Positions 1 through 64,000 of a stretch of 64,000 nucleotides of DNA are shown here, in pieces (positions within the stretch are counted from its first letter, which is position 1; each line of letters starts with the position of its first letter). The DNA is from Escherichia phage vB_EcoM_WFL6982. Where the stretch lies: sequence record MK373774.1; one strand, given 5' to 3'. The position numbers were made by a program, and so were the translations under genes. Under the pieces are notes generated by a model, which saw only the letters and a list, made by a program, of their open reading frames with translations, did not search any database and was not told the DNA's origin.

Positions 1-2214
1 TTATTTGGCCGCTTCCACGGCCTTCATGAATTTAACGATTTGAGCGACCTGTTCTTTGGAAAGAGTACCACGTCGTCCCATGTAGTCTGACACAATATGA
101 TAATTGGTTTCGAATTCAATAACCATTTTATCATCATTATCGTAAGCATTATCTTTAAGCTTATCGAAAATTTTAGCACACAATTCTAACTTCTTATTCA
201 GGTCTCTGTTATCAGCACCTGCGAATCGATTCCATCCCCAGCGATTATTTACTGTTGAGAGTTTTGCAAAGTCTTTACTGATTTCTTTGTTCTTAGAGCT
301 AAAATACTTACTAAGGAAGTTAAGCTCTTCATTACGAGTAATATGGTTTAGATAGGGCTGTGCTCTACGACTTGGTGATACATACTCATCATAATCTACT
401 TTATCGATTAGCGTAATATAGTCATTAATTGATTTTTCGAACAAGCATTCTACTTCGCCAAGTTTACGAACTTTCTTAGCAATCTGTGGGCGAACTACAG
501 TGAACTCTTTAATACCTGACAAATCAGCAATACGAGTCAAGAAATTAGAGTCATAGTTTAACCAACCTTTATCTGCGACAAGACATTCAGCATTAGAACG
601 ATTACGAATTACAACATAACCTTGAATCTCATCAGCTTTACTAGCCGGAATAAAGAGATCTTCTGATACCCAAACATCGTTTTCATTCTTAAAGAACCGA
701 TGAGCACTTGGGGATTTAGGACGAGGCTGCGATGAACGTTCTTTAACTTCAATCCATGGTTTAACTAATGCAAGAATTTCAGAGGTCTTATAAAATTTAA
801 GGCTATCACCAGCGAAAATAACCTTTAATCGTTCCAGAAGTTTCATTGCAACTTCATCTTCCGGGTTAATGAATAATACGCTACTACCCCGTCCAGAAGG
901 AACCTTATCAACGAGTGTTGATGCATCAGTGGAAGTCAAAGCATCGTTCAGAGCACGCATCATTGGTACGCGGCCTTTCACATCGTCAATAACGATATCA
1001 ATATGCTTACGACTAATACCTAGCAGGCTATTAATTGAAATAGTTGCAGACGAGCTTCCGCTTTCACGAATACGACGAAGTCGTGGGTCTGAAACGATAT
1101 CATATACAACGCCAAGGTTACACCATTCAGGTCCCATTTTAAAACGTTTGTACAACTCAGAATAAGTTAGTTGTTCTTTAGAGTATTTCAGTGATTCAAT
1201 ATTAGAACCAGCTTTTTCCATATATTTACGAGCAGAGTAACCAAGAGAATCGATTTCACGGAATACATGACGTGGATATTCACAATCAATCCATTTCTTA
1301 GAATCTTCAGCAAATAATTTTGCATCGATTTCTGCAACGCGTTTATGGATATTTGCTACTGTACGTTTATCAAATGACAATGCTTCACGAGACGGGGCTA
1401 CATCTAGTTCACCCATAGGGAATTTAATATAAGCTGTAGTGCATCGCGTCATCATCCAGGTTTGTTCTTTAATAACACTTCCGATTGGATATACAATACC
1501 ACCATAAACAGCCATGATATTACCACGTTCACCCCATGGAGCTTCCTTGGCTAAATAAACATCATCGAATTCCGGGAAGTATTTGATATCTTTAACACCA
1601 CGAACTTCTGCAATATCGCCGAGAGGACGCATAACATAAGCAATTTCGGATGCGAACTTTTCAAAATCTTCTGGGTTAACAGGCACAACTACTTCAACGC
1701 CGGTTCGGTCATCAGGACCCATCTTATCTACAAAGGTTGGCTTAATTTGTGGACCACTGTCATCTTGATAAATTACATAACCACGAACTTCACCATTATG
1801 ATAAGAAGTAATGTTAAACGTATCAGTATATGCTAATGGAGCTTTAGAACCGAGACCGAAACCACCAATGAAATCGTTACTCGATGTTTTAGTTGAAGCA
1901 AAATATGAGTTATAGATTCCTGGCTCTTCGTCATTACCTCGAATGGTGAAATCGCTCATACCAGGACCAAAGTCTCGAACTACAAAACGTGGGTCTAAAC
2001 GACCTGGAGCCTGAACAATAAACTTATCAGTGCAACCATTAAGAATTTGTCCATCGATACAGTTTGTGATTAATTCACGTACACAAGCCAATTCTTTGTT
2101 TGTATAAAGGTCATTAGACAAAATCTTATAAACTTTGCTATTGCCTTGAATAGTGAATGCTGTGCTCTTACCGCCTGAACCAATAATCGTTTCTTTAGCC
2201 GTTTCAATAATCAT
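1..2214 (-). CDS. rIIA: rIIA membrane-associated lysis-inhibition / prophage-exclusion protector protein
   Basis: 737-aa ORF with GHKL/Bergerat ATPase-like motif (DFGPGMS); size and position next to topoisomerase II gene as in T4 rIIA; stop codon at window bases 1-3. Confidence 0.85.
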   Translation of the reverse strand: MIIETAKETIIGSGGKSTAFTIQGNSKVYKILSNDLYTNKELACVRELITNCIDGQILNGCTDKFIVQAPGRLDPRFVVRDFGPGMSDFTIRGNDEEPGIYNSYFASTKTSSNDFIGGFGLGSKAPLAYTDTFNITSYHNGEVRGYVIYQDDSGPQIKPTFVDKMGPDDRTGVEVVVPVNPEDFEKFASEIAYVMRPLGDIAEVRGVKDIKYFPEFDDVYLAKEAPWGERGNIMAVYGGIVYPIGSVIKEQTWMMTRCTTAYIKFPMGELDVAPSREALSFDKRTVANIHKRVAEIDAKLFAEDSKKWIDCEYPRHVFREIDSLGYSARKYMEKAGSNIESLKYSKEQLTYSELYKRFKMGPEWCNLGVVYDIVSDPRLRRIRESGSSSATISINSLLGISRKHIDIVIDDVKGRVPMMRALNDALTSTDASTLVDKVPSGRGSSVLFINPEDEVAMKLLERLKVIFAGDSLKFYKTSEILALVKPWIEVKERSSQPRPKSPSAHRFFKNENDVWVSEDLFIPASKADEIQGYVVIRNRSNAECLVADKGWLNYDSNFLTRIADLSGIKEFTVVRPQIAKKVRKLGEVECLFEKSINDYITLIDKVDYDEYVSPSRRAQPYLNHITRNEELNFLSKYFSSKNKEISKDFAKLSTVNNRWGWNRFAGADNRDLNKKLELCAKIFDKLKDNAYDNDDKMVIEFETNYHIVSDYMGRRGTLSKEQVAQIVKFMKAVEAAK

Positions 2215-2226
2215 ATTTTTCTCTCA

Positions 2227-2427
2227 TCACAAGTTACGTTTAAAAATTTCTGCCACTTCGAGAAGTTCTTCTTTAGTAGCTGTATCGGTTTGTATTTTAT
2301 ATCGAATTTCTTTAAAGCGTTCTTTAAAGGACTCTGCTGACTCGATATCAAAAAATCTTTGGATAAGCCGGAATTCCCGGAGAACCGCTTTATCAAAAAG
2401 TTCCAAGTCCACGTTATATGTTCTCAT
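2227..2427 (-). CDS. small hypothetical protein (rIIA.1 position)
   Basis: 66-aa ORF tightly packed upstream of rIIA on same strand. Confidence 0.5.
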   Translation of the reverse strand: MRTYNVDLELFDKAVLREFRLIQRFFDIESAESFKERFKEIRYKIQTDTATKEELLEVAEIFKRNL

Positions 2428-2519
2428 AATATTCTCTTCAGTAGATTCCTAGGGCACTATTACTAAAGACCATATAATTTATCATCTTATGTGTAATAGT
2501 GCCTCAGGCTATTCAGGAT

Positions 2520-3620
2520 TTACGCTGTGAAGATTTTATCCCACATCGCAACAACTGCATCTCGATTATACTTCTTCCATACTGCTTCAGCACGTTTAAC
2601 TCGAGCTTCGTATGTGTCAGTGAATTCTAATACAGCTTTTGTGTAAAGCGCAACTACTTCTTTCTTAGGAGTAGAGGAATCAATTTCTACACGCACTGTA
2701 TCTGGGTCGTATTCGAATGTCGCATGAGGATAATCCTTAAAAACTAACTGGATTACAGGGACACCTTTAGAGATGGCTTCAATAGAACTATTCTCTACCG
2801 TACCTGTGTCAGGACACGTATTAATAAGTGCTTTAGCTGTTTTAAGACGTTCCATAATTTCACTGTGTGGAGCATCAATAATAACAGGATATTTAGCTGG
2901 TGGTGCCCATTTACTAGGACAGTATCCTGCACCATTTTCGCCTAGTGCTTTAATCGCTTCAAGAGCAACATCAGTACGACGCATTTTAGTGTCATAACGT
3001 TGTGCACTAATAATCAGATCAGTCGCTGGAAGAACTTCAGGTTTCTCATTCAAACAAATAACCGGATAATCTTCGGCTTCAAACAACGGATTTGCTCGCC
3101 AATAATCATAATCAATTTTGTCAGTCAGACCTGAAGTCATATAACAATATTTACGTTCAAATTCACGGAAGGCTTTAGTAGGAGCATAACTCTTACCACC
3201 ATTCTTATGAATTTGAATAGTCTGGTCCCAAATTTGAACAATGCCACGAGATACCGGTTCAAATGGTGTTGCCATAAAATTCTTATGAACTTTAGAGAGA
3301 CCTGCGTCTTTAATTGCCTGAACGGTTAGTTTAGTCGGTTCCATAGTAACAACAAAATCGTATTCATGGATGCCGGCTAGTTCAACAATCTTACGAGCCA
3401 TAGTATAACTCATACCTAGACCGAATTTAGTCAGATGACCAACAGGATGATGATTAACCTTCCAATCACCAAATGTGTCATTATCAAAACCAATATAATC
3501 AATATCGGCACCGATGGACACAAGATATTTCAACACATTTAAATGTACTGCTTCAAGACCACCTTGTACACGGTCAGGATTAAATGGGACTGCACGAGAT
3601 GGGATAAACATAACTTTCAT
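2520..3620 (-). CDS. putative glycosyltransferase (candidate 5-hmC sugar transferase, arabinosyltransferase-like)
   Basis: 366-aa ORF inserted between rIIA.1 and gene 39 where T4 has no such gene; N-terminus MKVMFIPSRA.. resembles a GT-B-type glycosyltransferase start; phage lacks alpha-gt/beta-gt homologs. Confidence 0.65.
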   Translation of the reverse strand: MKVMFIPSRAVPFNPDRVQGGLEAVHLNVLKYLVSIGADIDYIGFDNDTFGDWKVNHHPVGHLTKFGLGMSYTMARKIVELAGIHEYDFVVTMEPTKLTVQAIKDAGLSKVHKNFMATPFEPVSRGIVQIWDQTIQIHKNGGKSYAPTKAFREFERKYCYMTSGLTDKIDYDYWRANPLFEAEDYPVICLNEKPEVLPATDLIISAQRYDTKMRRTDVALEAIKALGENGAGYCPSKWAPPAKYPVIIDAPHSEIMERLKTAKALINTCPDTGTVENSSIEAISKGVPVIQLVFKDYPHATFEYDPDTVRVEIDSSTPKKEVVALYTKAVLEFTDTYEARVKRAEAVWKKYNRDAVVAMWDKIFTA

Positions 3621-3646
3621 AATTAAGCCTTATTAAAATTAAAATG

Positions 3647-3664
3647 AAGCTCCCGAAGGAGCTT
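3647..3664 (-). terminator. UUCG-tetraloop stem-loop at 3' end of gene 39
   Basis: AAGCTCC-cgaa-GGAGCTT perfect 7-bp hairpin overlapping the gene 39 stop codon. Confidence 0.45.
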
Positions 3665-5480
3665 AGGACATCCATTCTTTACGAAGTTCTGAATCATCAC
3701 CCATCAACATTTCAAAGAGTTCTTTCCAATTTTCAGGAAGTTTAACTACGTCGTACACAGGGTTCTGAATCATTTCACGATATTCTGACTTTTCAAGGGA
3801 GCCTAATCCCTTGATGTATCGAATACTATGCTTAGGCAGTGTATCTTTAACTTCTTCATACTCAGCTACAGTATAAAACCATTTTTGAGCTTTGCCAATT
3901 TGTGCAATAATTACAGGTGTTTTAACAAAGCGAATACGTCCTTGTTCAAACAATTCAGGCCAATTACTAAAGAAAGCAAGCAAAGCCGGATAGATACTTC
4001 CAAGACCGTCATGATCGGCATCGGTCATAATTGCAATATTACGATAGTTCGTATTCTCTGCCTTTTCACCAAGAATAAGACCCGTGATAGCACAGATATC
4101 AAAGAGCTCTTTGTTCTTCATCATATCAGCATATGACATACCCCAGCTATTCATCACCTTACCACGTAATGGGAATCCGCCGTGTAGTTCACGGTCACGA
4201 ACATCAATGAGATAACCAATTGCCGAATCACCTTCTGTTAAAAACAATGTCGTATCTGCATCTTTACCACATTGGTTAGCTTTAATATGCTTATGAACCT
4301 TAGCTTTAGTTGCCTTTTTAGCTGCTTTAGTTTCTGCAGCCTTTTCTGCTGCCAATTTACGAGCTAATGCTGCTTCAACAATAGGCATAATCAAGGCTTC
4401 GTTTTTAAGAAGTGCCTGAGCAATTTTCTTAGCATCTAATTGGATATGATTACGAATATCACCATACGTTGACGTTAAACGTTCTTTAGTCTGAGAATCA
4501 AAACGCATGTTGCTCATGTCTCTAATAAACATCAACATTGTGAGACATTCTTTAACACGAGCTTTAGTGACTTCAATACCCTTATATTTCTTTTTAATAC
4601 CGGGCAAAAGATGTTCGCAGATATCATCCATTACACATTCAACATGATGACCACCATTTTTAGTATGGATGTTATTCACATAAGTTAAATGACGGAAGCC
4701 ATCTGGTGATGTTGTGAATGCTATAGAGACTTTATCATTTTCTTGAATGATGTTATCTTCACCAAATTGTTTAGCAAATCGTTTAAAATTACCATCAACC
4801 TTTTTACCATTAAATGTGAACTTGATATCAGGATAAACGACTGCCAATGTTTGAAGTCTGTCTAAAGTAATATCTAAATAAATTTGAGATAAATTATGCT
4901 CTTCAAATGAAGAGAAATCAGGAGTGAAGATTACTTTAGTGCCTTTACATTTAGATTTCTTAGAAGACCATGATTTGTTTTCCATTCCGTTTGAACAGTT
5001 AACAGTGATTTCATTTTCGCCATCTGACGTGATGCCTGTAAACAACGTAGAGAAGATATTAGTTAAACTACTCCCGACGCCGTTCATACCACCAGTCTTG
5101 CGTTCAGAATCATCACCAAAGTTACCACCAGCCTTTGGAATAGTCCAGGCTGCTACAGGCCCAGGAATTTGTTCACCTGTTTGGTCGGTAACTAAACCTT
5201 GAGGAATACCACGTCCGTTATCTTCCACCAAAACTTGATTATTTTTAATTTGCACATCAATTTTATTTGCAAACTTAAATGATGTACGAATAGCTTCATC
5301 AACCGAGTTGTCAATAATCTCATCGATTAATTTAACCAGACCAGGAACATATTCAACTTGTTGATATTTACCAAACAAAAAACGCTCATGTGCTTCTTTA
5401 GCAGAAGAACCAATATACATACCACTACGTTTCTTAATATGTTCTACATCTGACAATACCTTAATTTCATTTTTAATCAT
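3663..5480 (-). CDS. 39: DNA topoisomerase II large subunit (ATPase, GyrB-like), unsplit gene 39+60
   Basis: 605-aa ORF; GHKL ATPase motifs (NSVDEAI, EDNGRGIP) and TOPRIM region (LTEGDSA); single continuous ORF, no gene 60 split. Confidence 0.9.
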   Translation of the reverse strand: MIKNEIKVLSDVEHIKKRSGMYIGSSAKEAHERFLFGKYQQVEYVPGLVKLIDEIIDNSVDEAIRTSFKFANKIDVQIKNNQVLVEDNGRGIPQGLVTDQTGEQIPGPVAAWTIPKAGGNFGDDSERKTGGMNGVGSSLTNIFSTLFTGITSDGENEITVNCSNGMENKSWSSKKSKCKGTKVIFTPDFSSFEEHNLSQIYLDITLDRLQTLAVVYPDIKFTFNGKKVDGNFKRFAKQFGEDNIIQENDKVSIAFTTSPDGFRHLTYVNNIHTKNGGHHVECVMDDICEHLLPGIKKKYKGIEVTKARVKECLTMLMFIRDMSNMRFDSQTKERLTSTYGDIRNHIQLDAKKIAQALLKNEALIMPIVEAALARKLAAEKAAETKAAKKATKAKVHKHIKANQCGKDADTTLFLTEGDSAIGYLIDVRDRELHGGFPLRGKVMNSWGMSYADMMKNKELFDICAITGLILGEKAENTNYRNIAIMTDADHDGLGSIYPALLAFFSNWPELFEQGRIRFVKTPVIIAQIGKAQKWFYTVAEYEEVKDTLPKHSIRYIKGLGSLEKSEYREMIQNPVYDVVKLPENWKELFEMLMGDDSELRKEWMS

Positions 5481-5529
5481 GTTGTCTCCTCGTTATGAAG
5501 GTATTCTATCATCCGAAATCTAAAGCAAA

Positions 5530-5545
5530 AAGGGCCGAAGCCCTT
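5530..5545 (-). terminator. UUCG-tetraloop stem-loop at 3' end of goF-like gene
   Basis: AAGGGC-cgaa-GCCCTT hairpin. Confidence 0.4.
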
Positions 5546-5969
5546 ATTTAAATTTAATTTTCTGAAGTGCATCAATTGCAGCCAAACGCCCTTGTTCACT
5601 TTTAACTGTAATGACCACATCGCCTGATACGATCACCGAACCATCAACAAATTCTATAGAGCCTTTTTTGAAATCGACAGCTGTATCTGGTTCCTGAACT
5701 TCTTCAAAGAATTTAAATTCTGCACCATAAAGCAGAATATCACCTTGCATACTATGAATAGTTCGACCATAATCGCCTACGGCTTCTACAGCAATAACCG
5801 AAACACCGTAACCAATCATCTCTTCCACAATAAAATCTTTGGACAATAAAGTAGTATGCAGATTAGTATTAAGACGTTTACCAGTCGTATTAAGAATTCT
5901 CAAGAAATTATCTTCCTGTCCTTTGATAATACGATATTTCTTACCAACTTCAAAACCTTTAAAAGCCAT
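5544..5969 (-). CDS. goF: hypothetical protein, goF-like by size and position
   Basis: 141-aa ORF immediately upstream of gene 39 as T4 goF (141 aa); no motif verified. Confidence 0.4.
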   Translation of the reverse strand: MAFKGFEVGKKYRIIKGQEDNFLRILNTTGKRLNTNLHTTLLSKDFIVEEMIGYGVSVIAVEAVGDYGRTIHSMQGDILLYGAEFKFFEEVQEPDTAVDFKKGSIEFVDGSVIVSGDVVITVKSEQGRLAAIDALQKIKFK

Positions 5970-5971
5970 AA

Positions 5972-6151
5972 TTAACCCTTCTTAAGTAAGTCGTAAAAAC
6001 CACCGTTCACATGTTTAGGAGCAGAAACCCGACGAGTAGACAGACGATGACATTCAGGGCAAACATCGTTTTCTCGTTCAGAAATCCTTTTAATTTTTTC
6101 ATATTCATGACCACAATCTTCAGATTGACATTTATAGTCGTATAACGGCAT
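5972..6151 (-). CDS. small zinc-ribbon protein (FmdB-like CxxC..CxxC)
   Basis: 59-aa [31 protein letters not shown] stop-start overlap with upstream gene; below ORF-track size cut-off. Confidence 0.5.
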   Translation of the reverse strand: MPLYDYKCQSEDCGHEYEKIKRISERENDVCPECHRLSTRRVSAPKHVNGGFYDLLKKG

Positions 6152-6582
6152 TATTGTTCCTTAAAATGTGCTTTCAACATTTGATACAAAGACCATGCCT
6201 GGTCGTTATTTTCGATAGTAATCGTCATCACCGGAAATTCAGACAATTCATCAAGTTCACCATAATCTTGCTCTTCGGGCGCTTGATATGGATTTCCAAC
6301 TTCGTCAAAGAATTCTGCTTCATTCGTGGAGAGCCAGATAAAGTTTTCATCAAGAATATCACCGCCTGTTGCGTATCCAACCATGCCAGTAGATGTCACA
6401 AGTTTAGTAGGACGTCCAAGATGGTCAACATCTAATACTTTAAACGGTTCCATGCCAAGACGTCGTGCATAAATCCCATTATCAGTGTGGTCTTTAATAA
6501 ACTCTTCTTGGGCACGTTTATCTATGAACTGATACCATTTATTAACTTCAAATTTATTAGCCATTAGTAAGTTTCCTTCCAA
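6151..6582 (-). CDS. hypothetical protein
   Basis: 143-aa ORF, acidic C-terminus, co-directional packing. Confidence 0.55.
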
Positions 6583-6836
6583 TAAGTTGTACCGTTTTCA
6601 GTGATTTCACGGAAGATACCATAGATAGGCATTTCATCGCCGAGTTTTTCGTAAACGTAAACCACTTCGGTGTAGCATAAAAATTCAGTCCAGTTTTTCT
6701 GTACAACAACTAAATCAGGATTAAACAGAACATCTTCAAACTCATCGATGTTTGAATCAGTAGTTACGTTTTTAATGATTTGACGTTTCATAATATTCTC
6801 CTCTTGTTTTGATAGGTCTATAGTATCATAGACCAT
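6564..6836 (-). CDS. hypothetical protein
   Basis: 90-aa ORF. Confidence 0.5.
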
Positions 6837-6848
6837 AGTTGTTGTACA

Positions 6849-7373
6849 TCATTTTAGCAAAATAAAATCAACTTGTTCTGCCAATGAACGTCTAAACATT
6901 AATTGACAACTTCCGAGGATGAAATCAGGTGCTTCATAGACCGCGATGTAGTATCCTTTAGCTTTCAAGAGTTCAACATCCACCTGGTCATCAAACCATG
7001 CATAAACCGCGTCAACACTTTCAAATCCAAAATAGAACCCTTGAGCCCAATCTTCGTTCAATTCAAATGTGTGCTCAATTCTATAGTATCTTAAAATATT
7101 TTGTTCAAGGAGTTTGTCTTCATTTACTGTAGGACGATTAGGGACATTATAGTTGTCGCCGTGATGGTAGAAGTTACCTGAGAGTATTCCATGCTTATCA
7201 AGGAACTCCCATGTTTCTTCAGAGTTGTCGGTGCCTGACCAACCGTATGGCGAACGAGGTTCTTTATTCCAAGAGGTTTCCCAAATTCTGACGGCTTTAC
7301 CGTCTTCGATAGCAATTCCTGGTAATGATTCACGTTGAGTACAAAAACTACGTTCTACGCGGTAAACTAACAT
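6849..7373 (-). CDS. hypothetical protein
   Basis: 174-aa ORF with early promoter immediately upstream. Confidence 0.6.
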   Translation of the reverse strand: MLVYRVERSFCTQRESLPGIAIEDGKAVRIWETSWNKEPRSPYGWSGTDNSEETWEFLDKHGILSGNFYHHGDNYNVPNRPTVNEDKLLEQNILRYYRIEHTFELNEDWAQGFYFGFESVDAVYAWFDDQVDVELLKAKGYYIAVYEAPDFILGSCQLMFRRSLAEQVDFILLK

Positions 7374-7398
7374 ATTATTCTCCTCTGGTTGATGTGGT

Positions 7399-7427
7399 TA
7401 TAATATCAAAACCAGAGGAGAAGTAAA
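7399..7427 (-). promoter_or_regulatory. T4-type early promoter
   Basis: minus strand GTTTAC-17nt-TATTAT, about 25 nt upstream of ORF start 7373. Confidence 0.6.
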
Positions 7428-7432
7428 CAACT

Positions 7433-7852
7433 TTATGCAAAAGATGCTGGACAATATTTTTTGATTTGGAACTCAGGAACTACCATGAACTGTCCAGCGA
7501 AAACGATGTTATAAAGCTTAGCACCATCTTCAACCCATTGGTCACTAATGAAGCCGGCGATTTGCTTAGTTTTCCATGGCGTTCCATCAGTTGCCGCAGC
7601 AATAGTAAATTCATGGTCTTTTACAACTAAAACAGACCTGCACAGTTTCCATTTGAACGCACGTTCTTCTGGCTCAATGAACTGGCTTGAGACGTAGCCA
7701 ATATTACCATTAGCGTCACGAACTTTAACTTCGTTACGTCCAAAAACCGGATCACTCACAGAAAGAACTTCAACCAACTTCCCGGCAACTTTAGAGCGAG
7801 AAGCAACAGATACATATACGTAATCACCTGTAGAGAGATTTACAATATTCAT
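7433..7852 (-). CDS. hypothetical protein, member of 3-gene tandem paralog family
   Basis: 139 aa; shares N-terminal (SRSKxAGKLVEV) and C-terminal (GFISDQWVEDGxKLYNIVF) blocks with the two following ORFs. Confidence 0.6.
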   Translation of the reverse strand: MNIVNLSTGDYVYVSVASRSKVAGKLVEVLSVSDPVFGRNEVKVRDANGNIGYVSSQFIEPEERAFKWKLCRSVLVVKDHEFTIAAATDGTPWKTKQIAGFISDQWVEDGAKLYNIVFAGQFMVVPEFQIKKYCPASFA

Positions 7853-7861
7853 AATAATTCC

Positions 7862-8347
7862 TTAAGCTTTACGAGGAGACACATAGCGAGTGATTTCAGA
7901 TTCTTTAACAACTCGGAAGTCACCTAAGAATACGATATTGTATAACTTTTCACCATCTTCGACCCATTGGTCGCTAATGAAGCCACACATAGTATCAGTT
8001 TTGCTTGGATAACCGTATTCATCGATGAAGTCAAATTCTTTATCAGTCTGGAATTCAACACCTTTACACAAGGCCCATTTGAACTGTACATTAGGCTCTG
8101 TGGATTCAACTTTTTCTCTTGAAGCAAAAGCACTACTCGCAGGAGTTTCCAAGAACTTTGCACGAACATAAGCGAACTGAGTTTCCCTCGACCCAAGACT
8201 AGGAATAATACGAACTTTTACCTCAGAATCTTCATCTTTAACGCCTTCTTTAAGTTGAATACTTACAACTTCGACCAATTTTCCTGCTGCTTTAGAACGA
8301 GATTTGTTAGATACGCGAACGATTTCACCAATAATACCAAGATTCAT
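7862..8347 (-). CDS. hypothetical protein, member of 3-gene tandem paralog family
   Basis: 161 aa; conserved blocks shared with 7433..7852 and 8409..8903. Confidence 0.6.
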   Translation of the reverse strand: MNLGIIGEIVRVSNKSRSKAAGKLVEVVSIQLKEGVKDEDSEVKVRIIPSLGSRETQFAYVRAKFLETPASSAFASREKVESTEPNVQFKWALCKGVEFQTDKEFDFIDEYGYPSKTDTMCGFISDQWVEDGEKLYNIVFLGDFRVVKESEITRYVSPRKA

Positions 8348-8376
8348 AATTTTCTCTCTTTGTTTAAGTTGAATTC

Positions 8377-8406
8377 ATTATACTCCATCCATCCTTGGAT
8401 GTAAAA
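8377..8406 (-). promoter_or_regulatory. early promoter with palindromic spacer (variant copy)
   Basis: (G)TTTTAC - CATCCAAGGATGGATGG - AGTATAAT; palindrome CATCCA/TGGATG inside spacer. Confidence 0.55.
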
Positions 8407-8408
8407 CG

Positions 8409-8903
8409 TTAATTAAGAATATTAACTACTGCACTACGTGGAACAACACTAAAATCACCAGCATGAACAACATTAATAAGTTCAACACCATCTTCAATCC
8501 ACTGATCAGTTACCCATCCACTCACTGGACCTGCGAATGGACGTCGAATTGAAACAGCTTTACACAACAAATCAGTAGGCTCAATAGGCTTAATCAGAGT
8601 ACCGTACATACAAGCGATATCCATATCAATACAGATGTCTTTAACGGGTTCTACTTCTTCAATCAACAGTTCAAAGTCAGTGCTTGGAACGGCGGTAGTA
8701 GAAATTGTACCTTGTGAATTTTTAATTTCTAAGAATAACCAAGGGCCTTCAGCTTGTTTGATGAAGTTAACAATAGTGAAACTATTACCTTGAGTGGCAC
8801 CTAAAATTTCACAAAACTTTTCATAAGCTCGCACTGAAGCACCGTACCAGTTGATTTGTTTTTCGTCTTTCAGGATGTAAGTAGCCGTAGTATTGATATT
8901 CAT
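8409..8903 (-). CDS. hypothetical protein, divergent member of tandem paralog family
   Basis: 164 aa; C-terminal GWVTDQWIEDGVELINVVHAGDFSVV matches family motif. Confidence 0.55.
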   Translation of the reverse strand: MNINTTATYILKDEKQINWYGASVRAYEKFCEILGATQGNSFTIVNFIKQAEGPWLFLEIKNSQGTISTTAVPSTDFELLIEEVEPVKDICIDMDIACMYGTLIKPIEPTDLLCKAVSIRRPFAGPVSGWVTDQWIEDGVELINVVHAGDFSVVPRSAVVNILN

Positions 8904-8934
8904 AATGTTTTTCCTGTTTGGTTAAGATAGAAAG

Positions 8935-8964
8935 ATTATACTCCAACCATCCTTGGTTGTAAAC
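8935..8964 (-). promoter_or_regulatory. early promoter with palindromic spacer
   Basis: GTTTAC - AACCAAGGATGGTTGG - AGTATAAT; 27-nt core identical to copy at 51116..51147. Confidence 0.6.
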
Positions 8965-8969
8965 TGATT

Positions 8970-9647
8970 TTATCGCTGTTTTACACTTAACGGGTCAGGA
9001 TTCTCAGGGACATCTTCAAGGCCAAGCGCATAACGCTGAGCATATTTTAACATCAAAATATCTTTAGCACAATCATGAATACTATCATGGGCAACGAATC
9101 CTTTTAGCGTACCCATCGGTAATGGACACATACTTAATCCTCGTGTCAACGAGTAAGCTTCGATTGCCGTACGAATATCGCGTTGAGCCCAGAATTTAAC
9201 CGGTTCTAATTTATCAGTATCAATATCTGGTTCAAGAACACCTTCATCACGATAGAGGTCACGAATCAAATCGACCAAGATCGGGAAGTCAAAGCTCATA
9301 CCACGGCACCACATCTGTGATTTCCATTGGTCAACTTTATTAGCTCGACAATAATCTAAAAAGATTTTAATGCCTTCAAGCGTAGTGACATCGTCTTCAG
9401 ACGGGGCCAAGTTTTTACGTGCTTCAGCCGATTGCTCTTTCCACCATTTCATAGTGGATTTAGCGAAAACTCGCTTCCCTTTTTGAGAAGCTAAATTAAA
9501 TTTAATTCGCTTACCTCGTTGAACAAGTTCTTCAAATGATTCAACAACTTCAGGGTCGGAATTATATGCAATAACCGCAAGGTCAATAACAGCCGCTTTT
9601 GATGTATTGCCGAATGTTTCAAAATCTATAATAACATCAGTGCTCAT
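8970..9647 (-). CDS. dexA: exonuclease A (DEDDh 3'-5' exonuclease)
   Basis: 225 aa; matches T4 DexA sequence as recalled from memory (IDFET..AVIDLAVIA..GFVAHDSIHDCAKDILM). Confidence 0.9.
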   Translation of the reverse strand: MSTDVIIDFETFGNTSKAAVIDLAVIAYNSDPEVVESFEELVQRGKRIKFNLASQKGKRVFAKSTMKWWKEQSAEARKNLAPSEDDVTTLEGIKIFLDYCRANKVDQWKSQMWCRGMSFDFPILVDLIRDLYRDEGVLEPDIDTDKLEPVKFWAQRDIRTAIEAYSLTRGLSMCPLPMGTLKGFVAHDSIHDCAKDILMLKYAQRYALGLEDVPENPDPLSVKQR

Positions 9648-9656
9648 AATTTTCTC

Positions 9657-10970
9657 TCAAATAAAATGGACGTCAAAACGACCACGAGTCGTGCCGACAT
9701 ACAATAACTGTTTAGCTAATTCTGAATCAGCATAATGGATACACGGTGTATAAACAAAGGCCGTGTCAACAGACATACCCTGGGCCTTATGGAAGGTTGA
9801 TACTGGTAGTGCCTTCACCTTAGTGAACATACGTTTAGCATCCCAGAATTCGCTCCATGGAGCTTTACCGCCTTTATTCCAGAATTTGTATGTTTCTGCG
9901 GTCTTAGCCAAAAACAAATTGAATTTATAAAGCTCTTCTTCAGAAGAAATAACCTTTATATCTTCTCGGATATATTCTTCATCATCCCCATATGTTTCTA
10001 CTGTAAGATTCCAGTATCGTATCATATATTCACCTGAAACACCACGTGCTTTAACGAATGTAGACGTTTCTACAGCATCTCGAATACGAACGAATTGCCC
10101 ATTATTGAAAAGCATTTCAGTCATATTTTTGCCATCTAGCTTGTACGTCTTAGTAAACGGCTCTTGTAGAACAATGACTTCGTCTTTAATAAATGGTTTT
10201 TCTGTTTCAAGAAGTTTTCGGCGAATAATTGAATTTAACTTGTCCACCGACTTATTTGTGAATGCCATCATTCGATTTTCGAAAAGGTCTTCAGGAGTTT
10301 TAACGACGTTAAAATAGTTCATCATATACGATTTAAGGTCTGTATATCCGTGAACACCGTGTCCATCAACTACTTTATCGTAAATCCATTTGCCATTACG
10401 AATATCAGTCGCAACATCAATAATTGGTGCATTGCTACGTTTAACTTCTGTAAGGTTGCATTGCACGAAGTCTTTGTGAGTGAAGAAAGGACTTAGATAC
10501 GCAGTTGATTCGCCTGGGTCTACCGGTCGAATCTGGCATCGGTCGCCGATTCCAATTACTGTACACCATTTAGGGATACTAGCTAACATTATTTTAAACA
10601 GAGAACGGTCGCACATTGACGCTTCATCAAATAGCAGTACACGACACAAGGCTAAGTCGGGAACCTTTTTCTGTTCAAACAATACGTTTTCTTCGTATGT
10701 AGTTGGGTTGATTTTAAGAATGCTATGAATAGTCGATGCTTCTTGACCCGCAAGTTTGCTTAGAACCTTTTTAGCAGCATGTGTAGGGGCTGCTAAAATA
10801 ATACCTGATTCTCCTGAAGAAATAAGAGCTTCAACAATAAATCTAGTAAGGGTTGTTTTACCTGTACCAGCCGGTCCATTAATAGTTACATGATGTTTCT
10901 TTTCTTTAATAGCTTCCATAACAACGTTGAAGGCGTTTTTCTGGCCTTCAGTCAAATCATCAAATGTCAT
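9657..10970 (-). CDS. dda: Dda DNA helicase (SF1B)
   Basis: 437 aa; Walker A GPAGTGKTT; near-colinear with T4 Dda as recalled from memory. Confidence 0.92.
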   Translation of the reverse strand: MTFDDLTEGQKNAFNVVMEAIKEKKHHVTINGPAGTGKTTLTRFIVEALISSGESGIILAAPTHAAKKVLSKLAGQEASTIHSILKINPTTYEENVLFEQKKVPDLALCRVLLFDEASMCDRSLFKIMLASIPKWCTVIGIGDRCQIRPVDPGESTAYLSPFFTHKDFVQCNLTEVKRSNAPIIDVATDIRNGKWIYDKVVDGHGVHGYTDLKSYMMNYFNVVKTPEDLFENRMMAFTNKSVDKLNSIIRRKLLETEKPFIKDEVIVLQEPFTKTYKLDGKNMTEMLFNNGQFVRIRDAVETSTFVKARGVSGEYMIRYWNLTVETYGDDEEYIREDIKVISSEEELYKFNLFLAKTAETYKFWNKGGKAPWSEFWDAKRMFTKVKALPVSTFHKAQGMSVDTAFVYTPCIHYADSELAKQLLYVGTTRGRFDVHFI

Positions 10971-11278
10971 CGTAAAGTCCCTGCAATTGGAATACTAACA
11001 ATACGGCCTGTGTCCAGGATTCGTTGATACAATCTTTGCGTCTCCGCATCTAGTTTAATGTGTTTCATTTCAAGCTTATTAAACCAGAACTTACGCGGAG
11101 TTTCGACCATTCTTAGAACTCCCATTTTTAAATCTGTTTTATACTGTGTTTTCAAAGTATCGAAAACTTTATCCGCAATATCCTTTCTAAAAAATACTGC
11201 AGGACGATGCTCATCAAGTGGAACCGGGACAGTAAATCCTTCCATATCTCGATAAACTATTGCATATACATAAACCAT
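10967..11278 (-). CDS. hypothetical protein (dda.1 position)
   Basis: 103-aa ORF overlapping dda start by 4 nt. Confidence 0.5.
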   Translation of the reverse strand: MVYVYAIVYRDMEGFTVPVPLDEHRPAVFFRKDIADKVFDTLKTQYKTDLKMGVLRMVETPRKFWFNKLEMKHIKLDAETQRLYQRILDTGRIVSIPIAGTLR

Positions 11279-11280
11279 AA

Positions 11281-12027
11281 TTAACCTTTAATCAGTTGGA
11301 ATAATGATGCGCTAAGTGGTAAGCCACGTTTCAATTTTAATTTACCAATGAAACCAATCTTTTCAAAACGTTGCAGACCTTGGATAACTTTATCATATGT
11401 ATCGAAAAGCGATTCAGCGTCAGTTAATTTAGTTTTAGTTTTCCAGTCAGAGCCTTTAAGAAGAACGTTGAGTTTAGTAAGTTCATGGCCTTCTGCTTGA
11501 TGTGAGCCATTAATGCGTGCTTTCAAAGCAACAATTCTAAGTTTAGATTCGTTAGATAAAGGTTGATTTTTCATCATGTTCGCCATATGCTTAACACGAT
11601 TTTCACGTTTTGCTCGGATTTTTAAAATAGTATCATAAACATTTTTAATTTGGGCCCATTTCTTCTCGTCGAGATTAAGTTTCTCTACTTTACGGGCAGA
11701 AGGATTAGCGATACGTCTTGCAATGGCATCACGTTTCACAATAAGTTCTTCTAATGTTAAATCAGAACGAGCCGTGTTATATTTTTTCTTAACTGGGATA
11801 ACATTACCTTTAATGTAGCCTATATCATTATTAAAACGTTCTAAGGATAATTTCTCACCTTCAACAGAGTTATTAAAGGATTCACCTGAGTAAGCGCAGA
11901 CCTTTTGATCAAGAATGTTTTTAAGGTAATTAAAGTCTAAGTTAAAATCCTTAGAGCGTCTCTTCGCAGAAGCTCTGGTGTGGTCAAGACGACGATTGAT
12001 TTTGTTAATTTTATTATTTGATAACAT
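11281..12027 (-). CDS. srd: hypothetical protein, Srd-like by size and position
   Basis: 248-aa basic ORF between dda.1 and modA, as T4 srd (about 250 aa); not verified by motif. Confidence 0.4.
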   Translation of the reverse strand: MLSNNKINKINRRLDHTRASAKRRSKDFNLDFNYLKNILDQKVCAYSGESFNNSVEGEKLSLERFNNDIGYIKGNVIPVKKKYNTARSDLTLEELIVKRDAIARRIANPSARKVEKLNLDEKKWAQIKNVYDTILKIRAKRENRVKHMANMMKNQPLSNESKLRIVALKARINGSHQAEGHELTKLNVLLKGSDWKTKTKLTDAESLFDTYDKVIQGLQRFEKIGFIGKLKLKRGLPLSASLFQLIKG

Positions 12028-12179
12028 AATATTTTCCTCTGTCTTACGGACGTTAGGTCATTTAGCTGATAAGCTTATAATATCATGCCCTCAGGTAGTG
12101 TACACTCTTTTTTCATAAAATGCTTTAATTTTTTATGTGTTATAATGGTTCTGAGTTCCATCCGGTTATTCCAATTCAG

Positions 12180-12788
12180 TCAGTAACTGACAATAGACAG
12201 ATTCCAGATTGTATAACGTCCATCTTGAATAATAGAATCTACACGCAGTGTAGTCCCTATAGGGAGCATAAATTCACATTCGTCAGATATAAGTCTAGCA
12301 TTAGACCGTCTTGTCGCTTCAGGGAAAGCTCCATTGAACTCACAAGATGGAGCAGCCAGAATCATGTTAAGCATATGTTCACGGAAGTTGAAAGCAAATG
12401 GTGCATCTTTGATGCAGAACATATTAAATGTTCCGTAAAAATTATATGAAGCAAAGTTACGTGCTACACCGAACACTGGGCTGAAGCTCATTACTCTGTC
12501 AAATTTAATAATACTACCAATGCCTTTATCATCGAGTGTGGCCATAGTTTTCTTAGAGATTCCACGATACATTGTCTCAGGAACAGAAGACGTCCAATTT
12601 CTACGAACGATTGAACTTAACTCCTGTTGAATACAGTCTGGCTTGTTTTCCATACACTGCCACAGTACACTTTGTTCAATGTCGCTGAATTGACTATCAA
12701 TTTCGTACTGCAATACATCTTGATATTCGGGGTTTTGAGCACGACGAACCATTTCTTCAATTTCACACTCGTTATACGGCATAAACAT
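12180..12788 (-). CDS. modA: ADP-ribosyltransferase ModA-like
   Basis: 202 aa; paralog of adjacent ORF; YRG ... S-T ... E pattern typical of R-S-E ADP-ribosyltransferases; T4 modA/modB position. Confidence 0.6.
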   Translation of the reverse strand: MFMPYNECEIEEMVRRAQNPEYQDVLQYEIDSQFSDIEQSVLWQCMENKPDCIQQELSSIVRRNWTSSVPETMYRGISKKTMATLDDKGIGSIIKFDRVMSFSPVFGVARNFASYNFYGTFNMFCIKDAPFAFNFREHMLNMILAAPSCEFNGAFPEATRRSNARLISDECEFMLPIGTTLRVDSIIQDGRYTIWNLSIVSY

Positions 12789-12845
12789 TTAGGTTTCTCC
12801 TGTGGTTGATAAAGGTATAGTATCATCATCGGAAGAGTTTGTACA

Positions 12846-13427
12846 CTAAAAATTCAACATTTTCAAATGAATGATTTTGTATAATCGAGATAAAGGGTCA
12901 TATTCTAAGTCTTCAATTTCCACAATCTCAAATCTAGAGATACCTGAGACCATGTACTCTTGTTCAGATTCAATCATATCTAGGACGTCAACACGCGTTT
13001 CTTCCATAACATGCTTAGGGTTCTTTCCGGCGAGTACAATGTTAATCATGTTTTGGTAGTAATCAAAAATGAATGGAGCATTCCTGAGACTAAGAATAGT
13101 GTACGTCTGATATTCCCATCTCCCAGAGAATTGACGAGCTGTACTGAAATCAGTTGTGAACGATGTTACTCGTCCAGGAGACCAATGGCATCCAACAGAA
13201 AGAAGTGAAAGACGTTCTACTTCTTCTGGAGTTACACCACGGTAGAGTTCTACTGGTACTGTAGAAGTCATATGCTTACGAACAAGATGGTCTAACTCAT
13301 AGTGGAAATCCGGGTCTTCCTTAGAATCGGTGCAAGCCCAGAGAATGTTTTGTTCTTGGCGGGTGAATTTGCTATCAATCAGATTTGTTAGGTATTCACG
13401 TTCTTGAAGTTCAGATTGACATGTCAT
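12846..13427 (-). CDS. modB: ADP-ribosyltransferase ModB-like
   Basis: 193 aa; paralogous to 12180..12788 (LYRG, NAPFxF blocks). Confidence 0.6.
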   Translation of the reverse strand: MTCQSELQEREYLTNLIDSKFTRQEQNILWACTDSKEDPDFHYELDHLVRKHMTSTVPVELYRGVTPEEVERLSLLSVGCHWSPGRVTSFTTDFSTARQFSGRWEYQTYTILSLRNAPFIFDYYQNMINIVLAGKNPKHVMEETRVDVLDMIESEQEYMVSGISRFEIVEIEDLEYDPLSRLYKIIHLKMLNF

Positions 13428-13643
13428 GATAGACCTCCATTTAAAGATAAGCCTATCATAACACGAGAGGAGGGAATGTAAACTACTTTTTAAGCTTTCC
13501 TACTAAAGGTCCATCAGGGCCAGGTTGTTCTAACATGAATAAGGATGCTTTAAAAAGCAATGTCAACCCTTTCACCATTCGATACCATGTCTCAAAGTCT
13601 TTTTCCTTGATTTCTAATAAGAATTTCTCTTTCAATTTCTCTT

Positions 13644-13832
13644 TCATTTCCAAGGACTCCATGGTGGAGGGTCATCATAATAAGAGGCGAGGTCTTTCAG
13701 GACATCTAATGGTAAACTAAAGCCGTGTCGTTGTATAATACTATCTAGTTCATCAATAAGTTCACTACGATGCACTTTAGGAGCCTCAACTTCAGGCTCG
13801 TCAAACATACTCATAAGGTCCATATTATTCAC
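13644..13832 (-). CDS. hypothetical small acidic protein
   Basis: 62-aa ORF. Confidence 0.4.
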   Translation of the reverse strand: MNNMDLMSMFDEPEVEAPKVHRSELIDELDSIIQRHGFSLPLDVLKDLASYYDDPPPWSPWK

Positions 13833-14289
13833 CTAGATAAAAACTAGCTGGTTCAGAGAATGTTTCTAGCGCTACACCTTTTGTCTTAAAAAATTTCCAA
13901 ATAGCTCGTTGCAAATGGATTAAATCTGCTAATGATGTAATAAAGTATTTTTTGGCAAAATACTTGTGGTCTCGCTTTTCAAACAAGTCTAAACGCTTTT
14001 CAGGATTCACATAAACGGCATTTTCCGTAGATTCATAACCTAAGTCCTTTATGCCTTCTTCAAGACTAAACGGAGAATTTTTAGAACGAGTAATAGCTCC
14101 AACTCGCTCTACACGAATTTTGTAACCTTTAGGAATCTGCAATTTGCAGAATTCTTCTACGATATATTGCGGATTATTTAGACTTTTGTTAATGAGAATA
14201 GCTATTTCTAGTGGAGTCTTATCTTCTACTGGTATATGTTTAAACGACTTGGCTTCAAGCAAATACATTTTAAATAACATAGCATCCAT
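13825..14289 (-). CDS. hypothetical protein (mrh region)
   Basis: 154-aa ORF. Confidence 0.5.
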   Translation of the reverse strand: MDAMLFKMYLLEAKSFKHIPVEDKTPLEIAILINKSLNNPQYIVEEFCKLQIPKGYKIRVERVGAITRSKNSPFSLEEGIKDLGYESTENAVYVNPEKRLDLFEKRDHKYFAKKYFITSLADLIHLQRAIWKFFKTKGVALETFSEPASFYLGE

Positions 14290-14468
14290 TATAATTTCCT
14301 CGATGGTTCACCCATATAAAGTTTTACAATACGTTCGCCTTCATCTTCGACGAGCTTTTCTTCATGTTTCTGGAGTTCTTTGACCATTTTCTCTTCAAAA
14401 ACATCTAACCAATCTTCTGGTTCGACTCCATCATTCAAGCTTTTAAACCATTTTACTATTCTGTTCAT
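14289..14468 (-). CDS. hypothetical small protein
   Basis: 59-aa ORF (MNRIVKWFKSLNDG..) with stop/start overlaps to both neighbours; below ORF-track cut-off. Confidence 0.4.
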   Translation of the reverse strand: MNRIVKWFKSLNDGVEPEDWLDVFEEKMVKELQKHEEKLVEDEGERIVKLYMGEPSRKL

Positions 14469-14773
14469 TCACAGCTCCCTGAGCTTGAACCACAATCAGA
14501 ATAACTTGTCCCAGAATCACCAGGCCAAGACGATACGTATGAATGATTATAACTTGAAGAGCTTGAAGCAGACTTAGGACGAACAACTTCTTCCATCATT
14601 CCGTCACCGATATATTCCCAACTTTTTTCGTGTGTATCAGGAATAGGCATCATACCTTCGCCTGGTTTAGCAGCAAACAACTTCTTCAGTATCGTAAGCA
14701 TAAATGGTTCCTCTAACAAAACGAACACCACCATCATCCCAGCGGATTTCGGCATTAAATTTGATGTCTTCAC
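14465..14773 (-). CDS. hypothetical protein with Ser-rich low-complexity C-terminus (start uncertain)
   Basis: 102-aa ORF; overlaps 14667..14894 in another frame, so true start is probably an internal Met. Confidence 0.3.
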   Translation of the reverse strand: MKTSNLMPKSAGMMVVFVLLEEPFMLTILKKLFAAKPGEGMMPIPDTHEKSWEYIGDGMMEEVVRPKSASSSSSYNHSYVSSWPGDSGTSYSDCGSSSGSCE

Positions 14774-14894
14774 CGTCCATCATGAAAGAATGTACCACAA
14801 CATCATCATAGTATCCAAGGCCGTACTTTAATGAAACTTCTTGAGCAATCAAAGCGCCTAATGTGTTATTAGGTTTAATCCAACGATTTAACAT
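14667..14894 (-). CDS. hypothetical protein
   Basis: 75-aa ORF downstream of an early promoter. Confidence 0.4.
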   Translation of the reverse strand: MLNRWIKPNNTLGALIAQEVSLKYGLGYYDDVVVHSFMMDGEDIKFNAEIRWDDGGVRFVRGTIYAYDTEEVVCC

Positions 14895-14968
14895 ATTGTT
14901 CTCCTCTTGAGTAAGTAAGAATATCTTAACATAGTTTTTAGTGGATGTAAACTCTAGAAACGAAAAAA

Positions 14969-14988
14969 AGGAATCCCGAAGGATTCCT
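14969..14988 (-). terminator. rho-independent terminator downstream of soc
   Basis: AGGAATCC-cgaa-GGATTCCT 8-bp hairpin followed on the transcribed strand by UUUUUUU. Confidence 0.65.
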
Positions 14989-14996
14989 TAAATTAT

Positions 14997-15233
14997 TTAA
15001 CCACTTACTGGTGTAGGGGTAAACATTGCAGCGTTCTTAGTACGCCAATCTGCTGCGTCAGTCACCACAGTAGTGTAAGCAGCTTTTTCGGACGGGAAAG
15101 TCTGATAATGAGAATCTGCAATCCGATGTTCGTTTGAATAAATCTCAAACGGAACAGAAACTTCCATACCTTTAACTTCTTTGCCTTCACCAGCAGGATG
15201 CGTAAAGGTTTTGATGTTTACATAACCACCCAT
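14997..15233 (-). CDS. soc: small outer capsid protein Soc
   Basis: 78 aa; GYVNIKTF ... HYQTFPSEKAAY match T4 Soc as recalled; TATAAATA late promoter upstream. Confidence 0.9.
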   Translation of the reverse strand: MGGYVNIKTFTHPAGEGKEVKGMEVSVPFEIYSNEHRIADSHYQTFPSEKAAYTTVVTDAADWRTKNAAMFTPTPVSG

Positions 15234-15264
15234 AATTAACTCCTTTGTTGTTTAATTACAGGTG

Positions 15265-15272
15265 TATTTATA
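15265..15272 (-). promoter_or_regulatory. late promoter (TATAAATA) upstream of soc
   Basis: perfect TATAAATA on minus strand about 30 nt upstream of soc ATG, followed by AAGGAG SD. Confidence 0.65.
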
Positions 15273-15278
15273 ACTTAA

Positions 15279-15800
15279 TTAGTAACCATTATCCTGACGT
15301 TCAAAGTTGTGTTGGTTTTTCAAGTAGTAAAGTTTAAAGATTTCTTCTGCTGTAAGACCAAGACCCTGGAACATATTCAGAACGAAATGAAGAATATCAA
15401 TCATCTCAAATTTAATTTCAAGCTGGTCTTCAGGAGACAGTTCATCGATACGACGATTTCGATATTCAGCATGTTGTGCTTTCCATGGCTTCCATACACT
15501 GCTGGCAGCTTTTTCACCGTTGGACATACCACCAAGTGAAGTCAGCAGTTCACGGAATTCATCATCAATATAATCTTTCTGATTACGCAGCCAATCAACA
15601 ACATCGCCAGCAGTAGCCAATTCATCAGGATGTTTGTTATGTTCAGGCTTGTCATTTGCCAGACGAACCTGTAAAGATTTCTGCATATCAAGCATTACCT
15701 GCAGTGGGTCTTTATCTTCGTGAATCAGAGCATTAAAATAAGCTTCTTCTGCTTTATCAACACCAGAAATAAGTTGTGAACATTCGTTAAAGTGTGCCAT
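15279..15800 (-). CDS. 56: dCTP pyrophosphatase (dCTPase/dUTPase, MazG-like)
   Basis: start moved to ATG at 15800 (MAHFNE.., AAGGA SD); MazG-type all-alpha NTP-PPase; T4 gp56 position next to soc. Confidence 0.85.
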   Translation of the reverse strand: MAHFNECSQLISGVDKAEEAYFNALIHEDKDPLQVMLDMQKSLQVRLANDKPEHNKHPDELATAGDVVDWLRNQKDYIDDEFRELLTSLGGMSNGEKAASSVWKPWKAQHAEYRNRRIDELSPEDQLEIKFEMIDILHFVLNMFQGLGLTAEEIFKLYYLKNQHNFERQDNGY

Positions 15801-15888
15801 TATTTTTCCTTTCAATTCAGTATAAGAGAGTTAATTCTAACATTAATTTTATAAAGCGTAATAAATAATAGGTAACTAAGGAGATATT

Positions 15889-16086
15889 ATGTTTAAACTT
15901 CCATCGTTAATCAACGCTATTAAAGGCAATAAAAAGAAAACTGCTATCGCTGCAATAGTTGTAGGTGGCATTATTTCATGGAACTTCGGGATTGCACCAT
16001 TGTTAGTTGCCCATGGTGTTATGGTTCCTTCTGTTCCATTGGATACTGTAGTTGATTTGGCCTTTGCTATTATAGGGCTTGTTTAA
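15889..16086 (+). CDS. small hydrophobic membrane protein (only convincing plus-strand gene)
   Basis: 65-aa ORF with strong SD AAGGAG 8 nt upstream of ATG; hydrophobic segments; lies in divergent gap between 56 and 61. Confidence 0.55.
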   Translation: MFKLPSLINAIKGNKKKTAIAAIVVGGIISWNFGIAPLLVAHGVMVPSVPLDTVVDLAFAIIGLV

Positions 16087-17105
16087 ATCTTCGAATAACG
16101 AGATAATCTCATTTTAGCATGCAACCCACTTGAAATATTCTGTTTCATATATTCTAAAATTTCTTGTGGTGTTGCATTTTCTTTCATTACCATATCATTC
16201 ACATCCTTTGATCTCCATGGAGCTCGGTCCCAGAACATGACACGTTCGCCTGCATCAACTAATCGCTTCATGCGAGCTATAGTATCCGGATGCCTAGGTT
16301 CATTATCCATTACCCATACCCGTCGTTCTTTAAATGGTACCACATCTAAATCTATTGAGCCGCCTGTAATAGCGATTGCATTGGGTATGAATAAACTATC
16401 AATAGGGCCTTCCATTACCCAGACGTCCCCTTCCTTAACACGTTCAACACCATAAATTTTTGTTGCAGACTCAAACGCTTTAATAGTGATATATTTCTGA
16501 GGAGCATCTTTACGAAGTGCACGTCCTTGGAATGACTCGGCCTTCCCATCTTTATTAAAAATAGGAATAACTAAACGTGGTTCGGGAATCTCTTTCTTAT
16601 ACGTACCAGGTTGAATCTTGTTGACCAATTTGGGCCATTCTAATGTGAACCATAATCTGTTCCATGATTCTTTAGGAATACACCGAGACTTAACATATTT
16701 CACAATAGGATGCTCTTCAGGCAACTTGTCCAGACGAGAACAAGACGGCAAAGAATTTATAGTCTTTTTCTCCGGTTCTTGTTTATGTTCAGGAACCTTT
16801 TCAATCTTTGGTTCCATTCTAGCTTTTTCTTTACGAACTTCCATTAGATATTCGCGATAAAGCTCTTCATCATACTCTTTTAAGTATCCGGAAATTGTAT
16901 TGTGGTATTGACAGTTATAGCAATGTACATTACCAGGAGTACCGCCATAATACCATCCGCGAGCTTTCATTGCATCTGTCTGGGAGTCGCCACAAACTGG
17001 ACATCGAAATGTTAATTTAAATGTGCTTGAATTATTGATTTGTCTAAAACGAGGTAGGTGAGAAAACGCACGATAAGCAAATTCATTATCTATCCATTCA
17101 GCCAT
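16083..17105 (-). CDS. 61: DNA primase
   Basis: 340 aa; N-terminal zinc ribbon CPVCGDS..CYNC and TOPRIM-like domain; T4 gp61 size (342 aa) and position. Confidence 0.9.
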   Translation of the reverse strand: MAEWIDNEFAYRAFSHLPRFRQINNSSTFKLTFRCPVCGDSQTDAMKARGWYYGGTPGNVHCYNCQYHNTISGYLKEYDEELYREYLMEVRKEKARMEPKIEKVPEHKQEPEKKTINSLPSCSRLDKLPEEHPIVKYVKSRCIPKESWNRLWFTLEWPKLVNKIQPGTYKKEIPEPRLVIPIFNKDGKAESFQGRALRKDAPQKYITIKAFESATKIYGVERVKEGDVWVMEGPIDSLFIPNAIAITGGSIDLDVVPFKERRVWVMDNEPRHPDTIARMKRLVDAGERVMFWDRAPWRSKDVNDMVMKENATPQEILEYMKQNISSGLHAKMRLSRYSKI

Positions 17106-17144
17106 AGTATTCTCCAGAGGCCTTAAATTAATAAGGCCATCTTA

Positions 17145-17639
17145 TCACAACTTATTAATATTTACTTTAATTCGCTTTCTTTTCTTGGAAGGAATTTGTT
17201 CGGGACCTTTATTTACAATTGCACCTGTAGTAGTTCCTGATGCAATAGCTTGAGGACTGCCACCCGAATCGCCAGCAACCATATCCTCAAATAAAGGGAG
17301 CTCTTTAAATATTTCTTTCTGTTGTTCTTCCGTAATGTTATAGCGTGAAGCTACAGCACTCCAGGCAGACATCATTGAGGCCATTCCATTAAGACCTGGA
17401 ACAGTGCTCATCATTCGCTTCATTGAACGAACTGAAGCATGAAAAGGTGTATAAGCCGCTTTCTCTTCAGGAGTAGAAGGACGTTTAAGAACACTTCCAC
17501 GTTCATCGATGATTTTGGCTTCGTATGCTTTCCATTCGGTAAAAGGTTTTTGCATTAGTCGAATAAACTTATATGCGTAAACAGAATCTATTGCAGTGTT
17601 AATAATACCCATAGGTACCTCCTGAGTATATTTAATCAA
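17145..17639 (-). CDS. hypothetical protein
   Basis: 164-aa ORF. Confidence 0.55.
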   Translation of the reverse strand: MIKYTQEVPMGIINTAIDSVYAYKFIRLMQKPFTEWKAYEAKIIDERGSVLKRPSTPEEKAAYTPFHASVRSMKRMMSTVPGLNGMASMMSAWSAVASRYNITEEQQKEIFKELPLFEDMVAGDSGGSPQAIASGTTTGAIVNKGPEQIPSKKRKRIKVNINKL

Positions 17640-17829
17640 TTACAAAGATTGCTTTGTCACCATTTATATCTGTTACTTCATATGTAGTGCCTTCATACTG
17701 TGGAATATTCCAAATTACACCATCATTAGCTTTTACGCTAATATGGCATTGGTGTTTTGAAACAACTTCATAATCTTCAAAACTTGTAAAAACACTAATT
17801 TTAGAACCAGTGCAAATTGCAGTAGTCAT
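17632..17829 (-). CDS. hypothetical protein
   Basis: 65-aa ORF. Confidence 0.45.
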   Translation of the reverse strand: MTTAICTGSKISVFTSFEDYEVVSKHQCHISVKANDGVIWNIPQYEGTTYEVTDINGDKAIFVID

Positions 17830-17830
17830 T

Positions 17831-18490
17831 TTAACCTCGATTCATAAATGCATTAAATATTTGGTCATCAACAGAAATTTCTAATTCGACTTCAATTGCT
17901 TCAGCCTTTTCTTCAGGTGGTAATTCGTATCCACACACTACAATTTTTTCATCGATATCAAAATATACAGAAGCAATACTATTAATGTTATTTTCAGTTA
18001 AGTCCAAATCAACACCAACATCTTTTTGGCCTACACTTAGAGGATAACTAATACGGGTTATTTTATTATCTTTAACAAAGAGTCCACCAACATACTCTGT
18101 ACTACGTTTGAAGTTTACACGTTTCCGAATTGAAAGATATGATACATCTTTACCGTGAGCTCGGCTCATAGGACATAATGAATAGCTAGAATAAGAGATG
18201 TCAAATCCTACACCTTCAATATGAGCCAACGTGTCACGATTAAACCAATTATAATCATATGCCAAATCCATTATATTGTAATATGTGAAAGGCACAGGAT
18301 TAACATCATATGTTGTACCTTTAAAATCTGCCCAGGCAACGATTTCGTTATCTTTAACAATTACAAAAATTACACCAATATGGTATCCGTTATTATTTTC
18401 ATTAGGCGTTATATTATAACATTGTGCATTAGGAAATTTACCATATTTAAACGGCGCGTTTTTGTGCATATAATAAATCATATTATTCAC
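17831..18490 (-). CDS. hypothetical protein
   Basis: 219-aa ORF. Confidence 0.55.
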   Translation of the reverse strand: MNNMIYYMHKNAPFKYGKFPNAQCYNITPNENNNGYHIGVIFVIVKDNEIVAWADFKGTTYDVNPVPFTYYNIMDLAYDYNWFNRDTLAHIEGVGFDISYSSYSLCPMSRAHGKDVSYLSIRKRVNFKRSTEYVGGLFVKDNKITRISYPLSVGQKDVGVDLDLTENNINSIASVYFDIDEKIVVCGYELPPEEKAEAIEVELEISVDDQIFNAFMNRG

Positions 18491-18776
18491 CTGTGATTTC
18501 GGTTACGATATCTTTGTTATCGAAATTAGGGTCACAATACAAAACATAGTTGTACTGCATGATACCGCCAGACTTAAGTTGTTCAACAACTTTATTAACC
18601 ATATTAGGACGGTCTCGTTTAGTGATGTTCATGATATCAGAGAAGATTTGTTGTTCAACATCTTCTTGATTTGCAGTCATTGACCACTCACAGAGGTCTT
18701 TATCATAACCTGCCGTAACTGGAGCCGGTGCACATGATACTGCAAGTAAGATTGCTGCCAATGATAACTTTTTCAT
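18483..18776 (-). CDS. sp: Spackle periplasmic protein (superinfection/lysis-from-without resistance)
   Basis: 97 aa; signal peptide MKKLSLAAILLAVSCAPAPVTA; GYDKDLCEWSMTA ... SGGxMQYNYVLYCD resembles T4 Sp as recalled. Confidence 0.8.
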   Translation of the reverse strand: MKKLSLAAILLAVSCAPAPVTAGYDKDLCEWSMTANQEDVEQQIFSDIMNITKRDRPNMVNKVVEQLKSGGIMQYNYVLYCDPNFDNKDIVTEITGE

Positions 18777-18839
18777 TTTAACTCCTTAGTTGATTTGATA
18801 TGACTACTATACTATAGTCCATCTATAATGTAAACAAGT

Positions 18840-19088
18840 TTATTCTTTTTCGCGAATAATAATTACTTGTTGAGGCTGCTGAGCTGATTTCTTTTCGGCA
18901 ACGATAGACCAAATTAAAGTTCCAATCCAACCAACCATCGTCCAGTTAAAGAGTAAAGATACAAAGAAGATTGCTGTTGTGCTTTTTGTGCCACGAATAA
19001 GTGCGATTACCCAAGGCAACATGTAAATGATGATTGAACCAATACCTGCGATTAAAACTGCTACTGAACTAGCTACGAATAATTCCAT
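18840..19088 (-). CDS. small integral membrane protein
   Basis: 82 aa, two or three predicted TM helices. Confidence 0.5.
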   Translation of the reverse strand: MELFVASSVAVLIAGIGSIIIYMLPWVIALIRGTKSTTAIFFVSLLFNWTMVGWIGTLIWSIVAEKKSAQQPQQVIIIREKE

Positions 19089-19149
19089 GTTAATTTCCTC
19101 TTGATTTGTTATGTTTATAGTATCTTGTTTTAACTTTGGTGTAAACCAA

Positions 19150-19518
19150 TTAATTAAATTTGTTTAAACGTTCAATACACTGGATGTAGTTATTCGCGAT
19201 TTGTTTCTGGGTAGGCTCTTTACCAGTTGTTTCAACATAGCGAATGAATGCGATTTCAGTAGCCTGTAGACAATGTTCTTTAACGCGTTGTTCTTTTGAC
19301 AATGCTACGGTATCAGAGTCACGATAACGTTGAGCATGGGCATCAGCTTGAATCATTCGATTACCTACAGTAACCGGGTCTTCCACTTCAACTTTAGGTT
19401 GGTCGTACTGTTTAACATTCGGATTGTAAATCAATTGGCCGACGTTATTAGGGATAAAGCCATGGGCACCACATCCGGTTAATCCAAATACCATTGCTAA
19501 AGCGATTAATTTTTTCAT
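19150..19518 (-). CDS. putative lipoprotein
   Basis: 122 aa; signal peptide with lipobox LTGC. Confidence 0.55.
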   Translation of the reverse strand: MKKLIALAMVFGLTGCGAHGFIPNNVGQLIYNPNVKQYDQPKVEVEDPVTVGNRMIQADAHAQRYRDSDTVALSKEQRVKEHCLQATEIAFIRYVETTGKEPTQKQIANNYIQCIERLNKFN

Positions 19519-19578
19519 TTCAATTTCCTCTGTAGTTGATAGAAAGATAGTAACACAGTATGTGGTGCTTGTAAACAG

Positions 19579-19791
19579 CTATTTTAAACTTTTTCGAAAT
19601 TTGCGTTTTTCTTGACGAATCTGTCGTTTAGTCGGACGTACAGCAAATTTAACGAAGTCCACTTTGCCGTGTGGAAACTTTTCAGATGCTTCGCAGTCCA
19701 TCATTAGTTCCCATCCTTCCAGAATAAGAGCTTTCCATTGTGTAGTTGATGCAAATTCGTATGTTGATGGTTTAAACACAGTTGAATACAT
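19579..19791 (-). CDS. small protein with basic C-terminal RPTKRQ tail (family of three in window)
   Basis: start moved to internal ATG after dmd stop; C-terminus VRPTKRQIRQEKRKFRK shared with ORFs at 47592..47771 and 48196..48393. Confidence 0.45.
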   Translation of the reverse strand: MYSTVFKPSTYEFASTTQWKALILEGWELMMDCEASEKFPHGKVDFVKFAVRPTKRQIRQEKRKFRKSLK

Positions 19792-19792
19792 A

Positions 19793-19984
19793 TTATCCTC
19801 TGAAATCAGCTTCAAAAACTTTCTCGTCATTAATAAATGCTTTAACTAATGCATTGTTCACTTCAGCAAGTTGTACCGTAACCCACTCGATTTCTTCGCG
19901 ATCACCTGATAACATGATATCTTTAGTGAACATCTCACCGCTTTTAAACCAACCGATAAAAGTAACTTTAGTTAATTTGCTCAT
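19793..19984 (-). CDS. dmd: Dmd antitoxin (discriminator of mRNA degradation, inhibitor of RnlA/LsoA toxins)
   Basis: about 63 aa from ATG at 19984; FIGWFK..MFTK..AEVNxALVKAFIxDxKV pattern matches T4 Dmd as recalled. Confidence 0.75.
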   Translation of the reverse strand: MSKLTKVTFIGWFKSGEMFTKDIMLSGDREEIEWVTVQLAEVNNALVKAFINDEKVFEADFRG

Positions 19985-20298
19985 ATTTCCTCGCAAAATG
20001 CCCATTCAGCGTGATAAACTGTAGCGCCTTTAGTATCATTCATTTGAACTACATCTACCGGAGAAATTACTCGATAGAGACGTGGTTCACCTCCATAAGA
20101 GCGTGCTGCTCGTCCTGCATAAATCTTTGCTAAACCGATATCTTCAGTAAAGAATACACGATCCAAGTTTTTCTTACGTCCAGTTTCAGACAGAACTCCT
20201 GTTTCTTCAGGAGAACAAAGCATGTTTTCGATGTTAGCTGAACTACTTGAACCGTGATAAAAAATCTTAAATTCTGCTTTACAATCGATGGTTTTCAT
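19981..20298 (-). CDS. hypothetical protein
   Basis: 105-aa ORF with early promoter upstream. Confidence 0.5.
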   Translation of the reverse strand: MKTIDCKAEFKIFYHGSSSSANIENMLCSPEETGVLSETGRKKNLDRVFFTEDIGLAKIYAGRAARSYGGEPRLYRVISPVDVVQMNDTKGATVYHAEWAFCEEI

Positions 20299-20324
20299 TT
20301 TGTTCTCCAGTAGTTGATAGGTCT

Positions 20325-20353
20325 ATAATAACACAACTACTGGAGAAGTAAAC
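20325..20353 (-). promoter_or_regulatory. T4-type early promoter
   Basis: GTTTAC-17nt-TATTAT followed by AGACCTATC. Confidence 0.6.
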
Positions 20354-20728
20354 TTAAAAACGTAATTTAGATATATCCGCGTTGATTTCGTTTTGGTTTG
20401 CGTCGTATGCAATTAAACGAACCGCTTTAGATGGGTCATTCAATGCATAGAAATGATGGAACATTGCTCGAACGATATCACCATTTACGAGTTCTACCTG
20501 GATAGGAGAACCTTTTTCGAGTTGGAAATGTTCATAAGCTTTGATGGTTCGTAGATAATCAAGTTTTTGATTTCCAGCTCCAACTATTTGTACGATACGT
20601 TTGCCTGTGTTTTCCATACGAGATACAATAGTTTTAGGAGCAAGAATAACGTAGGTTGCCAGCGGAGAAACTACTTCAACAGTTGTGTTTTCGGTGATTG
20701 CAGTAAAAATTGCTTGAGACATATTCAT
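20354..20728 (-). CDS. hypothetical protein
   Basis: 124-aa ORF. Confidence 0.55.
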   Translation of the reverse strand: MNMSQAIFTAITENTTVEVVSPLATYVILAPKTIVSRMENTGKRIVQIVGAGNQKLDYLRTIKAYEHFQLEKGSPIQVELVNGDIVRAMFHHFYALNDPSKAVRLIAYDANQNEINADISKLRF

Positions 20729-20792
20729 AATGTTTTCCTCTTGGTTTGTGTAAGTACATCATATCATGCCTAGAGGAAGATGTAAACCCCGA

Positions 20793-20813
20793 AAGGAGAC
20801 CGAAGTCTCCTTT
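20793..20813 (-). terminator. stem-loop downstream of gene 41 (possibly bidirectional terminator)
   Basis: AAAGGAGAC-cgaa-GTCTCCTTT hairpin; T-run on plus strand side. Confidence 0.4.
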
Positions 20814-20816
20814 TTA

Positions 20817-22259
20817 TTAAAATTTTAACTCATTGGCTAAGCTATCTAGGTCAGCACGTGTTGCTTTGGCTTTACCTACGCGTTCCGTACGATTCACCTC
20901 TGCCTGACGCATCTGAGCACCTGCGTTTTCATTTACTGTGTTAGGTGTGTTCATGCCTTCTTGCTCAATCTCAACCCATTTCTGATTGCCTTTACGTACA
21001 CCCATCAGGAATTTATTCCACTTATTCTTATCACCATATCGTGATTTGATTTGTTTGATAAGTTGTTGTTCAGCTTGTGCAAGTTCTTCGGTTTCAATTA
21101 CAGCCAACATGAAATCTGCCGTTGCTGGTAAACCTGCTGATTCTGCAATATCACTCATGTTCATATCCGAAGCATCCCATGCTGCACGTCCTACTTGAGC
21201 TGCAGTCCATAGAACTGTTTCAGATTCTACTGCTAATGCACGAAGTTCTTCTGCGATAGCTTTAACTAATGTGTAGCTATTTTCAGTGTAAACTCTGATA
21301 CGACAAGACCCACAAATACCTAAGTAATCAACCATGATTACAGATGGCACAAAATTCTTCTTAAGTTTTAACTCATTAAGCAATGCACGGAATGTATTAG
21401 CATTAGCTCCGCCAGTAGGATACTGTTTAACTACTAAACGTCCTAATGTGGATTTTGAACGCCATTTTTCCATCTTGGCTTTATATTCAGCATAAGATAC
21501 GTTACCATCATCGATATCATCGAGTGATACGTCAAGCATGTTTGCATCTATACGCTTAGCACAAACTTCTTCAGCCATTTCCATGGAAATATAAAGAACA
21601 TTATGACCTGTTTGAAGATAATCTGCAGCAAGTGAACAAAGGCCTAAAGATTTACCGACGTTAACACCAGCCATTAAAACGTTTAGTGTACCTGTTTCTG
21701 CACCGCCTTTAGTGATTTTATTCAAAATGTTTAATTTGAACGGGACCTTACGTGCTTTATTTAGATAAGAAAGCCAGCGTGCTTCGTAGTCTTCCATCCA
21801 GTCATGTCCAACATAACTATCAAACGAAATTGAAAGTGCTTGACGCATAATATCAGGAATAGCTCCTACGTCAGGCATTTTCTTGTTACGTTGTTCTGGA
21901 GGTAGTTCAGCATTAGACTGAATCTCAATTATTTTGGATGTAGCATTATACATCGCTTTTTGCTGGACATATTTCTCAGTTTCTTTAACCAACCATTCAT
22001 GGTCTTCAGGAGTATCAGCCAATTTTTCAATTAGGTCTGAAGTTCCTTTATATTCGGCTTCAGTTAAAGAACTGTTATCTAAAGCCACCTTTAACGCATT
22101 GATAGATGGCATTGCATTATATTCGTTAACGTGGCTCTTTATAATTTTAAAGACATTTTTTGCCGGTCCACGCTCAAAATAATCAGAATCCATATAAGGC
22201 CAGACCTTAGAAAAATAAGCCTGGTCATATACGAGATGAGACAAAATAATTTCTACCAC
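20817..22259 (-). CDS. 41: replicative DNA helicase (DnaB-like)
   Basis: 480 aa; Walker A GVNVGKS, near-colinear with T4 gp41 as recalled. Confidence 0.95.
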   Translation of the reverse strand: MVEIILSHLVYDQAYFSKVWPYMDSDYFERGPAKNVFKIIKSHVNEYNAMPSINALKVALDNSSLTEAEYKGTSDLIEKLADTPEDHEWLVKETEKYVQQKAMYNATSKIIEIQSNAELPPEQRNKKMPDVGAIPDIMRQALSISFDSYVGHDWMEDYEARWLSYLNKARKVPFKLNILNKITKGGAETGTLNVLMAGVNVGKSLGLCSLAADYLQTGHNVLYISMEMAEEVCAKRIDANMLDVSLDDIDDGNVSYAEYKAKMEKWRSKSTLGRLVVKQYPTGGANANTFRALLNELKLKKNFVPSVIMVDYLGICGSCRIRVYTENSYTLVKAIAEELRALAVESETVLWTAAQVGRAAWDASDMNMSDIAESAGLPATADFMLAVIETEELAQAEQQLIKQIKSRYGDKNKWNKFLMGVRKGNQKWVEIEQEGMNTPNTVNENAGAQMRQAEVNRTERVGKAKATRADLDSLANELKF

Positions 22260-22268
22260 GATAACTCC

Positions 22269-22631
22269 TTAAAAGAATTTAAATTTTTTCTTGGTTCGTT
22301 CATTAAAAGCTTGTTGTACTTGCATTGTAACACATTTTTCAACATGTGGTGCAAGTTCTGCTTTTCTGTCCTGGTCAAGAACTGCAAAGTCCATTACGAT
22401 TTTACCATCAACCCAGTCTAGTTTTGTAATATAGACTATATGATGGGAACCGTCTTCAAGTGTAATCAGAATCTCTTGAATGACATTTTCCATTGCTGAA
22501 CGGACAATTTTAAGAGATTCATTAAACACTCGTTCTTTGCGAATGTCCTCCCCTTCCGAAGAAGGGGATTCATCAACGATTTCTAGATTTAAATCATCGA
22601 GATTATTCATCGAAATCTTCCATTTCGTCAA
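22269..22631 (-). CDS. hypothetical protein (gene 40 position)
   Basis: 120-aa ORF between 41 and uvsX where T4 has gene 40; identity not verified. Confidence 0.4.
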   Translation of the reverse strand: MTKWKISMNNLDDLNLEIVDESPSSEGEDIRKERVFNESLKIVRSAMENVIQEILITLEDGSHHIVYITKLDWVDGKIVMDFAVLDQDRKAELAPHVEKCVTMQVQQAFNERTKKKFKFF

Positions 22632-23775
22632 GGTCGTTTTCTATATCTGCTGCAGACGGAGCATCAGAAGTTTTAACCGGAACTTTAGTTGTTGCTTTGC
22701 AATTAATAAGGTCGTTAACAGCGTCATCAACTTCTTTAATAGAAGAGATAGCACCTAGTTTATATTTAGTTTCAATTGCATCTCGGAAAGGTTTGTGTTT
22801 AAACAAAGGTCCCCAGAATTCTACACAATCAGTAGCTTTAGCACGCCACGATTTCTCTTCACGAATCATTTCGCCTGTTTCTTCGTCAAGGAATTCACGA
22901 GCATACCAACCAGCTTTAGGCTTAACTACAAAACCAATTTCAGTTGCCATTTCTAGCAAGCCACTGAATGGGTCGATACCACCATCGAAATTAACCGTGA
23001 TCGGGAAAGTAGATTTCTCTTTAACTGTACGAGATTTTTCTGCTTTCAACGTGAAGTCATAACCGGTCAATTCTGTACCTTCTTTAACCTGACGTTTAGA
23101 GATAAAGAATACAGTGTTAGCAGAATAAAGAATACCTGTACCACCGCCCATAATCTCTTTAGGATACAATCCGCCAATTTCCATTGCGGTATGGTTAATT
23201 GCAACACACGGAATATCTTTAATAGTCAGATACGGGGTCACAATACGGAAAAGAGATTTAAGTGCCTTAGCACGAGACATATCACCTACAACTTTCTCGT
23301 TCAATGCATCTTCAGTTTCTTTCTTAGATGCAGTATTACCGATTGAATCGATAAAGATAATAACTTTATCACCGCGTTCAATCGCGTCAAGCTGATTAGT
23401 CATATCAACTTTAAGTTGTTCGACTGACTGAATTGGTGTATGAACTACACGGTCTAAATCAACACCCATTGAACGAAAATAAGATTCTGAAGCACCAAAT
23501 TCTGAATCATAGAACAAACAAATTGCATCTTTATATTTCTTCATATATGCTGCAACCATAGTTAGTCCAAACAACGTTTTAAAGTGTTTAGAAGGAGCAG
23601 CAAAAATAGTCAAGCCTGATTGCAATCCTGCATTCAGAGCACCACCTAATGCAATATTCAACATCGGAATACGAGTAGGGACTTCATCACGATTATTAAA
23701 CAGCTTAGACTTAGTCAAGTCTGCAGTCATTTTAGAAGTAGAAGCTTTAATCAGACGAGATTTTAAATCAGACAT
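22603..23775 (-). CDS. uvsX: UvsX recombinase (RecA/Rad51-like)
   Basis: 390 aa; MSDLKSRLIKASTSK.. near-colinear with T4 UvsX as recalled. Confidence 0.95.
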   Translation of the reverse strand: MSDLKSRLIKASTSKMTADLTKSKLFNNRDEVPTRIPMLNIALGGALNAGLQSGLTIFAAPSKHFKTLFGLTMVAAYMKKYKDAICLFYDSEFGASESYFRSMGVDLDRVVHTPIQSVEQLKVDMTNQLDAIERGDKVIIFIDSIGNTASKKETEDALNEKVVGDMSRAKALKSLFRIVTPYLTIKDIPCVAINHTAMEIGGLYPKEIMGGGTGILYSANTVFFISKRQVKEGTELTGYDFTLKAEKSRTVKEKSTFPITVNFDGGIDPFSGLLEMATEIGFVVKPKAGWYAREFLDEETGEMIREEKSWRAKATDCVEFWGPLFKHKPFRDAIETKYKLGAISSIKEVDDAVNDLINCKATTKVPVKTSDAPSAADIENDLDEMEDFDE

Positions 23776-23873
23776 TGTATTTTTCCATAGGCATCATTAT
23801 ATTTTACTCATGTTTAAAAGATAAGATGATTATATACTAAGAGTTATACAGCATTTAAAACTTTAAATGGCTC

Positions 23874-24422
23874 TTAACGAGCCCATTTAATGATTTCTGT
23901 AATCAAATTATTACGTTCGCTTGCATTAAATCCTATAACTTTGTTAGAACCATCATGATTAAGTAATTGATACGTTTGGATTTTGTTATGAATTGCAAAC
24001 TCTTCAAAATGTGAAATGACTGTATTAAAACCGAATGAAGACAAAGTAATAAGGTCGTCTTCAAAACTTTCAGTCATTTCGTTACGTGTTAAAATAATTG
24101 TGAACACATCATGGTTTTGGCAAAGACGAACATAATCCTGTTCATAAACGTCAAGAACCGAGTCCGCATCTTGTCGAATACGTCCATAAACCCAGTTACT
24201 AATATATCCACGGTCTAATAGATAAATCTTAGTAGGGTCTAAATAATTCAACATCGTTTCGAAACAGCCAACTTCATTTCGAGACTTAACATCGAAACGC
24301 CCATCAACTGTTCGTTTAGGGAAATCAATCTTTACATATCTTTCACTAATTTCCATTATGTCATTAATGAAAGTTGTTTTACCAGCATTATCCGGCCCGT
24401 CTACTAAAATAATTTTAGCCAT
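23874..24422 (-). CDS. P-loop nucleotide kinase, thymidylate-kinase-like
   Basis: 182 aa; P-loop LVDGPDNAGKTT resembles TMPK GxDGAGKTT; LDRGY resembles the TMPK DRY motif; occupies T4 beta-gt locus. Confidence 0.5.
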   Translation of the reverse strand: MAKIILVDGPDNAGKTTFINDIMEISERYVKIDFPKRTVDGRFDVKSRNEVGCFETMLNYLDPTKIYLLDRGYISNWVYGRIRQDADSVLDVYEQDYVRLCQNHDVFTIILTRNEMTESFEDDLITLSSFGFNTVISHFEEFAIHNKIQTYQLLNHDGSNKVIGFNASERNNLITEIIKWAR

Positions 24423-24423
24423 T

Positions 24424-25323
24424 TTATTCCTCGATTACGACATCTTCGTATTTAGGTATATTATACGGTGAAGAAATTAAAGCATTAAAGTAGATGAACT
24501 CACCAAGACCTGGATGGAATACTTCTTCAGGATTTTCGAAATATTGAATCTTCGGACGTCCTTTAAGAATTTGATAGTACTCAGTTTTAGTTGGATTAAA
24601 AATTCGAATCAGCGCTTCTTCAGGATACTTATTTCTGTCGAAACTATTATTTGGATCAGTTATATAAAGCGGTTGACCTAATTGAATTGCGCATTCAACC
24701 ACTTGTTCAAAACGATAGCATGGGTCACTAATTCGAAATGGATGAAAAATACCATCTAGATGAATAGGAGCCAAATCACCTACAAGACGCTGCATGACGG
24801 AAGGACGTATAACTTTCTGCGTTACGATAATCTTATTACCATCTGCACCTGCGTTAACCAGCACTTCTTTTTGACGTTCATTCAACACAGTAGTTTGAAG
24901 TGAACGATTAACAGACAACATGTCGGTTTTTAAGAATTCATCAATATAAAAACGTGGTTTATTAGGGTCTGCAGTGATATTGAAATTGAATTCTACATCA
25001 AAAGCGCCGTCATATCCAGTGATATCTGTGATTAGAAAATCACAATCATAATAAGCAATTAATGAATCAACCACAAATTCATTTTCAGACCAAAAATATT
25101 TACGAGTGTTATACGCGTTATCTTTATACCATAATGGAACAAACTTAAATTCTGGGAAAAGACGTTCACATTCTTTAATATCAGATGCATTACGTGGATA
25201 TGTAATCACATCACCCGGATTAGCACGGTGCAAATGAAGTTGGAAGTTGCCATCCTTAAGGATAGCATACTGTCCAGTTTCATAAGACCGCATACTCAAG
25301 ATAGGTACGCGGAAAATAGCCAT
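24424..25323 (-). CDS. hypothetical protein at beta-gt locus (function unknown, possible DNA-modification enzyme)
   Basis: 299-aa ORF between TMPK-like gene and gene 42; no recognisable motif. Confidence 0.55.
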   Translation of the reverse strand: MAIFRVPILSMRSYETGQYAILKDGNFQLHLHRANPGDVITYPRNASDIKECERLFPEFKFVPLWYKDNAYNTRKYFWSENEFVVDSLIAYYDCDFLITDITGYDGAFDVEFNFNITADPNKPRFYIDEFLKTDMLSVNRSLQTTVLNERQKEVLVNAGADGNKIIVTQKVIRPSVMQRLVGDLAPIHLDGIFHPFRISDPCYRFEQVVECAIQLGQPLYITDPNNSFDRNKYPEEALIRIFNPTKTEYYQILKGRPKIQYFENPEEVFHPGLGEFIYFNALISSPYNIPKYEDVVIEE

Positions 25324-26039
25324 TAGTCAAGGAATCCTTTAACATAATCAAAATCACGTTCAAACACATGGGCACTTACCATGGTATGAGTATAATCACC
25401 AACTTCTACACCACATTCGTTAGCGATATAATGAAGTAATTTTCCTTGGAGATAAAAATCCAACTGCATAACAACAGCACAGTTCTGGGAACGCATATGA
25501 CAGTGGGTATAAAGCTTACCGTCACGAATATAATAAGTCACTGAGTCAGTACATGGATATTCAAGCGTTTCGTCCGAATCAAGCAAAGCCTGATCAGAAC
25601 TTTCTAGAATTTGGAACACAACTCTTCGGGAGTTAGGCTTCTCTTTAAGTTCTTTTAGAAGAGCTGGTAATTGGGCCGCAATGCGAGGACCATAGAAAGT
25701 GTTGAAGTTCGCCGGCAAAACATCTGATTTTGGTTTAGAAATAAATTTAGCGACATTAGGATATGCCTTAAACGCTTCTTCTGCGTTGGTACCACCAGAA
25801 ATCATAAACTTCCAGAAGTCTTCGGCATATTCATAAGAGATGCGGTTAATACGTGGGTCAGTCATTTTGAATGATGATGGAGTGTCAACAACTACTGTCA
25901 TAGACCCAATTTCATTACAACGTCCAATACGAGAATCAGTTACGAATTCCGGGTTTTCTAAAATTTCACGATTGACTGCTTTAAATGCGGTTTGAAAATC
26001 TGCGGCTTTGATATATTTCATTGTGTTATGTTTTCCCAT
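25323..26039 (-). CDS. 42: dCMP hydroxymethylase (thymidylate synthase fold)
   Basis: 238 aa; TS-like fold with catalytic Cys context (YPCTD); T4 gp42 size and position. Confidence 0.85.
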   Translation of the reverse strand: MGKHNTMKYIKAADFQTAFKAVNREILENPEFVTDSRIGRCNEIGSMTVVVDTPSSFKMTDPRINRISYEYAEDFWKFMISGGTNAEEAFKAYPNVAKFISKPKSDVLPANFNTFYGPRIAAQLPALLKELKEKPNSRRVVFQILESSDQALLDSDETLEYPCTDSVTYYIRDGKLYTHCHMRSQNCAVVMQLDFYLQGKLLHYIANECGVEVGDYTHTMVSAHVFERDFDYVKGFLD

Positions 26040-26081
26040 GTTTACCTCAATACAATTTATTATATACTCAATTCGTAAAGC

Positions 26082-26321
26082 TTATTTGAATTTCTTGACA
26101 ATGTTGATATAACGTAAAGCTTCAGCATCGATACTTCCAAGAACACTATGAAGAAATGCATCAGCGTAGTATTCCAATTGAACAGGTTCTTTAATCACTT
26201 TAGCCGCTTTAGTTTCAAACAGGCCCATAAGGGCCTTTTTAAGAATTTGTTCGTTAGTGTTCAGTTTAATAGTCAAAATCTCTTCATTAAGTTGGTGATT
26301 AAAAGTTTTTCTAGAAATCAT
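26082..26321 (-). CDS. hypothetical protein
   Basis: 79-aa ORF, ATGA overlap with upstream gene. Confidence 0.45.
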   Translation of the reverse strand: MISRKTFNHQLNEEILTIKLNTNEQILKKALMGLFETKAAKVIKEPVQLEYYADAFLHSVLGSIDAEALRYINIVKKFK

Positions 26322-27487
26322 TCCGGGTACCTCAGAGCGTCATCAGAGTTAGTTATATCAATAATAGATATAGAGTTTTCTGCTAACCCGTTTTTAGATA
26401 ATTGACGTTTATAATATCTTTCACAATATGTACACGTTGATCCACAGATTTCATTAGCACAATCAAAATCTGGATGTCTGAACCACCTTTTTTCTAAAAA
26501 GCCATCTAACAAAGAGGTTTCAATATTTACTGTATGTGAAAACTCAGTTTCATTTTCAAGAGTGAAAATAGTCTCTAAAGGCTTCCACAGTTCTAACAAA
26601 TTACCTTCAAACTTTTCAGAAGCGTATGCTTCAAGAACTTTCAAAATGTAGTCTGTGCTACCTGTACGTCCTGAAACTTTGAATTGAGTGATACCAATAT
26701 CATTATAAAGTTTCAAATCTTGAGGACGAACAAAACGAGTTCTCAACCAGTTAAATGGGTCTGTATCACGAGCTTTAATACAGTGCTGCATTGGATATCC
26801 GTTTAAGGATTTAGCATCATCAGCTGTAACATCAGTACTATGGAAAATATAGCAAGAGTCACGATAGCTACAATGTGTTGTATACCCTTTACCAGCGTTA
26901 GAACAGAACTCATTTACAAGAACTTCAAATATTATATTGTTCTTATTGCAAAACTCTGCTGCACGCTTCAGGAAAGAAACTGAACGGTTCTTATGAATTC
27001 CACAGCAGACCTTTTTGATATTGTATTGGTCATGTAAGTATTTTATTTGAGTTACAGCATCGACATGTAGAATTGTTGAAACTTCAATCTCAATGTCTTT
27101 ATTGACTTCACGAACAATTTCCATAACAACAGGGTTAGCGATAGTAATACGCCATACGCCTATTGACCAAAGATACTGAACATAATCCTGAATAGCTTTC
27201 TTCTTCCACTCGACTAGTTCTCTTTTTGAACCAGGATTTATCGTGTTGAGTGTATAGTTAAAGCAAATACCTAATTCGTTACAACGTTTAACGTAATCTT
27301 CTAACATCTTTTTGTCGACGTCAGGAAGCCTAAAATCAGGTCTGGCTGCTACAAAAGCCATTTCTCTTGTAGAGCCGTATACTTCGTTTATCAAGCTATT
27401 AGGATAAGTTTTATTGAGCTCTACGATTTTATCAAGAAGAGCTAAATCAAAATTCGTTCCGATTTTAAAAGTATTCATTTTTTGCAT
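26318..27487 (-). CDS. Cys-rich U32-like (peptidase U32 / putative Fe-S enzyme family) protein
   Basis: 389 aa; IEIEVS..YLHDQYNIKKV and EVLVNEFCSNAGKGYTTHCSY blocks resemble E. coli YhbU-type U32 proteins; C-terminal CANEICGSTCTYC cluster. Confidence 0.45.
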   Translation of the reverse strand: MQKMNTFKIGTNFDLALLDKIVELNKTYPNSLINEVYGSTREMAFVAARPDFRLPDVDKKMLEDYVKRCNELGICFNYTLNTINPGSKRELVEWKKKAIQDYVQYLWSIGVWRITIANPVVMEIVREVNKDIEIEVSTILHVDAVTQIKYLHDQYNIKKVCCGIHKNRSVSFLKRAAEFCNKNNIIFEVLVNEFCSNAGKGYTTHCSYRDSCYIFHSTDVTADDAKSLNGYPMQHCIKARDTDPFNWLRTRFVRPQDLKLYNDIGITQFKVSGRTGSTDYILKVLEAYASEKFEGNLLELWKPLETIFTLENETEFSHTVNIETSLLDGFLEKRWFRHPDFDCANEICGSTCTYCERYYKRQLSKNGLAENSISIIDITNSDDALRYPE

Positions 27488-27533
27488 CTCGCGTTAATTG
27501 ATGCGATGGTTTTTGCAGGTCTTACTTAAATTA

Positions 27534-27935
27534 TTATAGATTCGGTTTATATGATTTAAATGTTTCGAATTCGCCTTTATTCATAAGAGCTTTGAATTCG
27601 TCAGGACGCATAGCTTTGTCGTCGATAATCCAATCATATACTGGTTTATGTGTTAGCAAATTATGGTACTTCAAGCCAATGTTTGCCAAGTTCTGAATCA
27701 GACTTGGGAGAATGTCAATTGCTATACGACCAGGACCTACTGACTTCATACCGCGAGCAGTGTAAAGCGTTATGGTATGCCCTGCATCATACAGGGCATT
27801 AATGGCAGACACCATTTCGACGTCTGGTTTGAAGTTCACGTAATCACGATTGTTATTCCACTCTGTTATACAATCATCGACATCAAAACAAAGATTAAGC
27901 ATGTTTTCTACACGGTGCATTAGATTCGTTCCCAT
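27534..27935 (-). CDS. small HAD-superfamily phosphatase
   Basis: 133 aa; HAD motif I FDVDDCIT, motif II T (LYTARG), motif III K...DD (KPVYDWIIDDK). Confidence 0.6.
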   Translation of the reverse strand: MGTNLMHRVENMLNLCFDVDDCITEWNNNRDYVNFKPDVEMVSAINALYDAGHTITLYTARGMKSVGPGRIAIDILPSLIQNLANIGLKYHNLLTHKPVYDWIIDDKAMRPDEFKALMNKGEFETFKSYKPNL

Positions 27936-29605
27936 TGATGAGTGATATCGCCACCGATTGGACGATAAGAAACACCAGTTTCTTTATCAGTTAGTACCCA
28001 TTTACCAGGATTTTTTGTAATCAGAGTAGCCGTTACAGGTTCTGCTACGTCATAACTAATAGAGCCGTCTTGAAGTACACGGCCCATGTTACGTAATTGC
28101 TTAGTCAGAAGTTCCATACCTTTATAATATGCAGCTACCGCTTTAAGTGGATTATTCTTGAAATAACCACCTAATGCAATCCAGATAATTGCCACTGCCA
28201 AATGATGATACTCGTTAAACGAACTCATCTTTCCATATTTGTAAACTAATGGATTGATGTTAATAGTCACATTACAAGTTGTTTCATCAATAGTAAACTG
28301 TCCCCAGGTCGGATTAGCATTGAATTCATCATAACCTGAAACAGCGTAAAGCACTTTAGCTTCATCGTACAATTTTGGCCCGTAAATCTTGGTTTCGCCA
28401 AAATATCCGCGAGGGTCGATAAACTTGACTTCGCCATCATCAGTAATCATAGTATTACTGAAGTTCGGGTCACCATGAATAACAGAGTACTGTCCCTGAG
28501 AACGATTATGATAACGAATAAGGTGTTCTAAAGCTTGTTTCAGCATTGGCTTCAGACGTCCAATCTTAGTGTAGTTCACATGTGTGATTTTACCAAATGA
28601 ATCAATCAATGGTTGAATGCTTTCACAACGATCAATAACTTTCGTATAGAACTCTTTAGTGAAATCACGGCGAACAGTTTCAGGACTTACAAAATACGTG
28701 TCTGTGCTGAATTTCAGTGCATCTAAAATTGCATCAACAATTTGTGGACGAGCAAGACTTGATTTGGATTTAATATATTCAAATGCCGGCTTACCTTTAA
28801 TGCGTTCCATTTCAAAGTTATTTTCATTAACAGAAACTAACTGAGGAACTGAATCTGATTTCACTTTCAAATACCACGAAATCTCATCTTTCTGAAGAGC
28901 TCGTCCCTGTTCGGTTAATGCGAATTTAGTTACAGTTTCTTCACCAATTTCAACTGCATTAAAACTACGATTAAGTTCACGAACTTCATGAGCTTTTTCA
29001 AGTTTAGGCATATCACCTAAATCAATTATATTCATAAGCTCTGATTTATTGAATGCGCCGCTGTAAAGGAATTCTACGAAATCACGTCCTTTGCAGTATT
29101 CATGAATTTCCTCATCGGTAGAACCCATATAGAATTCCCAGTCTTTGAACTGATAAATTCCTACAACATTACCACCTGTTGAACCTACGTTAGTGATATT
29201 TTCACCGTCGAAATTATACCGACATTCGTCACCCTTAACATAGATTGCGTTAACATTCCAAGACCATGAACCAAAATCAGGAATAATATCACACCAGTTA
29301 ACAATTACATTATGGCCGTCTAAATCTTTGTGTAATTTAGCAAGAGCATAAGCAGAACCGTACGCTTCATCAACTGTACGAATAGTCACATTGAACCCTT
29401 CTTGCTCACAATAAGCTCGAACAGTTTCAGCAAATTTTGAATGAACTACTACAATAATTTCATCTGCGCCAAGGTCAGAATAAATTGTATACAAATTGCT
29501 CAGAATAGTGTCTTGTTTATAGTTAACAAGCACCTTAGGAATATGATGCGTTATTGGATATAAACGAGTCGCCAGTCCAGCACCAAGAATAACAGCTTTT
29601 TTCAT
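27920..29605 (-). CDS. bifunctional sugar-1-phosphate nucleotidyltransferase / sugar kinase (APH/choline-kinase fold)
   Basis: 561 aa; N-terminal AVILGAGLATRLYPIT..PKVLV nucleotidyltransferase signature; C-terminal kinase motifs IHGDPNFSN and FIDPRG. Confidence 0.7.
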   Translation of the reverse strand: MKKAVILGAGLATRLYPITHHIPKVLVNYKQDTILSNLYTIYSDLGADEIIVVVHSKFAETVRAYCEQEGFNVTIRTVDEAYGSAYALAKLHKDLDGHNVIVNWCDIIPDFGSWSWNVNAIYVKGDECRYNFDGENITNVGSTGGNVVGIYQFKDWEFYMGSTDEEIHEYCKGRDFVEFLYSGAFNKSELMNIIDLGDMPKLEKAHEVRELNRSFNAVEIGEETVTKFALTEQGRALQKDEISWYLKVKSDSVPQLVSVNENNFEMERIKGKPAFEYIKSKSSLARPQIVDAILDALKFSTDTYFVSPETVRRDFTKEFYTKVIDRCESIQPLIDSFGKITHVNYTKIGRLKPMLKQALEHLIRYHNRSQGQYSVIHGDPNFSNTMITDDGEVKFIDPRGYFGETKIYGPKLYDEAKVLYAVSGYDEFNANPTWGQFTIDETTCNVTININPLVYKYGKMSSFNEYHHLAVAIIWIALGGYFKNNPLKAVAAYYKGMELLTKQLRNMGRVLQDGSISYDVAEPVTATLITKNPGKWVLTDKETGVSYRPIGGDITHQWERI

Positions 29606-29646
29606 GTTGAAGTCCTCATTGGTAAGTAGGAGTATTGTACACTATT

Positions 29647-29790
29647 CTAGTTAAAGCATTCATACTTTGCTTGTAGTCCAATCATAATCCATCCAATTAC
29701 AAGTGTTGGAATCATTACTGGAGCCGTTAAGCTCCAGTAGATAGTCATGACAAACATCAATAGTAAAAGTCCTATTGTTATTGCTTTCAT
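29647..29790 (-). CDS. small single-pass/hairpin membrane protein (possibly Imm-like)
   Basis: 47-aa hydrophobic ORF MKAITIGLLLLMFVMTIYWSL.., ATGA overlap with upstream SIS gene; not in ORF track. Confidence 0.4.
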   Translation of the reverse strand: MKAITIGLLLLMFVMTIYWSLTAPVMIPTLVIGWIMIGLQAKYECFN

Positions 29791-30422
29791 TGTTCGCCTC
29801 GTAACATGGCACCTAGTGCACCGCCTGGATGGAACTTAAGGAAATCATTAGAGGTAAATCCACGTTCAGACGAAAGGTTGATAGCGAACGTATCGATAAG
29901 CGCTAACAACAATGTAGTAGACATTGTCGGAGCTAAAGAGTTCTCGTCAACTTCTACCGCGATACCGGTACAGAACGTATAATCAAAAAGAGCTTCGTAT
30001 TCTTGTGGAATGTCAGGGTTACAATGTAACAGAATCTGTTTAACCTGAGGACGAATCATACGAAGATGTTTAGCAACACCTATCATTTCTTCAGTCTTAC
30101 CAGAACGACTGATGTGAACTAATACATCATTAGGTGCAATAAATCCTGCGTCACCATGAGAATAATGCCCAGTGTTCAAATACATGCTAGGAATACCTAG
30201 TGAAGCAAAAGTCTCGGAAGCTTTAGTTGCGATATTAGCGTTCTTACCAACACCTGTAATAATTACACGACTTTCATAATTACTCAGTCCAGGGCGACGA
30301 AGAGTTTCTAGAATAGCATTATAACGAGCAGGGTTTTGACTAATTACTTTAGCCATAGTGGCAAGAGAAGAAGCTTGTTTTATGATTGCGTCAATAGCGA
30401 TAGTGATTGGTGTAGTTTTCAT
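29787..30422 (-). CDS. SIS-domain sugar-phosphate isomerase, D-arabinose-5-phosphate isomerase (KdsD/GutQ-like, no CBS domains)
   Basis: 211 aa; RVIITGVGKN..HGD..ISRSGKT..LAPTMSTT..HPGGALG aligns block by block with E. coli KdsD SIS domain as recalled. Confidence 0.85.
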   Translation of the reverse strand: MKTTPITIAIDAIIKQASSLATMAKVISQNPARYNAILETLRRPGLSNYESRVIITGVGKNANIATKASETFASLGIPSMYLNTGHYSHGDAGFIAPNDVLVHISRSGKTEEMIGVAKHLRMIRPQVKQILLHCNPDIPQEYEALFDYTFCTGIAVEVDENSLAPTMSTTLLLALIDTFAINLSSERGFTSNDFLKFHPGGALGAMLRGEQ

Positions 30423-30462
30423 ATTTCTCTCATTTAATTAGTTTACCGTCCATGACATTATA

Positions 30463-33174
30463 TCAAAAATCGAACATATCGAACAGAGATGCTTTCTTCT
30501 CATAATCGAGTTTCGCTGCTGATGTGAATCCTTCAAGTGGTTTAATAAATGTCTTCTCAAGGAGAACCGTGTAGTCCATCCAATGAAGTACATCATCTTT
30601 GATTAAATCAGTGATTTCAGTACCAGAAGGCCATGCGATACATTTATCACCGAATGGGTTTCCTTCACGTAAAGGCAGAACATATACTTTTTCACCTTCT
30701 ACAACTTGTGGTGCATCGATATTACCTTTGATAGCCCGGTTATACGTCAGAATTCCACGAATATGGAACGGGCATTTAGGACCCGGGAATCCACCTACGT
30801 CGTATTTAGCAATGTTATTCGCAGAAGATACCGACGCGATGCTAATATAATTCAATTGACGGAATTCTTTTTCAAACTCTTTAAAATATTCTTGTAATGA
30901 TTCTTCACCTTCTTGAAGCATACGACGAATACATTCTTTAAGAGCTTTCTGTACTGCTTTAGGAGTCGAAGATTTCTGAGTCTCTAGACCCATGATTTTG
31001 AGTTTAGGCTCAGCGTAACGAGTACCTTCCATATCCCACACGTTTAATGCATAACGTTTCTTACCAGTCCAAAATCCGCCAATACCTTTAGAACCAAGCG
31101 GAGGCCCAGCGATAGCTTCTCGGTCCATGAACATTAAGTGTTGTTTATTGTTCATGTATTCACACATTTCACGGAAACCTCTATCAATAGCAGGTTCCAT
31201 ACGTTCACGAGCAAACTTATCTAAGAAGTCTACCCAATGGTTGGTATCACGGAATTTAGATTCACCAACCTTATCGATAATTTTATCAGCAGATACGTAA
31301 ATGGAGTCTGTATCACCATATAGAACGAAAGCTTCACCTTCTGTACCACAAACTTCATTCAGATATTCATTAACTTTACGTTCAATCCACTGTAAAGCCA
31401 TTTGCCCGAATGTTGTGATTGCAGTAGCATTACGCAAATCATAATAACGGAACCAAACGTTTCCAAGTGCACCATAAAGCGAGTTGATAAGCAATTTACG
31501 GTTAATTTGTGCAGTCATACCTGCAACTTCAGTACGTTGAGCTCTAAACAACATTTCATTAAGAGATTTAGCAGACAACTTTTTAATCTTTTCTTTAATC
31601 TCATCACTGAAGTCGAAACGATAATCAACATCTAATGGTTCGTCAACAGAAAGATTAGGATTATGCAATGCCTCTTTAATTATTTCGCCATTACGTTGAG
31701 CTGCAAGCATGTAACCTTTATGTTCTTTACGTTGATTAAAGACCTTAGTGATTTCAGTTGGAACTACACCATCACGGTCTTTATAATACATCATGCCGTT
31801 AGGAGAACAACTGTACACATCTGAAGGACGTTCAGCGATTGCGTTAATATAATCATGCAATGGAGCTACTTTAAACGTTCCTGCTATTGTTTCCGGGCTA
31901 ATATTCACTTGGCGAATAATACTTGGATACAGAGATGTAAGGTCGAAACTCATTACATATTTGTATCGATTTGGAATAGGTTCCTTAACAAAAGCGCCGG
32001 GATAAGGTTGAACCGGGTGAGAACGACCTTGTGGAATCACCTTGTTCTGCTCTTTAAGGCTATTAAAAATAATAGCATCCCATGTTTTAATTGGGCTAAA
32101 CACAGATTGAATCTGTATCTTAGCATAATAACCCATGTCCAAGCTCAAGTTGATGAACTGACGCTTAGAATCAATTTGCAATACACGATATACGTCGATA
32201 ATGTTATAAGAAATATATCGTTGGTGATTGCTTTCACGAAGCTTAGAAATAGGGCCGTCGTATTTCAGTTTGCCAACGTTCAATTCAAATTCTGAAATGT
32301 AATCCAGAGAATACGACGGTTGGTTCGTGAAAGAGAACTTTTTGTAAAGGTCAATGTAATCAAGAACAGAGATACCGAACAATGTAATGATTTCACGAGA
32401 ACCATACATGTTTTCGATAACTTTAACACGAGTTTTACGATGTGGTGATAAACGTTTCGCAGTAGATTCGCCAAAAATATTCTTGATTCGGTTATACACA
32501 TATGGAATATCAAATGACTCAACGTTCCATCCAGTCAAAATGACAGGAGTTTTCTGTTGCCAGAAGTTGAGATATTCCATCAACAATTCTTTTTCGTTAT
32601 CGAACGGCATATAAATGATTTTATCGATAATTTCGGATGGAACTTCATCGCCGCCTTGTTCTTGAAGCTTAGCCGCAATTTCGATAGACCATTCTTCTAC
32701 ATTACCATATGGAGAATTCAATAGATCAAATACGTAGAACCTGTCGTCAATTGAGTCATAATGGGTGATAGCATCAATTGGATGTTTTGCTTGTGACGGC
32801 TCAGGGAACCCGTCCGGAGATGTTACTTCGATGTCGAAGTTAGCCACACGAATTTTTGTATGGTCGTATTTGATTTCATAGTTATAAGTGTCAGACAAAT
32901 ACGCCAATTTGAAATCGTCCATGCCAAGTGCTTCAAGTCCGATATCTTCCATGCGTTTAATCCATTGGGAGGCATCACGCATATTAGCGAACAACTTACG
33001 AGTACACGGCTTACCGTAGATATCGAAATATTTCGTAGCCTGACTTTCTGGACAATGAGCAAACAGTGATGGTTTATATTCTACTTCACGAGTACGTTCA
33101 CGGCCATTAGAATCGATGTAACGTTCAAAAATTGAATCACCAATCTGTTCAACCGTTAAGTAAAATTCTTTCAT
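30463..33174 (-). CDS. 43: DNA polymerase (family B) with 3'-5' exonuclease
   Basis: 903 aa; exo motifs FDIE, YNIIDV; pol motifs DxxSLYPS, YGDTDS; sequence recognised as RB69-type gp43 from memory. Confidence 0.97.
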   Translation of the reverse strand: MKEFYLTVEQIGDSIFERYIDSNGRERTREVEYKPSLFAHCPESQATKYFDIYGKPCTRKLFANMRDASQWIKRMEDIGLEALGMDDFKLAYLSDTYNYEIKYDHTKIRVANFDIEVTSPDGFPEPSQAKHPIDAITHYDSIDDRFYVFDLLNSPYGNVEEWSIEIAAKLQEQGGDEVPSEIIDKIIYMPFDNEKELLMEYLNFWQQKTPVILTGWNVESFDIPYVYNRIKNIFGESTAKRLSPHRKTRVKVIENMYGSREIITLFGISVLDYIDLYKKFSFTNQPSYSLDYISEFELNVGKLKYDGPISKLRESNHQRYISYNIIDVYRVLQIDSKRQFINLSLDMGYYAKIQIQSVFSPIKTWDAIIFNSLKEQNKVIPQGRSHPVQPYPGAFVKEPIPNRYKYVMSFDLTSLYPSIIRQVNISPETIAGTFKVAPLHDYINAIAERPSDVYSCSPNGMMYYKDRDGVVPTEITKVFNQRKEHKGYMLAAQRNGEIIKEALHNPNLSVDEPLDVDYRFDFSDEIKEKIKKLSAKSLNEMLFRAQRTEVAGMTAQINRKLLINSLYGALGNVWFRYYDLRNATAITTFGQMALQWIERKVNEYLNEVCGTEGEAFVLYGDTDSIYVSADKIIDKVGESKFRDTNHWVDFLDKFARERMEPAIDRGFREMCEYMNNKQHLMFMDREAIAGPPLGSKGIGGFWTGKKRYALNVWDMEGTRYAEPKLKIMGLETQKSSTPKAVQKALKECIRRMLQEGEESLQEYFKEFEKEFRQLNYISIASVSSANNIAKYDVGGFPGPKCPFHIRGILTYNRAIKGNIDAPQVVEGEKVYVLPLREGNPFGDKCIAWPSGTEITDLIKDDVLHWMDYTVLLEKTFIKPLEGFTSAAKLDYEKKASLFDMFDF

Positions 33175-33205
33175 TTAATTTCCTTTAGACGAGTTATTGT
33201 CTTTT
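33175..33205 (-). promoter_or_regulatory. gene 43 translational operator region (small hairpin plus SD AAGGAA)
   Basis: mRNA-sense AGACAAUAACUCGUCUAAAGGAAAUUAAAUG resembles the T4 gp43 autoregulatory operator (UAAUAACUCG..AAGGAA). Confidence 0.5.
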
Positions 33206-33232
33206 GTTTGTTGATGAACTTATTATACTCCA

Positions 33233-33252
33233 AATGGGACCGAAGTCCCATT
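33233..33252 (-). terminator. stable UUCG-tetraloop stem-loop between regA and 43
   Basis: AATGGGAC-cgaa-GTCCCATT perfect 8-bp hairpin 4 nt after regA stop. Confidence 0.5.
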
Positions 33253-33255
33253 GCT

Positions 33256-33624
33256 TTAATTACCAATTGTATATTTTGCTTTCAAAGTCCAGTCATCTTT
33301 CTGTTTAAAAGAGATAACACGGAAGTTATTAGTCAGGCCAAACAGATCTTCACGAGCAGAGTCTTCAATAACAATCAATCCCCAGTCTTCAAGCAACTGA
33401 GCAATCGAATCACGTCGCTGATAGTCTTCACCATCAATATCAACCTGACGTCCGTCCATACGCAGCATTTCTTTAAAGTGGACGATGTAATATTTACCTT
33501 GCTTTTGGAGGATATGACAGGACTGATAAAGAACTTTATCCTTGTTATTAGCGATGCCCATACGGGTCAGAGTCTCTTTGACTTTCAGAAAATCTTCGGG
33601 GTTCTTCAATTTAATTTCGATCAT
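33256..33624 (-). CDS. regA: RegA translational repressor
   Basis: 122 aa from ATG at 33624; MIEIKLKNPEDFLKVKETLTRMGIANNKDKVLYQSCHIL matches T4 RegA as recalled. Confidence 0.92.
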   Translation of the reverse strand: MIEIKLKNPEDFLKVKETLTRMGIANNKDKVLYQSCHILQKQGKYYIVHFKEMLRMDGRQVDIDGEDYQRRDSIAQLLEDWGLIVIEDSAREDLFGLTNNFRVISFKQKDDWTLKAKYTIGN

Positions 33625-33626
33625 TT

Positions 33627-34190
33627 TTACCATTCCAATGCTAATTTTTTAAATTGTTTTTGTTCTTTCACATTTTTTGTAACTTCTTTGAGAAACTCAT
33701 CAGTGACCATGGCCTTCAGTTCTTTAAGGACTATTGGCAACTTGTTATTTTTTTCAAGGAGCCGCTTATACTCGGTAGCATCATTCATGTTGATTGTGTA
33801 ATGTTTCATCAACAGTTTGATAACTAGTAACTCTGAAGTGTCTTCGACTAGTTTAGCCCATTTAGAGAATCGTCGGCCACGTGGAATTGCCGCCATCATA
33901 TAGTTGAAGTGCGCTTCATCACTTAATTCAGAACCGACTAAGTTCATCATGTAAACGGCTGGCATACATTCTGGGAACTGGGATAATGAGTTCTCAACCA
34001 TAAATTTTGAGTAGTCGACCTGAGCAATTGACATAGATTTCTTTTCATTAATAGCATTAATGATTTTAAAGAATTCATTCTCAGGTTTTTCTTTAAACAT
34101 GTCAGCACATTTTTGAATCGCATCAGCGTCATTAGACTTCCATGCAATTTGGTGCTCGTTAAGTTGGACGTCATCATCAAATAAGTTCAT
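33627..34190 (-). CDS. 62: clamp loader small subunit
   Basis: 187 aa, same size and position as T4 gp62. Confidence 0.85.
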
Positions 34191-34191
34191 A

Positions 34192-35154
34192 TTATTTCCA
34201 AGTCAGTTCGCAGGTCAGTTGAAGAAGCATATACATAACGTGTAATTCAATATTACTAGCTAGTCCATGAAACTTATTATTTTCGCCTGCAATTTCATAA
34301 AGCGAAATAATACTTTTACCAGGTGCAACTTTGTCATAACACTCGGAAACTAATTTATCGATGAACCATGAATAATCTGCAGCGTATTTTGGAGCTAATG
34401 CACGAAGCTGTTTGATATCTTTATTTTTCATTGCTTCTATGACATCATCTACCGTGCCACGATCATTGGTTACAATCGACAAAATACCTGCATCAAGAAC
34501 ACCTTTAGACGAGTACTGGTCTAATTGACCAATTGTACGTCGAAAGTCCGGGAAGTTCTTTTTAACCAGAGCTGCAACAACTTTCATATCAGCGATTTCG
34601 ATATTTTCGTTCTTACAGATTTCAACCATGCGATGAATCATTTTCTTCATCATTGAGATTTTATCTTCTTCGGTTGGACGTCCGAATTCGATAACTCGAC
34701 AACGACTACGTAACGGTTCGATAATTCCATCGATGTTGTTGGCAGTAATAATAATAGAACAGTTACTAGAGAATTCTTCCATGAATGTACGAAGGTGACG
34801 TTGTGATTCGGCGAGGCCACTACGGTCAAATTCATCAATAACAATAACTTTAGGCTTGCCTTCCATTGAGACTGAACGAGCGAATGCAGTTAACGGACCA
34901 CGCACAAAATCAATCTTACAATCAGAACCGTTGACGAACATCATTTCGGCATTGATATCATTACATAATGCTTTTGCTACGGTTGTTTTACCGGTACCAG
35001 GAGATGGAGAGTGTAAAATAATATGAGGAAGTTTTCCTTTAGATACTAAAGACTTGAATGTTTCATGGTCATACGCAGGCAGAATACATTCGTCAATGGA
35101 AGAAGGACGATATTTCTGTTCTAGAATGTGTTCTTTGTAATTGATAGTAATCAT
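34192..35154 (-). CDS. 44: clamp loader large subunit (AAA+ ATPase)
   Basis: 320 aa; Walker [11 protein letters not shown], Walker [12 protein letters not shown] motif. Confidence 0.92.
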
Positions 35155-35229
35155 GTAATTTTCCTCATTATCATTAAACTGGAGGATTTCTCCTCCATAA
35201 TCGTACTACATTAAACGTAAAGCTTTGAC

Positions 35230-35916
35230 TTAGAAGTCGTGGGTAGAATCGGCTTCCATCGCAATAACATAACTTACTTGAGAGCTTTCAAACTTGGCTG
35301 CAACTTTATCACCAGCTCCCCACAACATTACTTTATAGTTACCTGGCTGGATTTTCATATTAGCCATATTGATTACGAAGTTAAAGTTGTTAGAACCATC
35401 ATAATCAGTAAGAGTCAAAGAATACTTAGGACGAGTCAAGCCAGAATCTTCAACTTTATTGTAACCGTTGATAACAATTTTACCATCTTTATTTGTAATA
35501 GCAATTGTATCAATCTGAAGACCGCGTGAAACTCGAAGCAATTGTTGAAGGTCTTCGGCTTTAATTTCAGTAATCACAGAAGCCATTGGGAATTGAATTG
35601 GCTTATTAGGAAAAACAATGGTGCTCTTGTCGGCAGCAGGCCAATAAACTGTGGAACGTGTATCTGCAATTTTAATATTGCCATCAGTATGCATTGAAAT
35701 TTCGGCATCATCAGACACTAGACTCAAAATGCTTAAGAAGCTATTCAAATCATAAAGTGCTACGTCAAAATCAATTTCATCAGAGATATTTGCTTCCGCA
35801 TAAGTGGTGCCATTAACTGCACGAGTCATAATAAATTTACCTTGACTCAGCAGAATGCCAGAGTTAATAGAGGCAAAGTTTTTCAGAATAGCGATAGTAT
35901 CTTTAGACAGTTTCAT
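35230..35916 (-). CDS. 45: sliding clamp
   Basis: start moved to MKLSKDT (ATG 35916); near-colinear with T4 gp45 as recalled. Confidence 0.95.
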   Translation of the reverse strand: MKLSKDTIAILKNFASINSGILLSQGKFIMTRAVNGTTYAEANISDEIDFDVALYDLNSFLSILSLVSDDAEISMHTDGNIKIADTRSTVYWPAADKSTIVFPNKPIQFPMASVITEIKAEDLQQLLRVSRGLQIDTIAITNKDGKIVINGYNKVEDSGLTRPKYSLTLTDYDGSNNFNFVINMANMKIQPGNYKVMLWGAGDKVAAKFESSQVSYVIAMEADSTHDF

Positions 35917-35958
35917 TTTATTTCCTTTCAAGACAATTCAAAGTTTATAACAAATTTA

Positions 35959-36375
35959 TTATGCAGCAACCATCTGCTTTTTAATAGCTTCAGGCAGTGA
36001 TTCAATATATTCTGGAATTTTAGAAGCAACAATTTCGCCAGCTGCAATTAGTTGTTCGTCGGCATCAACACAGTAGAAATCTTCCAGACGCTCAGAACCG
36101 TCTTTATCAAGAACGATTTTTGCGCCAGCTTCAATAGAATCTTTATAGTGCTTACGCATCAGATGAATCCACATATCAGATACATCGTTATCAATAAAAC
36201 CATAAATCATAAAACGAGTTTCTTGCGGCAAAGATTGGAGTTTTTTAGCACTTGCGTCATCACAATGCAGGACCCATGCTTTACGAACACGATTATGGTT
36301 ATGTGGGTTAGCGTCAGTACGGATAGAAGTAACTTTCAGATCAGCAGCAGTGAAACCTTTAGCAGTAGTAAACAT
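35959..36375 (-). CDS. hypothetical protein (rpbA position)
   Basis: 138-aa ORF between 45 and 46 where T4 has rpbA; identity not verified. Confidence 0.4.
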   Translation of the reverse strand: MFTTAKGFTAADLKVTSIRTDANPHNHNRVRKAWVLHCDDASAKKLQSLPQETRFMIYGFIDNDVSDMWIHLMRKHYKDSIEAGAKIVLDKDGSERLEDFYCVDADEQLIAAGEIVASKIPEYIESLPEAIKKQMVAA

Positions 36376-36387
36376 ATTATTTCTCTC

Positions 36388-36588
36388 TTATTCGTAGAAG
36401 TCGGTAACTGTCCATGCAGAATTGCGATTAGACATTATTTTATTATACTCATCTTTAAAAGCAGATTTGAGCATTTGTTCAGTAACAATATGTTCTTCAC
36501 CTGAAAACGTATTGGTCAAAACATATTTTTTAATTTCAGGGACAACGAGAAGATGTTGTCCAGTTGAATACTCCATGTTGTTCTCCAT
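36388..36588 (-). CDS. hypothetical small protein
   Basis: 66-aa ORF. Confidence 0.4.
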   Translation of the reverse strand: MENNMEYSTGQHLLVVPEIKKYVLTNTFSGEEHIVTEQMLKSAFKDEYNKIMSNRNSAWTVTDFYE

Positions 36589-36630
36589 TTAATTTGATGT
36601 GGTCATTATAACCACATCGTGTTAAAGCGT

Positions 36631-38319
36631 TTATGAAACAGTCATTACTGTAAATCGTCCAACTTTGCTCATCTGAAGATGTTGTCCATAAGCTTGTGGG
36701 TCATGGTCTCTGTGACTAATTATAAACACGTTTGCATCGGTTAGAGAGTTAAGAATTGTTGAAATAGCTTTAATACCTTCAGAATCAGTCGCGGAATCCA
36801 TGACTTCGTCCATAATTAATGTATTGATTCTAACACCAGAGACCTTTTCAGCAATATCTCGCCATGTAAACAACAACGCGATATCGATACGTGCTTTTTC
36901 ACCTTGACTAAATGAAGCATAACTGAACTCTTCACGGCCACGTGATTTTATAGATTCATTGAATTCTTCGTCAATAGAAAACACGTAATCAGCTTCCATG
37001 ATTTTAAGATAATGGTTAATCTGCTTGTTGAACAGAGGCACATATTTTTTAATGATAGCACCTTTAATACCAGAATCTTTTAACATATCTGTGATAATAC
37101 CACGATGGTATTTTTCAAGAACGATATCTGATTTTGTTTTAATGATTTTATCAAGTTCTTTTTGAAGCAAAGCTATCTCATCGGCATGGTCGATAAATTC
37201 TGCTGAGGCTTGCTCTATTGCAGCTTTAACTTTCTTAGCTTTATCAATAGTGGCAATCATTGCTTGTTTCTTGGTACGAATATCAGATGCAAGGTCCTGC
37301 TTAGTCTTAACATTAGCTCTATATTCATCAACTAGGACACTCAGATTATCTCTGTGACAGGTAAGTTGCTCGAATGAGTGATTACATTCATGAAGCTTAT
37401 CGGTAATCTTAGAGACAATAGGGTCACCCTGGTGCAATTGTGATGCACAAGTAGGACATGTGCCACCGTCATGATACATCTTAATAACTTTGTTATATGA
37501 GTCGATTTTAGATTTAATCAAGAATGCTTCTTGTCCTATCTTGTTGAATGCCTCAGTAGGGTCTTCATCAAGAACGATATTAAGTAGTCGCTCATTAGCT
37601 TCTTCGATTTCTGCTTTTAATGAACGAGCTTCTTTGGCTAGGTCGTCATACATATTCTGTAGACGCGCTACATTATCACCAGATAATTTCTTTTGACGTT
37701 CGATATTCTCGTTATAAATCTTAATTTGTTGGATAATACCATCTTTCTTGGCATCAAGAACTTGTCCCTGAGAATTAAGTTCGCGAACTTGAGACTTATT
37801 GATTTTATCCATTTCAGCGAGTGTGCCGACTTCTAAAAGGTCTTCGACAAGTTTTCTACGAGCAGGGGTGCTAAGAGCCATGAAAGGGGTATACCCTGCC
37901 GTCCCAAGCACAACGATTTGTTTAAAAGACGCGTATGACATTCCGATGCTACGTTCAAATTCTTCTTGGAAGTCACGACTGCTGGCAGATTCATCGAGAC
38001 GAACACCGTCAACGGAGATTTCGAAAATATTGGGCTTTTGGCCACGTTTAATGAAGTATTTTTTATCATCGAATTCCATCCAAAGCTCAACTAAGAGCTC
38101 TTTCTTGTTCGTGCTATTAATGATTTGTCCTTTCTTAACATCACGAAATGGTTTACCGAAAAGTCCGAAAGTAATGGCTTCTAACATCGTAGATTTACCA
38201 CCGCCATTTTTACCTGTGATTAAGGTCTTTTGGACTTTATCTAATTGGATATCGATAAAATTTTGCCCAACAGACATTATATTTTTATAACGAACACGAT
38301 TTAATTTAAATGATTTCAT
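36631..38319 (-). CDS. 46: recombination endonuclease subunit (SbcC/Rad50-like ATPase)
   Basis: 562 aa; Walker A GKNGGGKST, coiled-coil middle with CxxC zinc hook (CPTC), signature SQGE and Walker B LIMDE. Confidence 0.92.
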   Translation of the reverse strand: MKSFKLNRVRYKNIMSVGQNFIDIQLDKVQKTLITGKNGGGKSTMLEAITFGLFGKPFRDVKKGQIINSTNKKELLVELWMEFDDKKYFIKRGQKPNIFEISVDGVRLDESASSRDFQEEFERSIGMSYASFKQIVVLGTAGYTPFMALSTPARRKLVEDLLEVGTLAEMDKINKSQVRELNSQGQVLDAKKDGIIQQIKIYNENIERQKKLSGDNVARLQNMYDDLAKEARSLKAEIEEANERLLNIVLDEDPTEAFNKIGQEAFLIKSKIDSYNKVIKMYHDGGTCPTCASQLHQGDPIVSKITDKLHECNHSFEQLTCHRDNLSVLVDEYRANVKTKQDLASDIRTKKQAMIATIDKAKKVKAAIEQASAEFIDHADEIALLQKELDKIIKTKSDIVLEKYHRGIITDMLKDSGIKGAIIKKYVPLFNKQINHYLKIMEADYVFSIDEEFNESIKSRGREEFSYASFSQGEKARIDIALLFTWRDIAEKVSGVRINTLIMDEVMDSATDSEGIKAISTILNSLTDANVFIISHRDHDPQAYGQHLQMSKVGRFTVMTVS

Positions 38320-38570
38320 ATGTATTCTCTTCGAATGAAGTCCTCTACATATTTTAACATGTCATCTCTATCAGCAAAATATTCATCTAGTTCTGCATAC
38401 ATAACAACACCTGGTGCATACTCGCAAGTAACATACATTGTTCCAAAGAAACGAGGAGTTGATTCCTCGTAATTCTCAGTCCATTCAACGATGCCAATAT
38501 AACCGTCACCAATACTAAATTCATGACGATGGATTTCATAATCAGTCTTCGTCATTATACGCATCCTCAA
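38316..38570 (-). CDS. hypothetical small acidic protein
   Basis: 84-aa ORF. Confidence 0.45.
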   Translation of the reverse strand: MRMRIMTKTDYEIHRHEFSIGDGYIGIVEWTENYEESTPRFFGTMYVTCEYAPGVVMYAELDEYFADRDDMLKYVEDFIRREYI

Positions 38571-38799
38571 TACACGCTTCAGCCATTTTAAGAATAGAGC
38601 CGGGAGTATCGTTGTCCATTATATTAAAGCTAAATTCAATAGCCCAGTCGGTGCAGACATGAACTGCTTTAACTTCATTGCCTTCAACGCGTAATGGCTC
38701 AATCCAATACTTGATGGTGTTCTCGAATCCATCATCATCTTTAACGTCTATTTCAACTTCAAGCCCGAGCCCAGCATTGTTAAATTCATCTAAAGTCAT
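38542..38799 (-). CDS. hypothetical small acidic protein
   Basis: 85-aa ORF. Confidence 0.45.
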   Translation of the reverse strand: MTLDEFNNAGLGLEVEIDVKDDDGFENTIKYWIEPLRVEGNEVKAVHVCTDWAIEFSFNIMDNDTPGSILKMAEACIEDAYNDED

Positions 38800-39815
38800 T
38801 GTGTTGCCTCAATATAAAGTTCGTTGGAATATTTGACCAGCGCTTCTCTGTCTTCGTCTGAGATATCTGGAATCGCGTCAATATATTCTTTAATGATATC
38901 TTGAAGTGATTTAATCTCGATTTCCTGGTCATCATCAGATTCAACACTGTTATCAACTTTAGAAACCATACGAAGAGAGTGAACTACTTTTTCAAGTTCA
39001 GATTCAAACTTAGTCAACTCTGAATCAATTTCTGATACTATAACACGTACGGCTAGATTAGTATAATCAGAATAATTGATTTTGCCTTTAAACGGATAAG
39101 TGATTCGTCGATGCCATGTTGTTTCATTTGGAATAAATTCCATACGTTCAACATCAGTGTCAAATACCCAGAATCCGCGCGGGTCGTTCTCATCGCCTGC
39201 AGTAAGGGTCCATGGTGTCCCAATATATTTGACGTTAGCAGCTTCAGAGATTGTGTGGAAGTGGCCGGACCAGACTTGTTTATAGGTCTTTAAGAAATCA
39301 GGTTCAAGCCCATGAGACTTCATTCCTTTATAGAAATAAAAGCCATTCAGTTCCCAGTGCCCAACACAATACGCTGCGGAAGAAGTCTTGATGTGCTCTA
39401 AGATTTCACCTGTATTTTCTTCACACATCCATGGAACGATATCAATCAGACATCCGTCAAAATCTACAGTAGTCGGATGCTCGTAAATAGTAAAGTTTTC
39501 AAATTGAGTTAACAATTCAGAAACAGTGTTAGGTGTTATTGTATTCTTAAACGCCATGTCATGGTTTCCTATCGTGACATGAACGTGAATGCCTGCCTTA
39601 GAAATCATATCAACGATTTCACGATTGAATTCCATTGTACGATGTGTTATTGCTTTACGGACGTCGAACCAATCACCGTATTGAATCCAAGTTTTAATCC
39701 CGTGTTTCTTAGAGTATTCAATTGCTTGTCGAATACCATCACGTTGAATATCTTGAACCCATGGGTCATCTTGTTTGACTCCGATATGGAAGTCGCCTAA
39801 GTGCAAAATTTTCAT
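38796..39815 (-). CDS. 47: recombination endonuclease subunit (SbcD/Mre11-like phosphoesterase)
   Basis: 339 aa; calcineurin-like motifs LHLGDFH, GDWFD, GNHD, GHxH. Confidence 0.92.
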   Translation of the reverse strand: MKILHLGDFHIGVKQDDPWVQDIQRDGIRQAIEYSKKHGIKTWIQYGDWFDVRKAITHRTMEFNREIVDMISKAGIHVHVTIGNHDMAFKNTITPNTVSELLTQFENFTIYEHPTTVDFDGCLIDIVPWMCEENTGEILEHIKTSSAAYCVGHWELNGFYFYKGMKSHGLEPDFLKTYKQVWSGHFHTISEAANVKYIGTPWTLTAGDENDPRGFWVFDTDVERMEFIPNETTWHRRITYPFKGKINYSDYTNLAVRVIVSEIDSELTKFESELEKVVHSLRMVSKVDNSVESDDDQEIEIKSLQDIIKEYIDAIPDISDEDREALVKYSNELYIEATQ

Positions 39816-39867
39816 ATTATTTCCTCATTAGTTAATTCATTCTATCATCCGTTTATAAAGCAAAAAA

Positions 39868-39885
39868 GGAACTCCGAAGAGTTCC
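39868..39885 (-). terminator. rho-independent-type terminator hairpin (UUCG loop plus U-run)
   Basis: GGAACTC-cgaa-GAGTTCC preceded on plus strand by AAAAAA (U-tract on the transcribed strand). Confidence 0.5.
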
Positions 39886-40058
39886 TATCCACATAGTACA
39901 CCGTACAGAGGCTCATTTGAACTTTTAAATCGAATGGGCTTGTATGTAATAGTTCCTTCGGCTTTAGCTTTATCATAAGACTCTTTAAAACGTCTCATTC
40001 TTTCTGCTTTGCCTTTACGGATTTTATCGAAATTTTCAGAAGTCGGGATGTTCGTCAT
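39885..40058 (-). CDS. hypothetical small basic protein
   Basis: 57-aa ORF with GAGGTG SD; not in ORF track. Confidence 0.3.
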   Translation of the reverse strand: MTNIPTSENFDKIRKGKAERMRRFKESYDKAKAEGTITYKPIRFKSSNEPLYGVLCG

Positions 40059-40097
40059 GCATAAGCACCTCTCAGAAAATGCCTAAATCGATTTCTC

Positions 40098-40319
40098 TCA
40101 TCGTTTCCACCATTTCTTAACTTGAAATGAATCAACCCACACGAGTTGTTTTGGGTCTGCCTTTACAATAGGCGGACAAATTTCTGTAATAGAACCGTCG
40201 TGATATTCCTTTTCAGAAATTTTAACACAAAGAGGACCACCCAATTTAACGGTGAACCCTGCGTTCAGCTTCAGACGTTTAAACTTTGTTTGAACTAGCG
40301 CCATTAATGATGTCCTCAA
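40098..40319 (-). CDS. hypothetical protein
   Basis: 73-aa ORF. Confidence 0.4.
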   Translation of the reverse strand: MRTSLMALVQTKFKRLKLNAGFTVKLGGPLCVKISEKEYHDGSITEICPPIVKADPKQLVWVDSFQVKKWWKR

Positions 40320-40602
40320 TAGCCTGACGAGTAGTAACCCACTGGATTTTAATTAACTTGTCATTATACGGTTGTCGTAGAATATCCCGAGATTTCTTAA
40401 TAGCATATTCGTAAGCTTCGAAGTTGTTTTGAATTGCTGCTTCTTGAGCATGTGCATAAAGACGGTTTAGTTCAAAACGATTCTTTTTAAGAATCTTTTC
40501 GGATTTTTTACGTGCTTCAGCTTCATTTTTCTTTTGGATTTCTTGTAGCATTTTAGCTACTGCATCTTCTGCTTCTTTATTTTCAATAATCTCGGTAGTC
40601 AT
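40279..40602 (-). CDS. hypothetical protein
   Basis: 107-aa ORF. Confidence 0.45.
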   Translation of the reverse strand: MTTEIIENKEAEDAVAKMLQEIQKKNEAEARKKSEKILKKNRFELNRLYAHAQEAAIQNNFEAYEYAIKKSRDILRQPYNDKLIKIQWVTTRQAIEDIINGASSNKV

Positions 40603-40603
40603 A

Positions 40604-40813
40604 TTATCTCATTAAATTAAAATAAAAACGTCCATCCTCTTCAATACAGAACTCATATTCAACTGGAGTCCCGTTTATCGAAAATGACATGTCATGTGGG
40701 TTCAAAGGGTCGATGTCAAAATTAATTTTAAATTCACGACCCAACAGTTTTACCAAATAAGGGATTGCTTCGTCAAAAGGTTCTTCTAAGTAGTTAGAGA
40801 TGTCAATTGTCAT
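40604..40813 (-). CDS. hypothetical protein
   Basis: about 69 aa from internal ATG just after gp55 stop. Confidence 0.4.
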
Positions 40814-41360
40814 CCTCATATAAAAAATCCAAACTAGGCGAATCGCTAACAACTTCCTTCTTTTCAGCCCCAGGAGCTTTATAAGCGGATTCTTCATAAT
40901 GCGTCATTTTATCGTAGATGTCTTGAATAAATGTTTCATCTACCAACGCTACCATATCATCGTCATGACTGTCGTAGACATTATGAACGAAGTAACTATA
41001 TTTCTTTGCAACTTCCTTACGTTCTTTTTTGATACGTTGGACAAAAGCATTAAAACAAGCTCGAGTTATGTATGCATGTGGGTTATTGTACTTAGTTTCG
41101 TCGAAATTATGAAGTCCCTTAATAGAGGCTTCAATCCCATCTGCAATCATCTCCTGCTTCCAAGACTGGGTATATCCTGAAAAGTTGAAACGTTTGGACA
41201 GGCCTTCGGCGATAAGCATAATTGCTAAACCGATGGTATCATTCTGACGAATAATTTTGTTTGGGTCTTTATTATTTAAGAGCTCCTTTTTCCACTCGAT
41301 TATAGCGGCGAGAAGCTCTTTATTATTCACATAGTTATTTTTAGGTTTTTGTTCAGTCAT
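40803..41360 (-). CDS. 55: late-transcription sigma factor
   Basis: 185 aa from ATG 41360 (AAGAGG SD); [32 protein letters not shown] matches T4 gp55 as recalled. Confidence 0.92.
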
Positions 41361-41432
41361 AAGTACCTCTTGGCTCAATTCATAGGTCTATTATATCATA
41401 ATATTTAGAGACCTATCTTAAAGCACGAGATA

Positions 41433-41702
41433 CTATCGGAGCAAACAATAAGCCTGAAACACTTTTTCCATTAAACGTTTGAACTCATGGATATCGATAT
41501 AAAGCTCAGTAAGACCGGCATTATAAAGAAAATCTAAAAAGTTCTCATGTGTTTCGTTATAGTCGCCTTCGTTTAATTGAGATACATGAGTTTCCCAAAA
41601 ACCAACACCTTTAACGAATGGAAAATACGTGACTTTCATGTATTCGTCAACATAAAATTCGCCCAGCTTTTCTTCAGTTATACTGATTCGAGTTAATTTC
41701 AT
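41433..41702 (-). CDS. hypothetical protein
   Basis: 89-aa ORF. Confidence 0.45.
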   Translation of the reverse strand: MKLTRISITEEKLGEFYVDEYMKVTYFPFVKGVGFWETHVSQLNEGDYNETHENFLDFLYNAGLTELYIDIHEFKRLMEKVFQAYCLLR

Positions 41703-41926
41703 TCTAGTTCCTTTGCTGCTTCAAGAGCAGCATCCAGCGAATCAAATTGGTCAACGAAATCAATATTCAACGCATCGTCAACCGTAGCATATAACCACCA
41801 TTGTTTGAATTCGTATTCTAGAATAAATCCAGGACCTTCAATCTGAGGAAGACCTAGACTATTTGTACCAACTTCGTAACCAGCTAGACGCAGGTCATTA
41901 ATCAAAGTTTCTGTTAATACGCTCAT
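41699..41926 (-). CDS. hypothetical protein
   Basis: 75-aa ORF. Confidence 0.45.
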   Translation of the reverse strand: MSVLTETLINDLRLAGYEVGTNSLGLPQIEGPGFILEYEFKQWWLYATVDDALNIDFVDQFDSLDAALEAAKELE

Positions 41927-42285
41927 TTTACCGCCTTAACAATTTTAAGGTCAACGAATTTTTTCTTACGTTGATTTTTCATACGACGGATAGTCTTTTC
42001 AGAGATTTCATGTTTCTGATAAGCTTTAGATTCAACACCAAATGCAGCAACGTCAAATTCAGAAAGAATATATTGTACTAGAATTTCACGAATAGAATTA
42101 CGTCCAATTTTCTGGTCGTGTTTTTGCATGATTTCATAAAGACGGAATTCCCACGCATCAAGAACTTGAGGAGTAACAATATTGCCAGATTCCAGAAGAG
42201 CAACAACTTTATCGAAAGCGAAAGAATTAACTACGTTTTTGATTTTAGTAGACATATTATTTTCCTCGGTTATTTTATTATCCAA
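41923..42285 (-). CDS. hypothetical protein
   Basis: 120-aa ORF. Confidence 0.5.
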   Translation of the reverse strand: MDNKITEENNMSTKIKNVVNSFAFDKVVALLESGNIVTPQVLDAWEFRLYEIMQKHDQKIGRNSIREILVQYILSEFDVAAFGVESKAYQKHEISEKTIRRMKNQRKKKFVDLKIVKAVK

Positions 42286-42321
42286 CGAGAGAATTATACT
42301 CTGCTCTCAAGAGTTTGTATA

Positions 42322-42561
42322 CTATTTTTTAAGCATGAAAAGCAAGTAATTTGTATCGCGTGGAGTAATATCAACACCCATATCAAAGACGCCTTTATAG
42401 ATTGGGTATTTGTTTTCGGTTGTATCGAAGCTGAAACTATTTCCATCACATCTAACAGTAATAGCATCTGTTAAAATGTCATACTCAATCCTAACAATTG
42501 AATCCCCAATTTTAACGTCGAGGTGTTTTTTGAATTTGATAAAATCTAATTCTTGGGCCAT
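42322..42561 (-). CDS. hypothetical protein
   Basis: 79-aa ORF. Confidence 0.45.
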   Translation of the reverse strand: MAQELDFIKFKKHLDVKIGDSIVRIEYDILTDAITVRCDGNSFSFDTTENKYPIYKGVFDMGVDITPRDTNYLLFMLKK

Positions 42562-42624
42562 GATATTTTCCTCATTTTAAGACGATAGGAAGATAATAAC
42601 ATGTCTTCCTATCGTTGTACATTA

Positions 42625-42825
42625 TTAACCGAACTTTTTAGCGCCTTTCCAGCCTTCGTACATAACTGCACAAGTCAGTAGTACAGCGTGCTGGCATTCT
42701 TTGTATTTGTAAATCCAGAACCAGCGTAAGAAGTCTTCATCCTCAACGCCGTTGAGTTTCATATTGGCAAAGAATTCGGCACGTTCTTCACGAAGCTTTT
42801 GCGATAACATAGATTCAGGATTCAT
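42625..42825 (-). CDS. hypothetical protein
   Basis: 66-aa ORF. Confidence 0.4.
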   Translation of the reverse strand: MNPESMLSQKLREERAEFFANMKLNGVEDEDFLRWFWIYKYKECQHAVLLTCAVMYEGWKGAKKFG

Positions 42826-42956
42826 TTTGTGTTCCAGGCCCCATTTTCATCGATGAACTTAATCCAGTCATTTACAGACCATTTAGTTGTATCACCCTTT
42901 GGATTAACATTTAAAGTATATAATCCCTGCTTAAAAAGCATTCGTTTGATATTCAT
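42822..42956 (-). CDS. hypothetical small protein
   Basis: 44 aa from internal ATG with strong SD (GAGGAAATT); longer ORF-track version overlaps upstream gene. Confidence 0.35.
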   Translation of the reverse strand: MNIKRMLFKQGLYTLNVNPKGDTTKWSVNDWIKFIDENGAWNTK

Positions 42957-42963
42957 AATTTCC

Positions 42964-43284
42964 TCAACTGTAACGATAACATTCGTTAGCTTTACGTTTG
43001 GCTTCAGTATGAGAAGTATTATAATCATACTCTTCTTTACTGTAAACATCTTTTTTCAACTTACGAACTTCTTTGCGGAGTTGTCGATTCATTTCATTCT
43101 TGACTTCAGAATCAACGCCTTTCATACGTTTCCATTTATCTGAGCGGAAAATGTTTTCAACCATGTCTTTGTGGCTAACACCGTCAGGAGCTTTACGCTT
43201 ACCAAAATAGTCGTAATCGCGAACTTTCAAATCTTTACGACGATATGTTTTACCCATAAGTACCTCAGAGGTTGATTGATACAA
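42964..43284 (-). CDS. hypothetical basic protein
   Basis: 106-aa ORF (start may be the internal Met). Confidence 0.45.
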   Translation of the reverse strand: MYQSTSEVLMGKTYRRKDLKVRDYDYFGKRKAPDGVSHKDMVENIFRSDKWKRMKGVDSEVKNEMNRQLRKEVRKLKKDVYSKEEYDYNTSHTEAKRKANECYRYS

Positions 43285-43513
43285 CGCGTTTGATAAAATT
43301 CACTTCACTTACTGAAAGGTCTTTAAGACCGATTGATTCTAAACGCTGAGTAAGCGTCAACATCGGGATATAATCCCAATGAGTTTTATTTGCTTGATAA
43401 GTACGAACGCCATTAGCAATTTCAACATGCAAATCGGAAATGGTAACGAATACCAGACGCTCGTCATTAACTTTAAGGGTTAGAACAACTTTCTTTGAAT
43501 CTAAACTAATCAT
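43265..43513 (-). CDS. hypothetical protein
   Basis: 82-aa ORF. Confidence 0.45.
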   Translation of the reverse strand: MISLDSKKVVLTLKVNDERLVFVTISDLHVEIANGVRTYQANKTHWDYIPMLTLTQRLESIGLKDLSVSEVNFIKRVVSINL

Positions 43514-43692
43514 GGCTTAATTTCCTTCGCAATTGAACAGAAGATACCACGGTCACAAAGCATTTCACCAATTTCTGGATATTTGATTGAACGATACCAA
43601 ACATCCAGGCTTGAAACTCTGGTTATCTGTACGGCATTACCATTGACAGAATAGTACTGGTCAACCTTAATTTCTTTATCTTCAATTGTCAT
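43510..43692 (-). CDS. hypothetical small protein
   Basis: 60 aa from ATG 43692 with strong SD (AGAGGAAA); upstream part of ORF-track ORF is promoter/UTR. Confidence 0.4.
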   Translation of the reverse strand: MTIEDKEIKVDQYYSVNGNAVQITRVSSLDVWYRSIKYPEIGEMLCDRGIFCSIAKEIKP

Positions 43693-43841
43693 TTTGTTTT
43701 CCTCTATAGCAGATGGTTTAATCTTAACATATCTATCGAGGATGTAAACTGTTTTATGAAAATATTTTTTGATTTGAGAGGGGCACAAGGAGATAGTGAA
43801 GTGAAGATTCCAATGGATTATATTAGAAATGAGATAAAGAA

Positions 43842-43860
43842 GACCAGGCGGCACCTGGTC
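43842..43860 (-). terminator. rho-independent-type terminator after nrdH
   Basis: GACCAGG-cggca-CCTGGTC stem-loop followed on the transcribed strand by a U-rich run. Confidence 0.5.
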
Positions 43861-44182
43861 AATCTTCTATGATATCAGAGTCATATCCTAATGAAATCAA
43901 GGACTTTTTAAACTCTGCAATATTCTTTTGTTTCTTATCATTTAAAAATATGACAGGATAACGAATATTAAGTGAAGTGAATCCTGCACGTTTAGCAAGA
44001 GATACGATTAAAGGACGGTCATATTCAATCTTACCATTATTAGTGAGGACTTTATAAAATGTATAAGGAGCATTGAGCTCCTTTAAAAGTTTTGTAACAG
44101 TATAACATCCTGGACAACGTCCAACTTCTTCAGGGATGCCATAAATTTCAATCTTGTTCTTTAAGTTCGAGTTTTGTTCCAC
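43859..44182 (-). CDS. nrdH: glutaredoxin-like protein (NrdH-type redoxin)
   Basis: thioredoxin-fold CPGC active site; start uncertain (probable GTG at 44182; ORF-track N-terminus overlaps upstream gene). Confidence 0.55.
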   Translation of the reverse strand: MEQNSNLKNKIEIYGIPEEVGRCPGCYTVTKLLKELNAPYTFYKVLTNNGKIEYDRPLIVSLAKRAGFTSLNIRYPVIFLNDKKQKNIAEFKKSLISLGYDSDIIED

Positions 44183-44465
44183 GAGAAATAATTCCTTGGT
44201 AAGCCCAATAAGGAGGATTAACAGAATCCTCACCAGAGTTTTCTTCAGGAAAATAAACCTGGATAACGAAGCCGGATTCATCAAAGGTAAAATAAACCGT
44301 AGGCAGTTCACCTAACAAATCGGCACGAGCGTTGATTTCTTCGAGGTCTTGTTCACGTCCAGCCCAGAAGCTTGGGTTCAGACTACATTCATAGAAATAA
44401 TAGTCATTACCGAACATATCAAAACCATTCCAACTCTCTACTACATACCGCTCAAAACTAATCAT
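44148..44465 (-). CDS. hypothetical acidic protein
   Basis: 105-aa ORF. Confidence 0.5.
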   Translation of the reverse strand: MISFERYVVESWNGFDMFGNDYYFYECSLNPSFWAGREQDLEEINARADLLGELPTVYFTFDESGFVIQVYFPEENSGEDSVNPPYWAYQGIISRGTKLELKEQD

Positions 44466-44467
44466 AA

Positions 44468-44683
44468 TTAAGCCTTTTTATCAAGAACAGAATTCAGTTT
44501 ATTAGTAATTTTGTCCAAACGTTCATTGAATTCGCTGGAGGATAAACCCTTTTCTGGAGAAATTAAACTAATCACGAAAAATACACCAGTAAAAGGAATA
44601 AGAAAAATAGCTCCAACTGCCATAAACAAAAAGAACGTTACAGTTGTAAGAAAATCAGCTAAACCTTTACGAAATTTGTACAT
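44468..44683 (-). CDS. small membrane protein
   Basis: 71 aa with long hydrophobic stretch. Confidence 0.45.
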   Translation of the reverse strand: MYKFRKGLADFLTTVTFFLFMAVGAIFLIPFTGVFFVISLISPEKGLSSSEFNERLDKITNKLNSVLDKKA

Positions 44684-44797
44684 ATTTACCCTTAATTAAT
44701 TAACCAAGCATTGATAAGCACTAAACCATATTGCGAATAAAATTCTGGACCAAAATGAAAAATCATATCATTTATAGTATCCATAATGTAATTCAAT

Positions 44798-45268
44798 TTA
44801 ATCATGTTTCCACACCCCATCGGTATTTGACCAAAGTCGCTGATTATCTGATCCTCGCCACAGCTTTTTAGTCGGAAGATTTTTCTCATACTTCCCATCA
44901 ATAATAACATCAACATATTTAAGCATTTCTAGCTGTTTAATATCTTCAAACTTATATCCTGTCCACAACCAAATGCTTTTATTAGGATAAAGATTTTTTA
45001 CTGTTTGAACAATGCAATGAATAACATCTCGGTTATCAGGATAGAGAGGGTCACCTCCGGTTATAGTTAATCCTTCTATATAATCATTATTCAAACATTC
45101 AATTAATTGTTCTAGTGTCTCTCCAGTGAATGGAATACCATTTCTAGCATTCCATGTTGATTTATTATAACACCCTTCGCATTTATGCAAACAACCCGTA
45201 ACGAAAAGAACGACCCTGCAACCAGGGCCATTCACAAAATCGCAAGGATAAAATCTATCATAATTCAT
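44798..45268 (-). CDS. nrdG: anaerobic ribonucleotide reductase activating protein (radical SAM)
   Basis: 156 aa; Cys-rich N-terminal block (GCLHKCEGC); T4 NrdG size and position. Confidence 0.9.
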   Translation of the reverse strand: MNYDRFYPCDFVNGPGCRVVLFVTGCLHKCEGCYNKSTWNARNGIPFTGETLEQLIECLNNDYIEGLTITGGDPLYPDNRDVIHCIVQTVKNLYPNKSIWLWTGYKFEDIKQLEMLKYVDVIIDGKYEKNLPTKKLWRGSDNQRLWSNTDGVWKHD

Positions 45269-47082
45269 TGGTGTTTAACCCTATGCATGATTTCTTTATT
45301 TTTACCGAGATTAAATCCGCGTTCGTTCGGATTTCCCAAATATCCGCATGTTCTTCTTATGGTGTTCATCTTTTTAGGATCAGTTTCTCCGCAAACTGAA
45401 CAAACAAATCCGTTTTCAGTAGGAGTCATTTCATGGGTACTTCCACATGTAAAACATTTATCTACTGGCATATTAACACCAAAATAATCTAAATGTTGTG
45501 CAGCATAATCCCAGACGGCCTCAAGTCCCTTTAAATTGTTTTTCATATCTGGAAGTTCAACATAAGAAATGTGACCGCCTGTCGCAATGAAATGATACGG
45601 CGCTTCACGAGAAATCTTTTCAAACGGAGTAATATTTTCTTCTACTGAAACATGGAAACTATTAGTGTACCAGCCTTTATCGGTAACATCTTTTACACTT
45701 CCATATTTTTCTGTATCGAGTTTACAGAAGCGATAACAAAGGTTTTCAGCAGGAGTAGAATACAAGCTAAAAGCAAATCCAGTTCTTTCGGTCCACTGTT
45801 TAAGATGAGCATTCATTTTAGTTAAAATTTCTTGCCCAATATCACGACCGACAAGAATATTCAATTCGTGAATACCAATGTATCCTAAAGACACTGAACT
45901 TCTACCGTTTTTAAATAACTCAATTATATCGTCATCAGGTTTAAGGCGAACCCCGAATGCACCTTCTTGGTAAAGAATAGGAGCAACAGTCGCTTTAACT
46001 CCTTTTAAGGAACTAATTCTACACATCAAAGCTTCAAAACACAGGTCCATTCGTTCGTTAAATAGCTCAACAAATTTCTGTTCATTGAACTGTGTTCCAA
46101 TATAAGAATCTAACGCAATACGAGGAAGATTCAGTGTTACAACACCAAGATTATTACGTCCATCAAGAATTTCATTACCAGTCGAATCTTTCCATACGCT
46201 CAAGAAACTACGGCAACCCATTGGAGAAACTGGAACTGAAGAACCGGTAATAGCTTTATTATTCTTAACCGAAATAATGTCAGGATACATTCTTTTGCTT
46301 GCACATTCTAACGCAAGTTGTTTAATATCATAGTTTGGATCATCTTTATAAAGATTAACACCTTCTTCAACAAACATAACAAGTTTAGGAAAAATAGGAG
46401 TTATTCCATCACGACCAAGACCTTTAATGCGGTTTTTAAGAATTGCCTTCTGAATCATTCGTTCAGTCCAGTCAGTTCCCGTACCAAATGTAATTGTTAC
46501 AAAAGGCGTTTGTCCGTTTGAACTAAAGAGAGTATTTACTTCGTATTCATAAGCTTGGAATGCGTCATAGACATCTTTTTCTGTTTTAGATTGAGCATAA
46601 TTCAACGCATCAGCGATTTGCCATTTTTCTGCATCTTCAACATGTTTAGCGTATGTGCGTTTAACATAAGGAGAAAGAACTTTATCTACATTCGCAAATG
46701 TAGTTCCGCCATACTGGTGTGAAGCAACTTGTGCGGTAATTTGTGCCATAATTGCAGTAGCAACACCAATAGATTTAGGCGTTTCAATTTGAGCATTGCC
46801 TAATTTAAATCCATTCTCAAGCATCCCCTTTAAATCGACTAAACAGCAATTGGTAAACGGAAGAGCAGGAGAATAATCAATATCATGCATGTGAATGATT
46901 CCGCTTTCATGCGCATTCATAATAAAAGACGGGACCATATTTTTGGCAATGTGTTTAGACACAATACCAGCCATAAGGTCCCGTTGAGTTGGAAAAACAC
47001 GAGAATCTTTATTAGCATTCTCGTTCAAAAGATCTTTATTAGTTTTATAAATTAATCCTTCAATTTCTTTTTCAATTTTCAT
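45265..47082 (-). CDS. nrdD: anaerobic ribonucleoside-triphosphate reductase (glycyl radical enzyme), no intron
   Basis: 605 aa; C-terminal Zn site CxxC..CxxC and glycyl-radical motif RTCGYLG; continuous ORF. Confidence 0.95.
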   Translation of the reverse strand: MKIEKEIEGLIYKTNKDLLNENANKDSRVFPTQRDLMAGIVSKHIAKNMVPSFIMNAHESGIIHMHDIDYSPALPFTNCCLVDLKGMLENGFKLGNAQIETPKSIGVATAIMAQITAQVASHQYGGTTFANVDKVLSPYVKRTYAKHVEDAEKWQIADALNYAQSKTEKDVYDAFQAYEYEVNTLFSSNGQTPFVTITFGTGTDWTERMIQKAILKNRIKGLGRDGITPIFPKLVMFVEEGVNLYKDDPNYDIKQLALECASKRMYPDIISVKNNKAITGSSVPVSPMGCRSFLSVWKDSTGNEILDGRNNLGVVTLNLPRIALDSYIGTQFNEQKFVELFNERMDLCFEALMCRISSLKGVKATVAPILYQEGAFGVRLKPDDDIIELFKNGRSSVSLGYIGIHELNILVGRDIGQEILTKMNAHLKQWTERTGFAFSLYSTPAENLCYRFCKLDTEKYGSVKDVTDKGWYTNSFHVSVEENITPFEKISREAPYHFIATGGHISYVELPDMKNNLKGLEAVWDYAAQHLDYFGVNMPVDKCFTCGSTHEMTPTENGFVCSVCGETDPKKMNTIRRTCGYLGNPNERGFNLGKNKEIMHRVKHQ

Positions 47083-47552
47083 TTTAAACTCTTTCTAAGC
47101 TGCTTTTTGAATGAAGCTATTAATTGTGTTTTAGTATCAGATTCATTATATTCAAATCCTCTTTGAAGCATCTCGGACATCATTTCCTCTTTACCTAGTC
47201 TTGAGAACTCTTTAGTTTTGTCTGGAACAAAATTAGGATGGATATTATTATCAGAATAATCTTGTTTCAAATAAGCAAGAAGAGATTCAAGCCATTCGAG
47301 GTAGTCGACATCACGACCTTTAAGACCAGAACGGTTGAACTTATGCTTCATTTGGCCTTCTGCTGCGTTGCACAGATTACAGAGTAACCCACGAACTCTA
47401 CCTGCTTTTGGCCCGTTTAATTCGTGGTCGTGGTCAAGATGGTTACCTTGAACATCAGGGTCTAATTCACGGTGGCAAATAGGACACTTACCGTTCTGTG
47501 CATCATAAAATTTTTGTTTTTCTTCTTTGTATAATTTGCCAGATAATAACAT
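47079..47552 (-). CDS. 49: endonuclease VII (Holliday junction resolvase)
   Basis: 157 aa; CPICHR..LDHDHEL..GLLCNLCN matches T4 gp49 as recalled. Confidence 0.92.
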   Translation of the reverse strand: MLLSGKLYKEEKQKFYDAQNGKCPICHRELDPDVQGNHLDHDHELNGPKAGRVRGLLCNLCNAAEGQMKHKFNRSGLKGRDVDYLEWLESLLAYLKQDYSDNNIHPNFVPDKTKEFSRLGKEEMMSEMLQRGFEYNESDTKTQLIASFKKQLRKSLK

Positions 47553-47581
47553 AATAAACCCTTACCATATATAGATAAGGG

Positions 47582-47589
47582 TATTTATA
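47582..47589 (-). promoter_or_regulatory. late promoter (TATAAATA) upstream of gene 49
   Basis: plus-strand TATTTATA = TATAAATA on minus strand, about 30 nt upstream of gene 49 ATG; T4 gene 49 is known to have a late promoter. Confidence 0.5.
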
Positions 47590-47591
47590 AT

Positions 47592-47771
47592 TTAGTAAAC
47601 GTTATAAAAGTCTCGATGAAAACGTTTATACTGTCGAATCATTCTTTTAGTAGGACGTGTTACCGAAATGATTGAAGTCCTCATGTTCGGATTGTTTGGA
47701 GCCCCAATCATAATAAATTTCCAGGATTTTTGGCCGTTTGTTCTTTCGCCATAAAATAGTTCAGTTTTCAT
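47592..47771 (-). CDS. small protein with basic C-terminal RPTKR tail (family member)
   Basis: 59-aa ORF ending ..VTRPTKRMIRQYKRFHRDFY; not in ORF track. Confidence 0.4.
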   Translation of the reverse strand: MKTELFYGERTNGQKSWKFIMIGAPNNPNMRTSIISVTRPTKRMIRQYKRFHRDFYNVY

Positions 47772-47780
47772 AATAAACCT

Positions 47781-48194
47781 TTAACTTAAACGTCTTTCTA
47801 AATATTCAATGTATTCCGCTGCGGCTTGCATCAGATTACCTTCATAACCGTCATTATTTTCTTGGGCGGCTAATTTAGCTAAAGCATAAGAAATACGTTC
47901 ACCTTCGAATTCGCCAAGTCCACCATCACAAACTACTTGGTCAATTTCTTCGAGTTCATCTATTGAATGGGATTCCCAGAAGCACCAAAGAGAAGTATCA
48001 CGGTCATAGATGCAAAGTTTCTCACCTGTGTTCAACATCACTTCAATAATGCCATGGTCGCCATAACCATCTTCGGTAGTAGTACCAATTACCTTGATGA
48101 TCGTATCTTTCTTTAATTCAGGAAACTTGACTTGTAGTTCTTCATCTTCTTTAACAATCTTGAACCATTTACCGCGAGTTTCAGAAATATTCAT
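47781..48194 (-). CDS. hypothetical acidic protein
   Basis: about 137 aa from internal ATG (MNISETRGKWF..); ORF-track N-terminus overlaps upstream gene. Confidence 0.5.
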   Translation of the reverse strand: MNISETRGKWFKIVKEDEELQVKFPELKKDTIIKVIGTTTEDGYGDHGIIEVMLNTGEKLCIYDRDTSLWCFWESHSIDELEEIDQVVCDGGLGEFEGERISYALAKLAAQENNDGYEGNLMQAAAEYIEYLERRLS

Positions 48195-48195
48195 A

Positions 48196-48393
48196 TCAAT
48201 ATTCTCTATAAAAGTTACGATGAGAACGTTTAGCTTTGCGAAGCTGACGTTTAGTAGGACGAACTGTAAATGGTTGTCCAGAGAAAAAATTCGGATCGGT
48301 TTTAATAAGCAAATACCAATCATGCTTGCCATTTTTTAATAAACGGTACAATAATTTAACTTGCATAATAATCTCTTCCCATCTCCATATCAA
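48196..48393 (-). CDS. small protein with basic C-terminal RPTKRQ tail (family member)
   Basis: 65-aa ORF ending ..FTVRPTKRQLRKAKRSHRNFY. Confidence 0.4.
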   Translation of the reverse strand: MIWRWEEIIMQVKLLYRLLKNGKHDWYLLIKTDPNFFSGQPFTVRPTKRQLRKAKRSHRNFYREY

Positions 48394-48494
48394 TTAATTC
48401 ATTTATTGAAGGTTCATCATAACACGTTTCTTCGTCGTTGTAAACTGTTTCGACGTCTGGCTCGACTGTCTCCCATCGAGCCGAATACCATGGC

Positions 48495-48851
48495 TTAACC
48501 CCGGAGTTTATTGAGCTCTTCATAATCAATCCAGGATTCTAGCCCTGACGGCAGGTCACATTCAATGTTCCACAGAAGCTCTTCAATGGCTTGCAGGCGA
48601 TTATATTCTTCAACGGTAATGGTAACCATTGGTGCAACCGGTTCTGCCTTTTTAACCATCATGTCGTTCATCAGGACGTAAAGGTCATCACGAACGACAG
48701 TGTCGTTCCAACCCCATGATTTGGCTTCGTAAGCTAATGATGAAGGGAGCACATTTAAAACTTCAATAATAGTTGGAGCATCAGGACCAAGTTCATTGGC
48801 ACAAACTTCGTATACATCCTGGAAATCTTTAAGATTTAATGAATATGTCAT
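48495..48851 (-). CDS. hypothetical acidic protein
   Basis: 118-aa ORF. Confidence 0.5.
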   Translation of the reverse strand: MTYSLNLKDFQDVYEVCANELGPDAPTIIEVLNVLPSSLAYEAKSWGWNDTVVRDDLYVLMNDMMVKKAEPVAPMVTITVEEYNRLQAIEELLWNIECDLPSGLESWIDYEELNKLRG

Positions 48852-48869
48852 TTAAAATTTTCTCGCAGG

Positions 48870-49166
48870 TTATTGTTCTACCCATGAACAAGAGACTTCA
48901 AAATCAGGACCACCGTATTCCCAGTGATATTCACCAACAGGAATCCAGTCACCGTGCTCGTTTTCTTCATAGTCCTCAGGCTCAAGGCCAACGAATCGCC
49001 ATTGGACACCGATGATTCGATTACCCATCATTACTCGAAATTCGCCCCATGGATTATCGATAGCATACTGAATATCGTTCTTGGCACGAGAGCACATTTC
49101 TTGATATAATAAAGCTTCTAATTCACCCTGGTCATAAGGGCCAGGGAAAGTTAAATCAATACTCAT
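48870..49166 (-). CDS. hypothetical acidic protein
   Basis: 98-aa ORF. Confidence 0.5.
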   Translation of the reverse strand: MSIDLTFPGPYDQGELEALLYQEMCSRAKNDIQYAIDNPWGEFRVMMGNRIIGVQWRFVGLEPEDYEENEHGDWIPVGEYHWEYGGPDFEVSCSWVEQ

Positions 49167-49426
49167 TTAAAATATTCTCGTAGTTGGTCAAATCCACCAA
49201 TGTGACTTCCGTCAGGAGCAAACACCTGAGGCATAGTCAATCCAACTTGTGATTCACGTCCAAGCTTAACCAGAAGCTCAGTAATTTTCTCATCATCGAA
49301 CACACCTTTTTCCGGCATAACATTAATGAATTCGAATGGTTGTTTCTTAACAGTCAGCAATCGTTTCGCATTATCACAATAAATGCATTTATGAATAGTA
49401 GAGTCATACCCGTACACTTTAAACAT
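49163..49426 (-). CDS. nrdC: thioredoxin/glutaredoxin NrdC
   Basis: 87 aa from MFKVYGYD; CxxC (CIYC); near-colinear with T4 NrdC as recalled. Confidence 0.9.
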   Translation of the reverse strand: MFKVYGYDSTIHKCIYCDNAKRLLTVKKQPFEFINVMPEKGVFDDEKITELLVKLGRESQVGLTMPQVFAPDGSHIGGFDQLREYFK

Positions 49427-49832
49427 TATTTTTCCTTTCATCGATTAAATATGCAATGCCAAATACAATACATGTAATAAAACCTGTGATACAGATAGAA
49501 ACCAACAATACTGTACCAAAGAACCAAATCAAGTTATCTTTGGTAGTTTGTTTGATATCCATCTCACGAATTTCTATAGCTATCGTATCACCTTTATTCA
49601 GAAGCGTATAAAACGATGGCGATACACGCCTGTCAAAAACTCGTCCTTGCTCATCTTTATAGACTGCAATAAATTCTAATTTAGAATATTTTCCTGTAGA
49701 TTGGCCTGAGATTAATTCCACTACCTCCACAGGAATTACTTTAGTTTCCATGTAAGTATTCTGGCTGTTCCAAATGAATGGAATAATAGCAAAAACTAAA
49801 GCTGTGATAAAACAACGAAGGCTATATCTCAT
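49419..49832 (-). CDS. membrane protein
   Basis: 137 aa with N- and C-terminal TM helices. Confidence 0.5.
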   Translation of the reverse strand: MRYSLRCFITALVFAIIPFIWNSQNTYMETKVIPVEVVELISGQSTGKYSKLEFIAVYKDEQGRVFDRRVSPSFYTLLNKGDTIAIEIREMDIKQTTKDNLIWFFGTVLLVSICITGFITCIVFGIAYLIDERKNNV

Positions 49833-50137
49833 TATAATGTTCTCTCAAATTTGTGGAAGCATTTACGGCATTTCAATTTCAAGTTATCAGTTGTCCAGTT
49901 AACCAGTTGGACTTGGATAGTTCCACATTCCGGGCATGGATGTTTTGCTGCCGATTTAGCAGCATTTTCACGTCGTTCAACCATTTTCATTATTTCGTTC
50001 CATGCCGGAGGAACAAACTCTTCTTCACCGTGGATTTTATCTCGCTGAACAAATTCAATCTTTGAACTATCGTCAATAAACTTAACCAAGCCATGATTAG
50101 TGCTCATATCAATATCCTCTAAAAGACGTAGTTTCAT
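49832..50137 (-). CDS. hypothetical zinc-ribbon protein
   Basis: 101 aa; CPECG ... CRKC. Confidence 0.5.
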   Translation of the reverse strand: MKLRLLEDIDMSTNHGLVKFIDDSSKIEFVQRDKIHGEEEFVPPAWNEIMKMVERRENAAKSAAKHPCPECGTIQVQLVNWTTDNLKLKCRKCFHKFERTL

Positions 50138-51087
50138 TATAACACCTCAATGGCATTTCGTAAACCATCCGCTTTCGCATTCAGAGCTTTTAACGATTTA
50201 GTTTGTTCTGCAATCTGGGCTTCGACTTCTTTCAGACGAGATTTGAGGTATTCACGTTCTTCAGCCATGATATCAACCTTTTCTGCTTTAGGTTCTTTAA
50301 TAAGCTTAGGTTTATACGTATTAGGGTTCTTCAGCTTAATTCGGGTACGAGAACTGTATAACATTGAACCGTTATCTTCGGATTCGTCGAACGTTTCAAC
50401 AACATCCATAGTCTCTAACAATGTAATAAGTTTATAAGACAATGAACGAACGGTTTTGTTATGCTTATTAATTTCTTCAGCTTTCATGGTACCGAGATTA
50501 CGTGAGTAGTAATAAGGAACCTGGATATCAATTGATAATGATGCGTTACCATTACCAGTTGGTTTGAATACTGCAGTAACCCAATCTTTAACATGAACTT
50601 TATTTGTACGACCATCACCGCCCGTGAATAATTTACGAGAATGTTTAAAAAGCATATTCACTTGGTTATTGAATTCACAAGCAAATTTATCAGCAAATTT
50701 AGTTTCAGGAATTGTAGATAACCAATCAGCCAAATGAGTCTTTTTAACATCGTTAATAATAGTGAATTCAACCAAATCAGTTTTAGATGTCACAGATTTA
50801 ATAAAGCTCGGTTTCATAAAGTTTTTAATGTTATCGCGAGCTACAGTAGAAGATAATAAACGAGAACGTTTGAACCATTGAAGCAACGTCCCTAATGAAT
50901 GAGAATATGCATTTTGAGTATCTTTACAGATATGATTTTCTTGGTCTGTGTATGTACCAAAATCGCGAAGAATACCACTTACTACATCTCGGTGTGGAAC
51001 ATCAAATCCTAGTGCGCCAGTAGCGCGCTGAGCATGAACGTTAGCGATAAGGCCGGCAAAGTATTCAATGTAATGTGAACGTGTCAT
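50137..51087 (-). CDS. hypothetical protein with C-terminal coiled coil
   Basis: 316-aa ORF; palindrome-bearing early promoter upstream. Confidence 0.6.
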   Translation of the reverse strand: MTRSHYIEYFAGLIANVHAQRATGALGFDVPHRDVVSGILRDFGTYTDQENHICKDTQNAYSHSLGTLLQWFKRSRLLSSTVARDNIKNFMKPSFIKSVTSKTDLVEFTIINDVKKTHLADWLSTIPETKFADKFACEFNNQVNMLFKHSRKLFTGGDGRTNKVHVKDWVTAVFKPTGNGNASLSIDIQVPYYYSRNLGTMKAEEINKHNKTVRSLSYKLITLLETMDVVETFDESEDNGSMLYSSRTRIKLKNPNTYKPKLIKEPKAEKVDIMAEEREYLKSRLKEVEAQIAEQTKSLKALNAKADGLRNAIEVL

Positions 51088-51115
51088 AATATTTTCCTCT
51101 CGTTAAGATAAATTC

Positions 51116-51147
51116 ATTATACTCCAACCATCCTTGGTTGTACATCA
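51116..51147 (-). promoter_or_regulatory. early promoter with palindromic spacer (third copy)
   Basis: -35 variant TGTACA, spacer AACCAAGGATGGTTGG, -10 TATAAT. Confidence 0.5.
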
Positions 51148-52140
51148 TTCCTTAAGAAGTTTTACTACTTGAATAAGATTAGCTCGTTCTGTTTTATTTT
51201 TACCGTTTAAGCCTGCTAATCGTGAGATTTCATCGTCAGTCTGTTGAATAGTTACATTAAGTTCGTTAATCAAAGCTTCAAAGTATTTGATTTGCTCAGC
51301 ATGTTTTGATTCAAATTTCTGAACCGGAATAACGTCTTGGTTCAGTTCATCAATAAGGTCTTTAAGAGCATCTTCTTGGTTGATATCATATTCAACTTCT
51401 TTTATTTCTTCAACGAGCTCGTCTTTATATCTAACGTCTTTTAGTCCTGGAGCTGGTCCTGAAATCTCTTCTTTAAGAGTACAAACATACCCAATACGGT
51501 ATCCAACGCCGTCTCGCTTGATATCAACTTCGTCGATAAATCCACAATGTTTAAGTCCAGAGCCGATTATGTCAAAATATCCTTGACGTCGTCCTTCAAA
51601 CGTTACACGAACTACTAAGACAGTTTTACCTGCAACCTTTTGAAGCTCACATTTATAAAAGTCAGTTGAACCTGAATAACGTGGATGAGTTTTAAAGTTC
51701 ATCTGACGATCTAGGCCCATTTGTAAGCGTGCTGTTACGGCCATAAAACGTGTTTGGTTCTCGTTAAGATGAGCAACAATCCATTTCAAAGGCATTTTAC
51801 ACTGTTCACGGCCGAACAAATCAGTACGTCCTAAATTACGCAGGATATTGTTAGAGTTAATCATCGACAGAACGTTAAGTTTATTCAGCGCGCTGAAGAT
51901 TCCATCAGCCATTGATTTCCCATAACCTTTACACGCTTTAATAAGTGCTCGCGGCAGATTAGTATAGATTTCAGACGGCATATGAAAATCAAATTTACTA
52001 ACCAGTAATTGATGAACTTGGATAGCAATTTGTTCATAATTAAGTGCTCTGCGATCGTTATGGTCTTTAAACCACACTTTAATCTGTGAAGCACATAAAC
52101 CGTTAATTTCATGTTTTACCGCATCAGATGTAATGCTCAT
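51145..52140 (-). CDS. hypothetical protein with C-terminal coiled coil
   Basis: 331-aa ORF. Confidence 0.6.
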   Translation of the reverse strand: MSITSDAVKHEINGLCASQIKVWFKDHNDRRALNYEQIAIQVHQLLVSKFDFHMPSEIYTNLPRALIKACKGYGKSMADGIFSALNKLNVLSMINSNNILRNLGRTDLFGREQCKMPLKWIVAHLNENQTRFMAVTARLQMGLDRQMNFKTHPRYSGSTDFYKCELQKVAGKTVLVVRVTFEGRRQGYFDIIGSGLKHCGFIDEVDIKRDGVGYRIGYVCTLKEEISGPAPGLKDVRYKDELVEEIKEVEYDINQEDALKDLIDELNQDVIPVQKFESKHAEQIKYFEALINELNVTIQQTDDEISRLAGLNGKNKTERANLIQVVKLLKE

Positions 52141-52202
52141 AACTATTTCCTCAGATTGAATTGGAACTCAAAACCATTATAACCCGTCCTTGGGTAAAGC
52201 GT

Positions 52203-52730
52203 TTATGCGTGAACCGTCTTTAAACGTTCTTCAAATTTCCGAAGAGTACTAATACGTTCTGCTTTCTGTTTTGTATAGTTTGCAATACGTTCTGAAGTGA
52301 GAGCGTATCGTTCGTTTACTGTTTCTTTCATGAAGTCAGGGATTTCACGAGAAGCTTTAATTTCATCAAACTTATCGAGTACTGCCTGGTCTTCAGCAAT
52401 TAAATTTTCGTACATCTCGATATCTTTCTTGATGAAGTCGATATCTTCCTGGGTTACTTTGGATAAACGAGATGCTTTATCCTTTTTGTACTGCTCGTTA
52501 GTTTCACGAGACCAGAATAATGTACGTTTTTTGTTAGTGTTTTTGTAGACTTCCACAATTCCAACTGAATCGATGATAACAATCCAATTCCAGCGAGATT
52601 TGAAAATCTGACCTCCGTCCACGGTAATCTCGTTACCATAAGCAACGTCATTAAAGAACTTGCTTTGTGCTTCAGATTTAAATTTACCGTCGTTATAATT
52701 TACCAGGTTGAAAATATCTTTAGCGTTCAT
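52203..52730 (-). CDS. hypothetical protein
   Basis: 175-aa ORF with early promoter upstream. Confidence 0.55.
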   Translation of the reverse strand: MNAKDIFNLVNYNDGKFKSEAQSKFFNDVAYGNEITVDGGQIFKSRWNWIVIIDSVGIVEVYKNTNKKRTLFWSRETNEQYKKDKASRLSKVTQEDIDFIKKDIEMYENLIAEDQAVLDKFDEIKASREIPDFMKETVNERYALTSERIANYTKQKAERISTLRKFEERLKTVHA

Positions 52731-52757
52731 GTTTTACCTCCAGTAGTTGATAGGTCT

Positions 52758-52786
52758 ATAATAACATAACCATAGACCTTGTAAAC
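52758..52786 (-). promoter_or_regulatory. T4-type early promoter
   Basis: GTTTAC-17nt-TATTAT. Confidence 0.6.
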
Positions 52787-52788
52787 AA

Positions 52789-53076
52789 CTAAAAGAAACT
52801 TTTTTCGGTATTTTTTCCACTGAACCAAACAGACTTCGGGATTTTTTGTAATTTTTCAGATTTAAGTTTCTCTTCCTGTTCTTTCTTATATACACCCTTG
52901 TCGTACTGGAGCATCTCTATGGCATTCTTTTGCAAACGATCTAAGGTAATTAAGGCTTTAGTTTTTCCTTTCAAGGAAGAGTCCTGGCGAACCTCCTCGC
53001 TATATTGCATAGTAGAACTAACCATACGATGAGCATAGAGTTCGACTGCGGCTTTAATTTTTTGCGTAAAATCCAT
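52789..53076 (-). CDS. hypothetical protein
   Basis: 95-aa ORF. Confidence 0.45.
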   Translation of the reverse strand: MDFTQKIKAAVELYAHRMVSSTMQYSEEVRQDSSLKGKTKALITLDRLQKNAIEMLQYDKGVYKKEQEEKLKSEKLQKIPKSVWFSGKNTEKSFF

Positions 53077-53214
53077 AACATATCCTCTTTGATTTGTACA
53101 TCATTATTTTTAAATATTTCTATGCCCTCAGTAGGTTCCTGGTGTCCTTCTTTGAGGTAAACCATATGATTATTCATCTTTATGGCTTTTGTTACCTCAG
53201 AACTTCCTATAAGC

Positions 53215-54207
53215 TTATTTCAGTAAAGTAACTTCCGAGATTTCCTCCCAACCATCTTTATCAGTTGAAATAAAATCTGCTACATAAAGAGCCGTACGTA
53301 ATGATACATTGCGAAGACGAGATACGTTAGCCTTCATCCAGGACAATGCTTTGTACGTTTCTGCATCCGTCAGGCCACGTTTCTGCATCATGTCAGTAGA
53401 TAATATTACATCTTCAACTCGGACCATAATCTCTTCATTAGAGTGTACTCCAAGGTCGAGATACACTGAACGAGATACTAAAGCTTGAAGGTGTGGAGCA
53501 AGTTTCGAACCACGTTCTAACTCTTTATCGATATCAACGTTTGTAATGAAAACGATAGTACCTTCAAACTCAAATTCTTTATCAATACCCTTATCCTCGA
53601 GATAAGATGACGCAGTGCTCCAACAAACTTTGCGTTTATCTCCGGTATCTAATGCTGCTTTAAGAAGGTTCAGGATGTCCATATCTGAGAATACGTCAAC
53701 GTCATCGATTAAGAGAACGCTGTCTGCATCACGGTTGAGCCAAAGTTGTTCGTAAAGGCCAATACCAGAGATTTTACCATTAATGCTTTTGTATTTGATG
53801 AAACCATTATCATTAGCATTATTAAGTGCTTTATCCAGAGAATATGTCTTACCAATACCGGCTGCACCTGAAATAATGAGTGAACGAATTTTGCCATCGA
53901 TAATACCATTCGTCATCATGTTCATTACTTTAAAGCGTTTGTTGATACGAGTTTTCATATCTTCAGTGCTTTCAACAACTGCAACCGGTGACGTCTCAAC
54001 TCCTTCCATTATGATGTCTGATTTGAAGACCCATACTCCACGTTCAGAACCATCAATCATAACGAAAATTTTACCATCACCTAAGTGGGAACATTCAGGA
54101 TTAAGCTTTACCGGGAACCAGGTCTTTGTGGCAACATAAGAACCAGAGATTTCGTTATTACGATAGATACCTTTTTTGATTTGAACGTTGAACATTTTAT
54201 TCTCCAA
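53215..54207 (-). CDS. P-loop ATPase (AAA-like) with N-terminal extra domain
   Basis: 330 aa; Walker A SGAAGIGKT, Walker B LLIDDVD. Confidence 0.6.
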   Translation of the reverse strand: MENKMFNVQIKKGIYRNNEISGSYVATKTWFPVKLNPECSHLGDGKIFVMIDGSERGVWVFKSDIIMEGVETSPVAVVESTEDMKTRINKRFKVMNMMTNGIIDGKIRSLIISGAAGIGKTYSLDKALNNANDNGFIKYKSINGKISGIGLYEQLWLNRDADSVLLIDDVDVFSDMDILNLLKAALDTGDKRKVCWSTASSYLEDKGIDKEFEFEGTIVFITNVDIDKELERGSKLAPHLQALVSRSVYLDLGVHSNEEIMVRVEDVILSTDMMQKRGLTDAETYKALSWMKANVSRLRNVSLRTALYVADFISTDKDGWEEISEVTLLK

Positions 54208-54234
54208 ATTTACTCATTTCGTTTCGATAGGTCT

Positions 54235-54263
54235 ATAATAACATGTTTAAAGCAAAAGTAAAC
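54235..54263 (-). promoter_or_regulatory. T4-type early promoter
   Basis: GTTTAC-17nt-TATTAT followed by AGACCTATC. Confidence 0.6.
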
Positions 54264-54265
54264 AA

Positions 54266-54484
54266 TTATTTGCGACGAGATTTTTTGGTAAGAGGTTGAA
54301 AGAACACTGCTTTACCGGCTGGGGTTAAGGTGACTCGTAATGCATTACCGATTCCCAAGGATGCTTTAACCAGACCTTTAGATTTCAGTTCACCGAATGC
54401 TTGACGTTGGTCTGCATCACGAGTGTTAACCATAAGACCTTTATCACCTGCTTCACGAATCATTTCTAACATTTTTGTTTTCAT
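54266..54484 (-). CDS. hypothetical small basic protein
   Basis: 72-aa ORF. Confidence 0.45.
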   Translation of the reverse strand: MKTKMLEMIREAGDKGLMVNTRDADQRQAFGELKSKGLVKASLGIGNALRVTLTPAGKAVFFQPLTKKSRRK

Positions 54485-54514
54485 TTTGTTTTCTCCTCTT
54501 GTTTTGATAAGTCT

Positions 54515-54543
54515 ATAATAACATATCCTAAAAGCATGTACAC
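54515..54543 (-). promoter_or_regulatory. early promoter (variant -35 GTGTAC)
   Basis: GTGTAC-17nt-TATTAT followed by AGACTTATC. Confidence 0.45.
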
Positions 54544-54571
54544 TACTTTTTAAAAATATTTTGACCCCCTA

Positions 54572-54589
54572 AAGGGCCTGAAGGCCCTT
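54572..54589 (-). terminator. stem-loop downstream of NTase-fold gene
   Basis: AAGGGCC-tgaa-GGCCCTT perfect 7-bp hairpin. Confidence 0.4.
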
Positions 54590-54590
54590 A

Positions 54591-55580
54591 TCATTTATAG
54601 TACGAATTGTGGTTTTCTAAGTAGACTTGCTCAAGGAAGTCATCCCAGAAACTCATATCTACTTTTTGTTGCATACCGTTCTTAGCAGCTTGTTCTGCTG
54701 CATGTTCAACTTGGTCAACGATATCTTCTAGGAATTCTTGTACAGTTTTAAACGTATGTTTACCAAGCTTAACATCGAGAATAAATGGAGCATCCTGAAG
54801 TGGGTAAACCAGGTCGCCGGTTTTGTAAATTTCCAATAATTGAAGTCCACCACGACATGCATGACTCAATGCTTTCCAGTCAATACCTTCGTTGGCTTCT
54901 GCCTTACGAGCACGTTCGCCATAGTTCTCTTCCAGTTTAACCAGGATGGCATTGAACTCTTTATTGGTTAACGTATCTTGGAATTTACGGTCTAACAGAT
55001 TATAGAATGTTTGCATACCTGTTTTCTCGTTTTCGGTTTCAACCCACGAAGCAAATTCACCTACAGGCAGAACATTCTTCATATGTGATAAACGAATTAC
55101 TGCACCATTATCAAAGTATTGTCCCCATTCATTAGAACGTTTAAGGGCTTGACGAAGAACAGCCAGTCGAGAACCCTTGACACCGTATTTAGAAGCTTGC
55201 TTACGGACATACCCTAAATAAGATTTCATGTTAGTGGTATAGAAACGAGACCTGTTATCTTGAATATACTTCCATACATCAGGCAAATCAGATTTAACTA
55301 CTAGACTTTGTGGAGTGTGAAGCATGTCTAATGCGACGGTTTCACCGTCCACAGCTAGTTTAAAGAAATATTTGAGACTATACAACTCATGGTCCACGTC
55401 GTCTTTTGTGTTCTTAGAAGATGTGTTATTCGTGTTCTTGCTCATGTGTTCTTTAACGTTACCGGTCAAGATATCACGAGCATGAGGGACATAAATTTCT
55501 TTAAAATCGACGTCAGATTCAGGAGTAGACGTTCCATAAAGGTGGCTACCAAAGTAGCCTTTCATAATTGTTTTCATCAT
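54591..55580 (-). CDS. nucleotidyltransferase-fold protein (pol-beta superfamily signature GS-x10-DxD)
   Basis: 329 aa; N-terminal GYFGSHLYGTSTPESDVDF fits the hG[GS]x9-13Dh[DE]h motif. Confidence 0.55.
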   Translation of the reverse strand: MMKTIMKGYFGSHLYGTSTPESDVDFKEIYVPHARDILTGNVKEHMSKNTNNTSSKNTKDDVDHELYSLKYFFKLAVDGETVALDMLHTPQSLVVKSDLPDVWKYIQDNRSRFYTTNMKSYLGYVRKQASKYGVKGSRLAVLRQALKRSNEWGQYFDNGAVIRLSHMKNVLPVGEFASWVETENEKTGMQTFYNLLDRKFQDTLTNKEFNAILVKLEENYGERARKAEANEGIDWKALSHACRGGLQLLEIYKTGDLVYPLQDAPFILDVKLGKHTFKTVQEFLEDIVDQVEHAAEQAAKNGMQQKVDMSFWDDFLEQVYLENHNSYYK

Positions 55581-56050
55581 TTAGCCTTATATTCAAGAGT
55601 AGGACAGACTTTTTCTTTACGAGCTTTAAGGTATTCGCCTATTAATGATTTCTTACGTTCAATAGGCCCAAGTCCATTTTTAATTCGTTCTTGGTTTTGC
55701 GCAATGAGCTCAATTTCTTTATAATATTTTCTGTCGTTATATTTGTCTAACAACCAAGACGGACCAATTATCAATCCGGCAGAAATAAAAGCCATGACTG
55801 CTACCATTAAAATGCCTACACCAATTGAGGCCGGAACTAATGTCCATAGACTGCTAAAAACAAAGAATTTAGTTAAAATTTCATGGCCAACGATTGTGAC
55901 TGCTGCTAAAATCGCAAATCCAATAATTGAAACAGACAATACCGGAATTAACGTTTTCCAAAAATAAGCACACAACGTTTTCGGGCGATTCCATGTACTA
56001 TTGAACGCGGCATAAATTTTAAAGTGCCAAGAGTTTTCATTGATAATCAT
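55577..56050 (-). CDS. integral membrane protein, translationally coupled to NTase-fold gene
   Basis: 157 aa, three or four TM helices; ATGA stop/start overlap with downstream gene. Confidence 0.5.
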   Translation of the reverse strand: MIINENSWHFKIYAAFNSTWNRPKTLCAYFWKTLIPVLSVSIIGFAILAAVTIVGHEILTKFFVFSSLWTLVPASIGVGILMVAVMAFISAGLIIGPSWLLDKYNDRKYYKEIELIAQNQERIKNGLGPIERKKSLIGEYLKARKEKVCPTLEYKAK

Positions 56051-56059
56051 AATAATTCC

Positions 56060-56593
56060 TTATTTCAAAGTCGGGATAATAGAATCAAGATAAGCTTTAA
56101 GAGCAACTGCTTCATCTTTGTCTAATGTAACGATATGTTGACGAAGGTCATCAATTTGACGAATAACTACGACATCACCATCTTCATAAGAAGGATTAAC
56201 GCCTAGGACTGTTGTATAGTCAGGGCGGTCCTGATTTGTAATAAAAGCATTACGGCATTTAGCCCATTGAAGTTTGGCCTTTTTGGCTGTTTCAGATTCC
56301 ATTAATTCTTTCACCTTAGTGACGAATGTTTTCCAATTATTAATAGAAAAACATTCGTCTTCAGTTTCGATATTGGCCGCGTTGTAAAGACCCGGATAAA
56401 AACGAACTTGGAGGTCTTCACCAATGTTAATTACCTCTCGACGACGTCCAGACGGATTGAGTTTCAAAATCTTGTCCAGTTCCATAGGAAGAATAGTAGC
56501 AGCATCATCTTCTTGTGTCAGAACATACACATAACCACGTTTTTCGATACATAAATCACCGAACAACTCGGTTGTTTCAATTACAGTTTTCAT
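56060..56593 (-). CDS. hypothetical protein
   Basis: 177 aa from ATG 56593 (MKTVIETTEL..). Confidence 0.55.
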   Translation of the reverse strand: MKTVIETTELFGDLCIEKRGYVYVLTQEDDAATILPMELDKILKLNPSGRRREVINIGEDLQVRFYPGLYNAANIETEDECFSINNWKTFVTKVKELMESETAKKAKLQWAKCRNAFITNQDRPDYTTVLGVNPSYEDGDVVVIRQIDDLRQHIVTLDKDEAVALKAYLDSIIPTLK

Positions 56594-56594
56594 A

Positions 56595-56774
56595 TTATTC
56601 ACCAATTAAAGTTTCAACAAAATTCACCAAAGCATTCTGGCAAGCGTCAACCTGATTTTCATAAAAATCTCCGTTATCATTTACCGCATGATAAGCTACA
56701 TCATTCAAATCTGAATCAGCTTCACGTAAGTCACGGATAAGGTCCATCAATTTATTAGCTTGTTCACGGGTCAT
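56595..56774 (-). CDS. hypothetical small acidic protein
   Basis: 59-aa ORF hand-translated codon by codon; stop 2 nt before next ATG; weak SD. Confidence 0.35.
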   Translation of the reverse strand: MTREQANKLMDLIRDLREADSDLNDVAYHAVNDNGDFYENQVDACQNALVNFVETLIGE

Positions 56775-56938
56775 TTTACCATACTCGTTTCAATAAGATT
56801 CACTATGCCGTTTACCATGTTATAAGTAAACATCGGATAATTGTATTGTACCACAACATAAGCGATAAGCAAAAGTTTCATTTTGTTCTCCGTTTGTTTT
56901 GATAGGACTACTATAACATAGTCCTACCAAGATGTAAA

Positions 56939-57148
56939 CTACCGATTGTGTTTTAAATGTTGATAAAGTTCTTCAACTTGTTTTGGGTCCAAAACAATTA
57001 GGTCATTTTCTTGACGAAGATAAATCCATCCCTTATCCCCAGGACCATTTTTACAAAACATCACCGTCGTCATATCATCATCTTCAGCGCTTTCAGGTAA
57101 AAGTTCAAGTACACCGTCTTCAGATTTTCCAGTATAATCGTAAAGCAT
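56939..57148 (-). CDS. hypothetical small acidic protein
   Basis: about 69 aa from internal ATG with GAGGA SD. Confidence 0.4.
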   Translation of the reverse strand: MLYDYTGKSEDGVLELLPESAEDDDMTTVMFCKNGPGDKGWIYLRQENDLIVLDPKQVEELYQHLKHNR

Positions 57149-57155
57149 AATATCC

Positions 57156-57335
57156 TCACATAATCTCGTTAACATACATTTGCAATTCGGTGTGGGCTTC
57201 GGCCATCTTTTTCATAGCTCTGTTAATGTCGATGTCTCCATCTTCGCAACCATGAGCATTTTCCCAATCAGATACCGCATTAGCGTACTCTTCAATCAAA
57301 AACATTAACTTAGAAATTTTTTCTTTACGTGACAT
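57156..57335 (-). CDS. hypothetical small protein
   Basis: 59 aa from internal ATG with GAGGAGAA SD; promoter at 57363..57391 lies inside the longer ORF-track version. Confidence 0.4.
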   Translation of the reverse strand: MSRKEKISKLMFLIEEYANAVSDWENAHGCEDGDIDINRAMKKMAEAHTELQMYVNEIM

Positions 57336-57362
57336 AACGTTCTCCTCTAGTAAGTAAGGTTT

Positions 57363-57391
57363 ACTATAACACAACCTGAGGAGAAGTAAAC
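57363..57391 (-). promoter_or_regulatory. T4-type early promoter
   Basis: GTTTACTTCTCCTC ... TATAGT. Confidence 0.55.
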
Positions 57392-57406
57392 TGATAGATG
57401 CCAAAA

Positions 57407-57430
57407 AGCCCCAACCATAAGGAAGGGGCT
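57407..57430 (-). terminator. rho-independent-type terminator after rI
   Basis: AGCCCC-loop-GGGGCT hairpin followed on the transcribed strand by UUUUU. Confidence 0.5.
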
Positions 57431-57436
57431 AGTAAA

Positions 57437-57886
57437 TTAGATAGATGTAGGCTCTAATTTTATTTTCATGAACTCGGCAAATTGTCTGGCAGTTTTTATG
57501 CCTTGTTCATGACATTCAAATGCATCATCACAGGGGCTATTTTTGTAATGCTTTGCCATATACTTATAGAATTTTTCAGAATTCTCGACATTTTGAATTT
57601 CAAACAAAGTATATACGTTTTTAATCCCTGATTCCATAAAGTTATCAAAATATGGGTCGGTATATGCAGTACCAACGATAGGAGTTGTTGCTGCAAAAAA
57701 CCCCAGCATCGCCTTAACATCTGTGAGGTATTTTTCCAGCTTGCGCTTGCGTGTATAATCAGCTTTAGAACCAGTTTGACGGATATCCTCGTTTAAATGA
57801 GAAATAGAATGTCCTAATTCTCTTCGGATTTCATCCAATTGGGTTACAGTAAGATTACGAAGTTGTCTTTCGTTTAATTGCTGCAT
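57437..57886 (-). CDS. rI: lysis inhibition regulator RI (antiholin), with in-frame N-terminal extension or alternative start near 57709
   Basis: C-terminal 75 aa ([32 protein letters not shown]) matches T4 RI periplasmic domain as recalled; 59 aa hydrophilic extension upstream in same frame. Confidence 0.75.
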
Positions 57887-57913
57887 ATATACCTCTTGGT
57901 TAGATATTAGTAT

Positions 57914-58495
57914 TTATAACAACCCTGTCAAATCATTCCAATGCTTCCGGCATAATGACACGTATCTATCGGTATCACCAATTTCAATTTGACTGCCATC
58001 TGTAATTGGAAGTCCGTCTTCCGTGACTCTAGCTACCATTGTGGCCTTTTTACCACAATGACAGACGCCTTTAAGTTCAACAAGCTTATCGGCAATAGCC
58101 ATTAATGCTTGAGAACCTTCAAATAGATTACCTTTAAAATCTGTTCGTAGTCCATATGCCATTACCGGCACATTGTATACGTCAACAATACGACTAAGTT
58201 GATACACCTTTTCAGTAGTTAAGAACTGAGCTTCGTCAACAAATACGCAGTGAATATCCTTTTGTGCTGCAGCCCATTTATAAAATTCAAAGATATCCAT
58301 GTCTTTTGTAATTATATTGGCGTCCTGACGAATACCAATACGAGAGACTATTTCACCTTTTGAATCGCGAGTATCAATAGCCGGTTTAAGAACTAATACA
58401 CCCATGCCACGTTCTTTATAGTTATGTGCGGCAGTAAGTAATGAAGCAGACTTACCAGCGTTCATAGCGGCATATGTAAAAATTAAACTAGCCAT
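57914..58495 (-). CDS. tk: thymidine kinase
   Basis: 193 aa; P-loop YAAMNAGKS, C-terminal Zn site CxCG. Confidence 0.92.
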   Translation of the reverse strand: MASLIFTYAAMNAGKSASLLTAAHNYKERGMGVLVLKPAIDTRDSKGEIVSRIGIRQDANIITKDMDIFEFYKWAAAQKDIHCVFVDEAQFLTTEKVYQLSRIVDVYNVPVMAYGLRTDFKGNLFEGSQALMAIADKLVELKGVCHCGKKATMVARVTEDGLPITDGSQIEIGDTDRYVSLCRKHWNDLTGLL

Positions 58496-58504
58496 AAGAG
58501 TCCT

Positions 58505-58687
58505 TTATAGTGAATTCACGTAGTCAATGAGTTCTTGTTCTTTCCTGTCAAATGATTCCATCAATGCGTGATATTCTTCGTCCGTCAAAGGAGCATATTC
58601 ATCATACGCATTGGTGGCTGATTGTTCATCCAATAGGTCATGGATAAGTTCGAATAGTTTAGCTTTCTCTTCTTTAGTCAATTTCAT
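58505..58687 (-). CDS. hypothetical small acidic protein
   Basis: 60-aa ORF. Confidence 0.45.
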   Translation of the reverse strand: MKLTKEEKAKLFELIHDLLDEQSATNAYDEYAPLTDEEYHALMESFDRKEQELIDYVNSL

Positions 58688-59178
58688 TTAGGTTCCCAAT
58701 CAACAATCACAATTTCTAGTTTAGTGGAATATGTATCTAAAATCTCTTCGATGACGTCCCAGTTTCCACCGCCAATACCTGCACCAATTCTTGGCATATA
58801 AATTACAGGCTTTGTTATCTTATTCTTTCCGAATTCATTTAATTCTATTATACAATTCATTAAAGCAGAGTACTCAAAATTAGGTCCCGGCTCAAACTGT
58901 GTATAAAGATTAAAGCAATAAGCTTTATGGGTCTTAAAATATTTTTCATAAACCGAATAAGTCCCGAGTTTAGACTTGTCTCCGAATTCGGTTTGAAGTT
59001 TATCGGCTTCTAAAATTTTTGGATAAGCCTTTGCTAATTGGCCTGCTACACCGGCGCCCATTGTATGAAAACAATTACACCCATGAGCAATATTATTACC
59101 TTTAGAAAACAGGGCGACAATATCGCCCTTGATATAGTTTTTAATCACTTGCTGCAAGTCCTCTATTATAAGAGTCAA
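58684..59178 (-). CDS. macro-domain protein (ADP-ribose binding / processing)
   Basis: 164 aa; GDIV..N..MGAGVAGQL and IGAGIGGG blocks match macro-domain diphosphate-binding loops. Confidence 0.65.
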   Translation of the reverse strand: MTLIIEDLQQVIKNYIKGDIVALFSKGNNIAHGCNCFHTMGAGVAGQLAKAYPKILEADKLQTEFGDKSKLGTYSVYEKYFKTHKAYCFNLYTQFEPGPNFEYSALMNCIIELNEFGKNKITKPVIYMPRIGAGIGGGNWDVIEEILDTYSTKLEIVIVDWEPK

Positions 59179-59488
59179 CTAGACGGTCCACCATAGAATT
59201 GCATGCTGCCTTATCTTTAGGTTCCGCCACCGAGCATTCTAATATTTGCCATTTTTTATAGTATCTTTTAATTAAGGTAGACGCCTTGAACCTACTAGAC
59301 GCCCCGTCTTTTTCTCCGTCTTTATACGCGTATAACAATTTTTGTGAAAAATCTACTTTACACTCTTGACTTTTACCACAATAATCAGACGCCGTTCTGT
59401 TTGTATACTCCGTTACATCAGTATATGTAGTATTAGCAAGAGCGTTAAATGAAACCAAGCTAACTATTAAAGCCAACATTTTGGTCAT
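59141..59488 (-). CDS. secreted/periplasmic hypothetical protein
   Basis: 115 aa; signal peptide MTKMLALIVSLVSFNALA. Confidence 0.45.
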   Translation of the reverse strand: MTKMLALIVSLVSFNALANTTYTDVTEYTNRTASDYCGKSQECKVDFSQKLLYAYKDGEKDGASSRFKASTLIKRYYKKWQILECSVAEPKDKAACNSMVDRLVDSYNRGLAASD

Positions 59489-60027
59489 TCTTTTATTTCC
59501 AGTAGTTTATTTGATTTAAGGTAATTAGCCTTTTCTAGGACTTCAGAAGCATATTTACTTCCGGCACTTGTCTTCCATCCCGCATTATATGAGGATATAG
59601 CTTTTCTTATATCCCCGTTATGTATATTTAACCAATAAGAAAATTCGATATAAGCCCATCTGGCTGAATTAGACCGCTTAGATAGCATTTTCTTAATTTG
59701 GGCATCAGTCATATTATAACCAAGCTGGTTAATTCTTGCCCTCATTGTCGGTAGATAATTTTGGAACATTCCATACGCATGGTGACCTTTCTTATCTTTA
59801 AGATTAATACCGGCAGATGATTCCTGCCATAGTATTGCGGCCATTATGTATCCAAGTCCTTTCTTATGCATATTTTCATGCGTTTTAAATTTTCCATCCT
59901 TAGAAAACTGTTCCCCAAACTGATAAGCATAATTCAAGTTATCGAGTTGGACATTACTAAAAGTATGCTCGGAGCTATGTGCTGATAATGAAAGAGCAAA
60001 TAGACCAGCGAGTAGTGCTTTTCTCAT
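59485..60027 (-). CDS. lytic transglycosylase (SLT) domain protein with signal peptide
   Basis: 180 aa; signal peptide; QESS catalytic-Glu context and AYGMFQ, SxYNAG blocks. Confidence 0.6.
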   Translation of the reverse strand: MRKALLAGLFALSLSAHSSEHTFSNVQLDNLNYAYQFGEQFSKDGKFKTHENMHKKGLGYIMAAILWQESSAGINLKDKKGHHAYGMFQNYLPTMRARINQLGYNMTDAQIKKMLSKRSNSARWAYIEFSYWLNIHNGDIRKAISSYNAGWKTSAGSKYASEVLEKANYLKSNKLLEIKE

Positions 60028-60035
60028 GTTTACCT

Positions 60036-60494
60036 CTAGATTTTAATCACTGCTTTAGAAGCTTTTCCTGGTAGTCGTTTATTGTTAATAATAGCCATTC
60101 TGCATTGAAGAGTCTTCATTTTGAATGCCGGATTTTCGCGACAAACTGTAAGTCCTAACCAAAGATTTCCGTCAGTTATTTCTAAACGGCCCGGGCGATA
60201 TTCGACACCTTCGACAAAATCTTCATCAACATCTGGACGTGCCGGCATTGATAAAAATTCTGCAACTTCTTTAACATGATTTTTTACTTTATGAAATAAT
60301 TCAAAAACGTAATTCTCATCTATTTCTCTCTGGATGGCACGATCTAAGAGATGTTGAGAATACTTGATATGAAAGCCTGGTAGTCCAAGAGACTTTGCAG
60401 CATCTTTTATACCGGCATTTATTTTGCGGAACTCCGTTTCAAAGATTCGACGGAGTTTATTACGGCGGATAAAAACGTCTGAATTGATAGTCAT
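60036..60494 (-). CDS. regB: RegB site-specific endoribonuclease
   Basis: 152 aa; position after vs/tk and partial recall of the T4 RegB N-terminus (MTIN..VFIRRNKLRR). Confidence 0.6.
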   Translation of the reverse strand: MTINSDVFIRRNKLRRIFETEFRKINAGIKDAAKSLGLPGFHIKYSQHLLDRAIQREIDENYVFELFHKVKNHVKEVAEFLSMPARPDVDEDFVEGVEYRPGRLEITDGNLWLGLTVCRENPAFKMKTLQCRMAIINNKRLPGKASKAVIKI

Positions 60495-60522
60495 TTTGAT
60501 TTCTCCTCTAGTTGACAGGTCT

Positions 60523-60551
60523 ATAGTAACACAACTAGAGGAGAAGTAAAC
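60523..60551 (-). promoter_or_regulatory. T4-type early promoter upstream of regB
   Basis: GTTTACTTCTCCTC-...-TACTAT. Confidence 0.55.
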
Positions 60552-60850
60552 TACTCTTTGAAAGGAATTAACTTTTTAACTGCTTTAGATACTTCGTCAC
60601 GAACCTGGTGGAAGTTCTTGAGCTGTTCAAGGCGTTGTTCGTAATACGCAATCTCATCTTCTTCAAGACAATCGTCAGCGTCTTCTTTCAGATATGCCTT
60701 GTACTCATTAAAGAGGGCCCATAGGCGATTCTCAAAGTCATCAAGGCTTTGAATTTTCTTGTGCTTCGGAACAAGGCCAAAAGGATTGCTTTCAGTTATG
60801 CGTCTAGATGCTTCATAATGAGTTCCAAAGCCTGATAGGATTTGAGCCAT
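60551..60850 (-). CDS. hypothetical protein
   Basis: 99-aa ORF. Confidence 0.45.
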
Positions 60851-61116
60851 TAGTATTTTTCCTCAGGTCGAAATACTGCACGACAGGCCCACATGCTGGC
60901 TTCTTTTAGATGTTGCTTAGCATACTTAAGAGCCTGCACTGCATCCATATCTTCTTTGGTTTGTTGCTCTGTTTCGTTTTCTTTCAAGATATATGCTTCT
61001 TCAATCAGAGCATCAAACAACAATCCAAGACGGACTTCTGCATCTTTAATAGCGTTCACTTTACCGATTTTATCATCGGTATGCGGCTTGTAGCCTTTGA
61101 TGTCTTCAATCGACAT
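60850..61116 (-). CDS. hypothetical protein
   Basis: about 88 aa from internal ATG (MSIEDIKGY..). Confidence 0.4.
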
Positions 61117-61330
61117 AAGGAATTTCCTCATCGGTGGCAAGGTCATATTCGACCAATTGGATAGGCTCATTAATACCATATCCACGTACAGTGATATCAG
61201 TTGCCGGATAGTTTCCAGTAATATCACCCATTCTAAATGCTTCAATGAATGATTGCTCGCCTGAGCAACTAAACCAGGCGGCAAAACATTTTAAAACATC
61301 TTCAGACCCTTCTATAATCAATTTAGCCAT
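61106..61330 (-). CDS. hypothetical acidic protein
   Basis: 74-aa ORF. Confidence 0.4.
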   Translation of the reverse strand: MAKLIIEGSEDVLKCFAAWFSCSGEQSFIEAFRMGDITGNYPATDITVRGYGINEPIQLVEYDLATDEEIPYVD

Positions 61331-61692
61331 TATAGACTCTCAGTAAAGGTACGAGCGATAACGTCACGCTGCTGTCCCGGAGTCAGAGAGTTAAAGCGAA
61401 CTGCATAACCGGATACACGGATGGTCAACTGCGGATATTTTTCTGGATGCTTAACTGCATCTTCCAGAGTTTCACGACGCAGAACATTAACGTTCAGGTG
61501 TTGACCACCTTCAATTTTAACTTTAGGTTGATGTTCAATTTCAATTTCACGGGCATTCAAACCGTAGAAAATTTCCGGGTCTACAATAGCGTCTTCTTTA
61601 AAAGTCTTAGAGACAATAATCCGGGCTTGAGTACCGTCTTCAAAATAAATAGTGCCTTTATGTGCACCTTCAAGAATTTGATATGCTTTCAT
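61330..61692 (-). CDS. autonomous glycyl radical cofactor (GrcA/YfiD-like)
   Basis: 120 aa; C-terminal about 60 aa nearly identical to E. coli GrcA as recalled, including glycyl radical motif RVSGYAV. Confidence 0.9.
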
Positions 61693-61698
61693 ATAACC

Positions 61699-62007
61699 TC
61701 AATTAGAAAATAAATTTATCCAAGATTTTTCTTTAATCAAAAATGGGTCGGAATTAAACGCCATTAAACTTTGAGTGATTAATCCCTTAAATGGCCCATC
61801 AATAAATTCCATTTTGAAATGCGGAATACTAGTCATCAACCGTGCATTAGGAGCAGTACAAAGAACCTGCTGCCCTGCGAACGGACCTTTAGTCAAACGG
61901 TATCGTTTAGGTTTAAAATGGTAAATCTCGTAATTTTTTACAAGGGCCCTTTTATTGCATACTGGGCTGTTATAACAATATTCAAAAACTTCAATAGTGG
62001 TCATCAT
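61699..62007 (-). CDS. hypothetical protein
   Basis: 102-aa ORF. Confidence 0.45.
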   Translation of the reverse strand: MMTTIEVFEYCYNSPVCNKRALVKNYEIYHFKPKRYRLTKGPFAGQQVLCTAPNARLMTSIPHFKMEFIDGPFKGLITQSLMAFNSDPFLIKEKSWINLFSN

Positions 62008-62543
62008 TGCATTCCAATCACAAAAAATTGAGGACGAGCATTACCGCCGATGCAATATTTGCTTTTGCAACAGTGTTGGACTGTTTTAATATGTACATTG
62101 TAAATCTTATCCATATCAGGAGCTTTAATAGGCTCGTCAATTATATACAGAATACGAGAAAGCGTTAATCCACGGAATTTAGAACCTTCATTGCCAATAA
62201 AACTACGAACAGAATCAGTAAATAAACGGAATCGAATATCGTCGCTAGAATAACGAGAAAATTCTTTTTCAATGTTGCCGGCAGAAATTTTAGCATAAGC
62301 CGAAGTATTAGAAAGAACAATAACTGTTCCACCATCATACAGCCAATTAACAGCAAAATTAGTTACTGCGGTCGATTTACCTGATTGTCTGCCACCGTCT
62401 AAACGAAGTGTACAGTACTGCTTGAGTACGTCTTCAAATGGTGGGACATAACCATTCTTACAAATTTCTTCTACTCTAGCATCAGAATGGTGTGTAAAAG
62501 CATTCATCAGGGATAGATAAGGACCAGTTAAAAATGTTCTCAT
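62004..62543 (-). CDS. P-loop NTPase-like hypothetical protein
   Basis: about 179 aa from ATG 62543; Walker A-like GGRQSGKST. Confidence 0.5.
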   Translation of the reverse strand: MRTFLTGPYLSLMNAFTHHSDARVEEICKNGYVPPFEDVLKQYCTLRLDGGRQSGKSTAVTNFAVNWLYDGGTVIVLSNTSAYAKISAGNIEKEFSRYSSDDIRFRLFTDSVRSFIGNEGSKFRGLTLSRILYIIDEPIKAPDMDKIYNVHIKTVQHCCKSKYCIGGNARPQFFVIGMQ

Positions 62544-62715
62544 ATTATTTCTCTTAAGGTTTGGACCATTCCGTGGCACATGTTAGGTCCTTCGACTCGC
62601 TATGTAAACCCATTACCGCATTGCGCTCGACCTTATTACAGGTTGGAAAAGGTACATCACTCAGAGGACTCGACGTTCATGAGGAGAGGTTGCGTTTCCC
62701 TTTATTAGGCAAGAA

Positions 62716-63045
62716 TTATACTCTAGGCTTTTGAGCTTGTTTGGTATTGGATTCCCATGCGGCTTTGGTAATTTTGTTAGCGGCATAACCAAAGGCATTA
62801 GATAGAACACCTTTAGAGTTGAATACATCCAATCCAATAAGTACACCGGCTGTGTTAAATTTAGGAGCAAAGTACGCATTAGTTTTAGAAAGAACTTTTT
62901 TCAATTCAGGGTCTTGAACCAAGCCATCAAAAACGCCTTTACTATTTACTTTGTATGTTACTTTGGGATTTTTACCTTCTTCGATAGCAGCTTTCTGTTC
63001 CGCAGATAATGTAACTTCAGTGATAAACTCCTGATATGTTTTCAT
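62716..63045 (-). CDS. internal head protein with capsid-targeting sequence
   Basis: 109 aa; N-terminal MKTYQEFITE matches T4 internal-protein capsid targeting sequence (prohead protease LxE site). Confidence 0.7.
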   Translation of the reverse strand: MKTYQEFITEVTLSAEQKAAIEEGKNPKVTYKVNSKGVFDGLVQDPELKKVLSKTNAYFAPKFNTAGVLIGLDVFNSKGVLSNAFGYAANKITKAAWESNTKQAQKPRV

Positions 63046-63108
63046 TTTTGTTTCCTTGTTTGTTTTGATAGAGTAATTATACCATATTAATACTTAAGCG
63101 TAAACAAT

Positions 63109-63363
63109 TTAAGCTTTACCGCCAGAAATAATTCCGAAGTTGTTAAAATCATATCCAATATCGTCAACATCTACTTTAGGACTTGCTACAACATAAGCAA
63201 TTTCACTACGTTTTGCATAGGTGTTGATTTCTTTACCATCGCCACCTAAGAAAGAATACCCATTACGTTTTAATGAGCCAAAGTCTTCCGCATCACCAAT
63301 GAAAGCTTTAACTTTAAATTTGGGGTCTTTGGCATCTGCTTCAATGATAAATTCTTGATACAT
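63109..63363 (-). CDS. internal head protein-like with capsid-targeting sequence
   Basis: 84 aa; N-terminal MYQEFIIEA resembles CTS. Confidence 0.6.
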   Translation of the reverse strand: MYQEFIIEADAKDPKFKVKAFIGDAEDFGSLKRNGYSFLGGDGKEINTYAKRSEIAYVVASPKVDVDDIGYDFNNFGIISGGKA

Positions 63364-63375
63364 TTTCGTTTTTCC

Positions 63376-63786
63376 TTAGTAAATTGATTTACCATAGTAT
63401 TTGTACCAAGTCGGACGTTGAGCAATTTTTTCATCTAAGCGTGCTTGACTTATCGCAATGGACGCTTCGGACGGGACGTAATTATTACGAAATTCGGCAG
63501 GGATGTCGGAAATATCCTGGACAGTCGTGTCCTTGATTTTGAAACCACGTTTCAAGCATTCAGCGATTAGCTCGTTTTGACGTAAACGTAAAAATTCGAG
63601 TTTGTCGTAAAAGAATGTTACGTGACCTGTGCCTAAGATAAATGTTGGAGAGATTTTAAAATCCTTTACACGTTTACCGTTTTGAACATGTTTACGGACT
63701 GCACCAAATACGCGTGGTAATTCACGATACTCAGCCATAAGATGTTGGTCGGCCAGTTCAGAAACAAGTGTTAAATTGATACGGGT
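63376..63786 (-). CDS. denV: endonuclease V (pyrimidine dimer DNA glycosylase)
   Basis: start moved to MTRINLT (ATG 63786); near-colinear with T4 DenV as recalled. Confidence 0.95.
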
Positions 63787-63816
63787 CATAATTTCCTCCA
63801 AGTAGTTGATGAATGT

Positions 63817-63846
63817 ATAGTATCAAAACCCTTGGAGGAAGTAAAC
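63817..63846 (-). promoter_or_regulatory. T4-type early promoter upstream of denV
   Basis: GTTTACTTCCTCC ... TACTAT. Confidence 0.5.
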
Positions 63847-63847
63847 A

Positions 63848-64000
63848 CTATTTTTCTGAAGCGCCTGAAATATATTTTTCAAGACGTTGTTTCATCAGCG
63901 AGCCGTTCTTAGCGATTTCTTCTGGTTTATCGCACATACGCAACAAGGCTTCAAGCTTAGCGATATCGCTGGTACGTTCAAATTTGCGAGTATCTATCTT
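63848..64000 (-). CDS. C-terminal fragment of ORF continuing beyond window
   Basis: open frame from window edge ending ..KYISGASEK; 5' part outside window. Confidence 0.35.
   Translation of the reverse strand, partial: KIDTRKFERTSDIAKLEALLRMCDKPEEIAKNGSLMKQRLEKYISGASEK

Follow-up and report, generated by a model that had tools for sequence, protein, structure and literature searches.

Mono- or di-arabinosyl-5-hydroxycytosine (ara-5hoC) replaces cytosine in the virion DNA of phages RB69, NP and Bas46/47, and for RB69 an ether link directly at C5 has already been shown. The gene module concerned was proposed in RB69 by Thomas et al. in 2018, when the modification was first reported as ara-hmC (PMC6024577); the hmC assignment was later called erroneous (PMC13390438). 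A 2026 study by He et al. in Nat Chem Biol, as cited in PMC13326640, characterised two enzymes of phage HY126: AfhE reportedly acts as a kinase on D-arabinose-5-phosphate (Ara5P) and AfhF as a phosphatase on the bisphosphate. Further parts of the arabinosylation system are covered by Lee et al. 2026 (PMC13326640), in which the order of steps is isomerase, C1-kinase (yielding arabinose-1,5-bisphosphate, Ara-1,5-P2), 5-phosphatase and uridylyltransferase, Table 1 of the paper still having an older order, phosphatase then kinase. The record of the relative Bas46 bears 'UDP-arabinose biosynthesis' annotations. Mahler et al. in 2025 reportedly cover further parts of the system.

The window analysed here comprises 64,000 nucleotides from Escherichia phage vB_EcoM_WFL6982 (MK373774.1). 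Judged by protein identity, its region 26082-30422 very probably encodes that half of the ara-5hoC hypermodification system which provides RB69-like phages with the sugar donor. The module is already published and the phage, an RB69-like Mosigvirus, is another isolate of that genus. The features considered are:

2520..3620, minus strand: predicted DNA arabinosyltransferase 2 (second arabinose), RB69 ORF003c, phrog_8302
15282..15800, minus strand: gp56 dCTPase homolog, 173 aa, 97.7% identity to RB69 gp56 by tblastn
23874..24422, minus strand: thymidylate-kinase-like (Tmk-like) nucleotide kinase, RB69 ORF045c, phrog_761 (1.7e-45)
24424..25323, minus strand: predicted DNA arabinosyltransferase 1 (base-proximal arabinose), RB69 ORF046c+047c, phrog_3891
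25323..26039, minus strand: putative 5-hydroxy-dCMP synthase, a flavin/O2-dependent thymidylate synthase (TS) homolog, RB69 gp48
26082..26321, minus strand: 79-aa ORF, RB69 ORF049c, phrog_8601 (2.8e-51)
26318..27487, minus strand: U32-family cysteine-rich TIM-barrel protein, 389 aa, RB69 ORF050c
27534..27935, minus strand: predicted AfhF-type Mg-dependent HAD phosphatase, 133 aa, RB69 ORF051c
27920..29605, minus strand: predicted bifunctional AfhE-type enzyme, 561 aa, RB69 ORF053c+052c
29647..29790, minus strand: 47-aa hydrophobic putative membrane peptide, RB69 ORF054c region, phrog_3610
29787..30422, minus strand: predicted D-arabinose-5-phosphate isomerase, 211 aa, RB69 ORF055c homolog, with Pfam, NCBIfam and PDB matches

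The window ORF check placed six co-directional ORFs on the minus strand at exactly the coordinates given in an earlier note on this DNA, tightly packed, neighbours either overlapping (by 4, 16 and 4 nt) or standing 40-46 nt apart. The block is flanked by the TS homolog and the DNA polymerase; in T4 the interval between genes 42 and 43 holds only imm and imm.1, as that note had said. Since the block is conserved with at least 98% DNA identity across about 150 phage records, and a PHROG search assigned each ORF to a family of its own, these are real genes and not chance ORFs. Protein identities are 96.6-100% to HY126 and 97-99.5% to RB69 overall, and the gene order is collinear with RB69.

The isomerase ORF (98.1% identical to its counterpart in HY126 and 97.2% in RB69) matched Pfam SIS (8.5e-10), the NCBIfam models KpsF/GutQ (8.8e-32) and KdsD (3.8e-30) over residues 48-207, at 105-111 bits and hence under the full-length isomerase cutoffs of 204-505 bits, and PDB 3etn (1e-24) and 2xhz (2e-18). 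The sequence GVGKN at residue 57 corresponds to the SIS GxGKS/N loop. The SIS domain and this loop are common to the phage protein and KdsD/GutQ, whereas the tandem C-terminal CBS domains of the latter (~320 aa) were not found in the 211-aa ORF by NCBIfam and PDB comparison; the phage isomerase resembles the single-domain SIS protein 3etn, identified in PMC13326640 as the arabinose-5-phosphate isomerase of Bacteroides fragilis.

The 561-aa protein has the predicted architecture of AfhE, an N-terminal sugar-1-phosphate nucleotidyltransferase followed by a C-terminal APH-fold kinase, and is 96.6% identical to HY126 AfhE. Residues 3-99 matched Pfam NTP_transferase (8.4e-10), residues 308-409 gave weak Pfam matches to Fructosamin_kin, EcKL and RIO1, and PDB 1jyk was matched at 1.9e-5; the motifs are GAGLATRL at residue 8 for the nucleotidyltransferase and HGDPNFSN at 377 with IDPRG at 396 of the APH/choline-kinase type. 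The HAD ORF is 100% identical to HY126 AfhF, carries HAD motif I as DVDD, and matched PDB 9iqw (7.8e-88) and 1xpj (5e-10) as well as NCBIfam TIGR01689, a capsule-biosynthesis HAD phosphatase (4.3e-13). Pfam, NCBIfam and motifs thereby upheld the SIS, HAD, nucleotidyltransferase plus kinase and U32 assignments proposed before.

The isomerase, kinase and phosphatase could instead be auxiliary metabolic genes altering host KDO/LPS or capsule and not phage DNA, a reading favoured by labels like 'capsule biosynthesis protein', 'phosphoheptose isomerase' or 'GlmU' in databases and by the fact that Ara5P is a KDO precursor. We give this next to no chance, as the genes are embedded among base hydroxylase, DNA arabinosyltransferase and polymerase genes and co-occur with them across genera, and arabinose has been found on the DNA of RB69, NP, Bas46/47 and DLP3.

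Every pathway step proposed here we infer from the 96.6-100% identity to experimentally studied HY126/RB69 proteins. The SIS isomerase would convert host ribulose-5-phosphate to Ara5P, the 561-aa protein would phosphorylate Ara5P at C1 to Ara-1,5-P2 with its C-terminal kinase domain, the HAD phosphatase would remove the 5-phosphate to leave arabinose-1-phosphate, and the N-terminal domain of the 561-aa protein would join this product with UTP into UDP-arabinofuranose. The supply of an NDP-pentose from ribulose-5-phosphate, suggested in the earlier note, thus agrees with the identity to HY126/RB69 proteins, which points to UDP-D-arabinofuranose. Its placing of the phosphatase before the anomeric kinase is at odds with the order in PMC13326640, kinase first via Ara-1,5-P2, and its description of the pathway as uncharacterised does not stand, the pathway having been proposed in 2018 (PMC6024577) and characterised in 2025-26 in HY126/RB69-like phages.

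The TS homolog had been taken for 'gene 42', a dCMP hydroxymethylase. Its residues 183-186 read RSQN (the D169N signature), those of T4 gp42 RSND, and at the same position E. coli ThyA has RSCD. The Asp at the ThyA-169 position, the mark of a dCMP hydroxymethylase, is thus not found in the TS homolog, which has Asn there; the catalytic PCT is present at residue 162. The protein is 99.2% identical to RB69 gp48 and just 25% to T4 gp42, and it matched PDB 9iqc/9ir2 at 7.9e-161, the structures 9iqc, 9ir2 and 9iqu being near-identical to it. According to PMC13326640, Asn at the ThyA D169 position is the signature of a 5-hydroxy-dCMP (5hodCMP) synthase, and RB69 gp48 has been shown experimentally to make 5hodCMP, yields 5hoC in E. 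coli alone or with dNMP kinase, and binds FMN loosely. By its sequence the neighbouring TS homolog is therefore a 5-hydroxy-dCMP synthase and not a dCMP hydroxymethylase, and with its D169N signature and near-identity to 9iqc the predicted acceptor becomes 5-hydroxycytosine instead of the hmC assumed earlier.

The same enzymes could in principle form an uncharacterised NDP-arabinose route, from phosphatase through free arabinose to an anomeric kinase, feeding hmC made by a gp42-type enzyme, and both the phosphatase-then-kinase order in Table 1 (PMC13326640) and the original ara-hmC report on RB69 (PMC6024577) speak for it. Such a route is very improbable in view of the N instead of D at the ThyA-169 position in a protein 99% identical to a known 5hodCMP maker, the judgement of the hmC assignment as erroneous (PMC13390438), and the reported action of HY126 AfhE on Ara5P and of AfhF on the bisphosphate (via PMC13326640); 'uncharacterised' conflicts with a module in print since 2018.

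For the remainder of the ara-5hoC pathway, arabinosyltransferase 1 (98-99% identity to RB69, 98.7% to HY126) was assigned from Table 1 of PMC13326640, and arabinosyltransferase 2 (99.5% to RB69 ORF003c), which lies outside 26082-30422, from PMC6024577 and PMC13326640. The Tmk-like kinase is 98.4% identical to those of RB69 and HY126 and had a weak NCBIfam dTMP kinase match, and the role of gp56 in dCTP removal was taken from T4 and RB69 annotation. The TS homolog would convert dCMP to 5-hydroxy-dCMP with flavin and O2, and kinases would raise it to the 5-hydroxy triphosphate, with gp56 clearing dCTP so that only the modified dCTP would be incorporated; the polymerase would then insert 5hoC, which the arabinosyltransferases would decorate, once it is in the DNA, with one arabinose or two. 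This destination, phage DNA cytosines, had been anticipated and matches the characterised RB69/HY126 system. The absence of beta-gt stated earlier agrees with a tblastn of the 64-kb window, where the best hit for T4 beta-gt had E = 2.6.

The 47-aa peptide, whose gene overlaps that of the isomerase by 4 nt, is hydrophobic throughout (Kyte-Doolittle 19-residue means 0.95-1.99 over the full length), as expected of the small membrane protein it had been called; identities are 95.7% to HY126, 97.9% to RB69 and 57% to Erwinia phage Virsaitis27. The start of the 79-aa ORF overlaps the stop codon of the U32 gene by 4 nt. This ORF had no match in Pfam and NCBIfam searches; homologs occur in Mosigvirus, Yersinia phiR1-RT (42%) and Serratia 92A1 (31%), and it is intact here and in RB69 and frameshifted in the HY126 record. 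Its identity as an AroQ (CM_2) chorismate mutase was considered and rejected: no Pfam match was obtained at E <= 1 and hhalign gave a probability of 0.2% between the 79-aa and phage chorismate mutase families. Phages phiR1-RT and 92A1 have both a chorismate mutase and a 79-aa ORF homolog. The earlier note listed the U32 gene and the small ORFs and gave them no role.

The U32 protein matched Pfam Peptidase_U32 at 7.4e-11 and has a TIM-barrel fold. Its family has ten invariant Cys, and it is the best-conserved protein of the cluster, at 82-89% identity where the kinase/nucleotidyltransferase drops to 42-44%. The best profile match was RlhA, at an hhalign probability of just 78%, with weak matches to UbiU and TrhP. 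In the RlhA alignment C206 and C212 fall on Cys1 and Cys2 at x5 spacing, Cys3 and Cys4 are unaligned, and the canonical CX6CX15CX3-4C spacing of the four Cys that bind a 4Fe-4S cluster is not kept. The phage proteins, found in this analysis solely on phage or viral contigs, form a separate subfamily with an extra C-terminal CX4CX3CX2C group and without RNA-binding extensions. RlhA is the rRNA ho5C synthase (ho5C2501), TrhP serves to form ho5U34 and UbiU,V act in ubiquinone synthesis; RlhA, TrhP and UbiU/V depend on Fe-S clusters and prephenate but not on O2 (PMC5727448, PMC6599085, PMC10990095), and in vitro hydroxylation by any U32 protein has never been demonstrated (PMC10990095). Many GenBank records and PHROGs carry the label 'peptidase', which would make the protein a collagenase-like peptidase without a tie to DNA modification; that is extremely unlikely, the label being historical, RlhA, TrhP and UbiU/V being Fe-S proteins required for hydroxylation, and the gene context of phage U32 being always nucleotide or sugar modification.

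Neighbourhoods were compared within +-10 kb of each U32 gene. A Pfam-verified chorismate mutase (CM_2) directly follows the U32 gene in 14 of the 17 T4-like loci, the same type is present in 56 phage records, and a chorismate mutase or a DAHP-synthase fusion with it stands beside U32 in 5/29 non-T4 lineages, the phages of which appear to infect Bacteroidota, a group including aerobes. An arabinosyltransferase 1 homolog lies at most 10 kb from U32 in 22 of these 29 lineages and abuts it in 10; the full-length homologs adjoining U32 in non-T4 phages have E values of 1e-9 to 2e-16. We see about an even chance that the U32 protein, perhaps with the 79-aa ORF, is a second, prephenate-dependent and O2-independent cytosine hydroxylase, an estimate separate from the high confidence in the ara-5hoC reading of the region. 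The protein would use an Fe-S centre with host prephenate as oxygen donor on a deoxynucleotide or DNA. The scarcity of TS-type genes near U32 in the non-T4 lineages and the lack of U32 in the Acinetobacter and Pseudomonas phages, both detailed below, also speak for it. Against it stand the departure from the canonical Cys spacing, the modest profile matches, the absence of U32 from E. coli Dhakavirus VR5 and the aerobes among the apparent host group of the non-T4 phages. No chorismate mutase was found within the 64-kb window, and therefore host PheA/TyrA would have to supply the prephenate. If true, the phage would have a dual aerobic/anaerobic route to 5hoC, like TrhO/TrhP and UbiH,F,I/UbiU,V in E. 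coli.

A reductase or other redox enzyme acting on a sugar or heterocycle in the donor pathway is the guess of Lee et al. ('sugar or heterocycle reductase', Table 1 of PMC13326640). Non-T4 clusters with U32 and kinase/nucleotidyltransferase, SIS, NAD-epimerase and UDP-galactopyranose-mutase genes agree with it, and linkage to sugar-activation genes fits a sugar-directed role equally well. Such a role is nonetheless unlikely. The clusters examined from Acinetobacter and Pseudomonas phages contained no U32 despite their complete sugar-donor gene set (57 Acinetobacter phages have the kinase/nucleotidyltransferase fusion, and Acinetobacter is absent from the host genera listed for 221 U32 matches), and the DLP3 cluster gp76-83, without U32, makes tri-arabinosylated 5hoC (PMC13326640); the sugar pathway therefore needs no U32. 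Conversely, ten non-T4 lineages have Tmk, arabinosyltransferase 1 and U32 with no sugar-activation genes within +-10 kb, and the chorismate mutase linkage is left unexplained, prephenate being the known co-substrate of U32 hydroxylases.

The ten invariant Cys, the place of the U32 gene directly upstream of the TS homolog at every T4-like locus and the loose binding of FMN by the latter (PMC13326640) would suit an Fe-S electron-transfer partner that provides the TS-type 5hodCMP synthase with reducing equivalents for its flavin. This is improbable, however, for 28 of the 29 non-T4 lineages have no TS-family gene within +-10 kb of U32 and the one exception is a canonical ThyA, RB69 gp48 yields 5hoC in E. 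coli whether by itself or together with dNMP kinase, and again the chorismate mutase linkage goes unexplained.

Among known systems, the HY126 Afh system and the RB69 gp45-gp55 cluster are identical to the window in genes and order and share with it the D169N hydroxylase, two arabinosyltransferases and the dCTPase; there is essentially no difference beyond record-level ORF breaks, the 561-aa and 299-aa genes being intact here and split by sequencing errors in the RB69 record. The cluster of Acinetobacter phage DLP3 and Lazarusvirus keeps this gene order, at 46-69% protein identity, for the isomerase, kinase/nucleotidyltransferase, HAD, TS-type hydroxylase, arabinosyltransferase and Tmk-like kinase; between its HAD and TS genes it lacks U32, the 79-aa ORF and any chorismate mutase, and two additional glycosyltransferases lead to tri-arabinosylation. 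T4 shares the genomic neighbourhood and the logic by which a TS-family enzyme acts on dCMP, dCTP is kept out by a dCTPase and the DNA is decorated by glycosyltransferases after replication; in contrast, T4 makes 5-hydroxymethyl by folate chemistry and uses host UDP-glucose with alpha-gt and beta-gt, whereas here 5-hydroxy would arise by flavin/O2 and a different sugar would come from a phage-made donor.

The dual systems of E. coli resemble the phage cluster in that a hydroxylase using flavin and O2 is accompanied by a Cys-rich protein of the U32 family, beside which relatives of the phage encode chorismate mutase, and the product of RlhA/TrhP, a pyrimidine C5-OH, is the same target chemistry as phage 5hoC; compared with RlhA/TrhP/UbiU,V the phage U32 is a separate subfamily with non-canonical Cys spacing. 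Iyer et al. in 2013 reportedly described phage cassettes for base glycosylation that combine TET/JBP with TAGT. A comparable oxygenase-plus-glycosyltransferase layout is seen in the non-T4 contig L017, with an arabinosyltransferase 1 homolog, U32, a weak TAGT-like glycosyltransferase and dUTPase/DCD in that order; there, U32 stands in the oxygenase slot instead of an O2-dependent 2OG dioxygenase.

The minus-strand cluster at 26082-30422 is a real biosynthetic module that was correctly recognised, and it is already known, together with its biochemistry, from near-identical phages. All six ORFs named in the earlier note have been recovered on the minus strand with unchanged boundaries, and their tight packing is borne out by overlaps of 4, 16 and 4 nt and other spacings of 40-46 nt. 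The located genes of the cluster and its flank are:

24424-25323: arabinosyltransferase 1, 299 aa
25323-26039: thymidylate synthase (TS) homolog, predicted 5-hydroxy-dCMP synthase
26318-27487, minus strand: U32, cysteine-rich U32-family protein of 389 aa, homolog of RB69 ORF050c
27920-29605, minus strand: fused kinase/nucleotidyltransferase (kinase/NTase) of AfhE type, 561 aa
29647-29790, minus strand: hydrophobic peptide, 47 aa
29787-30422, minus strand: SIS-domain isomerase

The functional calls were upheld: the isomerase matched the KdsD model (NCBIfam, 3.8e-30) and PDB 3etn (1e-24), the AfhF-type HAD phosphatase matched TIGR01689 (4.3e-13) and PDB 1xpj (5e-10), the fusion protein matched NTP_transferase (8.4e-10) and 1jyk (1.9e-5) and has an APH/choline-kinase-like C-terminus, and the U32 domain was found by Pfam (7.4e-11). 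The catalytic motifs GAGLATRL, HGDPNFSN with IDPRG, DVDD and GVGKN can be read in the cluster sequence. T4 carries only imm and imm.1 at the equivalent position, and the window lacks beta-gt.

The 4.5-kb region is 100% identical, at the same coordinates, to that of Escherichia phage vB_EcoM_WFK (MK373775.1), where the cluster genes are labeled hypothetical, and is matched at roughly 98% in about 150 other RB69-like phages (Mosigvirus). In Bas46 the annotations read "putative enzyme involved in UDP-arabinose biosynthesis", "putative phosphatase" and "putative phosphosugar isomerase". The gene order is collinear with that of RB69, and the window proteins are 97-99.5% identical to those of RB69; identities to HY126 are 100% for the HAD phosphatase, 96.6% for kinase/NTase, 98.1% for the isomerase, 97.9% for the TS homolog and 98.7% for arabinosyltransferase 1. 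Near-identical structures are available for the TS homolog (PDB 9iqc/9ir2/9iqu, 7.9e-161) and the HAD phosphatase (9iqw, 7.8e-88). The genes for arabinosyltransferase 1 and kinase/NTase, each split in two in the RB69 GenBank record, are intact single ORFs in the window, independent evidence for the published explanation of the RB69 splits as sequencing errors.

Arabinose on RB69 DNA has been reported by Thomas et al. 2018 (PMC6024577), and Lee et al. 2026 (PMC13326640) have placed gp51, gp52:53 and gp55 of RB69 on the path that leads from Ru5P to NDP-arabinofuranose. According to He et al. 2026, as relayed in PMC13326640, AfhE of HY126 combines Ara5P kinase with UDP-arabinose pyrophosphorylase activity, and the substrate of AfhF, a Mg-dependent phosphatase, is arabinose-1,5-bisphosphate. 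Mahler et al. 2025 and work on the Durham collection (PMC13390438) have carried this over to Bas46/47, NP and other phages. Because of their near-identity to the HY126 and RB69 proteins, the published enzymology can be transferred to the window proteins; for the phage of the window itself we infer every pathway step from sequence. The earlier view of the pathway as uncharacterised is thus untenable: a phage-encoded UDP-arabinose route serving DNA arabinosylation was put forward in 2018, and in 2025-26 it was worked out with proteins nearly identical to these. The assumed order of phosphatase and then anomeric kinase has to be replaced by the reported one, isomerase, kinase, phosphatase and uridylyltransferase, which proceeds via the bisphosphate; Table 1 of Lee et al. 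(PMC13326640) still gives the older scheme with the phosphatase before the kinase.

The base chemistry also needs correction. The adjacent gene, taken in the earlier note for dCMP hydroxymethylase (42), carries RSQN in the alignment vs RSND in T4 gp42. At the aligned position E. coli ThyA has RSCD. RSQN corresponds to the D169N change described as the signature of 5-hydroxy-dCMP synthases (Lee et al., PMC13326640). The window TS homolog is 99.2% identical to RB69 gp48, a protein with bound flavin which makes 5hodCMP with oxygen derived from 18O2 (Lee et al., PMC13326640). The modified base has been identified as arabosyl-O-C5 cytosine, i.e. arabinosyl-5-hydroxycytosine, and the hmC assignment, which the earlier note had followed, is now termed erroneous (PMC13390438); the D169N signature of the TS homolog likewise speaks against hmC. 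As submitted, the finding brings nothing new; its value is that of a correct re-discovery and of an occasion to set the base chemistry right. What interest remains is in the U32 gene within the cluster: comparative genomics leads there to a hypothesis that is specific and testable and seems not to have been published.

Homologs of U32 were found in 221 phage records, all at least 82% identical, with enterobacterial genera and Shewanella as the listed hosts; for the kinase/NTase fusion the count is 376 records, 57 of them from Acinetobacter phages. In Acinetobacter phage AM101 and Pseudomonas phage PspYZU05 nothing intervenes between the HAD and TS genes, which stand side by side or almost so, and DLP3 has the same layout (Lee et al., PMC13326640). 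U32 is absent from the E. coli Dhakavirus VR5, so U32 does not follow host lifestyle strictly. Across T4-like genera (five loci, L021, L025, L026, L032 and L033) U32 far exceeds the other cluster proteins in conservation, at 82-89% identity vs 42-51% for kinase/NTase and 38-42% for the thymidylate-kinase-like kinase (Tmk). The Klebsiella-type loci gave 86-89% for U32, 78-80% for TS, 69% for arabinosyltransferase, 66-67% for HAD, 44% for kinase/NTase and 38-42% for Tmk. The SIS isomerase was not detected within 10 kb in four Klebsiella/Proteus-type loci (L021, L025, L026, L032) nor within about 7 kb in VR5 (L011); all five retain kinase/NTase (42-44% identity), HAD, the TS-type hydroxylase and a glycosyltransferase, and may make use of another sugar or of Ara5P supplied by the host.

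A chorismate mutase (CM) gene accompanies U32 in most non-Mosigvirus T4-like carriers of the cluster. In Erwinia phage Virsaitis27 a Pfam-verified CM (L002:6158-6502, CM_2 1.7e-11) overlaps the U32 gene at its end and immediately precedes the TS homolog. The U32-CM-TS arrangement is present in 56 phage records (Serratia, Klebsiella, Yersinia, Enterobacter, Proteus, Edwardsiella, Pectobacterium and Shewanella phages), and CM lies between U32 and the TS-type hydroxylase in 14 of the 17 T4-like loci examined (also L022-L035). No CM was found in this window or in other Mosigviruses, which would therefore depend on host PheA/TyrA for prephenate.

The start of the 79-aa ORF, an RB69 ORF049c homolog, overlaps the U32 stop codon by 4 nt. 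It belongs to the orphan family phrog_8601, known from Mosigvirus, Yersinia phiR1-RT, Pectobacterium PM2 and Serratia 92A1. A degenerate CM was considered and rejected (no Pfam match, hhalign probability 0.2%, both genes coexisting in some phages), and an accessory subunit of U32 would be a guess. In the HY126 record (L015:6001-6239) this ORF is split by a frameshift, so that it is either dispensable in the laboratory or affected by a sequencing error. The 47-aa hydrophobic peptide is conserved along with the cluster. A scan of the cluster for sigma-70 promoters and terminators gave chance counts (25 found, 25.2 expected). A consensus T4 MotA-box (AATGCTTTA) at 29652-29660 on the minus strand, a possible middle promoter, precedes the start codon of kinase/NTase by about 50 nt; over the whole window MotA-box matches exceed expectation (25 found vs 10 expected).

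Beyond T4-like phages, U32 homologs of 45-58% identity are plentiful in metagenomes, and those inspected lie on phage contigs of 40-466 kb with DnaE-type polymerases; among the contigs inspected the subfamily has so far been met only on phage and viral ones. Thirty-seven non-T4 loci were collapsed at 90% identity to 29 lineages.

Table. Genes within 10 kb on either side of U32 in 29 non-T4 lineages
Tmk-like kinase: 24/29 (iterative HMM, may include generic P-loop kinases)
Arabinosyltransferase 1, full-length homolog: 22/29 (directly upstream of or overlapping U32 in 10; E 1e-9 to 2e-16)
Kinase/NTase fusion: 11/29
SIS isomerase: 8/29
Chorismate mutase: 5/29 (all Pfam-verified; 3/5 DAHP synthase+CM fusions)
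TS-family gene: 1/29 (canonical thymidylate synthase)

The TS-like match near U32 in L036 was rejected as a hydroxylase, being an ordinary thymidylate synthase (RSGDL, Pfam 2.8e-72). Several jumbo contigs have the order U32, CM, glycosyltransferase, kinase/NTase. The DAHP synthase+CM fusion, in which the shikimate-pathway entry enzyme is joined to the prephenate-forming enzyme, stands beside U32 at L045:8399-9430, L046:3-968, L048:7290-8354 and L058:11082-12200; its nearest named cellular relatives (43-46% identity) are Bacteroidota with aerobic as well as anaerobic lifestyles, so the fusion does not single out an anaerobic host for these phages.

A trio of Tmk-like kinase, arabinosyltransferase 1 homolog and U32 recurs immediately upstream of a DnaE-type polymerase (L016-L019, L037, L041, L042, L047, L049, L061), with U32 at about 10001-11100 in most. 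No TS-type hydroxylase was found within 10 kb of these loci, whose gene content points to DNA with glycosylated hydroxypyrimidines in uncultured phages. In L017 the glycosyltransferase and U32 are followed by a weak TAGT-like (TET-associated) glycosyltransferase (11098-12000) and dUTPase/DCD, with UDP-galactopyranose mutase (GLF) further downstream; by gene order U32 occupies the position normal for a TET/JBP oxygenase. On several polIII-type contigs the Tmk-like kinase is separated from the glycosyltransferase-U32 pair by radical-SAM genes, some with SPASM (L018:7980-9011, L019:7972-9000, L006:1-249). On megaphage-like contigs (up to 466 kb; L006:7447-8004, L007:7504-7929) U32 directly follows dCMP deaminase and precedes a conserved ORF of 248-254 aa that faintly resembles NAD-epimerases; a glycosyltransferase homolog was not found there within 8 kb.

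The survey of the 29 lineages thus places U32 where a base hydroxylase would be needed, beside an enzyme that would use the hydroxyl and often beside enzymes that raise prephenate. Its linkage to sugar genes is equally compatible with a sugar-directed role, which would also fit. That U32 is a hydroxylase has, in our estimate, about an even chance; that this reading is both right and unpublished falls somewhat short of that. Tentatively, and with rather more doubt than belief, we propose that U32 defines a subfamily of prephenate-dependent, O2-independent pyrimidine C5-hydroxylases acting on DNA precursors or DNA. In enterobacterial T4-like phages it would serve as an anaerobic backup beside the O2/flavin 5hodCMP synthase; in many uncultured polIII-type phages it would be the sole hydroxylase, with coupling to a glycosyltransferase and frequently also to the phage's own CM or DAHP synthase/CM. 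In the anoxic gut, where coliphages multiply, the O2 requirement of the known 5hoC synthase raises the question of how the modification is kept up.

Lee et al. (PMC13326640) enter RB69 gp50 (U32) only as a "sugar or heterocycle reductase", and their text mentions neither peptidase, chorismate nor prephenate. Our literature search, outside which He 2026 and Mahler 2025 lay, found no report linking phage U32 or CM to 5hoC or hydroxylation, and a transposon-mutagenesis preprint on LC53/Bas46 contains no essentiality data for the cluster genes. A PDB sequence search with U32 returned no match. A single-sequence AlphaFold model was unusable (pLDDT 44) and was replaced by one built on a 55-sequence alignment; for comparison with the four E. 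coli paralogs hhalign was used, MAFFT being unreliable in the Cys region.

RlhA, TrhP and UbiU/V are Fe-S proteins which require prephenate and are active without O2, and in vitro reconstitution of prephenate-dependent hydroxylation has been achieved for no U32 protein (PMC10990095). If the proposal is true, the conserved trio predicts glycosylated 5-hydroxypyrimidine DNA in many uncultured phages, and a soluble U32 acting on a simple nucleotide would be far easier to reconstitute than reactions on rRNA, tRNA or a polyprenyl quinone. The suggested pairing of U32 with the flavin-dependent 5hodCMP synthase would stand beside those of E. coli, where TrhO, which depends on O2, is the partner of TrhP, and flavin hydroxylases are the partners of UbiU/V.

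Follow-up and report, generated by a model that had tools for sequence, protein, structure and literature searches.

The 64,000-nucleotide window analysed here, from Escherichia phage vB_EcoM_WFL6982 (MK373774.1), is 100% identical to Escherichia phage vB_EcoM_WFK (MK373775.1). It contains, at 26318-27487 on the minus strand, a 389-aa ORF that is 99.2% identical to RB69 gp50. The true start is probably the second ATG at 27478 (MNTFKIG...), which has a GAG approximately 10 nt upstream, matches the position where the homologues begin, and would give a protein of 386 aa. A first-pass annotation had described this ORF as a Cys-rich, U32-like protein embedded in a sugar-nucleotide cluster, and had named a match to the Peptidase_U32 profile as a test of that assignment. 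Pfam Peptidase_U32 (PF01136) matches residues 97-289 (26621-27199, minus strand) with E = 7.4e-11 and 42.2 bits, above the curated cut-off of 22.4, and PHROG 5757 'peptidase' matches end to end. The sequence blocks on which the annotation relied, IEIEVS, YLHDQYNIKKV and E188-V-x5-C195-x10-C206-S-Y, are present, as is the C-terminal Cys cluster. The observation is thus confirmed, with the two corrections that the start is probably downstream of the first ATG and that the surrounding cluster is the published arabosyl-5-hydroxycytosine DNA hypermodification cluster of RB69-like phages.

To determine whether the cysteines of this protein are conserved, we compared 121 family members that are 50-100% identical. 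C161, C195, C206, C212, C236, C343, C348, C352 and C355 are invariant in this set. Four of these residues form a core motif, C195-x10-C206-x5-C212-x23-C236 (26780-26905, minus strand). In an alignment with characterized E. coli U32 enzymes, C206, C212 and C236 fall in the same columns as UbiU C169, C176 and C193, which are [4Fe-4S] ligands (PMC6747719). The fourth Cys of the canonical motif (CX6CX15CX3/4C or a variant), expected 3 or 4 residues after the third, is absent, while C195 is a clade-specific invariant residue, giving a CX10CX5CX23C arrangement that is a candidate cluster site on sequence grounds alone. The motif persists with variable spacing in the wider clade, where C195 and C236 are present in 127-128 of 128 representatives. 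The second group, C343-x4-C348-x3-C352-x2-C355 (26423-26461, minus strand), is present in about 85% of the same 128 more distant representatives but has no aligned counterpart in the characterized E. coli enzymes. While C348-GST-C352-TY-C355 fits the spacing of a radical SAM motif, there is no Radical_SAM profile match and the motif lies in a C-terminal tail after the barrel rather than in its N-terminal part, and we rejected this reading.

The genes flanking the U32 ORF are all encoded on the minus strand. Immediately beyond its stop codon is a gp49-like ORF of 79 aa (26082-26321), whose start overlaps the U32 stop (ATGA). This ORF occupies the slot where most other lineages carry a chorismate mutase, but it is not itself a chorismate mutase: BLASTP found no similarity, hhalign gave a probability of 0.5%, and the AlphaFold model is a low-confidence helical hairpin (pLDDT 65.6). 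It is frameshifted or truncated in several Mosigviruses. Next is a thymidylate synthase (TS) homologue (25323-26039; Pfam Thymidylat_synt), the homologue of RB69 gp48, for which flavin- and O2-dependent 5-hydroxy-dCMP (5hodCMP) synthase activity was shown experimentally, including by 18O2 labelling (PMC13326640). It is followed by DNA arabosyltransferase 1 (24424-25323; RB69 gp46:47 homologue; PMC13326640, Table 1) and a thymidylate-kinase-like nucleotide kinase (23874-24422; RB69 gp45 homologue). On the other side of the U32 gene are a HAD phosphatase (27534-27935; AfhF-like, RB69 gp51), a bifunctional sugar-1-phosphate nucleotidyltransferase and kinase (27920-29605; AfhE-like, RB69 gp52:53) and an arabinose-5-phosphate isomerase (29787-30422; RB69 gp55). 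A promoter and terminator scan of 23700-30600 gave counts at the level of shuffled sequence (25 found against 26 expected). Elsewhere in the window, at 44798-47082 on the minus strand, are NrdG (44798-45268) and NrdD (45265-47082), the strictly anaerobic class III ribonucleotide reductase and its activase (Pfam NRDD 571.6 bits, Gly_radical, and Fer4_12 164 bits), showing that the phage is equipped to replicate in anoxic cells.

To place the protein within the U32 superfamily we turned to structure prediction and profile comparison. A search of PDB sequences with the ORF found nothing at E ≤ 1. However, the predicted structure (pLDDT 93.4) returned 5D88, the TIM-barrel structure of a U32 'peptidase', as its top structural hit. 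The protein could not be assigned to any characterized subfamily: NCBIfam UbiU scores 18.4 bits against a cut-off of 440, and the family HMM scores 15.9 bits against TrhP, 10.6 against RlhA, 7.2 against UbiU and -1.5 against UbiV. The clade profile finds only 1,714 proteins among 1.84 billion at E ≤ 1e-3, and the phage proteins therefore represent a separate, mostly viral clade. The additional C-terminal domains of TrhP and RlhA are lacking, as only PF01136 is detected and both E. coli proteins extend far beyond the phage protein in the alignment. There is also no TS profile match on the U32 ORF.

Examination of gene neighborhoods in other phages revealed a link between the U32 gene and prephenate supply. 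In Serratia phage LC53 the U32 gene (44.5 bits against PF01136) overlaps a true type II chorismate mutase, the enzyme that makes prephenate (CM_2, 44.6 bits against a cut-off of 27). A tblastn search finds such chorismate mutases in 54 of 50,697 phage records, and in every listed record the match lies beside a TS homologue or a peptidase (U32) gene, or in a phage group that carries U32. The adjacency survives three gene orders: U32-chorismate mutase-TS in LC53, chorismate mutase-U32-TS in L010 (one of the phage loci compared), and TS-glycosyltransferase-kinase-U32-chorismate mutase in Shewanella phage Thanatos-1. In distant phages U32 sits next to DAHP synthase (237 bits) or DAHP-synthase/chorismate-mutase fusions with both domains above the Pfam cut-offs. 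This window, like other Mosigviruses, has no chorismate mutase; the best tblastn hit, with E = 0.006 at 58712-58879 on the plus strand, is probably due to chance.

We next asked whether U32 occurs without the known hydroxylase. In 54 loci, the TS-type 5hodCMP synthase is near U32 in 16/16 T4-like loci and 0/38 distant loci, whereas homologues of arabosyltransferase 1 are near U32 in 16/16 and 26/38, and AfhE-like genes in 16/16 and 17/38, respectively; nucleotide kinases are also found at distant loci. None of 31 distant U32 viral contigs appears in a TS scan that reached 33% identity and recovered all 15 T4-like contigs, although absence of TS was assessed only within 7 kb and by this motif-seeded scan of incomplete contigs. 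A recurring cassette of MazG-like, Tmk-like kinase, glycosyltransferase and U32 genes puts U32 in the position that T4 gp42 holds. In some distant loci, however, the neighbors (dCMP deaminase, UDG) would fit a uracil substrate as well as a cytosine one.

The distribution of the two genes follows oxygen lifestyle. The TS homologue occurs in 373 phage records, including 57 Acinetobacter and 20 Rhizobium records. U32 occurs in 221 records; every host named in the search output is an Enterobacterales genus or Shewanella, and no Acinetobacter or Rhizobium appears. U32-only copies in about 100,000 species genomes number 8 and sit in assemblies of anaerobes, namely Erysipelotrichales, Lachnospiraceae, Romboutsia (two), Bacillota, Tannerella, Phocaeicola faecalis and BRC1 assemblies. 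This correlation rests on a few independent phage lineages, and binning of metagenome-assembled genomes is a poor guide to phage hosts. U32 is also not obligatory in phages of facultative anaerobes, as about 40 Escherichia phage records have the TS homologue without a U32 match (176 against 136) and the Dhakavirus Bp7 cluster that we inspected lacks U32. Where present, U32 is the most conserved protein of the cluster, with 79-89% identity across phage genera against 65-85% for the DNA polymerase.

Considering these observations together, we propose that the ORF encodes an iron-sulfur enzyme that hydroxylates C5 of a deoxycytidine nucleotide, most likely dCMP, without O2, a reading to which we assign a probability of roughly 0.6. 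Every characterized U32 protein is implicated in O2-independent, prephenate-dependent hydroxylation, two of them at C5 of a pyrimidine (PMC5727448, PMC6599085, PMC10990095), and the modified base of RB69-type phages is 5-hydroxycytosine (PMC13326640), whose hydroxyl group is the anchor for the protective arabinose sugars. Prephenate would be the oxygen donor, as for RlhA (5-hydroxycytidine in rRNA), TrhP (5-hydroxyuridine in tRNA) and UbiU/UbiV, and the conserved Cys sites would relay the two electrons removed from the base. The product, 5-hydroxy-dCMP, would enter the known pathway through nucleotide kinases, incorporation by the phage polymerase and arabosylation on DNA. In this view the enzyme would be the anaerobic counterpart and back-up of the adjacent TS-type synthase, which takes its oxygen from O2, and would let the phage fully modify its DNA across the whole oxygen range that its gut host experiences. 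While U32 membership, Cys conservation, gene linkage and distribution are established by our analysis, the substrate, the use of prephenate, O2 independence and Fe-S binding are inferred; support is only indirect for the use of prephenate (conserved gene adjacency in other phages) and for O2 independence (distribution by host oxygen lifestyle, and NrdDG in the window). Similarity to the characterized enzymes is only at the superfamily level, making transfer of function weak, and no U32 protein has yet been shown to hydroxylate anything in vitro (PMC10990095). We found no biochemical or genetic test of this protein in the literature consulted. Full-text searches on phage U32 proteins, prephenate, chorismate mutase and hydroxycytosine likewise found no prior statement of the hypothesis, although we cannot exclude that He et al. 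2026 (Nat Chem Biol, on the HY126 Afh genes) and Mahler et al. 2025 (Cell Host Microbe) discuss this gene. The 2026 NAR paper, which cites both, lists RB69p050 only as 'sugar or heterocycle reductase', and the Thanatos, Durham-collection, Thomas 2018 and Tevenvirinae papers do not discuss the hypothesis.

The interpretation offered in the first-pass annotation, that no step in a simple Ru5P to NDP-arabinose route needs such an enzyme and that it may perform an extra modification of the sugar or base, is only partly supported. The protein belongs to the U32 superfamily by profile and by predicted fold, and carries conserved Cys motifs consistent with Fe-S binding. The NDP-arabinose route does not need it, as Acinetobacter phages make tri-arabosylated 5-hydroxycytosine with the same isomerase, kinase/pyrophosphorylase and phosphatase genes but no U32 gene. 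The proposed extra modification is not supported, since the published structures of RB69 DNA (mono- and di-arabosyl-5-hydroxycytosine; PMC13326640) leave no extra chemical step to assign; the comparative evidence points instead to a second, O2-independent route to the same base hydroxylation. The annotation did not take into account that the modified base is 5-hydroxycytosine, which is what makes a U32 enzyme meaningful here, because RlhA makes 5-hydroxycytidine in rRNA.

Alternative roles are less likely. The protein might be a redox helper, either an Fe-S electron-transfer protein serving the flavin-dependent 5hodCMP synthase or the 'sugar or heterocycle reductase' of Table 1 in PMC13326640, the only published functional label for RB69p050. 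It lies two genes from the TS homologue, has up to two Cys4 sites that could carry electrons, and electron transfer is the proposed role of the clusters in U32 enzymes. However, the 38 distant loci have no TS homologue nearby, gp48 with only a kinase makes 5hodC in E. coli, and Acinetobacter phages run the same flavin enzyme and arabinose pathway without U32. A reductase role also leaves the linkage to chorismate mutase and DAHP synthase unexplained, and the known product needs no reduced sugar or base. We consider it equally unlikely that the protein is a prephenate-dependent hydroxylase of a different substrate, namely cytosine already in DNA, dCTP or dCDP, or uracil nucleotides (5-hydroxy-dUMP). 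The characterized pyrimidine-directed U32 proteins act on polynucleotides, and at the distant loci L004-L006 the neighbors are dCMP deaminase and UDG-fused polymerases, which would fit uracil chemistry. In RB69-type phages, however, cytosine is completely replaced through the nucleotide pool (dCTPase plus a mononucleotide hydroxylase), the Tmk-like kinases and MazG-like pyrophosphatases next to U32 in distant phages fit a monophosphate substrate, and the T4-like arabosyltransferase partner acts on 5-hydroxycytosine. Slightly more doubtful is hydroxylation of host or phage tRNA (ho5U34) or rRNA (ho5C2501), which would tune translation during infection and be unrelated to DNA modification. TrhP and RlhA are the best-scoring characterized relatives, although weakly, and their dependence on prephenate would also explain the chorismate mutase linkage. 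Against this, the gene always sits in DNA-modification or nucleotide-metabolism cassettes in unrelated phage lineages, with DNA glycosyltransferases, NMP kinases, MazG/dUTPase-like genes, dCMP deaminase and NT5C; it lacks the extra C-terminal domains of TrhP and RlhA; and E. coli already has TrhP, TrhO and RlhA. Finally, although many phage records carry the annotation 'peptidase', 'collagenase-like protease' or 'peptidase U32', a peptidase or a non-functional passenger is very unlikely, as no catalytic peptidase role has held up for the family members studied since 2017, nine cysteines are invariant, the conservation of the protein rules out a decaying passenger, and the consistent nucleotide and DNA-modification context gives a protease no obvious target.

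A broader reading, which we regard as about as likely as not, is that phages carry a complete oxygen-independent route for hydroxylating DNA pyrimidines, consisting of a dedicated viral U32 clade plus, in many lineages, their own prephenate supply from chorismate mutase, DAHP synthase or fusions of the two. The two hydroxylases would partition by niche, with the TS-type enzyme only in phages of aerobes, both in phages of facultative anaerobes, and U32 only in phages of strict anaerobes. This would imply a large, unexplored set of glycosylated, and possibly methoxylated, 5-hydroxypyrimidine DNAs in anoxic habitats. If correct, the proposal would fill a gap in the published pathway, in which the only known route to 5-hydroxycytosine needs O2 although the hosts live largely without it and the phages carry anaerobic ribonucleotide reductase. 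It would also extend prephenate-dependent U32 hydroxylation beyond RNA and quinones to DNA precursors and to viruses, and give a reason why phages carry shikimate-pathway genes. U32 together with an Aat1-like glycosyltransferase would then mark hypermodified DNA in uncultured phages of anaerobes, and protection of phage DNA against restriction and CRISPR, which bears on phage therapy, may depend on oxygen and on host aromatic-amino-acid metabolism. U32 hydroxylases have resisted in vitro reconstitution because their substrates are ribosomal precursors, tRNAs or very hydrophobic quinones. A member acting on dCMP would be the first with a small soluble substrate and an ideal model enzyme, making the unresolved prephenate-dependent mechanism testable in vitro.

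Comparison with characterized systems shows what is shared and what differs. RlhA (YdcP), the E. coli 23S rRNA 5-hydroxycytidine-2501 synthase, has a U32 domain, needs conserved Cys residues for function, makes a 5-hydroxylated cytosine, and depends on Fe-S biogenesis and on prephenate (PMC5727448), but it is 653 aa long and acts on a ribosomal precursor, while the phage protein has a relocated fourth Cys and its own C-terminal Cys4 cluster and sits among DNA-precursor genes. The TrhP/TrhO pair for tRNA ho5U34 follows the same logic as that proposed here, with one prephenate-dependent U32 route and one O2-dependent route to the same C5-hydroxypyrimidine, and organisms carry one or both according to oxygen lifestyle (PMC6599085); our classes are TS-only, TS plus U32, and U32-only phages. 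Here the O2-dependent partner is a flavin-binding TS homologue rather than a rhodanese, the proposed substrate is a DNA precursor rather than tRNA, and the system is viral. UbiU-UbiV (with UbiT), the O2-independent ubiquinone hydroxylases, share the U32 fold and three of the four UbiU ligand positions, use prephenate as oxygen donor, and pair with the O2-dependent flavin hydroxylases UbiI/H/F (PMC6747719, PMC10990095), but they form a heterodimer with one cluster each and act on a lipid, whereas the phage protein is a single chain with two candidate Cys4 sites. The 5-hydroxy-dCMP synthases RB69 gp48, DLP3 gp80 and that of HY126 would make the same product in the same pathway, but have an unrelated fold and an experimentally demonstrated flavin- and O2-dependent activity (PMC13326640). 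The T4-type NrdAB and NrdDG reductases provide a precedent in the same phage genome for duplicate aerobic and anaerobic enzymes for one step of DNA-precursor synthesis, although with different chemistry (glycyl radical) and no sequence relationship. The closest solved structure, Mk0906 (PDB 5D88) from Methanopyrus kandleri (14% identity, 247 residues, function unknown), lacks the C-terminal extension that carries the Cys4 cluster of the phage protein.

The window is identical to the first 64 kb of Escherichia phage vB_EcoM_WFK (MK373775.1), an RB69-like Mosigvirus. The U32 ORF lies in a tightly packed minus-strand block between uvsX and the DNA polymerase gene. In order of transcription, the block encodes an arabinose-5-phosphate isomerase (29787-30422), a nucleotidyltransferase/kinase (27920-29605), a HAD phosphatase (27534-27935), the U32 ORF itself (26318-27487), a 79-aa ORF whose start overlaps the U32 stop (26082-26321), a thymidylate-synthase (TS) homologue (25323-26039), a glycosyltransferase (GT) of roughly 300 aa (24424-25323), and a thymidylate-kinase-like protein (23874-24422). 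The U32 ORF has two in-frame ATGs at 27478-27487. The homologues and the position of a GAG Shine-Dalgarno-like element favor the second (MNTFKIG), and thus database ORF lengths of 386-389 aa differ only by the choice of start. A recent study demonstrated that RB69 DNA carries mono- and di-arabosylated 5-hydroxycytosine, and that the TS homologue (gp48) makes 5-hydroxy-dCMP with a flavin and takes the oxygen from O2, as shown by 18O2 labelling (PMC13326640). The isomerase, kinase/pyrophosphorylase and phosphatase are proposed to make UDP-arabinose. In that study the U32 homologue (RB69p050, 99.2% identical) appears only in a table, without experiments or discussion, and with the guess 'sugar or heterocycle reductase'. 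While the authors note that U32-linked RNA pyrimidine hydroxylation exists, they do not connect it to this gene.

To determine how the phage protein relates to characterized U32 proteins we compared its family profile with UbiU, RlhA and TrhP, which returned scores of only 7-16 bits. Searching 1.84 billion representative sequences with the same profile identified 1,714 proteins, 487 of them with E <= 1e-30, and the family did not merge with the large cellular U32 families. All 54 genomic contexts that we sampled from the metagenome and viral collections look viral. The protein therefore belongs to a separate clade.

All characterized U32 proteins need prephenate. For UbiU/V it has been shown to be the oxygen donor, and expression of a stand-alone chorismate mutase restores the U32-dependent reactions (PMC10990095, PMC6599085, PMC5727448). 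In Serratia phage LC53 the U32 gene overlaps a bona fide type II chorismate mutase that lies between it and the TS homologue. A tblastn search found such chorismate mutases in 54 of 50,697 phage records. In every listed record the match lies beside a TS homologue or a peptidase (U32) gene, or in a phage group that carries U32; these are Serratia, Klebsiella, Yersinia, Enterobacter, Proteus, Erwinia, Edwardsiella, Providencia, Morganella, Pectobacterium, Kosakonia and Shewanella phages and Escherichia phage EcS1. The pair remains adjacent in three different gene orders. In distant phages U32 is next to a DAHP synthase (237 bits, against 63 for the KDO8P synthase model), and in others it is next to fusions of DAHP synthase and chorismate mutase. 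These phage-encoded fusions, in which both Pfam domains score above cut-off, were found in uncultured phages at the distant loci L041 (5411-6433), L044 (5321-6376) and L055 (8085-9203), and also at L042 and L046; one of the contigs is jumbo-sized. They represent shikimate-pathway auxiliary genes next to U32.

Mosigviruses, including this window, lack the mutase and would have to rely on host PheA and TyrA. They retain only the small gp49-like gene, the 79-aa ORF at 26082-26321 (minus strand), which is unrelated to the mutase and is translationally coupled to U32 through an ATGA overlap. The gp49-like gene evolves faster than U32 and is frameshifted or truncated in several Mosigviruses, including HY126. 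Its structure model has a pLDDT of 65.6 and does not define a fold. Related genes sit between U32 and the chorismate mutase in Yersinia phages and in Serratia 92A1. In the LC53 locus (5660-6004 of L001) the first ~20 residues of the 114-aa 'chorismate mutase' (RRINHTMNEL...) resemble the N-terminus of gp49 and TG1_051, suggesting that a deletion fused a gp49-like gene to the mutase. The ancestral order was probably U32-gp49-CM-TS. LC53 also has a NUMOD3 homing endonuclease (3854-4492 of L001) inserted between the phosphatase and U32, and homing endonucleases recur at this junction in six of the 16 T4-like loci.

To determine whether U32 occurs without the known hydroxylase we clustered all ORFs within 7 kb of U32 in 54 loci, comprising 16 T4-like and 38 distant loci. 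The TS-type 5hodCMP synthase is a neighbor of U32 in 16/16 T4-like loci and 0/38 distant loci. In contrast, arabosyltransferase-1 homologues are found in 16/16 and 26/38, AfhE-like sugar activators in 16/16 and 17/38, and SIS isomerases in 12/16 and 10/38 of the T4-like and distant loci, respectively. The arabosyltransferase-1 homologues in the distant loci are full-length matches (27% identity, E = 3e-14). A TS-profile scan of the viral collection recovered every T4-like U32 contig and reached TS homologues of 33% identity, yet hit none of the 31 distant U32 contigs. These phages keep the enzyme that needs a 5-hydroxyl acceptor, and U32 is its constant companion.

The distant loci contain recurrent cassettes. 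One has the order primase, unknown, MazG-like, Tmk-like kinase, GT, U32 and PolIII-alpha, which follows the same logic as the dCTPase, gp42, kinase and glucosyltransferase of T4, with U32 in the gp42 slot. A second consists of GT, SIS, AfhE-like, (DAHPS-CM), an unknown 200-aa protein and U32, and a third form contains a TET-associated glycosyltransferase, a dUTPase/DCD-like protein and UDP-galactopyranose mutase. A ~200-aa protein with no Pfam match lies immediately upstream of U32, or elsewhere in the cassette, in 16 of the 38 distant loci (within L039-L060, e.g. 13576-14178 in L053), and is a candidate partner. Contigs of 195-294 kb, plus two Romboutsia-binned MAG contigs (together L048, L050, L052, L053, L055, L056, L058, L115 and L119), share a block of two RimK-type ATP-grasp genes, three small unknown genes, U32, GT, AfhE-like, the unknown ~200-aa protein, a second GT type and another GT. 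This block looks like an elaborate, uncharacterized DNA glycosylation system.

The distribution of the two genes was next compared with the oxygen lifestyle of the hosts. The TS homologue occurs in 373 phage records, including 57 Acinetobacter and 20 Rhizobium records. U32 occurs in 221 records, all at least 80% identical; every host named in the output is an Enterobacterales genus or Shewanella, and no Acinetobacter or Rhizobium appears. An Acinetobacter cluster is colinear but lacks U32 and the mutase. Among about 100,000 species genomes only 8 carry the clade, namely MAGs of Erysipelotrichales, Lachnospiraceae, Romboutsia (two), an unclassified Bacillota, Tannerella and BRC1, and an isolate of Phocaeicola faecalis. 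The named groups are anaerobes, and we assume the same for the BRC1 and unclassified Bacillota MAGs. The resulting pattern of TS-only, both, or U32-only matches that described for TrhO and TrhP, although few independent lineages are involved and host assignment by MAG binning is unreliable. In addition, about 40 Escherichia phage records, including the Dhakavirus Bp7, have the TS homologue but no U32. The Bp7 cluster has the TS homologue, GT, AfhE-like and HAD genes, but no U32 and no detectable match to the arabinose-5-phosphate isomerase, and a P-loop kinase-like 178-aa gene sits in the U32/gp49 slot. The window itself encodes the O2-sensitive class III anaerobic ribonucleotide reductase on the minus strand, with NrdG at 44798-45268 and NrdD at 45265-47082; endonuclease VII (47079-47552) and PinA (47781-48332) lie next to them.

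Across genera, U32 is 79-89% identical to the protein of the window. This is higher than the DNA polymerase (65-85%), the gp41 helicase (65-74%), the TS homologue (72-82%) and the glycosyltransferase (48-72%).

The best-supported mechanism is an O2-independent, prephenate-dependent C5 hydroxylation of a deoxycytidine nucleotide, which would feed the same kinase, polymerase and arabosyltransferase pathway as the O2-dependent enzyme. The substrate, the cofactors and the O2 independence of this proposed reaction are inferences rather than biochemical results. We found no prior statement of this idea in the searchable literature, which did not extend to two directly relevant papers. The alternatives that U32 is a redox helper for gp48, acts on a different nucleotide or on DNA, or is an RNA hydroxylase are less consistent with the U32-only cassettes and the shikimate-gene linkage. 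The same applies to a protease.

Some members of the clade may serve other modifications. In L004-L006, a 466-kb contig and related contigs, U32 is placed directly after a dCMP-deaminase homologue and next to PolIII-alpha genes fused or adjacent to UDG domains, which hints at uracil-based rather than cytosine-based modification. A different conserved module is found in L113, L116, L117 and L118, loci from genomes of anaerobes that include the Phocaeicola faecalis isolate. It consists of a GP88-family protein, a guanylate-kinase/SAM-methyltransferase fusion (~430 aa), an unknown ~267-aa protein and then U32. In L113 there are also a deoxypyrimidine 5'-nucleotidase (NT5C), a radical-SAM/SPASM protein and a second U32 copy. 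By analogy with the conversion of ho5U to mo5U in tRNA, this module might make a 5-methoxy-pyrimidine nucleotide.

Follow-up and report, generated by a model that had tools for sequence, protein, structure and literature searches.

Phages of the RB69-like group carry arabinose in their DNA (PMC6024577, PMC13326640, PMC13390438), and the modified base of RB69 is arabinosylated 5-hydroxycytosine, not hmC (Lee et al. 2026, PMC13326640). DNA arabinosylation has been described as a protection from restriction enzymes and CRISPR-Cas, although it does not stop cleavage by GmrSD-type enzymes, BrxU among them (PMC13326640, PMC13390438). RB69 ORF053c and ORF052c were recognized by Thomas et al. (2018, PMC6024577) as one ORF of 561 residues split by a sequencing error, and a role in UDP-arabinose biosynthesis was proposed in the same study for ORF53_52c together with the SIS protein ORF055c. 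The RB69 gp52:53 protein was later modelled as a nucleotidyltransferase plus kinase and equated with AfhE of coliphage HY126 (Lee et al. 2026, PMC13326640). According to the account of He et al. (2026) given in PMC13326640, AfhE is a bifunctional D-arabinose-5-phosphate kinase/UDP-D-arabinose pyrophosphorylase, while AfhF, a phosphatase that depends on Mg2+, turns Araf-1,5-P2 into Araf-1-P. In Shewanella phage Thanatos the protein TH1_060 is essential for propagation, and the purified protein did not act as a pyrophosphorylase on xylose-1-P, whichever NTP was supplied (PMC12838424). The AfhE/RB69 gp52:53 family is already published, and the gene described below adds no discovery to it.

The window analysed here is a stretch of 64,000 nucleotides from Escherichia phage vB_EcoM_WFL6982 (MK373774.1). 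Its minus strand carries a T4-type replication module, comprising the gp45 clamp, the gp44/62 clamp loader, RegA, gp43, an inserted block, UvsX and gp41, and the inserted block contains the 561-residue ORF with the motifs reported for it in the first-pass annotation of the sequence (Table 1). Across its 1686 bp the gene region shows 100% identity, at unchanged coordinates, with the genome of Escherichia phage vB_EcoM_WFK (MK373775.1), a member of the genus Mosigvirus like RB69, and the encoded protein is 100% identical to WFK_00048 of that phage. The protein shares 98% identity with RB69ORF053c over residues 1–218, both falling into the same 90% cluster, and the two ends of the gene match the cloning primers of Thomas et al. 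2018 (PMC6024577). The gene very probably encodes a phage UDP-D-arabinofuranose synthase, homologous to HY126 AfhE and RB69 gp52:53, within a pathway that proceeds via arabinofuranose 1,5-bisphosphate.

Table 1. Features of the arabinose locus and its surroundings, with positions in the 64,000-nt window (residue numbers refer to the 561-residue protein)
Feature	Position	Strand	Remarks
UDP-arabinose synthase gene (AfhE homologue, probable)	27920..29605	-	ATG start, 561 codons plus TAA stop
Nucleotidyltransferase domain, residues ~1-210	28976..29605	-	GAGLATRL 8-15, K24, D106 (in WCD), D195/G197/D198/K201
Nucleotide-binding signature G8-A-G-L-A-T-R14	29564..29584	-	Read from sequence
Choline kinase/APH-type eukaryotic-like kinase domain, residues ~211-508	28082..28975	-	K227, E241
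Kinase catalytic loop H377-G-D-P-N-F-S-N384	28454..28477	-	HxDxxxxN motif
I396-D-P-R-G400	28406..28420	-	Metal-binding Asp, DFG motif equivalent
C-terminal tail, 53 residues (509-561)	27923..28081	-	
Candidate T4-type middle (MotA-box) promoter, TGCTTTA-N12-TACAAT	29634..29658	-	Ends 29 nt upstream of ATG; putative function
gp43 DNA polymerase	30463-33174	-	Precedes inserted block
SIS isomerase, KpsF/GutQ-type arabinose-5-phosphate isomerase	29787..30422	-	Without CBS domains; Pfam SIS; PHROG 'arabinose 5-phosphate isomerase'
47-aa hydrophobic ORF			Between SIS isomerase and 561-aa ORF in inserted block
HAD-superfamily phosphatase, AfhF equivalent	27534..27935	-	Follows 561-aa ORF
Peptidase_U32 protein	26318-27487	-	Between HAD ORF and ThyA-like gene
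ThyA-like 5-hydroxy-dCMP synthase	25323..26039	-	Source of acceptor base for arabinose; PDB matches; RB69 gp48 role per PMC13326640
Putative first DNA arabinosyltransferase, 299 aa	24424..25323	-	Positional equivalent of RB69 gp46:47 (synteny, PMC13326640)
Thymidylate-kinase-like protein	23874-24422	-	Last gene of inserted block
UvsX	22603-23775	-	Beyond inserted block
Putative second arabinosyltransferase, 366 aa	2520..3620	-	Upstream of topoisomerase gene; phrog_8302; MK373775.1 annotation

The N-terminal domain has an alpha/beta fold of the GT-A-like type in which the acidic metal ligands are conserved, and it carries the nucleotidyltransferase motif ILGAGLATRLYPIT (residues 6–19); GAGLATRL corresponds to the family signature G-x-G-x(2)-T-R-L, and K24 to the catalytic Lys that follows it. 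Pfam NTP_transferase (PF00483) matches residues 3–99 (E = 8.4e-10), its score of 39.1 bits lying above the gathering threshold of 21.2. A nucleotidyltransferase had been suspected here with an extent of 130 residues; the fold stands, while the domain extends to about 210 residues. A database search with the 561-residue protein returned 321 homologues, and in an alignment of 38 sequences reaching down to 25–30% identity the nucleotidyltransferase residues G10, R14, K24, D106, D195, G197, D198 and K201 are invariant. Other readings exist, of the domain as a glycosyltransferase placing the pentose on DNA or dCMP, as suggested for TH1_060 and in agreement with a CDD match to 'glycosyltransferase family A' (PMC6024577, PMC12838424), or of the whole protein as a GlmU, the name 'bifunctional protein GlmU' being attached to several records. 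Both readings are hardly credible and were rejected, GlmU because a kinase domain stands in the place of the acetyltransferase domain, which the protein lacks.

The C-terminal domain adopts a bilobal protein-kinase-like fold. Its residues K227, E241, H377, G378, D379, N384, D397, P398, R399 and G400 are likewise invariant in the 38 homologues; K227 lies on strand 224–229 and E241 on helix 232–247, the positions of the N-lobe Lys/Glu pair of APH-type kinases, and the invariant R399 of the IDPRG motif is family-specific. No Pfam kinase model scored above its gathering threshold, the best being Fructosamin_kin with 17.6 bits (cut-off 22.4), followed by RIO1 and EcKL, over residues ~344–409, and precomputed PF01636 matches are present on some homologues. 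At the sequence level the kinase domain is a predicted, divergent member of the choline-kinase/APH fold class. The invariant motifs and the fold matches bear out the APH/choline-kinase-like kinase that had been postulated for this half of the protein, and a check for a non-kinase C-terminus or a non-nucleotidyltransferase N-terminus, either of which would have contradicted the first-pass annotation, found that both folds hold. The tail of 53 residues that follows the kinase is predicted with a pLDDT of 74–86 and, judged from per-region alignment coverage, is kept in homologues of at least ~36% identity, which belong to the closer, largely T4-like phages, whereas more distant homologues are without it. 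Within phages the tail might dock AfhF or the transferases for channelling.

Structural comparison of the two domains placed LicC and LicA among the top matches, at a sequence identity of 11–21%, in line with the LicA/LicC style proposed earlier; glucosamine kinase and maltokinase are also found among the structural matches. In Streptococcus pneumoniae the CTP:phosphocholine cytidylyltransferase LicC and the choline kinase LicA are separate proteins, whereas the phage enzyme is fused; they handle choline and CTP with no phosphatase step between, in contrast to the phage route with its AfhF. A LicC/LicA-type enzyme that phosphorylates a small alcohol (choline or ethanolamine) and turns it into a CDP derivative, with no role for arabinose, would be an alternative, yet the identity is just 11–21%, the gene has an Ara5P isomerase, the phosphatase AfhF and a 5hodCMP synthase in its surroundings, fusions with SIS domains exist and the DNA of the phage group carries arabinose (PMC6024577, PMC13326640, PMC13390438). 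Such a function is very improbable, and a LicA/LicC-type choline role was rejected on gene context. The pair formed by the anomeric MurNAc kinase AmgK and the MurNAc-1-P uridylyltransferase MurU is set apart by description, with separate genes, a true salvage of the free sugar and no bisphosphate. The L-fucokinase/GDP-fucose pyrophosphorylase FKP likewise unites an N-terminal pyrophosphorylase and a kinase in one chain, but membership in that family was rejected because the fold differs and a GHMP-fold kinase was not found. The ADP-heptose pathway (GmhA, HldE, GmhB) shares its logic with the phage route and is analogous, not homologous. In HldE the kinase has a PfkB/ribokinase fold and the transferase a cytidylyltransferase fold, unlike the protein-kinase-like and RmlA-like domains of the phage enzyme. 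The HldE family was also rejected, its PfkB and cytidylyltransferase fold classes being absent among the structural matches.

The assignment to the AfhE family is reinforced by the neighbouring genes. The HAD protein is 100% identical to PDB entry 9iqw, deposited as 'HY126 D-arabinose 1,5-diphosphate phosphatase AfhF', which supports the functional tie to the adjacent HAD phosphatase and to arabinose 5-phosphate drawn in the first-pass annotation. The TAA stop of the 561-codon gene overlaps the ATG of AfhF M6 (TAATG) at 27920, and the 9iqw construct begins at the Met equal to M6; the true start of AfhF is likely M6, at 27920. The ThyA-like protein matches PDB entries 9iqc, 9ir2 and 9iqu, deposited as 'Thymidylate synthase', over its full length (residues 1–238, E = 7.9e-161), and their accession codes, which are adjacent to 9iqw, lead us to regard them as the HY126 enzyme. 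Since the neighbouring genes match these structures, HY126 would seem very closely related to the window phage; NCBI taxonomy lists it as unclassified Caudoviricetes, and its genome was not among the top matches in searches of phage collections with the 561-codon gene. The SIS protein matches the NCBIfam profiles kpsF (E = 8.8e-32) and KdsD (E = 3.8e-30).

A search of the PDB by sequence and by profile for a structure of AfhE gave none, the best matches being HddC and LicC. In a comparison of layout, gene neighbours and carrier phage, HY126 AfhE shares with the window protein the nucleotidyltransferase plus kinase layout of ~561 residues, the same neighbours and a Mosigvirus-type phage as carrier, and no difference emerged. 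Because the neighbour AfhF is identical and the 561-residue protein itself is conserved at 97% identity or more across about 150 Mosigvirus records, near-identity to HY126 AfhE can be inferred at the sequence level. Thanatos TH1_060 is 54% identical to the window protein, and its negative result with xylose-1-P fits a strict substrate specificity. For the two transferases the assignments are by position. The 299-residue protein gave no match in a Pfam search and belongs to phrog_3891, listed as function unknown, and the 366-residue protein is the putative positional equivalent of RB69 ORF003c/gp3, placed after PMC6024577 and PMC13326640.

In the proposed pathway the SIS isomerase, encoded upstream, would convert host ribulose 5-phosphate into D-arabinose 5-phosphate, which the choline-kinase/APH-fold C-terminal domain would phosphorylate with ATP at the anomeric C1 to yield arabinofuranose 1,5-bisphosphate. 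AfhF, whose gene lies downstream and is translationally coupled, would then remove the 5-phosphate, leaving Araf-1-P to be converted with UTP into UDP-Araf by the RmlA/LicC-fold N-terminal domain, and the proposed arabinosyltransferases of 299 and 366 residues would transfer the sugar from UDP-Araf to 5-hydroxycytosine in DNA. This analysis itself shows both folds, the conservation of all catalytic residues, the genomic setting and the identity of neighbours to HY126 proteins. The substrates, the order of the steps and UTP as the nucleotide are given as reported in the literature and in a PDB title; the primary biochemistry is that of He et al. 2026 (Nat Chem Biol), and the order of substrates follows a secondary account of it and the title of the entry.

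The opposite order had been assumed in the first-pass annotation, in which Ara5P is dephosphorylated to free arabinose before its C1 is phosphorylated. Here the HAD enzyme would first turn Ara5P into free D-arabinose, the anomeric kinase would act on the free sugar and the nucleotidyltransferase would activate Ara-1-P, a scheme that agrees with the presence of same-fold sugar kinases (glucosamine kinase and maltokinase) among the structural matches. The APH-fold anomeric kinases NahK and AmgK take free sugars as their substrates, which also counts in its favour. The scheme was a reasonable guess, since Table 1 of PMC13326640 gives exactly this order for the DLP3 homologues ('Dephosphorylates Araf5p to Ara; Phosphorylates Ara to Araf1p'). 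For the present locus it is unlikely. The text of PMC13326640, after He et al., leads from Ara5P through Ara-1,5-P2 to Ara-1-P, with the kinase of AfhE acting before AfhF, and entry 9iqw, to which the neighbour is identical, was titled a D-arabinose 1,5-diphosphate phosphatase by its depositors. Free D-arabinose would be mostly pyranose, so that the furanose found in DNA would not be secured, and the ADP-heptose pathway similarly runs through a bisphosphate in the order isomerase, kinase, phosphatase and nucleotidyltransferase. We infer that the 5-phosphate is retained until C1 is fixed, keeping the sugar locked in the furanose ring, and because of this lock the kinase would have to precede the phosphatase. 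The reported route via the bisphosphate also starts de novo from ribulose 5-phosphate and is not the salvage-like one envisaged earlier.

The gene order SIS, nucleotidyltransferase-kinase, HAD and ThyA-like is kept in distant uncultured large (jumbo) phages, where the HAD protein is of the Cof type, unlike AfhF. Single polypeptides of 890–955 residues that join HAD, SIS, nucleotidyltransferase and kinase domains were found on giant-virus-like contigs and in the transcriptome of an amoebozoan (Ceratiomyxa); fusions of this architecture are homologues with 31–35% identity to the phage protein, and the nucleotidyltransferase-kinase core of those on the giant-virus-like contigs and in Ceratiomyxa is 35% identical, with all catalytic motifs intact. 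The HAD domain of these four-domain fusions, when compared with AfhF, was not AfhF-like (E = 0.085). Because the HAD proteins of the large phages and of the fusions both differ from AfhF, the phosphatase step would seem to be always present but filled by different HAD subfamilies. The giant-virus-like contigs with fusions carry MutS7-HNH, RNA polymerase subunit genes, sugar epimerases and glycosyltransferases, and no ThyA-like hydroxylase. Tentatively, the four-domain fusion could be a self-contained synthase leading from Ru5P to UDP-D-arabinofuranose, serving glycan or virion glycosylation and not DNA modification.

Within the arabinose cluster itself lies a gene of the U32 family (RlhA/TrhP/UbiU-like), for which the literature searched gave no assigned function. 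Phages of enterobacteria, Shewanella and related hosts carry the U32-family gene, and it is missing from the 57 Acinetobacter phage records with an AfhE homologue. As for expression, the ATG of the 561-codon ORF is preceded at 8 nt by the Shine-Dalgarno sequence GAGGA. The pattern of the candidate middle promoter (TGCTTTA-N12-TACAAT type) is enriched, the window containing 19 matches where 3.5 ± 1.8 would be expected from shuffles, while a scan of 23700–30600 for sigma-70 promoters and terminators gave 25 sites versus 26 expected, nothing beyond chance.

The practical value of these assignments lies in annotation transfer. In more than 150 Mosigvirus records the 561-residue protein is still labelled 'hypothetical' or 'GlmU', and its partner AfhF goes under the names 'phosphoheptose isomerase' or 'capsule biosynthesis protein'; the PHROGs family of the 561-residue protein is listed as function unknown, whereas the BASEL phage records annotate the gene as 'putative enzyme involved in UDP-arabinose biosynthesis'. 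To our knowledge, UDP-D-arabinofuranose is not a metabolite of E. coli, and for this reason the AfhE homologue would be the committed step, contributed by the phage, on the way to arabinosylated 5-hydroxycytosine.

The last 53 residues of the 561-aa nucleotidyltransferase-kinase protein form a separate tail of lower model confidence (pLDDT 74-86), which is kept in homologues with at least about 36% identity, largely from T4-like phages, but which neither the more distant homologues nor the fusion proteins possess. The long homologues P0084, P0118, P0091 and P0093, of 890-955 aa, display 35% identity spanning the entire window protein (E = 3e-81), and HAD, SIS, nucleotidyltransferase and kinase domains are joined in P0084, P0091 and P0093. 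No ThyA-like gene was found on the contigs of the 890-955-aa homologues. These contigs carry giant-virus hallmarks (MutS with HNH, Rpb2 and RNA_pol_N) or adjacent sugar epimerase and GT2 genes, and one homologue of this length comes from the transcriptome of the slime mould Ceratiomyxa fruticulosa. The gene order SIS ... nucleotidyltransferase-kinase - HAD - ThyA-like - EndoIV-like - Tmk-like is kept, at 35-37% identity, in two uncultured large phages, L005 and L009, whose contigs are 159 kb and 350 kb long. The HAD protein of their module is of the Cof type (Hydrolase_3), in contrast to the AfhF-type HAD of the window. In the same module a Flavodoxin_2 gene adjoins the SIS gene, and its product could be a flavin reductase serving the hydroxylase.

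The annotated 133-aa start of the HAD phosphatase AfhF is probably five codons too long, because the ATG of Met-6 shares bases with the TAA stop of the upstream gene (TAATG), PDB entry 9iqw starts at this same residue and residues 1-9 fall below a pLDDT of 50 in the AfhF model. A small ORF, recorded as a hypothetical protein in the BASEL phage collection, is placed between the SIS gene and the nucleotidyltransferase-kinase gene, with its start ATG overlapping the SIS stop codon (ATGA). A search for the T4 MotA-box-like middle promoter pattern TGCTTNA-N11-13-TANNNT returned 19 occurrences in the window against 3.5 expected, most of them on the (-) coding strand.

Features of the gene cluster and long homologues of the 561-aa protein
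Feature	Sequence	Coordinates	Strand	Remarks
MotA-box-like site	window	24460-24484		upstream of Tmk-like (thymidylate-kinase-like) gene
Peptidase_U32-family protein	window	26318-27487	(-)	389 aa; Pfam E = 7e-11
AfhF start region	window	27918-27935	(-)	three candidate starts: M1 at 27935, M6 at 27920, M12
C-terminal tail of nucleotidyltransferase-kinase	window	27923-28081	(-)	last 53 residues
MotA-box-like candidate promoter	window	29634-29658	(-)	29 nt upstream of 561-aa gene
Small ORF	window	29647-29790	(-)	47 aa, strongly hydrophobic; MKAITIGLLLLMFVMTIYWSLTAPVMIPTLVIGWIMIGLQAKYECFN
P0084	L002	8001-10781		fusion homologue of 561-aa protein
P0118	L011	8001-10679		long homologue of 561-aa protein

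The annotations of public records matching window positions 23874-30422 are systematically outdated or wrong. AfhF is labelled 'phosphoheptose isomerase' or 'capsule biosynthesis protein', the nucleotidyltransferase-kinase gene 'bifunctional protein GlmU', the 5hodCMP synthase 'dCMP hydroxymethylase' and the U32 protein 'peptidase' or 'collagenase-like protease'.

The U32 gene is flanked by those of AfhF and the ThyA-like 5hodCMP synthase, and the accessible literature gives no function for its product. The protein displays a conservation of 82-100% among 221 phage records, with hosts including Escherichia, Klebsiella, Serratia, Proteus, Yersinia, Shewanella and relatives, and the gene is missing from all Acinetobacter phages, including 57 records with a homologue of AfhE, the family of the 561-aa protein. 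The match to UbiU is weak, and Cys-rich motifs are present (EFCSNAGKGYTTHCSYRDSC and CANEICGSTCTYC). Among the members of the U32 family are hydroxylases that work without O2, namely UbiU/V, TrhP (tRNA ho5U) and RlhA (rRNA ho5C). The neighbouring 5hodCMP synthase is O2/flavin-dependent. The U32 protein of the cluster may be an anaerobic C5-cytosine hydroxylase.
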